Shown here: positions 1 through 37,436 of the stretch, piece by piece
Numbering within the stretch: position 1 is the first letter of the stretch
How the letters are laid out: every line of letters starts with the position of its first letter
Virus record (IMG/VR): IMGVR_UViG_3300020045_005078
Span: 1 to 37,436 of that record
DNA: 37,436 bases
Source of the DNA: a virus
Taxonomy: Duplodnaviria > Caudoviricetes
Direction: 5' to 3' (one strand)
Program-made: the position numbers and the translations under genes
Notes under the pieces: model-generated
Seen by the model: the letters and a program-made list of their open reading frames with translations, nothing else
What the model was told of the DNA's origin: nothing
Databases searched by the model: none

Positions 1-721
1 GGTAAACAACGCCATCCAGATGCATCATGATCGCATTCGGTTCTTTGGAGTGATTGGTATAGCGCCCCGCTGGCGTCCGCTTGCCACCAATCAAAGTGGG
101 CGCGATAACTTCTTGCGGGCCAAAGTTGCCGGTAGCAAAAAGCCCCTTGCCCTCGATCTGCGAGGGCGCAATCATCACCTTATATTCGCCAAACGGGAAA
201 GGCACCTGATCCTTTTCGTTCTCCGACATAGCGCGGACTTCATCAGGGCTAAAGCCAAACTGCTCAATAGCCGCCAAAAAGTCTTCCAAATCTGCTGTAT
301 GATCTTCCGTCAAAAGCGGCTGCGATTTGAACGTGGGGCTAGGCTCGAACAGTTCGCGCTCTAGCGTGGCCACATCTGTTTCGGTGGTGGCGTAGATGTT
401 CTGCCAAATCATATCTTCCAGAACATAGCCAAACTTTCGCCCAGCCGGTGCCACAAAGCAAGCGGGGGCGTCTAAGCGCTCTTGCCTGCCATCCTCGGCA
501 AACATCATCACAGCGCCCTTAATCATGCTATTAAGATGCGGGCCTTTGTGCGCATGGCTGATAAGGTAAGCGCCAGCCTTGACCGACAATTCGCGGATGT
601 AAATACCCGGCCCGAACCGATGCGTAACCTCGGCTTCCACCTGATCGACAGCCAGCATCGCGCCCTCTAGGCGTTCAATATCGGCGGGGGTGAATGTCTT
701 GGGAAGGGTTACAGCGCGCAT
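1..721 (-). CDS. Cupin-like domain fused to SET domain (putative protein lysine methyltransferase); 3' end truncated by window edge
   Basis: Hand translation from ATG at 721 (GAGG upstream) is open for 240 codons to the edge. N-terminal THRFGPGIYIREL..HAHKGPH is cupin-like. C-terminal SQIEGKGLFAT (G191-K-G193) and GRYTNHSKEPNA (N223-H-S) match SET motifs. Not in the ORF track. Confidence 0.85.
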   Translation of the reverse strand, partial: MRAVTLPKTFTPADIERLEGAMLAVDQVEAEVTHRFGPGIYIRELSVKAGAYLISHAHKGPHLNSMIKGAVMMFAEDGRQERLDAPACFVAPAGRKFGYVLEDMIWQNIYATTETDVATLERELFEPSPTFKSQPLLTEDHTADLEDFLAAIEQFGFSPDEVRAMSENEKDQVPFPFGEYKVMIAPSQIEGKGLFATGNFGPQEVIAPTLIGGKRTPAGRYTNHSKEPNAIMMHLDGVVY

Positions 722-775
722 TCCATGCCTCTTGGCTGAAATGGGCTACCGGCGGCCCTATTGCGCGGTGGTGAC

Positions 776-804
776 ACACTATACTAAACGCGCAATAGGT
801 GCAA
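776..804 (-). promoter_or_regulatory. Sigma70-like promoter upstream of the cupin-SET gene
   Basis: TTGCAC-N17-TAGTGT in the intergenic gap. Confidence 0.55.
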
Positions 805-817
805 GTGTTGCGGTCGC

Positions 818-1153
818 CTAGCTAATCACCCGCCCCGATGCCCGAATATTAATCGCGGTGGCCGTGCCTGCGATAGTGCTGATAAAGCCACCAACAGCAA
901 GAACTTGGCCGATCAATTCGGGGAACGTGTAGGTCTCGCCCGCTTGTAGGGTTTTGGTTTTGACAATCAGATTGTCATTGCCAGCCGCCCCGCCGCTAGT
1001 CACGAGGTTAACCGACAGGGTTGCAGCCGTGCCAGAATAATTGGTGGCCGTGAACTTGTCGATGATCGTAACGACATTGGTGGATGTGTATTGCGTGGTC
1101 TGCGAGTTTTCCGCAATCTTGGCGGCGATAAGAACCGTGTTGGTCGTGGCCAT
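818..1153 (-). CDS. Small virion-associated protein (111 aa)
   Basis: MATTNTVLIAAK start with AAGGA upstream; Thr/Ala-rich, beta-strand-like; lies in the tail module after the needle gene. Confidence 0.7.
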   Translation of the reverse strand: MATTNTVLIAAKIAENSQTTQYTSTNVVTIIDKFTATNYSGTAATLSVNLVTSGGAAGNDNLIVKTKTLQAGETYTFPELIGQVLAVGGFISTIAGTATAINIRASGRVIS

Positions 1154-1155
1154 GA

Positions 1156-1914
1156 TTAGTTTCCTTTGCTGATCTGAGTAATAACACAATTCGCGCTCGC
1201 GCCAGATGGGGCAAACGCGCTAGACGCATCAGGGGCAAGCTCTATGCCAGTGTTATTAACGGCCCACATGACTTCCACATACCCGTTCGCAGCCAATTCA
1301 ACTAAATGCTGCCCGCCAATAGAATGTTCTGTGCCATTACCGGAAATCATAAAATGCTGATTAGAACAAGGTACATCAACCCCATTAACTCTGATCCATG
1401 TCCATGCGCTATGCGTTCCACCAGTTGTTTCATGAAAGTGAATGGAATAACTAAACGAAAATAACCCAGAACGATCAACGGTCACTTGGCTATTCGATAC
1501 AATCGAAACGCCAATTGCTAGATAGGTTGCATTGAATGTCGCTGCGTAGGCCGTACTCGTTGCGCCTGCCGTCTGTGTTGCATCGCTATAGAATGAACCA
1601 TAGCGCGCAAGGTCTAGCGGAGGCGATGCCACAGGAGCGCCCTCTAAAGCACTCAGACGGCCTTCAATCGCGCTCAAATCAGGCGCAACAGGCAAGCGCG
1701 AGAACAAGTCCCGCAACTCAGCTATCACGGCCTCATTCATGGTGGATTGCGCAAGAGAACTGCCAATCGCGCTATCTATGTCGTTCACCAAGCCAGAATT
1801 GAGGTTTTCCTCAACCAGCAAGATTAGCCGCTCGAACTGCTTGATTTCCTCATGGCTTTTGAGAAATGATGCAAGCTGGTCGCGGGTGAGTTTCAGTTTA
1901 TTGGCCATTACCAA
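1156..1914 (-). CDS. Tail needle-like protein (P22 gp26 position) with C-terminal C1q/BclA-like knob
   Basis: Follows gp10; helical N-terminal half, then YGSFY..ATFN..VTVDRSGLFSFSYSIHF jelly-roll pattern. Confidence 0.6.
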   Translation of the reverse strand: MVMANKLKLTRDQLASFLKSHEEIKQFERLILLVEENLNSGLVNDIDSAIGSSLAQSTMNEAVIAELRDLFSRLPVAPDLSAIEGRLSALEGAPVASPPLDLARYGSFYSDATQTAGATSTAYAATFNATYLAIGVSIVSNSQVTVDRSGLFSFSYSIHFHETTGGTHSAWTWIRVNGVDVPCSNQHFMISGNGTEHSIGGQHLVELAANGYVEVMWAVNNTGIELAPDASSAFAPSGASANCVITQISKGN

Positions 1915-3314
1915 GCCAGCGGCTCTAGCCGCGCCTCCAACCTTGCAAACGACATATAGGCATCACTCGTGCCAGAGAACCGCTGGATGCGCCAATTCCG
2001 CATTGATCCCTGTTGCAGCCACACAAGCCGCTTCTGGCGCTGCCCAAGCGTACCCGCGCGGATTGCCTTAGGCGTTGACCACTCCACCCCGTCAAGGCTG
2101 TAGCTGGTCTCGATAAAGGGATTGTCACCAAAGCCAACGCGGCCCACCAAGCCCACCAGTTCCAATTCGTGAAATAGCGCGCCCGTGCTGGCGTTGTAGG
2201 TGATGCCGGTGGAAAACTCCCAGCGCGTGATATTGCCGTAATGGCTGGAAATGGTCTGCACCAATTCCCCAACCGCGTTGCTGTCAGGGTCGCCCGCAAG
2301 CCACTTGTCATAGCACCACACAAGCCCCCGCGCACGATAGCGCTCAAAGCCATCTAGCGCGCTGGTAAGGATAAACCAGACAGGCTCGCTCGTGGCTTGG
2401 CTTGCCGCCGCGTCATATACTAGCGTCCGGTCTGGCAGATGCACATAAAGCAGTTGGCTACTCTTGTCGTTCCGCGCCTCAAGAAACGCCGTGGCCAGTT
2501 CCGCTTCGGGATAGCCCATCAACACAGTGTCAATCTCTTGTGTGCTGATCTTGGTGGCCGTGGCATTGCCGCCGATGTAGATCGCGGGGGCCTCGTTAAA
2601 CCCGCTGCCAAGAAACGCGATGGCCTCTAGGTAGATGCAGCAAGCATCCTTACCAATGCATCCCTTTTCGATCTGCGCCCCTTCTACACGCTGGAAAGGG
2701 AAAAGCGTCCCGCCGATGTTGTCGAAAATCTCGATGGTGTTGCGGTTAAGCGCCGCCACCTCGTTGCGAATTTTCAGGATGGCAACGATAGGATCTGGAT
2801 CAGCCTCCGCGCTGCCATACTTAAGCGGATTAACCTCCATTGGGTCATCCAGTTCCGTCACCACCAGATAGGTGCCATCCGTGGTCATGTAATAGCCATC
2901 AACCCAAAGCACATCATTGACAGCGCCTAGGTCTGAATCTGTCACTTGAACGAGGGTCGCGCCATCATAGTAAAACAGACTGCCATTGGACGCGATAGCC
3001 AGCCGGTCAAAGCCATAATCAAGCGTTGCCGGTGTGCCATCATCACCTACATCGCCAATGACGTTAACCGCCCCGCCAGCCGATACGCTCACCAGCTTAG
3101 AACCCATCACGCGGTAAAGGGTGCCGCGCCAGTTAATCCCACCCCGATCATTGCCTGTGCCACTCGCAAACGCAACAATGCCATCAGCGGGCCTTAGATA
3201 GCCGTTGCTAATGCCTTGCTGCTTTGGAACAGGGATAAGGTTGACAGGATAGGCCGTGCGAAAGTCGGAACCCGCATCAGTGTAAACCCCGTTTAGGATT
3301 GGGATTTGCACCAT
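1908..3314 (-). CDS. P22 gp10-like packaged-DNA stabilisation / tail hub protein
   Basis: 468 aa; YPVNL, GYLR, DGYY, SAEADPD motifs; synteny after gp4. Confidence 0.88.
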   Translation of the reverse strand: MVQIPILNGVYTDAGSDFRTAYPVNLIPVPKQQGISNGYLRPADGIVAFASGTGNDRGGINWRGTLYRVMGSKLVSVSAGGAVNVIGDVGDDGTPATLDYGFDRLAIASNGSLFYYDGATLVQVTDSDLGAVNDVLWVDGYYMTTDGTYLVVTELDDPMEVNPLKYGSAEADPDPIVAILKIRNEVAALNRNTIEIFDNIGGTLFPFQRVEGAQIEKGCIGKDACCIYLEAIAFLGSGFNEAPAIYIGGNATATKISTQEIDTVLMGYPEAELATAFLEARNDKSSQLLYVHLPDRTLVYDAAASQATSEPVWFILTSALDGFERYRARGLVWCYDKWLAGDPDSNAVGELVQTISSHYGNITRWEFSTGITYNASTGALFHELELVGLVGRVGFGDNPFIETSYSLDGVEWSTPKAIRAGTLGQRQKRLVWLQQGSMRNWRIQRFSGTSDAYMSFARLEARLEPLAW

Positions 3315-3652
3315 TAGCCAATGCGCCAGACCGAGCCATCGGAAAACACCGGCACAATATTTGATCCGCCACCAGTCACAGAAGCGTTAAACGTGGTGCC
3401 GGTCGCATCGGTGACAGTCGCCCGCGCCCCAGCGCCTGCCGTGGCCGCAGAGGGAAGGGAAGCCACCGCCACGGCAGACACCTTAACGTAGCTGCTCAAA
3501 GTCAGCGACGAAAACGAAGAAGAGAGAAATTCCACAAGCGTGGTAAGCGAGAACTTGCGCGCATCACCCTGTGAAGCTGCATAGACGGGAACCTGATCGC
3601 CAGCGCTCAGCGAGGTTACGGCGGAAAGCTGGTTAATCGCGGTCATCGTCAA
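3314..3652 (-). CDS. Virion accessory protein, Ser/Ala-rich
   Basis: Coupled ORF between gp4 and gp10; ends VPVFSDGSVWRIG like small tail-associated beta domains. Confidence 0.65.
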   Translation of the reverse strand: MTMTAINQLSAVTSLSAGDQVPVYAASQGDARKFSLTTLVEFLSSSFSSLTLSSYVKVSAVAVASLPSAATAGAGARATVTDATGTTFNASVTGGGSNIVPVFSDGSVWRIG

Positions 3653-4122
3653 AACTCCAGATTGCTATTGCCGCCAATGGTCACGCTGTCCACCGGCCCA
3701 TACGTAAACGCATCATCATAGCGCCATGGCTTATTGCCAGCGCCCGCAGGCATGACAGGCAATTGCATGGGAATGGGCTTGGAGAACGCCAGAAGCATCG
3801 CCTCATAAGCCGAACGCGCCGTGGTTTTTGTCTCAGGCAATGGCGATTTGCCAAACATCGGCGCAATGCGAATAGCAAGGTTAGTCGTGATAGCCTCGTT
3901 AGCCATATCCGGCACATTGCTTGCCGCGTCTAGGTCGATGTCATCAGGGTTGCCGTAAAGCGTTGCCCCAAGATAAATGCCCTTGGTATTCCATTCCGCC
4001 AGCATTGCGTTCATGCGCTTAGCCGCCGATGCCAATTGCTCCGGCTGCAAATCGAAAACATAGGACGCAAGCCCAATCTCTTCGAGAGCCGAGGTCACAA
4101 ACTGGCGGATGGTGTAGCTCAT
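3649..4122 (-). CDS. P22 gp4-like head-to-tail adaptor
   Basis: 157 aa; MNAMLAEW, NLAIRIAPMFG, MPAGAGN motifs; position after coat. Confidence 0.85.
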   Translation of the reverse strand: MSYTIRQFVTSALEEIGLASYVFDLQPEQLASAAKRMNAMLAEWNTKGIYLGATLYGNPDDIDLDAASNVPDMANEAITTNLAIRIAPMFGKSPLPETKTTARSAYEAMLLAFSKPIPMQLPVMPAGAGNKPWRYDDAFTYGPVDSVTIGGNSNLEF

Positions 4123-4406
4123 TCCTCAGCCGCCTTCGCAGCCGCCACTTTGTCAGCCAAAACAGCCGTGGGCGTTTTCCAGTTGAACGACACGCCCAAA
4201 GCGCGGGCCTTAGCCTCAAGCGCCTTTCGATCTGGATCAGCATCCTTGGTGGCCTTGCCTTCCTTGGCGTCCATCATGGTCGGAAACCATCCAGCGGCAA
4301 TAAGCGCATCGAATGCTTCCTTGTCGTCCGCGCCCTTATAGTCATAGGTGCAGCCGTTGCCGACATGCCGCCCCGGAACGCGATAAACAATTGTGGGGTA
4401 TTCCAT
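4119..4406 (-). CDS. Hypothetical protein with C-terminal HeH-like helix pair
   Basis: MEYPTIVY start overlapping the upstream stop; RKALEAKARALGVSFNWKT..VLADKV. Confidence 0.7.
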   Translation of the reverse strand: MEYPTIVYRVPGRHVGNGCTYDYKGADDKEAFDALIAAGWFPTMMDAKEGKATKDADPDRKALEAKARALGVSFNWKTPTAVLADKVAAAKAAEE

Positions 4407-4576
4407 CACTTCTTCTTCCCTTTACCCGCCACACTCAAAGCAATTGCAATCGCCTGCTTTACACCCTTAGCCTTAAGCGCTTTCTTTGGCCCCTTTGGGT
4501 TGATCCCAGCGGAAAGCGTACCGCGCTTAAATTCACCCATAACCTTGGCGATCTTTTCCGATTGCTTCTTAGCCAT
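4406..4576 (-). CDS. Small Lys-rich protein, DUF6496-like (56 aa)
   Basis: Hand translation MAKKQSEKIAKVMGEFKRGTLSAG...KQAIAIALSVAGKGKKK; 15 Lys; below the ORF track cutoff. Confidence 0.8.
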   Translation of the reverse strand: MAKKQSEKIAKVMGEFKRGTLSAGINPKGPKKALKAKGVKQAIAIALSVAGKGKKK

Positions 4577-4589
4577 AAACCCAACCCTT

Positions 4590-4618
4590 AAAAATGGGGC
4601 CAGCCGAAGCCAGCCCCA
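4590..4618 (-). terminator. Rho-independent terminator after the coat gene
   Basis: TGGGGCTGGC-TTCG-GCTGGCCCCA-TTTTT on the minus strand. Confidence 0.85.
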
Positions 4619-4624
4619 CCCCCG

Positions 4625-5887
4625 TTAAGGCACCTGATTAAACAGGATGATCCCGTTCATTTCAGGGTTGGTGTTCACCACACCATAGAGCACGTCAAGC
4701 GTGTAAAGGGTGGTGAAGGTCGAGTTGTCGAACTTCTTGCCCATCACCACTTCAAGGCCCTGATCCGTGGTGCCGCGCATGATATCAACGCCCTGATTGT
4801 CAGGAACGGCATAGCGGCCAGGCAACAGTTCGATGCTGTCATAGCGCCAGAACGGGTTAGCGCCTGCGCTGTCGGCATTGAGCCAAGTCACAGCAGCCGT
4901 TGCCGAGGTCGATGCAACGTTGATATTCTTGTATGCGGTTTCCGGCGCGGTCGGCGACGAGTTTGCGCCGATCATGGGCGGGCTGATTACCATAGTCGTG
5001 CCGCTGGCCACCGAGATAACGCGGAACGTCTTAAGCTGCCCCGTGCTTTCCTTGGTGATGTGATGAACAGCCTCAATGCCAGCAATCGTGAAGCAATCGC
5101 CAGCCGCAACATTGGTCGTGCTGGAAACAGTCACAGTCTGATAGCGGTTATCAACGTTGTTGCCGTTGGCGTCCACGTTGTCAGGCACATAGCGAACCTG
5201 CGCGCCGTTGGTGGCGATGGTGATCGAACCGCCGCCAGCCGCAGCCGTGATACGCTTGCCAGCATCGATCTTGTAGGTATCAAAACCAGCGATGGGGCCG
5301 ACATAGGAACGCTCATAAGCCGAGGTCGGCTTGCCGGTCATGGTCTGGCGGCTTGCCAGATTGCCAGCGAGGCCGTTGTAGTCGCGGGTAGTGATCGCCA
5401 AATAGCGGTCGCCTTCCGCAATGCCCTGCTCGTTCATCATGCTTTCAGCAAGCGCAATGTCGTCATAGTCGCCAGCAGCCGTGCTGATCGGCACAACGAG
5501 GGTGCCTTGCAGCGACACAACATCGCGAACCTTGGTGTTGATATCCGAAGCCAAGCGCTGATAAGCGGCCTTGCCAAGGCGGTCTTCCTGCAACGCATCG
5601 CGCAGTTCCAGAGCATTCATGTTCCACGAGACGTTCTTCTTTTCGGTCAAACGCGAGGGAACGGAAAGCTGGGTCACATCCTGCGGGGTGACAGCCGAGC
5701 CAATGGTGCGGTCTTGGCTGTTGAGGATGTAGGGCGAGGGACGCCAGATGGTGTCGTTCGCGCGCTCCATCAGTTCGCCATTGGTGCCGAACTTCGCCAC
5801 ATTGCGCGAGATGACCATAGCATCCTGAAAGCCTTCGAGAATTTGCTCGAATGCAACGCGCTCTTCTTTACTGAAATTGTTAGCCAT
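4625..5887 (-). CDS. Major capsid protein, P22 gp5 family
   Basis: 420 aa; MANNFSKEERVAFE..DTIWRP..AGDCFTIAG..NPEMNGI; AGGAGG SD; follows scaffold. Confidence 0.93.
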   Translation of the reverse strand: MANNFSKEERVAFEQILEGFQDAMVISRNVAKFGTNGELMERANDTIWRPSPYILNSQDRTIGSAVTPQDVTQLSVPSRLTEKKNVSWNMNALELRDALQEDRLGKAAYQRLASDINTKVRDVVSLQGTLVVPISTAAGDYDDIALAESMMNEQGIAEGDRYLAITTRDYNGLAGNLASRQTMTGKPTSAYERSYVGPIAGFDTYKIDAGKRITAAAGGGSITIATNGAQVRYVPDNVDANGNNVDNRYQTVTVSSTTNVAAGDCFTIAGIEAVHHITKESTGQLKTFRVISVASGTTMVISPPMIGANSSPTAPETAYKNINVASTSATAAVTWLNADSAGANPFWRYDSIELLPGRYAVPDNQGVDIMRGTTDQGLEVVMGKKFDNSTFTTLYTLDVLYGVVNTNPEMNGIILFNQVP

Positions 5888-6008
5888 GATGGCCTCCTGA
5901 AATGGAATGAGTTGAGAGGCTTCTGCCTCGATCTACTCACCCATTTAGAGCCGGGTGGCGGGCTACTGATCTGCCTGTTTATAGACTGGCGAGGTCATGT
6001 TGTGGGGG

Positions 6009-6037
6009 ACATTAACACGATAACGCCCCCCATACAA
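6009..6037 (-). promoter_or_regulatory. Sigma70-like promoter for the coat gene
   Basis: TTGTAT-N17-TAATGT with a TGn extension. Confidence 0.55.
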
Positions 6038-6045
6038 GTTAGGGC

Positions 6046-6918
6046 TTATTTACCACGCATCTGCCGCTTGTAAGCCATCACCTTGTCAAAGTTTCCGGTG
6101 CGGGCGGCTTCCTCGCGCAGTTCCTCTAGGCGCTTGTCAGATGACACGCCAAGGCCAGTCGATCCAGACACACGCTTTTCAGGGGCGGCAGCAGGCTTGC
6201 GTTTTTCCACTTTCAAATCCTTTTCAATCTGAGCCAGTCGCCAAGTGAACTGCATTGGCTCCTTGATCGCCGCCAATTCAGCAAGCACCTTTGGATTTTT
6301 GCCCAGAGCGTATTCCAGCAAAACGGGGTCTTTCGCGTTGTAGACCATGATACCATGCTGGGTTTGGTCAAACGCCGATTGCACGCTTTCCTCTGCGTCC
6401 ACATAGTCAGGCGCGCGGATGGCCTTCTTGCCCTCGTTGTAGGTCGTCAACCGCCCCTGCCATCGTTCATCAGCCTCTTGCTGCTGGCGCTTGGCGGCTT
6501 GCTGCTTTTCTTCGTGCTTGGCCTTCTGCGCCAGCCAGCCCTCTAGGCGTTCTGCAAACAGTTCTTCATCGCCATCAATGTCATCATCCATGATGGACGG
6601 CTTAGGCGGCAGGGCCTGCTCCTGTGGGGCTGGAGCGACCTTGGCGCGCAGTTCCTTCAGTTCGCGCTCTGCTTCCCGCAGCCGCTTTCGCCGATCCTCA
6701 GCAGTCTCGCGCAGCTTCTTAGCCCATGACGGGGCCTTCTCTGGCAATGGTTCATCATCAGCCTCTTCGCCGTCAGCCTCGCTAGGCTCAGGCTCAAAGC
6801 CGTCAATGGTAACGGCGATTACGCCGTCATCATCAGCTTCCTGTTCTTGTCCTTCGTCAAGCACAGGCTCTTGCGCTTCGATCTGGCCGTCTGCTTCCGT
6901 GTCGATATTCATTCCCAT
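6046..6918 (-). CDS. Scaffolding protein
   Basis: Acidic coiled-coil protein between portal and coat; basic C-terminal helix KVMAYKRQMRGK. Confidence 0.85.
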   Translation of the reverse strand: MGMNIDTEADGQIEAQEPVLDEGQEQEADDDGVIAVTIDGFEPEPSEADGEEADDEPLPEKAPSWAKKLRETAEDRRKRLREAERELKELRAKVAPAPQEQALPPKPSIMDDDIDGDEELFAERLEGWLAQKAKHEEKQQAAKRQQQEADERWQGRLTTYNEGKKAIRAPDYVDAEESVQSAFDQTQHGIMVYNAKDPVLLEYALGKNPKVLAELAAIKEPMQFTWRLAQIEKDLKVEKRKPAAAPEKRVSGSTGLGVSSDKRLEELREEAARTGNFDKVMAYKRQMRGK

Positions 6919-6934
6919 TCCCCTTACTCGCCCA

Positions 6935-8974
6935 TTACGCAGCGGGCGGCGACTGCTTGCCTAGTTCCACCATGGTTTTCATGGTTTCAGCGTTGGTTTG
7001 ATCAACCTTGGCGCGGGTCAATTCGGTGTCGGCAATAGCCTTTTCACCTAGCGCCGCCTCCTTGGCCGATGCTGCCATCAAATACTGCTGTTGCGCGTCT
7101 GGCTTAGCCGATGCCTCTTGCGCAGCCTGCATTTCCTTGGCCTCGTCGTCGCTAGGCTCAATCACGCCCATCGTTACAAGCTTCTTGCGGTAATACTGCT
7201 TAATCTCGCCAAGGCCCTCAGCTTCCATATTCATGATCGCCATGGCCGATAGGATAGCCGCGTCCGTTGGGTCGGTCGTCATCTGTAACAGGCCTGTGAT
7301 CGCCCGCACTTGGGCTTGGCGCTTGCTGCTAAACGATGGTCCAACATCCACATTCACGTCAAAGTCTGCCTTGGTCAGATCATTGCGGAACGCCTGAACG
7401 CCATTCTCTTCCATGTAAGGCTCCGAAAGCGTCACCGCCTCCACGTTGCCCATCTCGCCAAGGCCCTTCATCTTGCGGCCTTCTTCGACGTAAATTTCTT
7501 TAGCCATCGACAGCCACACCCGCCCGCAATGCTGCATCGCTTTGGCGCGGTTGCTCATGTAGATATACGCCTGCATGTCGACGCGGCTTTGGATCAATTC
7601 CACCGCCTTGCCGGACATATTCGGCTGCATCACATCGGCTTGCTGATTGTTGCCGAGGATCTCCGCCATATCCGTTTCGGTCAACTGCAACAGCGCAGCC
7701 ATCGCAGGCGGGATCATCGGCGGGCGCGTGTAAGCAACAGGGCCAGAGGGGACGGGATTGCCGCTCGCGTCAGTCACCTTATTGACCAGCAAATAAGGAT
7801 TATTCTCGATATTGTCCCGCGCCCAAAGCAACTGATGCCCTGCCATTTGCTCCGGCGTAAAGATCGGCTTTTCAACGCTAGACAGCGCGGCGATCTCTGC
7901 AAGCTTCGATACCTGCATATTCTTCATGCGCTGCGGGTCTTTCGCCATCCGCACAGCGCCCATAAAGCGCTCGATGTTATCAACAAACCAACGCTTGCCG
8001 TAAACCGGAATGACAGGAATGAACTTGCCCGCGATATAGCCGCAATCCTCAAGGACTCCGCCACCGCTCATAATATACTTGCGAACCTTGCGGCGCTTAA
8101 CGCGCTTATCCCGCAGTTTAATCGTGCCTTCATCAGCCAGCATCGCAATGCCAGCTTCTATGCTACCTTCTACTTCGGCCTCGCCTTCGCCGCTTTCCGC
8201 CATATCCTCAAGTTCATCATCGGTATAGCGCACCTCGCCACCAGCCGCCTTGCGGAATATGTGGATGGTTTCTTTGGCCTCTTCGACCTTGTAGTATTCC
8301 GCCACATAGACAACATCAGGCGTTGACCAGTCGAACTGCGTCCCGCTGGCATCCTTAGGCCAAGTCGTAGGATCGTCTTTCCACTCAGCCTTGTAGGCGT
8401 CCTTGTCTACGCTGTAGAGCACCCAGCATTCGCGGGCGTCAGACTTGTCTTGCCTCTTGGCGTCAGCATCAAAGAACACCGATGTGTCGGCATCATAGAT
8501 TGGTTCCATGATGATACGCTGCCGGTCGTCCTCATCGTCGTATTCATCTTCATAGACAGTGCTAAGCCGCCATGCGCCAAAGCCGCCCGATACAGCCTCC
8601 TCCGTGGCGTTATCGTAGGCTTCCTGCGCGCCGCTGTCCTGCTCATCAGCCCGATACAGCGCATCGCACACATCGGCTAGGCGGTCGTCCGTGCTGCCAT
8701 CCTTGCTGGTAAAGTCAACGCTAATGCGGTTGTTCCGCATCTCGTTGATGATCCGCATCACCGCAAGCTGAGTTTTGTTAAACTCCAGACGCGGGCGGTT
8801 CTCAAACATCGTAAGGAAAGGGCCTTCCCAGCTTGCTCCGGGGATCGATACAAAGCGCCGATCTGACACCGCTTGCTGACGCTGCTCCCAGCAAGCATCG
8901 CGGGCGCGCTGGTATTGCTGCAATGCCTCGGTATGCACTCGCTGCAAACGTTGTGTTTTTGAAAGCGCCATCAA
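6935..8974 (-). CDS. Portal protein, P22-like
   Basis: 679 aa; GGFGAWR, IPVIPVYG, AKDPQR, DFDVNVDVGPS motifs; follows terL. Confidence 0.93.
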   Translation of the reverse strand: MMALSKTQRLQRVHTEALQQYQRARDACWEQRQQAVSDRRFVSIPGASWEGPFLTMFENRPRLEFNKTQLAVMRIINEMRNNRISVDFTSKDGSTDDRLADVCDALYRADEQDSGAQEAYDNATEEAVSGGFGAWRLSTVYEDEYDDEDDRQRIIMEPIYDADTSVFFDADAKRQDKSDARECWVLYSVDKDAYKAEWKDDPTTWPKDASGTQFDWSTPDVVYVAEYYKVEEAKETIHIFRKAAGGEVRYTDDELEDMAESGEGEAEVEGSIEAGIAMLADEGTIKLRDKRVKRRKVRKYIMSGGGVLEDCGYIAGKFIPVIPVYGKRWFVDNIERFMGAVRMAKDPQRMKNMQVSKLAEIAALSSVEKPIFTPEQMAGHQLLWARDNIENNPYLLVNKVTDASGNPVPSGPVAYTRPPMIPPAMAALLQLTETDMAEILGNNQQADVMQPNMSGKAVELIQSRVDMQAYIYMSNRAKAMQHCGRVWLSMAKEIYVEEGRKMKGLGEMGNVEAVTLSEPYMEENGVQAFRNDLTKADFDVNVDVGPSFSSKRQAQVRAITGLLQMTTDPTDAAILSAMAIMNMEAEGLGEIKQYYRKKLVTMGVIEPSDDEAKEMQAAQEASAKPDAQQQYLMAASAKEAALGEKAIADTELTRAKVDQTNAETMKTMVELGKQSPPAA

Positions 8975-9014
8975 ACCCTCGTGGCCCTACTGTCATCTCG
9001 ACGTTGGGCGAGTT

Positions 9015-9043
9015 AACCTAGCATAGCCTTTGCACTAGCGCAA
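9015..9043 (-). promoter_or_regulatory. Sigma70-like promoter for the portal operon
   Basis: TTGCGC-N17-TAGGTT with a TGn extension. Confidence 0.55.
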
Positions 9044-9045
9044 GT

Positions 9046-10377
9046 TTAGCGCCAAGGGGAGGCGCATGGGATTACGTCAATAGCCTGCGGCCCTGCTTCT
9101 ACTTGGTGCGAAAGCATGGCTTCCGTCAATCCCCACACAGCCGCGTCAACGTTGTTAGGTGAACCTTCACCAGCATAACCGCTCATGGTCATAAGCGTCA
9201 TTTGATCCTCTAACTCAGTGAGGCCCTTAACGTGCGAAACGCGCCCTTGCTCATACAGTGCTGCGACAGGCTCAGCGCGGGCAGTCTTGCCACGGCTTGC
9301 GGTAACTTCCTTGTATGCAACCTTCGCATCAGCAGTCCGAATAACGCTCTTGACCATCGCGCCGCCAAAGTTGCGCTCTGCTACCAGCCGATCAGCGCCC
9401 CAACGATGGTAGGCCTCACAAGCGCGCCTTGCCCATCCATCAGGCGATAGCTTGCACGTAAGATCCTCTAGGACATACCCCCGGCCATCAACGCCCCTAC
9501 CAACCACCACAATGCCCACTGCATCGCCATCATCACTAGAGCCATCAGTGCCAGATGGATCAACAGCCACCACAACCCGCGCCATATCAGGAAGCTTTGT
9601 GCAAACCGCCGCTTCCAGCATCGCCCGCGTCCACAATGCACCAGGAACATCGTCTAGTATCTCGCCATCAAGTTCCTGCCTGCCCAATCGCGTGCCTGCG
9701 TATTTATCCATCACAGTCTTGATGAACGCTTGCGCTAGGTTGTCGCGGTTATCCATTGTTGAACCGCGTGTGATGACTGTTGACGGATTAGCCATAATCT
9801 CACGCAAGACAGGGATGGGGCGCGGCGTTGTGGTAGCGAGAACGCGTGGATCATCACCACTGCGCATGGTAAATTGCAGCATATCCCAAGATTCTCGGGC
9901 GTAGCGATACTTGGCTAATTCGTCCACCCAAGCCGTATCAAACTCAGGGCCGCGCAACTGGTCAGGCTCTGTGCCGTTATATCCCAGCGCCTCAGCACCA
10001 TTAGGCCAGACGAGGCGAACCGGCTTATATCGAACCTTAGGCATCATGTCAGGCGGGCTAATCTTGAGAAGCCGCGCCACCATAACCTCTTCAAGATCCT
10101 TTTGCGTCTCTGCGATTAGGGCGATGGATCTAGCGCCATTCTCCACACGCTCCCTGATCCATTGCGCGCCTGCCTCTGTCTTACCAAAGCCGCGACCAGC
10201 TAGAATTAGCCAAGTCCGCCAATCACCTTCGGGTGCAAGCTGGTTAGGGCGCGCCCAGAAGGGCCAATGCCATCGAAGCTGGGCCTTTACCGCATCTGGC
10301 AGGGCATTAAGCTTCGCCTGCCTCTCGCGCTCTGGAAGCAAGGCCAATAACTGCGCTGGTGAAAGCTGTTGCGTCAC
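9046..10377 (-). CDS. terL: Terminase large subunit
   Basis: Walker A LILAGRGFGKT, Walker B AWVDE, nuclease VAVDPS and ERNFGG. Confidence 0.95.
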   Translation of the reverse strand: MTQQLSPAQLLALLPERERQAKLNALPDAVKAQLRWHWPFWARPNQLAPEGDWRTWLILAGRGFGKTEAGAQWIRERVENGARSIALIAETQKDLEEVMVARLLKISPPDMMPKVRYKPVRLVWPNGAEALGYNGTEPDQLRGPEFDTAWVDELAKYRYARESWDMLQFTMRSGDDPRVLATTTPRPIPVLREIMANPSTVITRGSTMDNRDNLAQAFIKTVMDKYAGTRLGRQELDGEILDDVPGALWTRAMLEAAVCTKLPDMARVVVAVDPSGTDGSSDDGDAVGIVVVGRGVDGRGYVLEDLTCKLSPDGWARRACEAYHRWGADRLVAERNFGGAMVKSVIRTADAKVAYKEVTASRGKTARAEPVAALYEQGRVSHVKGLTELEDQMTLMTMSGYAGEGSPNNVDAAVWGLTEAMLSHQVEAGPQAIDVIPCASPWR

Positions 10378-10696
10378 TCTTCACTTGCTCCATCTTGATC
10401 GCATCACCATTCTTACCAGTGTGCTCAACTTGCTGGGGCAACACTTTGCCAAGCAACGTCATGTAAGCAACCGGCTGATCATCAGCCATCTTCGCCAGCC
10501 AATTAGCGCCGCCGATCTGCGCAAATGAAATTTCCACCGCTTCACGAATTGTCTTTGTCAGCTTATTGACAGCGCCTTTAGGGCGACCCTTGCCAGCGGC
10601 AGGAGGCTTGCGCTTTGTAGTAACTGGCACTTCTTTAGTGCCCTTTGCGTCCGCCTTGGTGGTTTTAAATTCACCCATCAAACCCAACCTCTTCAT
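10307..10696 (-). CDS. terS: Terminase small subunit (start may be ATG 10678)
   Basis: AGKGRPKGAVNKLT and VEHTGKNGDAI motifs; directly upstream of terL. Confidence 0.8.
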   Translation of the reverse strand: MKRLGLMGEFKTTKADAKGTKEVPVTTKRKPPAAGKGRPKGAVNKLTKTIREAVEISFAQIGGANWLAKMADDQPVAYMTLLGKVLPQQVEHTGKNGDAIKMEQVKSDATAFTSAVIGLASRAREAGEA

Positions 10697-10925
10697 GCTC
10701 CCAGATGCGCAGCGTGTTGCGGTTGATCCGCGTGTGCGGAATGACAGTTACCACAGACTGCCCTTGGATGATGATCCTTTGCCCGCCATGCAGCTTTACC
10801 ACCTTTGCGCCAAAGCTAATTGCCGCCTTCACCGCATCGCAGGATAGCGCCTCCATAGCTTCGAGAACGGGAACGTCCGCGACCCGCTCTTGGTAGCGCT
10901 GCACTGCATGGGCGGTGATTAGCAT
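10671..10925 (-). CDS. Hypothetical protein (ITxHAxxRYxER type), probably leaderless
   Basis: MLITAHAVQRYQERV; the ATG lies 7 nt after a -10 element. Confidence 0.7.
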   Translation of the reverse strand: MLITAHAVQRYQERVADVPVLEAMEALSCDAVKAAISFGAKVVKLHGGQRIIIQGQSVVTVIPHTRINRNTLRIWEHEEVGFDG

Positions 10926-10931
10926 GGGGGC

Positions 10932-10960
10932 AATCTAGCATTGTGAGAGGGGGTTGGCAA
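10932..10960 (-). promoter_or_regulatory. Sigma70-like promoter for the terminase operon
   Basis: TTGCCA-N17-TAGATT with a TGn extension. Confidence 0.55.
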
Positions 10961-10961
10961 G

Positions 10962-11123
10962 TTACAGGCCCTTTTCAAATTCAATGTATCTCTTGGCTAG
11001 TATGCGGTTCGCTCCATTGTATTTCCCTGCCTGCCAATTGTCCCGCAATGCCTGCATTGGCAACTTGGCTAGATGCAAATCAATTAGCAGCGCGGTCAAG
11101 CCCCCTTCACGTTGCATCTTCAT
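10962..11123 (-). CDS. Hypothetical protein (53 aa)
   Basis: Hand translation MKMQREGGLTALLIDLH..YIEFEKGL; fills the gap after the primase. Confidence 0.55.
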   Translation of the reverse strand: MKMQREGGLTALLIDLHLAKLPMQALRDNWQAGKYNGANRILAKRYIEFEKGL

Positions 11124-12015
11124 CAGCCCAATCCAATCCTACTTGCTTTGGAATATACACTTCCGTCAAAATCTTATGACGCGCTGCCAGCTTGTGAGCG
11201 AGGGCATAAGCCGCCGCTTGACCTCCGAACAACGGATCACAATCCCCGAATACTGCCACCCGCTTAACACCTTCAGGCGGCATCCATTTTGCCAGCAAGG
11301 TTGCATTTATTGCAGCCCATACCGGCATTTGAAAACGCTTTGAGGCTGCAATAGCTGTCTCTATGCCCTCGGCTATACCCAAACAATCCCCTTGGACTTC
11401 AAACAACCTAACCGCGCAGCCTTCCGGCAACTCGCCTTGCATCATGGCCCGCTTGCGCTTCTGGCCTTGGGCTAATGGCTCAATAAACGTCCGATGGATA
11501 TTCAGAGGCTTTCCATCAAACGCGGTAACAAGCGCCAGCATGGCCTCCCCATACCCATCTCCAAAGGGCTTTGGACAATCAGGGTGAAAACGCAGGCAGG
11601 ACGCCCTGTGAGCGACTTTACGGCCCTCTAGGTATCTGGACGCCGGATCAGTGCCTGTAAGCGCTCTAGACCCCTTCCAGAGAGAAACTAGGCGGGCTTT
11701 GCGCGTCTCTTCGCTGTCAATCTGCTTAGCTGGCTCAGGAGATACACCTCCGACGATTGCGTCGATCTCCTGCGCAGCCTTGCGAAAGTCCCAGCCCTTA
11801 AACCTTTTTAGCAGTTCAAAACCATCGCCATGACCGCATTGCGAACAGAAAAACGTCCCGCTGCCTTTGTCGTTATCCCATCGATAGCGATCAGTCCCGC
11901 CGCAAAATAGGCAAGGGCCGTGCTTGGCCGCTAGAAACTTCTCGTCAACTCCGCATGTCAAAAGAATGCCGCGCCATTTACCCCGCGCTTTATCTGCCGT
12001 TTTCATTTCGCGCAC
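11107..12015 (-). CDS. Zinc-ribbon + Toprim primase-like protein
   Basis: HGPCLFCGGTDR..CSQCG; IAEGIETA; FGDCD; DWAD. Confidence 0.9.
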   Translation of the reverse strand: MREMKTADKARGKWRGILLTCGVDEKFLAAKHGPCLFCGGTDRYRWDNDKGSGTFFCSQCGHGDGFELLKRFKGWDFRKAAQEIDAIVGGVSPEPAKQIDSEETRKARLVSLWKGSRALTGTDPASRYLEGRKVAHRASCLRFHPDCPKPFGDGYGEAMLALVTAFDGKPLNIHRTFIEPLAQGQKRKRAMMQGELPEGCAVRLFEVQGDCLGIAEGIETAIAASKRFQMPVWAAINATLLAKWMPPEGVKRVAVFGDCDPLFGGQAAAYALAHKLAARHKILTEVYIPKQVGLDWADEDAT

Positions 12016-13499
12016 CCTCCGCCCTTAGACTTGGCGAAGGCAATGCGCCGCGATGTTTCGTAGGACGTAAACGCCGCATCAGGTGGAATTATCTTATCCT
12101 GCAACCCTTGAGGCCAAACTCCAAACTTTCCCTTGTAAAGCGCTTTGCGCAGCCTGCCACCCTTGCCGCGCTCCCGATCTACCCAACCAGCCATTGACCA
12201 GAACGCTTGCTTCTCAGCCATAGTCGGCTTGGACTTTTTGCCGCCCTTGATCTCAATTAACTCCCCCTCTTCCGTTTCGATATCGCTTTGGCGTGTAGGA
12301 GTGAAACCACAAACAGGGCATTCCCGAACCTTTGGGGCCTTAAGCGTCCCGCAGGCTTGGCACTCCTTAGGCATTGCCTCCCCAAGTTCCTTGCGCGTCT
12401 TAGGCGCTTTATCCGAACCCGATAGCAGCTTTTCATGGGAAATATCCGTTACAAACCCAAGCCTCAAATGATTGTCCGCGTGATCCAAAATCAATGCGTC
12501 AACCTTGCCTTTAGCCGTGCGCAATGCCCTGCCGATGATTTGAACGTGCAACATCTCAGACTTGGTTGGCCGCGCCAGCACAATGCACCTAACGTCCGCA
12601 TCAACACCCGTGGTTAACGTGCCGATGTTGACAATACCCGCCAACTCGCCGCGCCCCATACGGGCAAACAACAGCTTGCGCTCGATCAGGTCAACATTGG
12701 CATCGCAATAGCCCATCGGCACACCAGCCGCCAGAAACTCGGCTTGGATCTTTGCAGCATGGGCGCGATCTACCGCAAAAACCAATGTAGGACGCCAATC
12801 AGCGCGCTTTAGCCAAGTCTGCACAATGTCCGCAATCAGCTTTTTCTCGCTCATTACGTCCGATAAATCAGCCTCATTGTAATCGCCCGCCGTAGTGCGA
12901 ACGCCGGTCAAATCGGGATGGGTTGGGGCATAGACGCGAAAAGGGGATAGAAACCCTTGGTCAATCAACTCTTGCATGGTGACAGGGGAAACCAAATCTT
13001 GCCAATCGTTAGCCATCCCTCGCGCCCAAGGCGTAGCAGATAGCCCGATGAACATCACGTTAGGCCGCTTGCGCATCCATTCCGAAATGACCTTAAACCG
13101 CAAATGGCATTCATCGACCAAAACAACATCAACATCAGGGCAGCCGCGATGGGCCAAGGTCTGCACAGAGCAAACCTGAATAGGCTGCGAAAGATCTGTT
13201 AGCGCATGGCTGGCCTGCATAACCCCTATTTCCTCAATCCCCTCCAGCCGGAACGATTCAATCGTTTGATCCACTAGCGAGATAGCTGGCACAGTAAACG
13301 CAACAGTCTTGCCCTTAGCCCTTGCGCGGTTGACGATCTCAGCCGCAAACCGCGTCTTGCCAGCGCCGGTAGGCATCTGGACAACTACCCGCCTATGCCC
13401 AGCCACGAATGACCTTGTGAGCATGGTGTATCCAGTCGCCTGATGTGGGCGAAGTGGGCGCGCTGTCGAATTTGTCTCGAACATCGGAAGCGTTGCCAT
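12003..13499 (-). CDS. SF2 DExH helicase with C-terminal zinc ribbon
   Basis: MPTGAGKT, DECH, SATP, QIIGRALR; CQAC/CPVC. Confidence 0.93.
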   Translation of the reverse strand: MATLPMFETNSTARPLRPHQATGYTMLTRSFVAGHRRVVVQMPTGAGKTRFAAEIVNRARAKGKTVAFTVPAISLVDQTIESFRLEGIEEIGVMQASHALTDLSQPIQVCSVQTLAHRGCPDVDVVLVDECHLRFKVISEWMRKRPNVMFIGLSATPWARGMANDWQDLVSPVTMQELIDQGFLSPFRVYAPTHPDLTGVRTTAGDYNEADLSDVMSEKKLIADIVQTWLKRADWRPTLVFAVDRAHAAKIQAEFLAAGVPMGYCDANVDLIERKLLFARMGRGELAGIVNIGTLTTGVDADVRCIVLARPTKSEMLHVQIIGRALRTAKGKVDALILDHADNHLRLGFVTDISHEKLLSGSDKAPKTRKELGEAMPKECQACGTLKAPKVRECPVCGFTPTRQSDIETEEGELIEIKGGKKSKPTMAEKQAFWSMAGWVDRERGKGGRLRKALYKGKFGVWPQGLQDKIIPPDAAFTSYETSRRIAFAKSKGGGCAK

Positions 13500-14083
13500 T
13501 ATTTGCCTCCCTCAATCACCGAGAACGGATTTTCCTCAAGCCGATCCCCTTCCCCCTTACTTAAAACACTTTCTCCCTGGTAAGGGTTAAGGACACCTCC
13601 ACCTCCACCTCCACCTCCACCTAGGTGCATACCATGTGCATTGCATTTGCTATCCACTTGCAATGCATTTGCATGCTGCGAAGCCGACCAACGTGCCGCC
13701 GCTGCAACCTTCCTTTTTAGGCTTTTTTCACGCACATAGAGCCACTCTTTGACTAACCGCTTCTGGAAAATGCGGCCATCTTGGCGCGTCCATTTTTCCA
13801 ATACTGGAGCTGCAATTTTGCGAAATTTTGCTACAGTCATGCCGCAAAACTGCGCTAATTGCTTGTCGTCATCGGGCAACGTGCAATCATTTGCATTCCA
13901 CGCTTCAAACATCAGCATGAAAAATAGGCCATGCTGCTCAAGCGTCAGCCGGTAATTGTCGCGCAGATATGCATCGGGGAAAATGGGGATATGACTAGGC
14001 TTTTTCTTTAGCCATTCGTCCCCTGATGTTTCACCAAGTTGCGGGTTGCACTTGGCGTAATTATCCTGTAAATCACTAGTCAT
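13499..14083 (-). CDS. DUF1376 (YdaU)-like replication initiator
   Basis: FPDAYLRD..LTLEQHG..LPDDDKQLA..FQKRL; upstream of the helicase. Confidence 0.82.
   Translation of the reverse strand: MTSDLQDNYAKCNPQLGETSGDEWLKKKPSHIPIFPDAYLRDNYRLTLEQHGLFFMLMFEAWNANDCTLPDDDKQLAQFCGMTVAKFRKIAAPVLEKWTRQDGRIFQKRLVKEWLYVREKSLKRKVAAAARWSASQHANALQVDSKCNAHGMHLGGGGGGGGGVLNPYQGESVLSKGEGDRLEENPFSVIEGGK
13594..13622. repeat. Hexamer tandem repeat (CACCTC)x4.8 encoding poly-Gly
   Basis: Directly visible; reads GGAGGT repeats on the coding strand. Confidence 0.9.
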
Positions 14084-14159
14084 TCGATTGGCCCTCCTGC
14101 GGCCGATAGATAGGGCGAGAGTTTGAGCGCCGTTGCCATGTCGCTCTCCTCGCCCGCCC

Positions 14160-14188
14160 TTACTACCTTAATCGCAATCAGGATGCAA
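14160..14188 (-). promoter_or_regulatory. Sigma70-like promoter for the replication genes
   Basis: TTGCAT-N17-TAGTAA followed by a structured leader. Confidence 0.5.
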
Positions 14189-14320
14189 CGCCGCCTTGAC
14201 GTTATTCCAGTATCGCTCTTTGCGGGCGCGTGTGAATTGCGCCAGCCGCCGTTCGCGATATTCTGGATCTGGTCGCATAGTCCGCTCTAGGGCTTTTCTG
14301 GCAAAGTATCGCTTGAACAT
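14168..14320 (-). CDS. Hypothetical basic protein (50 aa)
   Basis: Hand translation MFKRYFARKALERTMRPDPEYRERRLAQF..; GGAG upstream. Confidence 0.55.
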   Translation of the reverse strand: MFKRYFARKALERTMRPDPEYRERRLAQFTRARKERYWNNVKAALHPDCD

Positions 14321-14646
14321 ATCTCCACCTCCACACGGCCCGCCTTTTCGTTTGGGGCAAATTCAAAACTTGGCAGGAAACGCCGATCATTGACGTTTAG
14401 CGCCTCGGCTATCCCATCGATGTAGGGTTTAAGTCTATTGGGGTAGTTCGTCCTATCTCCCCGATTGTCAGGCGCGATAAAGCGAAAATGAATGCGTATA
14501 TCACCCTCGCCAGCAACCTTGATTTTAGCCGCCTTGGTCGCGTGAAAGGCCCATGCGCGATGCGTTGCCACAATGCGCGCCTTATTGCGCCAATGCCCGT
14601 TGTTATGGCCTGATAGGCTCGAAGGCGGAAAGGGTAGGACGATCAT
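14287..14646 (-). CDS. RusA-like Holliday junction resolvase
   Basis: LPFPPS start; DRTNYPNRLKPYIDGI..NDRRF; GRVEVEI. Confidence 0.75.
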   Translation of the reverse strand: MIVLPFPPSSLSGHNNGHWRNKARIVATHRAWAFHATKAAKIKVAGEGDIRIHFRFIAPDNRGDRTNYPNRLKPYIDGIAEALNVNDRRFLPSFEFAPNEKAGRVEVEICSSDTLPEKP

Positions 14647-14813
14647 TCAGACAAACCCAAATAATCCGCCAGCACTTTGAGCGTGGCAGTATGCGGCTTT
14701 TTCGTCCGGCCAAAGTGGATCTTTTCCAGAGTCCGAACCTTGATGCCAGTGCGATCTGCAACCACGTTAAGCCGCCGATCTGCTAGAGCGGTTCGCACCT
14801 TATCAACGTCCAT
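14643..14813 (-). CDS. Cro-like HTH protein (56 aa)
   Basis: MDVDKVRTALADRRLNVVADRTGIKVRTL..PHTATLKVLADYL; first gene of a divergent operon. Confidence 0.75.
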   Translation of the reverse strand: MDVDKVRTALADRRLNVVADRTGIKVRTLEKIHFGRTKKPHTATLKVLADYLGLSE

Positions 14814-14898
14814 AATAATTTCCCTTATGTTGTTTTGACGTTGACAGCGTAACGCAATTTGGATTAGGTTGCAAGCATTGGCAACGGAGAATTTGCAC
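14814..14898. promoter_or_regulatory. Divergent overlapping promoter region
   Basis: Plus strand TTGACA (14841)..TAGGTT; minus strand TTGCAA-N17-TACGCT; GCGTAACGC dyad. Confidence 0.55.
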
Positions 14899-15603
14899 AT
14901 GACCGAAACACCAAAATCATTTTCCAATGCGTTTTCCGCTTTGGTGGCGGCGCAAGAAATTATGGAGCCGCTCTATAAGGGTGCGATTAATCCGGCATTC
15001 AAAGGCGAGGGGAAGCCCAAGGGAACTTCATACGCTGATTTTGCGGATGTTTGCGCGACTGTTCGTGAGCCTTTTGCGCAATGCCAATTGGCGCATTATT
15101 CCCACATGATCAGGCATGAGGCTGGTATGGATTGGCGCACTGTTGTCGTTCATGGCCCATCGGGAACGGAAATCCATTGCGATGTCCCGCTAATCGTGGA
15201 TCGCAATAATATGCAGGGCTTCAAATCGGCAGTAACCTACGCCAAGCGGATTGGCCTTGAAAGCCTTGCTGGCCTTGCGCCAGAGGATGACGATGGCAAC
15301 GCAGCCGCTAGCGCGCCACCAGCAAAGCAAGGGGCCACCAAGCAAGAGCCTGCCGCTATGCCCGATGCACAATGGGCTAAGCTAGTGCAACTCGTGGAAG
15401 CCACCGATTCTGACACTAACGCCATGTGCAAGCATTACGGCATCCGCAATTTGCGCGAATTGAGCGCTGATGGCTATGGTAAGGCCGTGGAAGCGCTGGA
15501 AAAGAAGCTGGCCAAAATGGCGAAGGAAGAGACCGCGCAAAAGGCCAATGGCTTTGGCGATGTGTTGGGCGATGAAATTCCAGAGTTTGGGGGTGCAGCA
15601 TGA
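14899..15603 (+). CDS. ERF-family ssDNA annealing protein
   Basis: NPAFK..YAD, QGFKSAVTYAKR, APEDDDGNAA; GGAG SD. Confidence 0.88.
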   Translation: MTETPKSFSNAFSALVAAQEIMEPLYKGAINPAFKGEGKPKGTSYADFADVCATVREPFAQCQLAHYSHMIRHEAGMDWRTVVVHGPSGTEIHCDVPLIVDRNNMQGFKSAVTYAKRIGLESLAGLAPEDDDGNAAASAPPAKQGATKQEPAAMPDAQWAKLVQLVEATDSDTNAMCKHYGIRNLRELSADGYGKAVEALEKKLAKMAKEETAQKANGFGDVLGDEIPEFGGAA

Positions 15604-16283
15604 CAGAAACTGTCACCCTTGGGCATAACAATCCCCCCGCCGATGTGACATTTAGCCTTCACGTCGACGACCTATTCACCACCCTTTCCAATACGCTGGC
15701 AGGGGGAGAAGTTATCACCGATGAACAAGAGGCGGCTATCGACGCAATCCTTGATGACTTCCGCAAGGCTAAGGGTGACAGCGACAAATTGCGCGCAGAC
15801 GAGAAAAAGCCATTTGATGATGCATCCAAAGCGGTGCAAGCCAAATGGAAGCCGATCATGGATAAGGCGGATCGAGGCGCAGCAGCCTGCAAGGAAGTGT
15901 TGACGCCCTATCGCACGGCTAAACAGCGCGCAGTTGAGGAAGCCGCCCGCATTGCCCGAGAGGAAGCCGCTGCGAAGGCTAAGGCGGCACAGGACGCCTT
16001 GCGCGCAGCCGATGACCTCGAAGCCAAGTTTGCGGCTGAGGAAGCCCTTAAACAGGCTGAGAAGCAATCCAAGGCCGCAAGCAAGATCGAACGCGCTCCC
16101 ACGGGGCTTAGGACTTACTGGACAGCCGAGGTAACGGATCGCAAGGCAGCGCTCCTGCATTACATTGCGCGCAATCCAGAAGCGTTTGCGGCTCTTATCC
16201 AGAACCTTGCCGATCAGGATGCGCGAGGCACCCGCCCACCTGTCCCCGGCGTTACATTTACTGAAAATAAGGAGGCTCGGTAA
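15600..16283 (+). CDS. Coiled-coil protein of the recombination module
   Basis: GHNNPP start, EKKPF, GLRTYW, PVPGV; coupled to ERF. Confidence 0.75.
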   Translation: MTETVTLGHNNPPADVTFSLHVDDLFTTLSNTLAGGEVITDEQEAAIDAILDDFRKAKGDSDKLRADEKKPFDDASKAVQAKWKPIMDKADRGAAACKEVLTPYRTAKQRAVEEAARIAREEAAAKAKAAQDALRAADDLEAKFAAEEALKQAEKQSKAASKIERAPTGLRTYWTAEVTDRKAALLHYIARNPEAFAALIQNLADQDARGTRPPVPGVTFTENKEAR

Positions 16284-16630
16284 TGCTTAATCAATTAGCC
16301 AATCAGTGCCACGAGGCGAACATGAAGTGGTGGCGGGATATTGAAACTGGAGAACTTATTGACCGAAACAAGGGCGAATTGCTTTGCCTTATTCATTCGG
16401 AAATTTCCGAAGCTATGGAAGGTGAGCGAAAAAACTTAATGGATGACAAGTTGCCACATCGCCGCATGGCAGAGGTTGAGCTTGTCGATGCTCTTATCCG
16501 TATTTTTGATTATGCCGCTGCATTTGGTTATGACTTGCAAGGCGCATTTGAAGAAAAAATGGCTTACAATGCGAGCCGTTACGATCATAGTAATGAGGCC
16601 CGCAAGGCCGTTAATGGAAAGAAATTCTAA
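16283..16630 (+). CDS. MazG-like nucleotide pyrophosphohydrolase
   Basis: LIHSEISEAMEG..EVELVDALIRIFD..EKMAYN. Confidence 0.85.
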   Translation: MLNQLANQCHEANMKWWRDIETGELIDRNKGELLCLIHSEISEAMEGERKNLMDDKLPHRRMAEVELVDALIRIFDYAAAFGYDLQGAFEEKMAYNASRYDHSNEARKAVNGKKF

Positions 16631-17043
16631 TGCAACAGATTGTCATTACCGGAAAGCTTGGCCGCGATGCCGAAACCCGCCAAGCTGGACAAGATAGCGT
16701 CACCAGCTTTTCTGTGGCCGTGGATGCCCGCAATGGGCGTGAAAAGATCACCAATTGGTGGCGGGTAAGCCTGTGGGGTAAGCGCGGGGAAGCCTTGGAG
16801 CAATACCTCACCAAAGGATCTGCCGTGACTGTATCGGGCGAATTTTCGCTTGGCGAATTTGACGGAAAGCCCCAGCTCAACATTCGCGCCAATGACGTTG
16901 CATTGCAGGGTGGGCGCGCAGAGGGTGGCCAGCCGCGCCAGCAAGGTGGCGGTTCCGATTGGGGGCAGCAAGCAAAGAGCGCTTTTCCTGATGCCGATGA
17001 TGTTGATGATTTCCCGTTCATTTCTAGCATGGGAGTTTTGTGA
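16630..17043 (+). CDS. ssb: Single-stranded DNA-binding protein
   Basis: GKLGRDAE, FSVAV, YLTKGSAVTVSGE, acidic DDFPF tail. Confidence 0.93.
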   Translation: MQQIVITGKLGRDAETRQAGQDSVTSFSVAVDARNGREKITNWWRVSLWGKRGEALEQYLTKGSAVTVSGEFSLGEFDGKPQLNIRANDVALQGGRAEGGQPRQQGGGSDWGQQAKSAFPDADDVDDFPFISSMGVL

Positions 17044-17306
17044 TGAATAACGAAACAGCTCTTAAAATTCTGGACATTCAGCTTCCAGAAAATGATGCGG
17101 ACGCCGCGACAGTCCGTGATTACCTCAAAGAATTGCTATCAACAGTTTTGATTGAAGAAGAAGAGTTTAGCGGTAAGCGCCCATTTGGCAATAGTGGTTG
17201 GATTTATGATCTAGTTGACCCTATTCATGAAGCTGGCTTTTGTAGCGAAAGGCCAAATCAAACCGAACTTATTGAGTTGTGGTCTGGTCTTGTGGGGGCG
17301 ATTTAA
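17040..17306 (+). CDS. Hypothetical phage protein
   Basis: Coupled ORF; FSGKRPFGNSGW motif; AT-richer than flanks. Confidence 0.7.
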   Translation: MMNNETALKILDIQLPENDADAATVRDYLKELLSTVLIEEEEFSGKRPFGNSGWIYDLVDPIHEAGFCSERPNQTELIELWSGLVGAI

Positions 17307-17653
17307 TGCTTCCCCCGCGCCTGGCAAAGAAGCCTAAGCGCGAAAGCCGGTGGCGTAGCGCTGCGCATTGCAATTTTGTCCGCTCACACGCTTGCAGCGT
17401 TTGCGGATCAACCGCAGGGATCGAGGTGGCGCACGTCCGCCTCGGTTCTGGCGCTGGCATGGGGCAAAAGCCTGATGACTGGCGAACAGTGAGCCTTTGC
17501 CATGAATGTCATTCCCGCCAGCATCGCCAAGGGGAAACCACATTCTGGAAGGCCTTTGCCGATCATACTGGCGCGGATGCAATCGACCTGATTGACGCAT
17601 TCTGCAAGGCCAGCCCTAAGGCTCAAGAAATAAGGGCTTTGCGCAATGAATGA
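17306..17653 (+). CDS. DUF968/HNH-like zinc-binding putative nuclease
   Basis: CSVCG..AHVR..KPDD..LCHECHSRQH. Confidence 0.75.
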   Translation: MLPPRLAKKPKRESRWRSAAHCNFVRSHACSVCGSTAGIEVAHVRLGSGAGMGQKPDDWRTVSLCHECHSRQHRQGETTFWKAFADHTGADAIDLIDAFCKASPKAQEIRALRNE

Positions 17654-18062
17654 CCATAACAAGCGCACTGTCTACCTAAGAGGCCCTAGCCAGCGCGAAT
17701 ATGCCAAGCGCTTGATTGACAGCGCGCCCAATGATTGGGTTGTTAAGATCGCAGAGGAAACCCGCTCCGATGCTCAAAACAGGATGCTATGGCCTCTCAT
17801 ATCCGATCTAAGGCGGCAAGTGCGGGATTACGCGTCCTTCTCAGCCGAGGATATGAAACTACGCTACATGAACGCGCTAGGCGTTGAAATGCGGTTTCTG
17901 CCAGCCATTGAAGGCGCTGGTATGTTTCCAGTAGGGCAGCGCTCTAGTCTGCTTTCCAAAAGCCAGTTCGCCGCCCTGATTGAATTGCTTCTGATGGATG
18001 GGGCAAGGCATGGCGTGGAATGGTCGCACACGTCTCTAGCCGTTGCTGATGAATACCAATGA
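17646..18062 (+). CDS. ninB: NinB-like recombination protein
   Basis: RSDAQNRMLWPLISDL; GQRSSLLSKSQFAALIE..GVEWS. Confidence 0.8.
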   Translation: MNDHNKRTVYLRGPSQREYAKRLIDSAPNDWVVKIAEETRSDAQNRMLWPLISDLRRQVRDYASFSAEDMKLRYMNALGVEMRFLPAIEGAGMFPVGQRSSLLSKSQFAALIELLLMDGARHGVEWSHTSLAVADEYQ

Positions 18063-18105
18063 AATATGGGCGGCTAAGGTAATCCCTAGCCGCCCATATT
18101 TCATT
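18058..18105. terminator. Perfect 19-bp inverted repeat between convergent genes (probable bidirectional terminator)
   Basis: AATGAAATATGGGCGGCTA-N10-TAGCCGCCCATATTTCATT. Confidence 0.8.
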
Positions 18106-18730
18106 ACCCCACCTTCCGCGCCTCAATAATCGCGCAACCCAGCTTCCACACCGCAATGACAACTGCATTGTGATCCATCTTTTCGTTCATTGCTACGCCA
18201 TCCTTATCTAGCATGAAGTTGCCCATGCCGTTGACATAGCACTTCTCGCCGCCTGTGATGACGTCCACGTTGATAAGCCGATCCGATGGAAAGGGCAGGG
18301 GCTGCTTGGATGGCTCTGGCGTTTTTATTGCCGGATGTGGCTTGGGCGGTAGCAGTTCAACCTTGATTGGCTGATTTAGCCGCTCTGGAGCCTTGCCACA
18401 ATCAAAGATATAATTAGGCCCTATCTCACGAGCGCGCTTTTCGATATTGGCCACCAGGCCAGCAAAGCTAGGATCATGGGCCAGCTTGCGCTTGGCCTCG
18501 TGATATGAATGAATGATGGTGGAATGATCCCTGCCACCCAGCAGATAGCCGATTGTCGGATATGACAAGCTTGGCGGATTGTTCTCTTTTGCCACCAAGA
18601 TAATCGCTTGCCGTATTCTCACCAACGCAGGCTTGCGGGACTGGCCCATAATATCGCTGCGGGCTTGGCCGGTTATTTCCATCGCCGCTAAGGTGATTGC
18701 GCCGACTGCTAGAATTGTTGTGTCTGTCAT
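18104..18730 (-). CDS. DnaA domain IV (Bac_DnaA_C)-like HTH protein
   Basis: RQAIILVAKE..LSYPTIGYLLGGRDHSTIIHS. Confidence 0.82.
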   Translation of the reverse strand: MTDTTILAVGAITLAAMEITGQARSDIMGQSRKPALVRIRQAIILVAKENNPPSLSYPTIGYLLGGRDHSTIIHSYHEAKRKLAHDPSFAGLVANIEKRAREIGPNYIFDCGKAPERLNQPIKVELLPPKPHPAIKTPEPSKQPLPFPSDRLINVDVITGGEKCYVNGMGNFMLDKDGVAMNEKMDHNAVVIAVWKLGCAIIEARKVG

Positions 18731-18921
18731 GGTTGTTCCGTCCTAAGCCGGTGCGAATGCCCAGCGTTTCCGATAAGATTGCGCGCTCTCCGCGTCCAGT
18801 GTTCTGCACTACGGGGAGGCCTGCGGGCTTGGCTCTCGCATCGGCGGTAAAGCACATCCTCCACCGCCGTTAGCAGCGCTTGGCCGCTATGGGTGCGTGA
18901 TAGTTCGTGGAGCCAGTGCAT
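18727..18921 (-). CDS. Hypothetical protein
   Basis: Coupled on both sides; GGAGG upstream. Confidence 0.6.
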   Translation of the reverse strand: MHWLHELSRTHSGQALLTAVEDVLYRRCESQARRPPRSAEHWTRRARNLIGNAGHSHRLRTEQP

Positions 18922-19593
18922 TTAGGCTTCCTCCGTGCTGAGCCATGCCAAGATGCGATCTGCCGCCCGCAGGCCATTGGCAGTCAATTGCCGTTGCCAT
19001 GCGCCTTCACGCGGAGACCAGCGGAACGCAGCGCCCTTCAAGGCCGCGATGGTTTCAGCGTCCGGCTTCCCGTCAAAGAACAATTGGATGCGATCAAGGG
19101 TGGTATTATGCACCACACGAATGCCGCCGACCTCGCGCTCCTGATGCTCCGTCACCGCCGACACCTCGGCAAGCGCAGCCCGTTCGGCGCGGCGCGTCTG
19201 GCGGCTAAGCCATTCCTGCCAGCCCTTCGCGTAATCCATCAGTTCATCGAGCCGCTTGTGCTCCACATCCATCCGCTTTTGATTGCGGGTGACAGGGAAG
19301 CGGGCGGGGCCGGTAATCATCCAATTCAGGGTGCGCGATCCGGCAGACTGAAAAGCTGCCCAGCGCTTCACGGCACCAGCGATCCATTGATCCACCTGAT
19401 CGGCGGTAGCGCCAACGGCTGCAAGGTTTTTCGCAGTCTCGGCAAAGTCCGCCGCCCAACCATCAAGCGCGCCAGTGGCCAAACGTTCGGGGAGGAAAGT
19501 GCGCTGGTTAAACCAGCTTTCAAAGCGCTTGTAATCTCCGCCCACAGATTGCAGTAGGCGAGCGCGGATGTCAGTTTGATTATACTCAACCAC
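18922..19593 (-). CDS. Mobile-element protein resembling DUF3560/polyvalent-protein-associated domains
   Basis: WMITGPARFP and RIQLFFDGKPDAETIAALKGAAFRWSPREGAWQRQLT; GTG start with GGAG. Confidence 0.6.
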   Translation of the reverse strand: MVEYNQTDIRARLLQSVGGDYKRFESWFNQRTFLPERLATGALDGWAADFAETAKNLAAVGATADQVDQWIAGAVKRWAAFQSAGSRTLNWMITGPARFPVTRNQKRMDVEHKRLDELMDYAKGWQEWLSRQTRRAERAALAEVSAVTEHQEREVGGIRVVHNTTLDRIQLFFDGKPDAETIAALKGAAFRWSPREGAWQRQLTANGLRAADRILAWLSTEEA

Positions 19594-19783
19594 AAGCCTT
19601 CTCCATTTCACTCAAAGCAGCTTGCGCCCGCTCATACTTGGCCAGCGTGATTGTTTTGCCGCGCTCTAGGTCTGACAGGACTTTGCCGCCGCCTAGCACT
19701 TTGGCCGATAGGGTTGATGGGGCGCGGTTCAGCTTTTTTGCTAAAGCATGAATGCGGGCGATTAGTTGTTGGGTTTCAGTCAT
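19586..19783 (-). CDS. Cro-like small DNA-binding protein
   Basis: APSTLSAKVLGGGKVLSDLERGKTITL; first gene of a divergent operon, probably leaderless. Confidence 0.65.
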   Translation of the reverse strand: MTETQQLIARIHALAKKLNRAPSTLSAKVLGGGKVLSDLERGKTITLAKYERAQAALSEMEKACG

Positions 19784-19789
19784 GCGCAA

Positions 19790-19881
19790 TGTATGTAGCG
19801 CTTGACTAGATTGGTCAAGATAAAAATATGTCGCTTGCTACGCGATTTTGTGTTGACACGTTAAACGCTACAGCCCATAAG
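19790..19881. promoter_or_regulatory. Divergent promoters with operator-like dyads
   Basis: Minus TTGACC-N17-CATACA; plus TTGACA (19853)-N17-CATAAG; CTTGAC..GTCAAG and TGTAGCG..CGCTACA inverted repeats. Confidence 0.6.
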
Positions 19882-19930
19882 TGACGCATCAGCAACGCAC
19901 CGGCGCCGCTAGGTTTGGAGTTTTAGGGCA

Positions 19931-20119
19931 ATGATTAACCCGAACACTTTTCCCGCCAAAATGGCAGATACTGACTTGATTGACACATGGGGATGGATTG
20001 ACTCTCAGCGGGTGAAAAGTGGCCCTAGCAAAGGTTGCGTAAAATTGAGCGCTGCAAAACTTGGCGACAAGATTTTAGCAGAAGCCAGAAAGCGCGGAAT
20101 TGTAGGCAAACTGTCCTGA
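19931..20119 (+). CDS. Hypothetical early protein
   Basis: First ORF after the plus-strand promoter; GGAG upstream. Confidence 0.6.
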   Translation: MINPNTFPAKMADTDLIDTWGWIDSQRVKSGPSKGCVKLSAAKLGDKILAEARKRGIVGKLS

Positions 20120-20161
20120 GGGCATGCACTCTCCGCTTTTGCCAACAGAAAGGACAATAAC

Positions 20162-20443
20162 ATGACCCAAATCCAATCACACTTTGAAATGGAGATCGAG
20201 CGCGGGGATGACTGCTTTGACGCGGTTATCTACTACACTGCCGAGCGCCATTGGAAGGACGAAGGCATGGATCTGACCATCGACAGCGCAGAGCGTGACG
20301 GGGTGGAAATTGAATTGACCGATGCCGAGGAAGCCGCTGCACTGAGCGCCGCCAAGGGCAAGGTTGATGATGACTGGCAGGATCAATTCGATCAGGAGGC
20401 GGATTACCGCTATGATCTGGCGCGCGAAAGGGATGACCTGTAA
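20162..20443 (+). CDS. Highly acidic early protein
   Basis: AAGGA SD; about 29 D/E in 93 aa. Confidence 0.78.
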   Translation: MTQIQSHFEMEIERGDDCFDAVIYYTAERHWKDEGMDLTIDSAERDGVEIELTDAEEAAALSAAKGKVDDDWQDQFDQEADYRYDLARERDDL

Positions 20444-20613
20444 TGGCCTTTCACCACACATTCACCGAACCGCACCAGCCAGATGATGCGCATGAGGCTT
20501 ACTGGCAAGCGCATTGCGAATTGCAGCGCGCCAAGTCGGCATACGACAAGGCCCGCGAGATTGAACAGCAACGCCGCGCCGATCTGGCTGGCTGGATTAG
20601 GGAGTTGGTTTGA
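20443..20613 (+). CDS. Hypothetical protein (56 aa)
   Basis: Hand translation MAFHHTFTEPHQPDD..WIRELV; TAATG coupling. Confidence 0.65.
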   Translation: MAFHHTFTEPHQPDDAHEAYWQAHCELQRAKSAYDKAREIEQQRRADLAGWIRELV

Positions 20614-20747
20614 TGGCCATTCTAGCAATTATTGCCGCATTTTGTGGCTGGCTTGCCGTTTCGATTATCGTAGGCAGCTTGATTGGCAGGGCTGTTAGCC
20701 GGATGGCTGATGATTGTGATGATACGGATTATGAGGGCTTCTTATGA
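20613..20747 (+). CDS. Single-TM small protein with acidic tail (44 aa)
   Basis: MAILAIIAAFCGWLAVSIIVGSLIGRAV..DDCDDTDYEGFL; TGATG coupling. Confidence 0.65.
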   Translation: MAILAIIAAFCGWLAVSIIVGSLIGRAVSRMADDCDDTDYEGFL

Positions 20748-20839
20748 CCCGCCAATTCGCCGGTAATCTGGCGCTTACTGTTTTTGCCGTGTCATCCCCG
20801 TGGTGGTCGCTGGCTTTGTTGAAGTGGATTGTGATGTGA
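20744..20839 (+). CDS. Small hydrophobic peptide (31 aa)
   Basis: MTRQFAGNLALTVFAVSSPWWSLALLKWIVM; ATGA and GTGA overlaps. Confidence 0.55.
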   Translation: MTRQFAGNLALTVFAVSSPWWSLALLKWIVM

Positions 20840-21552
20840 CTGAACCTGCATTTAAGAATGAGAAATACGAAGCTACTGGCGAAACCAAGAACTGGTTTGG
20901 TATTACGCTGCACCGCATCCGCGCCGTTGCTGATATTGCAGCGCTTGGGATCACCATCGGAACTTTGGGAGGGTGGATTGAGAGCGAAAAGAATTTGCAG
21001 GTCTACGGCAATGCGTGGGTCTCCGGCAATGCGTGGGTCTCCGGCAATGCGCGGGTCTACGGCAATGCGCGGGTCTACGGCAATGCGCGGGTCTACGGCG
21101 ATGCGCATGTCTCCGGCGATGCGTGGGTCTCCGGCAATGCGCGGGTCTACGGCATGCGCGTCTCCGGCGATGCGCAGGTCTCCGGCAATGCGCGGGTCTA
21201 CGGCAATGCGTGGGTCTCCGGCAATGCGCGGGTCTACGGCGATGCGCATGTCTCCGGCAATGCGCGGGTCTACGGCGATGCGCATGTCTCCGGCGATGCG
21301 TGGGTCTCCCCGCTTAATATTATTGGCCTGCGTTGGCCTGTAACGATTGCCGATCAGGAAATGGTTATCGGCTGTCAGGCCCACCATATTGTTCGCTGGT
21401 GGGGTTTTGAAGACCGCCAGATTGAGCGCATGGATAGCCGCGCTTTGGAATTTTGGTGCGCTCACAAGGCTACGCTGCAAGCGCTATGCTCTGCCACCAA
21501 CCGGCCATTGCCCAAAGTGGAAGGGCCAGAAGCTGGCGAGGTGGTATCATGA
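20836..21552 (+). CDS. Hexapeptide-repeat (left-handed beta-helix-like) phage protein
   Basis: KYEATGETK..RIRA..GGWIESEKNL, then 17 V(Y/S)G(N/D)Ax units. Confidence 0.85.
   Translation: MTEPAFKNEKYEATGETKNWFGITLHRIRAVADIAALGITIGTLGGWIESEKNLQVYGNAWVSGNAWVSGNARVYGNARVYGNARVYGDAHVSGDAWVSGNARVYGMRVSGDAQVSGNARVYGNAWVSGNARVYGDAHVSGNARVYGDAHVSGDAWVSPLNIIGLRWPVTIADQEMVIGCQAHHIVRWWGFEDRQIERMDSRALEFWCAHKATLQALCSATNRPLPKVEGPEAGEVVS
21001..21309. repeat. 18-bp coding tandem repeat, 17 units, one shortened to 15 bp
   Basis: GTCT(A/C)CGGC(A/G)ATGCGnnn units. Confidence 0.95.
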
Positions 21553-21677
21553 ACCCCGCCCAACATTGCACCAACACCCCGCACCGCGTTAGCCCGCCTA
21601 CGTCCTGGCCCTTGCGTAATGCAGCAGGCCAGACTTGGGCAGAGGTAAAAGTTAACCAGCAGAAGAAGGAAGATTGA
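21549..21677 (+). CDS. Hypothetical protein (42 aa)
   Basis: MNPAQHC..WPLRNAAGQTWAE; ATGA overlap, GAGG SD. Confidence 0.6.
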   Translation: MNPAQHCTNTPHRVSPPTSWPLRNAAGQTWAEVKVNQQKKED

Positions 21678-21678
21678 T

Positions 21679-21954
21679 ATGTTCGGATTTGGAAACAAGA
21701 AGCTGCGGGCTGAATTGGCCGAGGCGCGGGAGTTGGCGGAAGGTTGGCAAGTTAAGGCCAACGCTACTTTCTTGAACTGGAAAGAGGCGGAACAAGACCT
21801 CGCCGCCACCAGCGCCGAACTATCCGCCATCAAGGCCGCCGATGCCGCCCGCCGTGCAAGGAAGGCTGAGACTGACAAGCTGCGCAGAGCGGGGAAGAAG
21901 GCAAAGACCGCCGCAATGGATGAACTTATCGCAAGCACGGCTGGGGAGATTTGA
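21679..21954 (+). CDS. Hypothetical coiled-coil protein
   Basis: ORF in tightly packed array; AGGA SD. Confidence 0.7.
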   Translation: MFGFGNKKLRAELAEARELAEGWQVKANATFLNWKEAEQDLAATSAELSAIKAADAARRARKAETDKLRRAGKKAKTAAMDELIASTAGEI

Positions 21955-21956
21955 GG

Positions 21957-22247
21957 ATGACACACAAGATCGAATGGGGCGGCACGGTTGGGCCTTGGAT
22001 TGTCAACTCTTATCGGGCGCAAGTCGATTGCCCAGTATTGGACAAGGATAACGACCTTTTGCCGGTTTGCCGGATGCTTTGGCCGACAAAATACCGTAGC
22101 GAAGAAGAGACTGAAACCAACGCCCGCGCAATCGCGGAGGTTCCCGCCATGGTGGCATTGCTGCGCGCGATTAACTCCCATGACAGCGATATTTCCATTC
22201 GCAGCCGATGCTTCGCAATCCTAGCCCGCCTTGATGGTGCCGCATGA
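21957..22247 (+). CDS. Hypothetical protein
   Basis: GPW..TNARAIAEVPAM pattern typical of phage early proteins. Confidence 0.7.
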   Translation: MTHKIEWGGTVGPWIVNSYRAQVDCPVLDKDNDLLPVCRMLWPTKYRSEEETETNARAIAEVPAMVALLRAINSHDSDISIRSRCFAILARLDGAA

Positions 22248-22420
22248 TCCAACAAGCCCGCATGGAATACGCCGCCACGTTTTCAGAAAGCCACACTTGG
22301 CGCGTTAGGGTGCTGCGGGGGGAGTGCGATACTTCCCCGCGCTTGCAGGAGATTTTGGCTAGGTTGGAGGCGCAAGCCAAAGCCAAGGCCAAATATGTGG
22401 AGGCAAAAGATGCCAGTTGA
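22244..22420 (+). CDS. Hypothetical protein (58 aa)
   Basis: Hand translation MIQQARMEYAATF..; ATGA overlap. Confidence 0.55.
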   Translation: MIQQARMEYAATFSESHTWRVRVLRGECDTSPRLQEILARLEAQAKAKAKYVEAKDAS

Positions 22421-22595
22421 CAAGCCCTCATGTGTCGCATACTCTGCGCACACAAGTCACGTTGATTTGATGGATAACACCGACTTGGCCGAACTTGGCA
22501 AGGCGGTTAAGCTTATCAGCGAGGGCCGCAAGATCAAGCGCAAGGTGCAGAACCGCCTACGGATGCGCGCTGCTAGAATGAAGGATAGGTTATGA
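22410..22595 (+). CDS. Hypothetical basic protein
   Basis: GGAGG SD; Arg/Lys-rich C-terminus. Confidence 0.6.
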   Translation: MPVDKPSCVAYSAHTSHVDLMDNTDLAELGKAVKLISEGRKIKRKVQNRLRMRAARMKDRL

Positions 22596-23083
22596 CGGAA
22601 CCGAATACCATGCACGTAGCATTTTCCGATATTGGCACCATCCGCAAATGGTCGACCGAGCCTTTTGTGGGCAGCGTGGAATACACCCGCCCCGACTTGG
22701 CTGACACCTACCTCTGCACAGTTTTGGCCGACATTCGCACCGTGACCGGCGTGGGTGACAAGCCGATGCTGTCCGAACTGGCGGCGGCTATTGGGGAGAG
22801 GATGGGGCAGGGGTGGTTGCCGATTGATAGCGCGCCTTATGATACGCAGGTTCGCGTCAAGGTTGGCGGAATGACGTTTGTGGCGCGGCTTATTGCAGAT
22901 GGCAGTATGTCCGATCTTGATACCGCCTGCGACCAATGGACTGCTGAAATTGACGGCGAGCATCCACCTTGCTGGTCTGGCGGCGCTTGCTGGGAAATCA
23001 ATGAGGACGAAAGCCCCAGCCTTCAACCTACAGCATGGATGCCGATCGTTCCCCCCGCCGCACCAGAGGGGGAAGGGCTGTGA
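22592..23083 (+). CDS. Hypothetical protein with DUF551-like C-terminal domain
   Basis: GWLPIDSAP..PTAWMPI. Confidence 0.7.
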   Translation: MTEPNTMHVAFSDIGTIRKWSTEPFVGSVEYTRPDLADTYLCTVLADIRTVTGVGDKPMLSELAAAIGERMGQGWLPIDSAPYDTQVRVKVGGMTFVARLIADGSMSDLDTACDQWTAEIDGEHPPCWSGGACWEINEDESPSLQPTAWMPIVPPAAPEGEGL

Positions 23084-23487
23084 GGACGTTCACAAAACTT
23101 GCTGCCGATGAAATCGAGCGGCGGCGGCTGCTGTCATTGGAAGGCATGAAGGCGCGTCAAGAAGAGGCCTTCCGAGTGAAATACCAAGAGATGTGCGACC
23201 AGTTTTATTGGAAGCATGGGCGCTGCTGCGCGGGGTGCGACCATTGGGCTAGCAGTGAGGGGTATATCGGCGAATGTGCATCTGCCCCACCAGTGAGTGG
23301 TGAGCAGGTTCTGCGGTCAATGGGGATCGAATGGAGCACTCTTTTGCCGCCGCCCGGACAGCCTTTCACAAAGCACGACCACGTTTGCGGGGCATTTAAG
23401 GACGACTTTGATTGGTCAACACTTGGAGCCGAATATCTTGCCCGCATCGGCGCTCCTGCCTCCCCACCCCAAAACGGGGGAGAGTGA
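23080..23487 (+). CDS. Cys-rich hypothetical protein
   Basis: GTG start; CCAGCDHW..GEC..HVCGAF. Confidence 0.7.
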   Translation: MRTFTKLAADEIERRRLLSLEGMKARQEEAFRVKYQEMCDQFYWKHGRCCAGCDHWASSEGYIGECASAPPVSGEQVLRSMGIEWSTLLPPPGQPFTKHDHVCGAFKDDFDWSTLGAEYLARIGAPASPPQNGGE

Positions 23488-23489
23488 GG

Positions 23490-23783
23490 ATGGGGAACTA
23501 TAGCCCACTCATGCGCAATACGCTTGACGGCTTGAGCGATGGCGCTGGAAGCCTCTACCTCAAGCTTATCGAGAAGTATCAAGGTGACGAGCGCAAGGCA
23601 TTCATTGAGGCGTGCCGATATGAAGAAAGCTGCGGCGAAGTCGTTAGCCTGATGATCAATAAGGCTTCTGAGGTCTGCGCGCAGGATGGCATTGTCGCCA
23701 CAAACCCAAACGCCAAGCATGACCTCGAAGTGTTCTTTGCAGATCGCTGGCGGAACAACTTCATGAAAGAACCCACCCCATGA
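23490..23783 (+). CDS. Hypothetical protein
   Basis: MGNYSPL; packed array. Confidence 0.65.
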   Translation: MGNYSPLMRNTLDGLSDGAGSLYLKLIEKYQGDERKAFIEACRYEESCGEVVSLMINKASEVCAQDGIVATNPNAKHDLEVFFADRWRNNFMKEPTP

Positions 23784-24001
23784 CCACCCCAGAGGAAATA
23801 GCGCGGATCGCTAAGGGGCTGAGTTCGGCTGCCAAGCGAGACATTCAGGAGAAGCGACCAGAGTGGTGCTGCTCTTGGAACGCGCAAGGGCATCAATTCC
23901 TGACAAGCCGAGGTCTGGTTGAGCATATTGCCGGAAACTGCGGAAAACTCACACCCCTCGGCCTCGCCGTCCGCACCTATCTCATGGAGAACCCCCAATG
24001 A
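23780..24001 (+). CDS. Small winged-helix-like protein
   Basis: LTSRGLVE..LTPLGLAVR. Confidence 0.65.
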   Translation: MTTPEEIARIAKGLSSAAKRDIQEKRPEWCCSWNAQGHQFLTSRGLVEHIAGNCGKLTPLGLAVRTYLMENPQ

Positions 24002-24387
24002 CCGACCTATCCAAAACCCTGCGCGAGTTGTTGGCCGAATTTGAAACTGGCTCCACGCCTGCCAAGTGCTTTGAACTGGCGAAGTTCGTTTACGATGCGC
24101 AGGACACCATCCTCACCGCGCTCGAACTGCAAGAGCGGGTGAACGCGCCGGAGACGTTCCAGATCGGCGACATGGTTGAAGTCATACCAGAAACCGCTGG
24201 CATGGATTGGCGGGGCGAGCCACCGCACTACATCACCGGCATTGACTGGCATTCTGAATATGGCGTCACTTACACCACTAGTGAAACATGGCCACCGCGT
24301 GTTGAAGGCCTGCGGAAAGGAGGGGTTGGTCTGACGGATGAATGGCTGCCAGATCAGCTGCGCGCAACCCTGAAAGGCGACCAATGA
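23998..24387 (+). CDS. Hypothetical protein with SH3/KOW-like C-terminal part
   Basis: FQIGDMVEV..ITGI..LPDQLR. Confidence 0.65.
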   Translation: MTDLSKTLRELLAEFETGSTPAKCFELAKFVYDAQDTILTALELQERVNAPETFQIGDMVEVIPETAGMDWRGEPPHYITGIDWHSEYGVTYTTSETWPPRVEGLRKGGVGLTDEWLPDQLRATLKGDQ

Positions 24388-24671
24388 CCGAAGAACAACA
24401 CGCAGAGGCTATCTTGCGGGCTGCTGGTGCGCCTGGCCTTGATGCTGGCGCAAAAGTGCTAGGCAACGCTCGACGCCAAGCCATCCTCACCGCCCTCCGA
24501 GCCTATGGCTACGAGCGGGCGGCGGATATGCGGGAGAGGGCGGCGGATAAGTTGCAGCAATGGGTGGAAGATATGCGCAAAGAAACTGGCGCTAATGACC
24601 TCTCCATCGCAAATTTTCTGGCCGCAAAGGAAGCCATCCGCGCCCTACCCCTACAGGAGCCAAAGCAATGA
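24384..24671 (+). CDS. Hypothetical protein
   Basis: MRERAA..AIRALPL; ATGA overlaps. Confidence 0.7.
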   Translation: MTEEQHAEAILRAAGAPGLDAGAKVLGNARRQAILTALRAYGYERAADMRERAADKLQQWVEDMRKETGANDLSIANFLAAKEAIRALPLQEPKQ

Positions 24672-25006
24672 CAGATCAGGTGAAAGTGACGGCGGCGGAT
24701 CGGGAGGCGGCGGCGCTTCTGGCGGAATGGTTGACGAAAGCCCAAGTTAGTTGGGGAGGTTCTGAGAGTTGGCTTCATCCCTGGTTCCCCGCCGATGTGC
24801 GTGAAGGTGCTTGGGATAACCACGACTGGGTTCAGGCTTTCGCCCGCCACCGCATCGCCTCACAAGAGCAAGCGGTTAGGGCTGCGATTGAGGCGGCTGC
24901 AAGGCTTGTACATGGCTGCATTCATCCGGACGGGGAGCCTTTTGCGTCCACACTTATCCGCTCCCTCGACCCCGCACAGATCACGAAAGGACTGAGTGAT
25001 GATTGA
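24668..25006 (+). CDS. Hypothetical protein
   Basis: VTAADREAAA..VQAFARHR; AGGAG SD. Confidence 0.7.
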   Translation: MTDQVKVTAADREAAALLAEWLTKAQVSWGGSESWLHPWFPADVREGAWDNHDWVQAFARHRIASQEQAVRAAIEAAARLVHGCIHPDGEPFASTLIRSLDPAQITKGLSDD

Positions 25007-25511
25007 TTATGATGGGCTGGTAAAAGAACTTTGGCAGGACGCGCATCATCCAATAGGGACGCAGCAGCACGTTTCGCGCATTTCCGGAGAAGCCGCCACC
25101 GCCATCGAAACCCTGCGCGCCGAGGTGGATGCGTTGCAGCAAGAGTTGGTCGATAGTGCGCCAAGCCCATATTGCGAAGTCTGTGGATCATGTGGTGATG
25201 ATGGATGCGGCTGCACACATAAATGCAAATATGCTTTTGAGCATCCAGAGGTGGCTAAGGCTATAGGCGACAACCGCGATGAGGTTGATGCCCTAAACCA
25301 AATCATTCGCGCATTTAATAACGGAATGCCCGCTATGACCTCAAAAGAGACTGCTAACGAAAATATATCATTGCGCGCCGAACTTGCCGCCACCAAGGCG
25401 AGGCTGGACGAGGCGCGGGAGGGGTTGGAGTTTTATTCTGTGCCGCCAACAGACCAGTTTGAGGGAAACCGCGCGTATAAAACTCTCGCCAAGCAGGAGC
25501 CAAGCCAATGA
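24999..25511 (+). CDS. Hypothetical protein with Cys cluster and coiled coil
   Basis: EAATAIETLRAE; CEVCGSCGDDGCGC. Confidence 0.7.
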   Translation: MIDYDGLVKELWQDAHHPIGTQQHVSRISGEAATAIETLRAEVDALQQELVDSAPSPYCEVCGSCGDDGCGCTHKCKYAFEHPEVAKAIGDNRDEVDALNQIIRAFNNGMPAMTSKETANENISLRAELAATKARLDEAREGLEFYSVPPTDQFEGNRAYKTLAKQEPSQ

Positions 25512-25801
25512 CCGCGCTGCCAGAGCCTGACATGGCGCAATTCGCGGCCAAGATGAAGCGCTACCGCAAGCAAGCCAAACTTTCGCTACAGGATGTAGCC
25601 ACAGCATCCGGCATGACCAAGAGCCATATTTGGGAACTTGAGCAAGGACGCGCACGGAACCCCACTGTTCGTGCCGTGTGGGCTGTTGCAGCGGCGTTGG
25701 GCACAAGCGCCGCCGATATGCTTGGCCTTGATCCTAACGCGACTGGGGCAGACCCATTGGCAGCAAGGTTGTCCGCTATCATTCGAGAGGCACATCTATG
25801 A
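25508..25801 (+). CDS. XRE-family HTH transcriptional regulator
   Basis: LSLQDVATASGMTKSHIWELEQGRARNPT. Confidence 0.88.
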   Translation: MTALPEPDMAQFAAKMKRYRKQAKLSLQDVATASGMTKSHIWELEQGRARNPTVRAVWAVAAALGTSAADMLGLDPNATGADPLAARLSAIIREAHL

Positions 25802-25815
25802 CCGCGCTGCCAGAG
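25508..25815. repeat. 18-bp direct repeat at the starts of two adjacent genes
   Basis: ATGACCGCGCTGCCAGAG at 25508-25525 and 25798-25815. Confidence 0.9.
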
Positions 25816-26013
25816 GGTTTTGTGCCGCATGATGGAGGGCCGTGTCCTGTTCCGCTGGATAGCGAGCCAGAGGTAATCATACGAGGTTTTGAGCGCTGGC
25901 ATTTGTGCCGAGGGGACGTAGCGGCGGATTACTCTTGGCATCACTGCCAGCACGCTCCGGCCGCCGACATCATCGCCTATCGCCCCACCCAACAGGAGCC
26001 GACCCATGACTGA
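25798..26013 (+). CDS. Conserved-type small phage protein
   Basis: HDGGPCPV..W.H..DIIAYR. Confidence 0.75.
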   Translation: MTALPEGFVPHDGGPCPVPLDSEPEVIIRGFERWHLCRGDVAADYSWHHCQHAPAADIIAYRPTQQEPTHD

Positions 26014-26131
26014 GAAGCTGATTTTCGTTTTACACTACATATCTTGCCACGTTTTTTGGAAGGATCACGGCGTTACTGAGGTCGGGAAACAATGGATCTG
26101 CAAAACTTGCGGGAAGGATGTTACGCCATGA
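26006..26131 (+). CDS. Small zinc-finger-like protein (41 aa)
   Basis: Hand translation MTEKLIF..CH..H..CKTCG; AGGAG SD. Confidence 0.6.
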   Translation: MTEKLIFVLHYISCHVFWKDHGVTEVGKQWICKTCGKDVTP

Positions 26132-26814
26132 CTGATATGCCGAGTGAGTTGAAGCCTTGCCCTAACCCTTGGTGCTGGCGGCCTGACAATTTGCGGGTTT
26201 CGGTTAACTGTAATCGTTGGCGTGTCTGGTGCCCATGCAATCTATGCGGCCCCGAAAAGCCGTCTCATGCCGAAGCCATCGCCGCATGGAACACCCGCAC
26301 AGCCCTCACCGACCACCAGAGCGCTGGGGAGCCGGTGGGCGAAGTGCGAACAGAACACCAGAAGTGGGTGATTATCGCCAAAGCCGCTGGGGCTAACGGC
26401 GTGCGGTATCGCACAAATCGCGGGATGATGGCGTTTCTCGGTGAGGTGAACGCCGCCACCCTGCAAAAGCTGGCCGAAGTGGAGGGGGAGAGAAAAGCAA
26501 CAGACGCCCTTTGCGAGGATATGGCCAACAAAGCAATCCAATGGGGACTTGAACGTGACGCCCTCACCGCCAAGCTGGCCGAGGGACGCGAGGCCCGTCT
26601 TATCAGTGAAACCTGTGCCGTGAAGACGCAAGAAATGCTCATGGAAATTTTGGACGCAGAAAAAGCCGAACTGGCCAAGCTGACGGATATGATGGTTAGG
26701 TATCTCAAACCGGAGACGTATGTTGATGTTAATGGCAAGGCATGGCCAACTAAGATCGCTGGCATAGCCTTTATTAACGATGTGATTTACACGTTAGACC
26801 CACCAAAGCCTTGA
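26128..26814 (+). CDS. Lar (restriction alleviation)-like zinc domain fused to coiled coil
   Basis: ELKPCPNPWC..CPCNLCGP..EAIAAWNTR. Confidence 0.7.
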   Translation: MTDMPSELKPCPNPWCWRPDNLRVSVNCNRWRVWCPCNLCGPEKPSHAEAIAAWNTRTALTDHQSAGEPVGEVRTEHQKWVIIAKAAGANGVRYRTNRGMMAFLGEVNAATLQKLAEVEGERKATDALCEDMANKAIQWGLERDALTAKLAEGREARLISETCAVKTQEMLMEILDAEKAELAKLTDMMVRYLKPETYVDVNGKAWPTKIAGIAFINDVIYTLDPPKP

Positions 26815-26833
26815 CCCTGCGCAGGGGTTGAGG
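26809..26833 (+). terminator. Hairpin at the end of the early array
   Basis: CCTTGACCC..GGGTTGAGG stem; no U tract. Confidence 0.4.
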
Positions 26834-26870
26834 TAGGCAAATCACCTCACACATTTGGAGTTAGAACCCA

Positions 26871-27179
26871 ATGATTAAGCAACCGGATAGCGTCCTTGCA
26901 CTTATTGCAAAGGCAGAAGCTGCTAAAAGCCCCCTTGAAGCAATGCAGTATTCGCAGGCTGCGCTTAACGCTGCCAATGCGTATCGGGGTGTTTTTGAAT
27001 ATCTTGCTGCATACAGTCCTCTCCATGACTTTTTGCGCGAGATACCTACAGAGGCTCTTAAGCAATGCCTCAGCCATATTAATCAGGCGGGGACTAATGT
27101 GGCAAAAACTATTGTAAATGAATTAAATTCACGTGGCCCTAGCGTGTCGGATAAAATATTTTCAGGCGCTGGAGGCTAA
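26871..27179 (+). CDS. Hypothetical protein, AT-richer
   Basis: GGAG SD; AMQYSQAALNAANA. Confidence 0.7.
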   Translation: MIKQPDSVLALIAKAEAAKSPLEAMQYSQAALNAANAYRGVFEYLAAYSPLHDFLREIPTEALKQCLSHINQAGTNVAKTIVNELNSRGPSVSDKIFSGAGG

Positions 27180-27182
27180 GCA

Positions 27183-27289
27183 TTGACCTTGCGCTGAGAT
27201 TGAGCTAATTTGCAGTTGCACTGAGGGGATCAGGTCTAGTCGGCTTGATTCTTTTCCGAAAGGGGATGGTTTACCGCCATCCCCTTTTT
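27183..27289 (+). ncRNA. Candidate sRNA of about 70 nt (span includes its promoter)
   Basis: TTGACC-N17-TAATTT, then a stem-loop and an intrinsic terminator; no ORF. Confidence 0.4.
27259..27289 (+). terminator. Rho-independent terminator, possibly bidirectional
   Basis: AAAGGGGATGG-N7-CCATCCCCTTTTT between convergent operons. Confidence 0.85.
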
Positions 27290-27804
27290 CATTTCCCCAA
27301 CACCAACGCCCATTCATGCGCAGCCTTCGCATAGGCGTAGTTTGCATCACAAATCTTTAGGTCGCTGACTTCCGCCAAGACGGTATCGGCGGGGGTGATT
27401 GCAGGAACTGCGGGACTTGGATCTTGGGCGGCGGTAGGGGCTTGACTGGTTGCACTTTGATGCTTGGGCCGCACCCTGCCAGCATCGATATAAGCAGCAA
27501 GGCTAGAGCGAGGGTCTGCAAGAATGGTTTTGTGGTTTTGATCGCCAGCATTGGCTTTCTCCTTTTGTGAGGCATCCCATTTGGCGCGGTCTGCGATGGC
27601 GAGGGCCTGCGCTTCCCGTTGCGCGGTCTGGTATGCGTGGATCGTGCTCGCCAGCTTATCGCGGTATCGGTCGCCACGCTGCCACGATAGCCAGCAAAGC
27701 CCCAGAGACGCCACCAGAGCGCAATGCAGGGGATATCGCCCCGCCAGTGAGCCTAGTCGCGACAGGAGGCTCCAGAGGCGTCCTAGGAGAGATAGGGGGA
27801 TCAT
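27289..27804 (-). CDS. Rz-like i-spanin
   Basis: N-terminal TM then helical periplasmic region; last gene of the lysis cassette. Confidence 0.75.
   Translation of the reverse strand: MIPLSLLGRLWSLLSRLGSLAGRYPLHCALVASLGLCWLSWQRGDRYRDKLASTIHAYQTAQREAQALAIADRAKWDASQKEKANAGDQNHKTILADPRSSLAAYIDAGRVRPKHQSATSQAPTAAQDPSPAVPAITPADTVLAEVSDLKICDANYAYAKAAHEWALVLGK
27357..27551 (-). CDS. Rz1-like o-spanin lipoprotein embedded in Rz (64 aa)
   Basis: AAGGAG SD; signal peptide with LAGC lipobox; Pro-rich mature part; alternative frame. Confidence 0.85.
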   Translation of the reverse strand: MLAIKTTKPFLQTLALALLLISMLAGCGPSIKVQPVKPLPPPKIQVPQFLQSPPPIPSWRKSAT

Positions 27805-27807
27805 AGA

Positions 27808-28125
27808 TCAGCCTCCATATATATCATCGGTGTGATCAGTTCCGCAGCCCATGCATCGGGTGTAAAGCCACCCGCGCCGCTTGTAGTTGACCATCGCAAT
27901 GCTGCCGCAAGTTTGGCACGTAAAAACTGCGTCCCCTTCCTCAGGGCCAAACAGATGCTTTATGTGGCCCTTGGGCAAAGTGCAGGACGGGCATTCTAAG
28001 CCACCCACGACACCGACAGGCCCGACACCCACCCATTCATGCCCGCAACCAATGCAAATGCAATCGCCTGCCCAATGAGGCTCGCGCTCTTCCTTGTAGG
28101 CGGCTAGGGAAATGACTTCGCTCAT
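27808..28125 (-). CDS. Double zinc-ribbon protein within the lysis cassette
   Basis: CIGC, CPSC, CQTC, CMGC. Confidence 0.75.
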   Translation of the reverse strand: MSEVISLAAYKEEREPHWAGDCICIGCGHEWVGVGPVGVVGGLECPSCTLPKGHIKHLFGPEEGDAVFTCQTCGSIAMVNYKRRGWLYTRCMGCGTDHTDDIYGG

Positions 28126-28331
28126 TCCTTGTCATCCTTAGGCTGCGCGCTGTCTGCCATGCGCTTCGATCCGCCAAGCCAGAAGCCCACCACGATTAGC
28201 AGCACGTTCTTGAGCGCTTCCTCTAGGCCTGTATTGTAATGCCAGATCAGCGCCCAGCCGAAATAGACCAAGATCGCCGCCGATAGCAAAACGCGGGTTG
28301 TGTCAGTCACGAATGCAGATCGCCAGTTCAT
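28122..28331 (-). CDS. Holin-like 2-TM protein
   Basis: Two hydrophobic segments, VVGFWLGGS, charged tail; follows the endolysin. Confidence 0.65.
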   Translation of the reverse strand: MNWRSAFVTDTTRVLLSAAILVYFGWALIWHYNTGLEEALKNVLLIVVGFWLGGSKRMADSAQPKDDKE

Positions 28332-28726
28332 GGGTAAGCCCCCCAAGGAAGCTGCCAATGCGGCCCGTCCTTAAACTGTTTCCAATCGCCGCCCCACTCA
28401 ATCGGCACACCCACATCAGCGGCGGCTTGCTTCACCACCTTGGCTAGCTTGTGATAAAGCGGCCAATCCCAAGACACTTGGCTCCCGATCATGGGGGCCA
28501 GATCAACAGCGCGGCTCTTGCCATCCTTGCCCGCCAAATGGCGCGACTTCATTGTTTTGCTGGCACCCTTAGCCACCAATTCCTTTTGGCGCTCTACAGT
28601 CCGCAAAACCTCTAGGACATAAAAGTCCAGATCCGAGATTGCCGCTGCCCGCATGATCACCTTAGCAAGGTCTGGATGCGCGCTTTCTAGGCGGTAAAGT
28701 GACTTGGCAGACAAGCTAATGCTCAT
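28328..28726 (-). CDS. Endolysin, M15 L-Ala-D-Glu peptidase type
   Basis: RTVERQ, SRHL..AVD, WGGDW..DGPHWQL. Confidence 0.93.
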   Translation of the reverse strand: MSISLSAKSLYRLESAHPDLAKVIMRAAAISDLDFYVLEVLRTVERQKELVAKGASKTMKSRHLAGKDGKSRAVDLAPMIGSQVSWDWPLYHKLAKVVKQAAADVGVPIEWGGDWKQFKDGPHWQLPWGAYP

Positions 28727-29031
28727 GGCTCTTTCCTTTTCAACAAGGACGCAAAGTCAAACCGCTCCACAGCGCGCAAAACTCCGCCCGATACAGCCAG
28801 CGCCAGCAAGGCAGCAATCGCGCCAGCCGCGCCCGCGTTGACGCCGATCAAGCTTTGCACCTCGCGCCAGAAAATCCCGCCAGCCGCAATTGACAGGCAC
28901 ACCGCCGCCGCATTGGTGATGACCTTGCCAGCGGGGCGCAGATAGAGCCTAAGCCCAGCGCCCACCGATGCACCCATCAGAGCCTGCGCTTGATCCACGC
29001 CAATGCCGATGATTTCATTCTGCCCAGCCAT
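28723..29031 (-). CDS. Holin-like membrane protein
   Basis: About 3 hydrophobic segments, basic C-terminus; directly upstream of the endolysin. Confidence 0.6.
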   Translation of the reverse strand: MAGQNEIIGIGVDQAQALMGASVGAGLRLYLRPAGKVITNAAAVCLSIAAGGIFWREVQSLIGVNAGAAGAIAALLALAVSGGVLRAVERFDFASLLKRKEP

Positions 29032-29034
29032 GTG

Positions 29035-29487
29035 CTACGATCCTGCCACAAGTCGCAGAGCGCCAGCAAAGCGAGGCCAGAGGCGGAAAACCCAACGATC
29101 AAACCAGCGGCCAAGGTCATCAGCAAACCCACCCCCAACGAGGACTTGGGCCGCAAACGCAATGTTGGCTGTCACTGCCATCGCATAGTTCCCCATAATG
29201 CCGGTTCCCATGCGGGCGGTGGTAAGCATAATTACGAAAAGCCCAATTAACCCAATAGCATAGGAACGGGGGTTAGGGCAAATGAAGCGCAAGGCATAAA
29301 TGGTGGCAAGGTCTGCCATGATGACGCTGGTGTCTTGATCTGGCTGCTCATCAACATAGATGGCAATAGTGGCCGTGGTGACGAAATTGACCGCCAAAAT
29401 GGATAGCGACACCCGATCACCGCCACGAAACCAAGACGCTGCCATAAGGCCTACCAATCCCGAAAACACGACCACAGTTTCCATCAC
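29035..29487 (-). CDS. Multi-TM membrane protein
   Basis: 4-5 hydrophobic segments. Confidence 0.7.
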   Translation of the reverse strand: MMETVVVFSGLVGLMAASWFRGGDRVSLSILAVNFVTTATIAIYVDEQPDQDTSVIMADLATIYALRFICPNPRSYAIGLIGLFVIMLTTARMGTGIMGNYAMAVTANIAFAAQVLVGGGFADDLGRWFDRWVFRLWPRFAGALRLVAGS

Positions 29488-29493
29488 GCGCCC

Positions 29494-29673
29494 TTACGAC
29501 TTGGGGCGAACGCTGGCGGTTACAAATTCATCATCCAGCCCAGCGGCGGGGCCGTGTTCGGTGATGACCTCGCAAAGGGCTTCGCAGATCTTGGCGTCAA
29601 CCTCGGCAAGCTTTTGAATGAGCGTGTGCTGGCGCTGGCGAAGGGCTAGGATCTTTTCAATCTTGGTTTTCAT
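29494..29673 (-). CDS. Small protein (59 aa)
   Basis: Hand translation MKTKIEKILALRQRQH..FVTASVRPKS; AAGGA SD. Confidence 0.7.
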   Translation of the reverse strand: MKTKIEKILALRQRQHTLIQKLAEVDAKICEALCEVITEHGPAAGLDDEFVTASVRPKS

Positions 29674-29676
29674 GGC

Positions 29677-29811
29677 TTAGTCCTTGTTGTTAAACTTCTC
29701 GAAATGAACGCCGGAATCATCGCGCCACACCAGCCATCAGCCCGGCTTGGCGATGCGCTGGGCGTGGCCTTGCTCGACCTCGCGGATTGCGGCGGAAAGA
29801 TCGGGGGCCAT
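29677..29811 (-). pseudogene. 44-codon frame interrupted by an in-frame TGA
   Basis: MAPDLSAAIREVEQGHAQRIAKPG*WLVWRDDSGVHFEKFNNKD; fills the gap and is coupled upstream. Confidence 0.35.
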
Positions 29812-30761
29812 CACGCAAACGATGCCGGATCGACAGTTAGTGTGTCCCCGTAAAACTTGCCGCCAACAGTAAAATCTACCGCAAGCTGGGCCACATCAGC
29901 GGCATATGCTGCCGCATATTCTTGCGCAGATGTTCCGCCCACGCCGAGGTATCGCTTGCAGGCGGGCAGATATTCCGCCTTGGCGCGATATAGAACAATC
30001 CCCATGCCCTTGTTGGTCGTGACGGGGCCGAGGCCGATGCGATGCCCTGTTCCTGCAAATCCATGATAACAAGCCCCGCCAGAACCCGGCTTTGCGCCTT
30101 GCCAACCGGTAGTCGCCAAATCGACAATACGGGGCGTGGTAATAGCAAGAGTTGATGGGTTATATCCTGCGGTGTTTGAAAAATTGCTCGCGCCAGCCGA
30201 GATGCCGGGGGATGGGACACCGCCCCAAAATGATTCCAGCATATTGCTGGAAGGGCTGCTAGTGCTTAGAAAATAACTAAGAGGGTCTAGCGGTCCACCA
30301 CTGGCCGACACAGCCGGCCGAATAACTGCCATATGCAGAGCAATGCGAATGCCCTGCTCACCCTTGGCGAATATAAAATCACGCAACGCCGCCGAAAAAT
30401 CAAGATATGCATAATTGTTGTTCGTGGTCTGATTGGCTTGACTTGGCAGGATAGCAAGACCGCCCTTCGTCGTCAGAGATAGGCTTAACGCCGAACCGCT
30501 ATCGCGCAGAAAATTGAACGTAAAGTCCATCAGCGATGGCTCAACCAGAGACAGGCCTTGCGCGGCATTGACGATAGCAAGGGCTTGGTTGCGAAGCGCA
30601 TTGGGCACAACGGCACCATTGGCAGGAACCGCCGCCATAGCACCGAGTGATGTGGTCGGATCAAACAGCGCGAAAGTGCCAGGACTTGCACCCCATACAT
30701 CAACATCCTTGTAAAAGTTTTGATCGGTGGCGACTTCGCTAGTTTGCAAACGAAAAGGCAT
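29811..30761 (-). CDS. Tail-associated / receptor-binding accessory protein
   Basis: 316 aa, G/S/A-rich, beta-like; directly after the tailspike; AGGAG SD before MPFRL. Confidence 0.6.
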   Translation of the reverse strand: MPFRLQTSEVATDQNFYKDVDVWGASPGTFALFDPTTSLGAMAAVPANGAVVPNALRNQALAIVNAAQGLSLVEPSLMDFTFNFLRDSGSALSLSLTTKGGLAILPSQANQTTNNNYAYLDFSAALRDFIFAKGEQGIRIALHMAVIRPAVSASGGPLDPLSYFLSTSSPSSNMLESFWGGVPSPGISAGASNFSNTAGYNPSTLAITTPRIVDLATTGWQGAKPGSGGACYHGFAGTGHRIGLGPVTTNKGMGIVLYRAKAEYLPACKRYLGVGGTSAQEYAAAYAADVAQLAVDFTVGGKFYGDTLTVDPASFA

Positions 30762-30765
30762 GGCT

Positions 30766-33225
30766 TTATCTCCTAGATTTAATAATGCGGGCAGCTTCAG
30801 CGCCCATGAGCGCAAACACAGCTACCGAGACATGGACGGCATCGGTTGAACCTGCTTGAGTGCGCAGAATGGCAGGGACGGTATCGGCGGCGGCATCGGT
30901 CACGTCCTGCGCACCAGAGGCGAGCGCACCGATGATTGTGGTGCTTGAGACGTTACTCCCGCTGCTTACCGTGTATGTTCCTATTCCACCCGTTCCGGTG
31001 CCAAGGGCCGTGATTGTGCGCCCTGTGCTAGAGCCGCCAATCCAAAGCGTTTGCCCTACTTGAAAAAGGCCAGAACCCGCCACGACACTGCTTTTTGCAG
31101 GGGCTGTAACCGTCATCACATTTCCGGTGATTGATGCGGTGTAGGTCGCAAGATTTCCGGTAATGGCCTGATAATTGTCGATCAGCCAGCGGCGTAGGTT
31201 GATGAACCTATAGCCGAGGCGGCGCTCCATGGCCTTTTCGATAGCTATAAACGTGGCATAGGTGCCGTTTGACTGACCGTTGCCGTCATTGGTGCCATTG
31301 CAAACCGATATGAACCAAGCGCGCTTAAAGGTGGTCGAGAGATTGGAGATCAAAGCCGTCTGATCGTCTACGATCTTCTGAACTTGGCCAATGTTGTTGC
31401 GGCCCATTGATACGATGACTTCATCCGCAACGTGGGCCACGGCGTCTGTAAAGACAAGTGCCGTGCCTGCGCTAACCGCCACCGGGCTAGGCGGGGCGAC
31501 AGTAGGCGTGAACGAATACCCCGCTGTTTGCCCACGCGAACCGCCAGACACCCCCGCAATGATGGTAGGACTACCCGACGATGCAACAGCGCTTAGGACT
31601 CCAACCACGCCTGCAATGGTGACATTGAGGCCGGAAAAAACTCCAGCGTTCGAGCAAACATCAAAATCAATCGCGGTCACTACGACAGGTGACGTTGAGG
31701 CAGGGATGCTATTGCCCACCAGCGTGATGCCACATGGCATTGCCCCTTGCCGTGCGGCAATTTCTGTCGAAGTCTGACCGCCGCGCCCAAAATTTATTGC
31801 AGTCTGCCCAAGCTCGTATGCCACGGCATCCGTCAGGGCTGAACTCATGTAGCTATCACCCCAGCCGCTAATCGTGTCGGTCGGGTATAGGACGCCTTTC
31901 AGCGTTGCAGGGTCAAAGGTGCCTGCGCCAGTGCTGCGCGGATCAAGACGGGTAAGAAGGTAGCCTGCCTTTGTGATGCCCCAAAGTATGGTGCCATTGG
32001 CGTCCACCAATCTTTCACCGATAAAGCCGCTATCGGGTGACGATTGGACATAACTGTATCCGTCAGGAAGCGCACCACCTTGAAGCGCTCCACGCGCAAT
32101 CTGTGAACCCGCTGCAACTTTCATCAGCGCCGCGCCAGTTTTATCCCACGCCTTAAGGATGCGAGATGCACCGTCAGTTTCCAGCATTCCAATGAAACCG
32201 CTATCAGCAGAGGCGGCTGTGAATGTTTTCGTTGAAACTTTAGTTTGCTGTGCCACGCCAAACGGAGCAGTCGCCAGCGCCCCAGCATTGTTGCCCCAAG
32301 CGCCAACGCTAAGCCCGTCCGCCGTGGGGGCGCTAAAAACATCGTTCACGCCAATGGTGCCAGTGGTGGCCGTGGGAGCCGTTGCGCCGGTTAGGCCGGT
32401 GATCGTGGGGAGCGTATAGGTCGGGGCCGTGGCGCTGGTCGAGATACCGCGATTGCCGATACGAACGCCGGTTTGAGTGCCCCCCGCAATCGTCACAAAT
32501 GCCGTATGCCCAATCGGCCCGCCCGCGACAGTGAGAGCAAATTCGCCCGAGACGGCTGCGCCCGTGCCAGCAGTGCCGAGGGTGATGGTCTTGACCTCGT
32601 AGGGCAGGGCGCTTGGTGTGGTAGGGAGAACGCGCTGGAAGGCAGCGGCAATGGCGGCAGCGCTGGCGCTACTCGCCGCAGCCGATGCACTGGCGGCGCT
32701 TGCCGCCGTAGCTTCAGTCACGGCCTCTTCTACAATCAAAGGGTTTTGCGCCATTTGATAGTCGGCAAAACCCTGCACAGTCGTGAAGTTCACCCCAGAT
32801 GCGCTGTCATCTACGCCGATCAGGGACGCTCCGCCATCCGATTGGATGTCGTCAATAAACCCCTGCACAGTCGTGAAGTTCGCACCCGATACGCCATCAT
32901 TTACAGAAACGCTTGATGCGTCCACCAGATTGGTGCCATTCAAATCACGGAGCAATACCGCACCTCGGCTGTCTTCCACGATGATAGAATATACGCCAGC
33001 AGCCGGATAGAAGTTAGACGCCGCGCCTTGATATGCCGGATAGCCTGAAACAGTCCGCAAAGGCTGCGCCCATGCAATCGTATTGGCAGCGTCCTGATAG
33101 ACTGCAATCGGGTTTGTGCGTGGGTCAAGACCAGCCGTGCCGATGTAGATCTTGCCGCCATCAAGCGCAGTGCCGCTGGCATCGGTGAAGTAGGGAAACG
33201 GAGCGGGGGCGGGGAGGGTGGTCAT
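30766..33225 (-). CDS. Tailspike with P22-like head-binding domain and SGNH esterase domain
   Basis: PYFTD..GKIYIGTAGLDP..NPIAVY; SGNH blocks WGDSY, GRGGQTS, MGRNN, DAVH. Confidence 0.85.
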   Translation of the reverse strand: MTTLPAPAPFPYFTDASGTALDGGKIYIGTAGLDPRTNPIAVYQDAANTIAWAQPLRTVSGYPAYQGAASNFYPAAGVYSIIVEDSRGAVLLRDLNGTNLVDASSVSVNDGVSGANFTTVQGFIDDIQSDGGASLIGVDDSASGVNFTTVQGFADYQMAQNPLIVEEAVTEATAASAASASAAASSASAAAIAAAFQRVLPTTPSALPYEVKTITLGTAGTGAAVSGEFALTVAGGPIGHTAFVTIAGGTQTGVRIGNRGISTSATAPTYTLPTITGLTGATAPTATTGTIGVNDVFSAPTADGLSVGAWGNNAGALATAPFGVAQQTKVSTKTFTAASADSGFIGMLETDGASRILKAWDKTGAALMKVAAGSQIARGALQGGALPDGYSYVQSSPDSGFIGERLVDANGTILWGITKAGYLLTRLDPRSTGAGTFDPATLKGVLYPTDTISGWGDSYMSSALTDAVAYELGQTAINFGRGGQTSTEIAARQGAMPCGITLVGNSIPASTSPVVVTAIDFDVCSNAGVFSGLNVTIAGVVGVLSAVASSGSPTIIAGVSGGSRGQTAGYSFTPTVAPPSPVAVSAGTALVFTDAVAHVADEVIVSMGRNNIGQVQKIVDDQTALISNLSTTFKRAWFISVCNGTNDGNGQSNGTYATFIAIEKAMERRLGYRFINLRRWLIDNYQAITGNLATYTASITGNVMTVTAPAKSSVVAGSGLFQVGQTLWIGGSSTGRTITALGTGTGGIGTYTVSSGSNVSSTTIIGALASGAQDVTDAAADTVPAILRTQAGSTDAVHVSVAVFALMGAEAARIIKSRR
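32771..32881. repeat. 90-bp-period duplication in the tailspike neck
   Basis: CCCTGCACAGTCGTGAAGTTC at 32771 and 32861 (NFTTVQG twice). Confidence 0.85.
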
Positions 33226-33234
33226 GTCGTTTCC

Positions 33235-35940
33235 TTAATCCAAAAGCCGCTTAACTTCTTTCCGCAATTCGCGGTTTTTTGCAAATTTGAATACTTCTTT
33301 CAAGACAATAGACTTGCCGCCTGTTGCCGCGCCACCAATCAAATCAAACATATTGCCAAGGGCAGCGCTAGTGCCAGATGAATTGACAGAACCAACCGGA
33401 GCCGTTGCAGCATCATTGACTACCTCGCTCATGGTGCGCAATAGCTTGGCGGTATTAAAGTCGAAAACATAATCCAGCTTGCCAGACTTATCCAACTGCT
33501 CAATTGCTTTTTGCAGACCAGCGGGCGAAACCACAAGTTTCCCGCTTTCATCGCTTTGGCGAGTAAGGGCCTTGTCGCGGATGTTCTCAATAGTCGCGCC
33601 CTGCAATTCCTGCCAAGCGCGTTGGCCGCGAGTGCTGGCCTGATCCAAAACGCCCTTAAGCGCCTTAATGTCCGCAAGCGATGTTGCAGGGGAATAGATC
33701 GCCTTTTCAGCTACCTTTTCCAAAGCCACAGCGCGGTCAACGGTGCCGGGCTTTGTGCCGATCAGGCTTTTGACCAGAGCTGTATTCTCGAACGTGTCGG
33801 CATACTTCATGCGGGCAGCGCGAGCTTGCTGGTAAAGGTCGCCGCCCTTGCCTTCCGTGGCACTATCAATCAGGCCCTTTAGATCGCGCCCAAAAGTTTC
33901 ATCAGGCGTTCCGGGCTTGGCCACCTTGTTAATCAGCTTGCGGATATTCTCCATCGCATTGATGGGGATTTGGCCGGTGCCATCAGGATCATTCTTGCGA
34001 AGCTGGTTTGCCACCGCGTCAAGGACGGGTGCCAGCTTTTCGCGGGTGGTTACGTCCTGATCCTCAATAAACGCTTTCACATTGCCATAGGGCACAGGCT
34101 CAGACGTTTCACCGGCCTTTTCGGCGCGCTTGTAAAGGATGCGGGTGCGGGTTTTCTGGACGTTAGCCAGCTTTCGCAAAGCTTCATCAACTACAGCGCC
34201 CTTGCCAAGCAAGTCGCCCTCAATTTCTGAGCCAGTGCTATCGATAAACCGGTCAAAGTTCTGCCGGAAAGCCTCTTGCTGCTGCGCAAGGCGTTCACGG
34301 ATAGGCCCACCTACCTCGTTATTCTTGGCAAGTTCGCGGGCTTTCTGCTGATCTGCGAAAAGGCGCGTCCGCTGGAACTTAGCCAATTCCACAGGCACAG
34401 GCAACTCAGCCGCCCGCGTTGCGCGGATGGTCTCAATATTCGTTCCCGATGCGCCGCCATCGTTAAAGCGAGTGCGGGTAGGAATAAATGTGTCATCAAC
34501 CGCGCCAAGATCAGGAGCGCCGCCGCTGGGGGTTACTCCGCCAGAACCACCGCCCGATGGCATGTCAGGCCCACCAGAAGGTGGAATGCCACCGCTAGGC
34601 GGCACATCCATGCCAAGCATATTCTTGGCGGTAGGCAGCAGCTTCCTAGCGCCAGCGCCCAAAGCCTGCCCACCTACCGAGCCTAGAGCGCTTGTCAAAA
34701 CGCTTTCCGTTAGGTTATTGCCGGTGTTAATGGCGGTTAATCCACCGGCTGCAACGTCCTGCGCAACCTCGCGCCCTACAGTGCCAGCAATGCCGCCACC
34801 CATAAGGCTAGGAGCAATCTTGCCAGCAACAGCCGCGCCAGCTTTGCCAACGCCAGCCGCGCCAATGCCACCGCCGATCACCTCGCCAATTGCACCAGCG
34901 TTGGGATTAAGCGCCTCTAGGCCCTTAACCTGATCGCCAGCAGCCAATGACAGCGCGCCAAGGCCAGCGGCGTTTACAGCGCCAGTTACGGCAGTCCCCA
35001 CAGGCGTCATAAGCGCTTGGCCGACAGCCTGCGATATAGGATTGCGGACGCCGGTCTGCGAAGGCACGAAGTTTACCTGTCGCCCCTTGGCGCGCGCATC
35101 TACAGCGGCTTTGAACTTGGCAACATCATCAGGCCCCACCATCCCGCCAGCCTCTTGCGCTGCGCGAGTAAGGTCTTCGACAGTACCGCCCTTCGCGAAC
35201 ACATCACTTACCGCCGCAGCAATGGCTTTATCCGTGTCGGTGGAATAGCGCTCACCGCCAGAGATTTGCATTTGCTGCGCATCGGCACCTTGCGGGAACA
35301 AGGTTTTCCATGTCTTTTCGATATTGGCGACATATGGGGAATCCACGCGCGAGCCAACAACTAGCTTGGGATCAACCCCATAGCTTTGAGCCATACCCTC
35401 ATAATCGCCGCGCACCCGATCATATGACTGGCGGTAACTATCGGATAGATTTTTCATTTCCTGCAAAACGCGGTTGCGAACTTCGGGCCGGATTAGGCCA
35501 GCTTCATCAACGCCAAATTCCTTTTGGGCCTTTGCCACCAGCGACCCAAGGCGGCTATCACCCGCAGCAACAGTGTTAAATTCTTGCTCACGAACAACAG
35601 AGCCGGGATCAAGCATTTTGGCATAGGCGGTGATTAGCGCCTGATCGCCCGTAGGCGTAGGCTTAGCGCCAAGCGCAGAATTGAACTGGCGCATAACCAC
35701 TTCATAATTCTTGGCCTCTTCAGACTTGCGAAATTCATCACGCAGGTTTTTTGCGTTATCAAACTGCTCAGAGCGCCCTTGCCGCGCTTCGCTGGAAAGG
35801 CTGATATCCTGCGATACGCCTGCGCGCTCTTCTGCCGCAGCTTTCATGGGATCGCGGATAACCACTCCCTGCGAGGGCTTTGCGGCTTGGGTCGGTGCGC
35901 CGTATTCTTCCCAAGGGTTCTGTGCCATATTAACCGCCAA
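33235..35940 (-). CDS. DNA ejection protein, P22 gp16 position
   Basis: 901 aa helical; KMLDPGSVVRE; G/A-rich hydrophobic middle; third of the ejection trio. Confidence 0.7.
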   Translation of the reverse strand: MAVNMAQNPWEEYGAPTQAAKPSQGVVIRDPMKAAAEERAGVSQDISLSSEARQGRSEQFDNAKNLRDEFRKSEEAKNYEVVMRQFNSALGAKPTPTGDQALITAYAKMLDPGSVVREQEFNTVAAGDSRLGSLVAKAQKEFGVDEAGLIRPEVRNRVLQEMKNLSDSYRQSYDRVRGDYEGMAQSYGVDPKLVVGSRVDSPYVANIEKTWKTLFPQGADAQQMQISGGERYSTDTDKAIAAAVSDVFAKGGTVEDLTRAAQEAGGMVGPDDVAKFKAAVDARAKGRQVNFVPSQTGVRNPISQAVGQALMTPVGTAVTGAVNAAGLGALSLAAGDQVKGLEALNPNAGAIGEVIGGGIGAAGVGKAGAAVAGKIAPSLMGGGIAGTVGREVAQDVAAGGLTAINTGNNLTESVLTSALGSVGGQALGAGARKLLPTAKNMLGMDVPPSGGIPPSGGPDMPSGGGSGGVTPSGGAPDLGAVDDTFIPTRTRFNDGGASGTNIETIRATRAAELPVPVELAKFQRTRLFADQQKARELAKNNEVGGPIRERLAQQQEAFRQNFDRFIDSTGSEIEGDLLGKGAVVDEALRKLANVQKTRTRILYKRAEKAGETSEPVPYGNVKAFIEDQDVTTREKLAPVLDAVANQLRKNDPDGTGQIPINAMENIRKLINKVAKPGTPDETFGRDLKGLIDSATEGKGGDLYQQARAARMKYADTFENTALVKSLIGTKPGTVDRAVALEKVAEKAIYSPATSLADIKALKGVLDQASTRGQRAWQELQGATIENIRDKALTRQSDESGKLVVSPAGLQKAIEQLDKSGKLDYVFDFNTAKLLRTMSEVVNDAATAPVGSVNSSGTSAALGNMFDLIGGAATGGKSIVLKEVFKFAKNRELRKEVKRLLD

Positions 35941-36892
35941 TCACTTTGATGTTATTCCGCTGCATCCACGCATCAGTTTGAGCCTTGCCTTTAGCCTGCA
36001 CAACAGCGTCATATTGTGCGCGGGTCAGTTCCGTAGGCATCCCATTATCGCCGACTTGCGGAGCGGGGGTGTTTTGCATTTTATCAGCCTTCGCCCAATT
36101 GTCCTTATTGGCTGGGTCGCCTCCGGTGAACACATAGCCATTGCGCACCTCACCGATGCGGGGAAGTGGCTTAGGAGTAGCTGTAGCGCCTTGCTGCCCA
36201 CCACCATAACGGGTGTAATAGTCAGACTGGCGACCAACAAAGCGCCCACCATCCGGCGTATCCATCTCGACAATCGGGTCGGTTTTCAGCGCCACATATT
36301 CCGCAGCCTTGGCCTTACCCTCTGGGCCTTCAGGATCAATGCCAGCCGCCGCCAAATCTTTTTGGAAGCTAGTCATGCCCGCGCCGCCAAACACCGTCTC
36401 ATAAAGCTTAGGATTGGCCGCAGCTAGTTTCAAAGCAAACAGTTGCCGCGCCGCCTTGGGATCTGTCTTGGCTGTCTGCACGATAGCCTTGGCTGCTTCC
36501 GCCTGCTTTTCCATACCCCGCGTATTGCCGAACGATGTAGCGCGTTGATCCATCAGGGAAATCGCATCATCATTCTTGCCATTCGACAAGAGCGATAACG
36601 TCCGCGCAGTAAAGTCTAGATCATCAGCCGCGGCCGCTTCATCTAGTGGCTTGCGCGCCGCTTCAAACTGCTCCTTATAGGCCGGATAGGCCATATAGAA
36701 GCGCGAGATATTTTCAGGCGTTGGATTGTCGTAAACCATTCGCATAGCCTGCTGCGCTTGCAATGCCTGTTGCTGCTTTAGCTGCGCCTCGCGCTGCGCC
36801 TGCTGTTGCGCGGCAATCTGCTGCCCGAACAAATAGGAGCGCTCAAAAGCCGCTTGGGGGCTGGCGATCATGTAGTTGTTAGGGTCTGCCAT
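35930..36892 (-). CDS. DNA ejection protein, P22 gp20 position
   Basis: Gln/Ala-rich helical; GYVFTGGDPANKDNW; follows the gp7-like gene. Confidence 0.7.
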   Translation of the reverse strand: MADPNNYMIASPQAAFERSYLFGQQIAAQQQAQREAQLKQQQALQAQQAMRMVYDNPTPENISRFYMAYPAYKEQFEAARKPLDEAAAADDLDFTARTLSLLSNGKNDDAISLMDQRATSFGNTRGMEKQAEAAKAIVQTAKTDPKAARQLFALKLAAANPKLYETVFGGAGMTSFQKDLAAAGIDPEGPEGKAKAAEYVALKTDPIVEMDTPDGGRFVGRQSDYYTRYGGGQQGATATPKPLPRIGEVRNGYVFTGGDPANKDNWAKADKMQNTPAPQVGDNGMPTELTRAQYDAVVQAKGKAQTDAWMQRNNIKVIGG

Positions 36893-37436
36893 TAGAACAA
36901 CTTCCCTAGTGCAGCCTGACCAGCCGTAGATGTTGCATATCCGGTAATGCTGCCAAGGGCATTGTTAATGGCGTTACCAGTCGCCAAAGCGCTGCCAGCC
37001 TGCGCTTGCCCCGCCTGCGTGTAAGCGTTGCTGATGTTGCTAGCGGCGGTCATACCTGCGTTGCCCACGCCTGCCGCTGCATTCTGCCCGATAGACGTAA
37101 GCCCGCTCAAATTGGAAAATTGCTGCTGAATTTGCTGGTTGAGCAATGCAGGCCGGAACTGCGCCAAAGCCCCCTGCGTATTGCCGCCACGCAAGCCACC
37201 AGTAGCGCTGGCGTTTTGCAAAATAGCATTTTCGCCTTGCGCAGCCAAAGCTTGAAACATAGGGCTTTGCTCAAATTGCGAAATGGCAGTCTGCTGAGCC
37301 TGTGCTCCAGTGACTGCATCCTGCCCGCCAGTGGTCGAGACTTGCCGCCCCTCGTTCTGGCCGTAGTTCTGGTAATGCCATTGCGCATAAGCCTCAGGCG
37401 TTCCGAATTGCTGCTGGATATTGGGGTCAGAACTAA
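36892..37436 (-). CDS. P22 gp7-like DNA ejection protein, 5' end truncated
   Basis: Frame stays open from 37260 to the right edge; NASATGGLRGGNTQ and G/A/Q-rich tail. Confidence 0.8.
   Translation of the reverse strand, partial: SSDPNIQQQFGTPEAYAQWHYQNYGQNEGRQVSTTGGQDAVTGAQAQQTAISQFEQSPMFQALAAQGENAILQNASATGGLRGGNTQGALAQFRPALLNQQIQQQFSNLSGLTSIGQNAAAGVGNAGMTAASNISNAYTQAGQAQAGSALATGNAINNALGSITGYATSTAGQAALGKLF

What the first reader, a model, noticed from the sequence alone, without database searches (positions are those of the whole stretch)
1..721. Cupin-SET fusion in the virion module: candidate phage protein-methylation system
Seen: a minus-strand ORF missed by the track because it runs off the edge. 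It has H34 and H56-x-H58-x3-H62 in a cupin-like strand pattern, an acidic linker, then SET motifs SQIEGKGLFAT and GRYTNHSKEPNA only about 30 aa apart (a minimal SET). Established: GxG and NHSxxPN form the SAM site of SET lysine methyltransferases, and HxH cupins bind metal (the fold also includes JmjC demethylases/hydroxylases). Inference: by synteny it occupies the P22 gp14 slot before the gp7/gp20/gp16 ejection genes, so it may methylate and perhaps hydroxylate or demethylate virion, ejected or host proteins. That would be a two-activity modification enzyme in a bacteriophage. Novelty was not checked against databases.
Basis: partly seen in the sequence, partly recalled or inferred. Interest (0 to 1): 0.88.

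Follow-up and report, generated by a model that had tools for sequence, protein, structure and literature searches.

The report
Phage methyltransferase tailored to ejection-protein tip
This short-tailed phage encodes a cupin domain fused to a minimal SET-type domain directly in front of its first DNA-ejection protein, and across related phages the SET half goes with a small third residue on that ejection protein, so it likely methylates the protein's tip, which would give a long-unexplained phage gene slot a testable job.

Summary
Observation confirmed. The ORF is cut only by the contig end; a 99%-identical 272-aa copy ends in GEEITVDY, passes Pfam SET and folds as RmlC-like cupin plus minimal SET (pLDDT 92). 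It is common (1,074 homologs; cultured phages P26218, PH1) and sits directly before the gp7/gp14-like ejection gene. The scan reported this family twice before on other DNA. New here: DNA-pattern scans that left residue 3 of the ejection protein free gave 252 distinct N-termini. Residue 3 is Ala/Gly in 99 of 103 with SET upstream, and Trp/Val/Phe/Met in 129 of 136 with the cupin alone. The same slot also holds dioxygenase+GNAT (M-V-A/M-T-T) and sulfotransferase-like+citrate-synthase-like (M-G-W) cassettes. Best reading (0.55): the fusion binds and methylates the ejection protein's N-terminus, likely the freed alpha-amine, during assembly. Against: few supported independent contrasts, and the codons adjoin the SET stop, so hitch-hiking is not excluded. 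The JmjC demethylase idea fails: no HxD/E, and the distal His is Lys. No activity was tested.

The parts
2..721 (-). cupin-SET fusion gene, residues 1-240 of 272; 3' end lost at the contig edge
   Evidence: PHROG 34170 E 1.5e-59
332..688 (-). cupin domain (residues 12-130): N-terminal helix plus RmlC-like barrel; family labelled PHA00672, PHROG 12032/24280
   Evidence: PHA00672 label from record notes
536..556 (-). cupin motif 1, H56-x-H58-x3-H62
   Evidence: sequence; conservation
434..436 (-). Lys96, in the place of the distal metal-binding His of classical cupins
   Evidence: alignment to 9bwf; 120 of 120
2..196 (-). minimal SET domain, residues 176-240 present here; continues to GEEITVDY263 in P0002
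143..163 (-). SET motif I, SQIEGKG
47..67 (-). SET motif GRYTNHS
36892..37434 (-). P22 gp7-like first ejection protein, 5' end lost at the contig edge; proposed substrate
   Evidence: Pfam P22_gp7 31.7 bits vs cutoff 28; 59% to L001 gp7 residues 87-278
35930..36892 (-). gp20-like ejection protein (by position and homology to L001)
33235..35940 (-). gp16-like ejection protein (by position and homology to L001)
722..817 (-). intergenic leader with an 11-bp inverted repeat, a motif at 749-768 shared with the closest relatives, and a predicted hairpin over the start codon
1908..3314 (-). P22 gp10-like head closure protein; marks the upstream virion module

Best explanation
The gene encodes a cupin domain fused to a minimal SET domain, directly before the first ejection gene of a P22-like short-tailed phage, and it likely methylates the N-terminus of that ejection protein during assembly. 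Steps. (1) Shown: fold, motifs, gene position, and the link between SET presence and Ala/Gly at residue 3 of the ejection protein. (2) Inferred: the host removes Met1 (established rule for a small second residue), exposing Ser2. (3) Inferred: the cupin binds this Ser/Thr/Ala-led hydrophobic N-terminus; whether it also catalyses something is open. (4) Inferred: the SET domain binds SAM and methylates the freed alpha-amine of Ser2; because its lysine channel is stripped down, the backbone must enter it, which would need a small next residue. (5) Inferred: the cap does the job that a bulky Trp/Phe/Val does in phages with the cupin alone, such as protecting the tip from trimming or helping loading into the head and membrane insertion. 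Other phages fill the slot with other transferase cassettes and other N-terminal codes.
For: Fold: AlphaFold2 mean pLDDT 91.9; MLL1 SET Z 10.8, rmsd 2.4, 85 aligned; cupins Z 8.7 and below; profile hit to KMT2A E 1.9e-9 and to PBCV-1 vSET E 1.9e-6; Pfam SET 23 bits vs cutoff 22.4. Motifs in 65 diverse SET halves: first motif-I Gly 65, His 65, terminal Tyr 65, Asn 64. Position: P26218 gp30 and PH1 gp49 directly precede 'DNA ejection' genes; the cupin alone fills the T7 gp13 slot in phiAp1; all 16 cupin-only phage records fetched precede an M-[ST]-x-hydrophobic N-terminus. Covariation: four pattern scans with residue 3 free, 436 loci, 252 distinct N-termini; 99 of 103 SET small, 129 of 136 cupin-only bulky. 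It recurs in a second ejection-protein family (PH1 MSG versus VPMS1 and Amaethon MSW) and in sister pairs (L230 vs L203 at 66% identity; L402 vs L500; L323 vs L319). Residue 3 changes identity at least 24 times within each class but crosses class only 5 times in each, although Ala-Val and Gly-Trp/Val are single-base steps. Other slot occupants carry other codes. SET domains with non-lysine substrates exist (BurB, PMC12542666).
Against: The first codons of the ejection gene adjoin or overlap the SET stop codon, and residues 4, 6 and 14 also lean by class, so cassette hitch-hiking explains part of the signal. Supported independent contrasts are few: 4 of 4 the same way on the ejection-protein tree (p 0.125); on the cupin tree 5 pairs gave on average 2.5 same, 0 opposite, 2.5 no difference. 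Exceptions: 4 of 103 SET loci have a bulky residue (the SET motifs of L196, L386, L452 and L585 look intact) and 7 of 136 cupin-only loci a small one. A split cupin+SET pair occurs in a satellite-like element with no ejection gene recognised among the listed ORFs (L109). The window's own gp7 N-terminus is missing. No enzyme activity or binding was tested.
Confidence: 0.55

Rival explanations
1. The SET domain is an active lysine methyltransferase for an internal lysine of the ejection protein (first Lys mostly at 20-28) or of another virion protein; the residue-3 link is hitch-hiking of a recombining cassette.
For: SAM-site motifs intact; 91 SET-linked N-termini have their first Lys at positions 20-28 in Ala/Ser-rich context; physical adjacency of the genes; cupin-only sisters L406 and L451 keep MSG.
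Against: The same lysines occur in cupin-only phages, and 36 SET-linked N-termini have no Lys in the first 45 residues. Residue 3 moves freely within each class but rarely across. The lysine-channel aromatics and SET-I groove are reduced.
Confidence: 0.2
2. The fusion is a non-catalytic chaperone: cupin and SET fold only bind the hydrophobic N-terminal helix of the ejection protein, keep it soluble and deliver it to the procapsid.
For: Cupin metal ligands vary; T7 gp14 is water-insoluble and membrane-inserting (PMC8954989); the residue-3 link would also follow from binding alone.
Against: SAM-binding Gly/Asn/His and the terminal Tyr are kept in 64-65 of 65 diverse SET halves; alternative slot occupants have GNAT, dioxygenase, sulfotransferase-like and citrate-synthase-like domains.
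Confidence: 0.13
3. The protein acts on a host protein or small molecule (counter-defence or metabolism, BurB-like) and sits in the late operon only for timing.
For: BurB shows a SET fold on free methionine and is a structural match at Z 7.8; split cupin+SET in a satellite-like element.
Against: Fixed position directly before the first ejection gene in P22-like, T7-like and other podoviruses; covariation with one residue of that protein.
Confidence: 0.09
4. One reading: a writer/eraser pair in which the cupin is a JmjC-like 2OG-Fe(II) hydroxylase or demethylase.
For: Double-stranded beta-helix fold and three or four His in this copy; an AspH-like dioxygenase can occupy the same slot in other phages.
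Against: No HxD/E; the distal His is Lys96; H56 and H58 are often replaced; the domain is an 85-residue monocupin.
Confidence: 0.03

Closest known systems
SET-domain methyltransferases (KMT2A/MLL1, PBCV-1 vSET A612L, SETD6/SMYD class)
   Same: SET fold, GxG, NHS and E-x-T-x-D-Y motifs; small size like vSET.
   Different: SET-I insert reduced to a hairpin, motif-II Tyr replaced by Ala/Gly, Val/Ile at the Phe/Tyr-switch place (residue roles recalled), a GCxGG insert in most members, fused cupin and helical subdomain, encoded by a bacteriophage whose host has no histones.
BurB (Burkholderia SET-domain methionine S-methyltransferase; PMC12542666, abstract and passages seen)
   Same: Bacterial-type SET fold acting on a non-lysine substrate; structural match Z 7.8, rmsd 2.9, 86 aligned.
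   Different: Stand-alone small-molecule enzyme in a biosynthetic pathway; no cupin, no virion context.
RmlC-like monocupins (TM1459, CelOCE 9bwf, DddK, KdgF, ppnP)
   Same: Barrel fold (Z 8-9); motif-1 HxHx3H as in TM1459; profile hit to 9bwf E 7e-4.
   Different: Motif-2 His replaced by Lys/Arg; variable motif-1 ligands; basic pocket residues (R43, R95, K96); nearest Atlas clusters are viral hypothetical proteins.
PHROG 34170 (unknown function), PHROG 12032 'short tail fiber', PHROG 24280 'tail fiber adhesin', CDD PHA00672
   Same: This protein is a member by sequence (E 3e-71, 7e-27, 2.5e-25).
   Different: The fibre/adhesin names do not fit a globular cupin; no function is attached to the fusion.
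T7 gp13 and P22 gp14 (slot genes before T7 gp14 and P22 gp7)
   Same: Same gene position directly before the first ejection protein (vs 21-24).
   Different: Unrelated sequence families (PF11090, DUF2824). Their GNAT-like fold is recalled, and my test was inconclusive. P22 gp7 has its first 20 residues clipped by host OpdA (PMC8402733) and lacks the hydrophobic N-terminus.

Membership tests
SET domain superfamily | SET fold | tested here: met
   MLL1 Z 10.8, rmsd 2.4, 85 aligned, model 176-271
SET domain superfamily | Motif I GxG, NHS motif and terminal E-x-x-x-D-Y | tested here: met
   terminal motif read from P0002, not from the window
SET domain superfamily | Pfam PF00856 gathering score | tested here: met
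   P0002 23.0 vs 22.4 bits; four homologs 25-31; P26218 gp30 is below cutoff at 16.2; the truncated window copy scored nothing
Canonical SET lysine methyltransferases | SET-I insert and motif-II Tyr that line the peptide groove and lysine channel (roles recalled) | tested here: not met
   alignment to KMT2A leaves only a short hairpin between the two matched stretches; residue 209 is Ala 104, Gly 11, Thr 4 of 120
Canonical SET lysine methyltransferases | SAM binding and methyl transfer to lysine | not testable with these tools
   needs an assay
RmlC-like cupins | Double-stranded beta-helix barrel | tested here: met
   ppnP Z 8.7, rmsd 2.1, 83 aligned; cupin-only relative Z 9.2, rmsd 1.8, 82 aligned
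Metal-binding cupins | Motif 1 H-x-H-x3-E/H/Q | tested here: met
   H56, H58, H62 in this copy; variable across the family
Metal-binding cupins | Motif 2 distal His | tested here: not met
   Lys96 aligns with the distal His position of 9bwf; Lys in 120 of 120, Lys/Arg in cupin-only forms
JmjC / 2OG-Fe(II) oxygenases | HxD/E...H iron triad | tested here: not met
   H-x-H/Q and no distal His
JmjC / 2OG-Fe(II) oxygenases | Extended JmjC fold | tested here: inconclusive
   structure searches list small cupins; an unlisted family is not excluded
Short tail fibre / adhesin (PHROG 12032, 24280 labels) | Elongated fibre architecture | tested here: not met
   single-chain models are globular cupins; oligomer state not tested
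T7 gp13 / P22 gp14 slot genes | Directly upstream of the first ejection gene | tested here: met
T7 gp13 / P22 gp14 slot genes | Sequence family PF11090 or DUF2824 | tested here: not met
   no such hit for P0002; the references hit them
T7 gp13 / P22 gp14 slot genes | GNAT fold of gp13 and gp14 (recalled) | tested here: inconclusive
   gp13 best PDB hit is a spermidine acetyltransferase at E 0.39; gp14 has no GNAT hit

The most novel reading that the evidence does not exclude
Short-tailed phages carry a swappable N-terminal capping cassette in front of their first ejection protein. Cupin, cupin-SET, dioxygenase+GNAT and sulfotransferase-like+citrate-synthase-like enzymes (and T7 gp13/P22 gp14) each write a different mark on the tip of the protein that first pierces the host membrane, and each reads its own two-residue code. 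The cupin-SET form is an alpha-N-methyltransferase built from a stripped SET fold. This would be the phage counterpart of N-terminal myristoylation of membrane-penetration proteins in non-enveloped animal viruses (analogy recalled).
Probability: 0.35. Interest if true: 0.9.

Novelty: new variant of a known kind. Interest (0 to 1): 0.74.

Why it matters
The gene before the first ejection protein (T7 gp13, P22 gp14) has no assigned biochemistry in the passages of the ejection-protein papers I read. This family names a substrate and a residue: SET presence tracks residue 3 of the ejection protein. That turns an open question into a peptide assay with cultured phages of environmental hosts (P26218, PH1, X14). 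It would add a SET enzyme acting on a protein N-terminus, correct the 'short tail fiber' label on a cupin family with 4,838 clusters at 50% identity, and suggest that podovirus ejection proteins are routinely modified after translation.

Tried and rejected
Closing the contig gap: no terminal overlap; three public runs held 5-10% of the words and gave no piece across the edge. Complex prediction of the fusion with the ejection-protein N-terminus: the queue was full and the job never ran, so binding is untested. No JmjC or classical 2OG oxygenase row among the listed structure matches; absence from a list excludes nothing. The search for shorter homologs found only 3 of 9 candidates. A viral scan with the Vibrio 234P9 cupin found nothing. 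NCBIfam had no family for P0002. Sigma-70 promoter and terminator scan of 600-1000: none. The upstream motif occurs in 6 of 318 loci, the closest relatives only, so it is not part of the system. GNAT identity of T7 gp13 and P22 gp14 could not be shown by sequence. Literature: searches listed no paper on this fusion or on modification of ejection-protein N-termini (123 returned 0); the library lacks most subscription papers and I read no supplements, so absence is not shown. The P26218 genome paper has no 'methyltransferase' or 'cupin' in its main text; the X14 paper gave no match to my terms. A word search of earlier scan findings for the slot/N-terminus idea returned nothing. Rows handled: one search dropped one masked locus (L108), counted the frameshifted L231 twice and included L109, so I quote as the main count; one search left out L109, L231 and masked rows.

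Full report
Observation. window 721..2 on the minus strand is a 240-codon ORF open at the contig edge, with H34, H56, H58, H62, SQIEGKGLFAT and GRYTNHSKEPNA as reported. The window is the whole contig. It is a P22-like short-tailed phage: terminase, portal, scaffold, coat, gp4- and gp10-like genes run toward the left edge, and the right edge begins inside a P22_gp7-like gene followed by two large genes. The relative L001 has cupin-SET, gp7-, gp20- and gp16-like genes in a row, each matching the window's, so the contig is a permuted genome with a small gap. P0002, 99% identical and 272 aa long, ends in GEEITVDY.

What the protein is. AlphaFold2 on 116 homologs gives mean pLDDT 91.9. Residues 176-271 match SET domains (MLL1 Z 10.8, rmsd 2.4, 85 aligned) and residues 27-113 match small RmlC-like cupins (Z up to 8.7). 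The profile finds KMT2A at E 1.9e-9 and PBCV-1 vSET at 1.9e-6, and P0002 passes Pfam SET narrowly. The SAM-site residues are kept in 64-65 of 65 diverse SET halves. The SET-I insert is reduced to a hairpin and the motif-II Tyr is Ala/Gly; by recalled SET structure these parts line the lysine channel. The cupin lacks the distal His (Lys96); H58 is Gln in 101 of 154 fused forms and H56 is Lys/Arg in 41 of 72 cupin-only forms. It is not a JmjC site.

Distribution. 1,074 homologs among 1,679 candidates; the cupin profile finds 4,838 clusters at 50% identity. In GenBank phages 66 records match and 8 cover at least 80% of the fusion, among them Rhodoferax phage P26218 and Pseudoalteromonas phage PH1, where the gene directly precedes a 'DNA ejection' gene. 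The cupin alone, labelled 'short tail fiber' or PHA00672, fills the T7 gp13 position in phiAp1. In all 16 cupin-only records I fetched, of 73 matching records, the next gene starts M-[ST]-x-hydrophobic; in BPP-1 and H4/4 that gene is a small protein before the head-tail adaptor.

The key test. Of 436 loci and 252 distinct N-termini, 103 had SET upstream, 136 the cupin alone, 6 something else and 7 too little upstream DNA. Residue 3 was Ala/Gly in 99 of 103 with SET and Trp/Val/Phe/Met in 129 of 136 without (Fisher p 7e-53, which ignores kinship). The metagenome scan alone gave 36 of 39 and 55 of 59. Residue 2 also differs: Ser in 101 of 103 with SET; Ser, Thr or Ala without.

Kinship and hitch-hiking. 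On a tree of 105 ejection proteins built without their first 22 residues, SET presence changes at least 13 times and residue class 14 times; 4 supported independent pairs all go the same way (p 0.125). On a tree of 134 cupins, 5 supported pairs give on average 2.5 same, 0 opposite and 2.5 no difference; two cupin-only sisters of SET forms keep Gly. The pattern recurs in a second ejection-protein family (PH1 versus VPMS1 and Amaethon). Because the codons adjoin the SET stop, a recombining cassette could carry them along, and residues 4, 6 and 14 also lean by class. Against pure linkage, residue 3 changes at least 24 times within each class and crosses class 5 times in each, although single-base steps join the classes. 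The coupling is strong but not proven to be functional.

Other occupants of the slot. Of the 6 'other' N-termini, one is a chance match without a recognised phage neighbour, one is a broken frame, two follow an AspH-like dioxygenase plus GNAT and two follow a sulfotransferase-like plus a citrate-synthase-like gene. Among 16 loci related to that GNAT, 14 have a gp7-like gene next by BLAST, and the N-termini read M-V-A in 8 and M-T-T in 5, with 3 unclear; the citrate-synthase type reads M-G-W. BPP-1 and MD-2021a have a GNAT-like gene beside the cupin. A review of peptide-modifying dioxygenases notes neighbourhoods of beta-hydroxylases, sulfotransferases, acetyltransferases and tail-collar genes (PMC2938197, passages seen) but not this slot in those passages.

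Mechanism. Shown: folds, motifs, position, covariation. Inferred: after removal of Met1 the cupin grips the N-terminus, and the SET domain methylates the freed alpha-amine, which requires a small next residue; the cap would stand in for the bulky residue of cupin-only phages. T7 gp14 is the first protein ejected and forms the outer-membrane pore (PMC8954989, passages). P22 gp7 is processed at its N-terminus and is loaded through its N-terminal part (PMC8402733, passages). BurB shows that a SET fold can methylate a non-lysine (PMC12542666, abstract and passages). I give this 0.55; internal-lysine methylation with hitch-hiking 0.2; binding only 0.13; a host or small-molecule target 0.09; a JmjC-like eraser 0.03. 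One case against a strict tie: a split cupin and SET pair lies in a satellite-like element of Paraburkholderia ferrariae with no ejection gene recognised among the listed ORFs.

Novelty. The family is in databases without a function (PHROG 34170; a UniRef 'SET domain-containing protein' name; one record named after vSET). Searches listed no study of it; coverage is limited and no supplements were read. I also saw PMC4657236 and PMC9011153 (term look-ups without relevant hits), PMC3558961 (one table row) and PMC9728967 (passages, not relevant). Two earlier scan reports describe the same fusion on other DNA; the lines shown do not mention the residue-3 code or the alternative cassettes. Verdict: a real, widespread, untested variant of the SET family with a specific predicted substrate. 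Interest 0.74.

Noticed in passing
L578, L587, L598-L613 (IMG/VR): AspH-like 2OG dioxygenase (PF05118) plus GNAT (PF00583) cassette directly before a gp7-like gene whose N-terminus reads M-V-A or M-T-T.
   Followed up: partly
L520:248-1296, L526:1352-2445: Sulfotransferase-like (PF13469) plus citrate-synthase C-terminal-like (PF00285) genes in the same slot, before a gp7-like protein starting M-G-W; a possible N-terminal Gly acylation system.
   Followed up: partly
L109:6665-8112 (Paraburkholderia ferrariae): Cupin and SET as two adjacent genes after a DnaB-like helicase gene (my reading of its motifs) in a satellite-like element; no ejection gene recognised nearby. L107 has the SET part alone in a similar setting.
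   Followed up: partly
window 722-817: Leader with an 11-bp perfect inverted repeat (RNA fold z -3.8), a motif at 749-768 shared with L001, L002 and L006, and a predicted hairpin covering the start codon.
   Followed up: partly
L171:2983-4313 (BPP-1), L182:1957-3330 (MD-2021a): GNAT-like gene and cupin gene side by side before a small protein with the same kind of N-terminus.
   Followed up: partly
L089:6370-7059 (P22 gp7), L090:5729-6319 (T7 gp14): Mature P22 gp7 begins Lys-Gly-Gly-Lys-Gly and T7 gp14 begins Met-Cys-Trp; both are plausible acylation sites for their slot genes (inference).
   Followed up: no
P0052: A 416-aa homolog with an extra N-terminal region in place of the start and the SET end intact; possibly a chimeric assembly.
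   Followed up: no
L200, L231: L200 has a degenerate SET (NH motif lost); L231 has a frameshifted cupin-SET gene.
   Followed up: partly
window 26092-26814 (+), 16283-16630 (+), 14869-16283 (+): Lar-like restriction alleviation protein, pyrophosphatase-family gene, Erf-like annealing protein and exonuclease; no integrase among the ORFs scanned.
   Followed up: no
window 1156-1914 (-), 818-1150 (-): Between gp10 and the cupin-SET gene lie a 252-aa gene with a weak BclA_C hit and a conserved 111-aa gene, where P22 has gp26.
   Followed up: no
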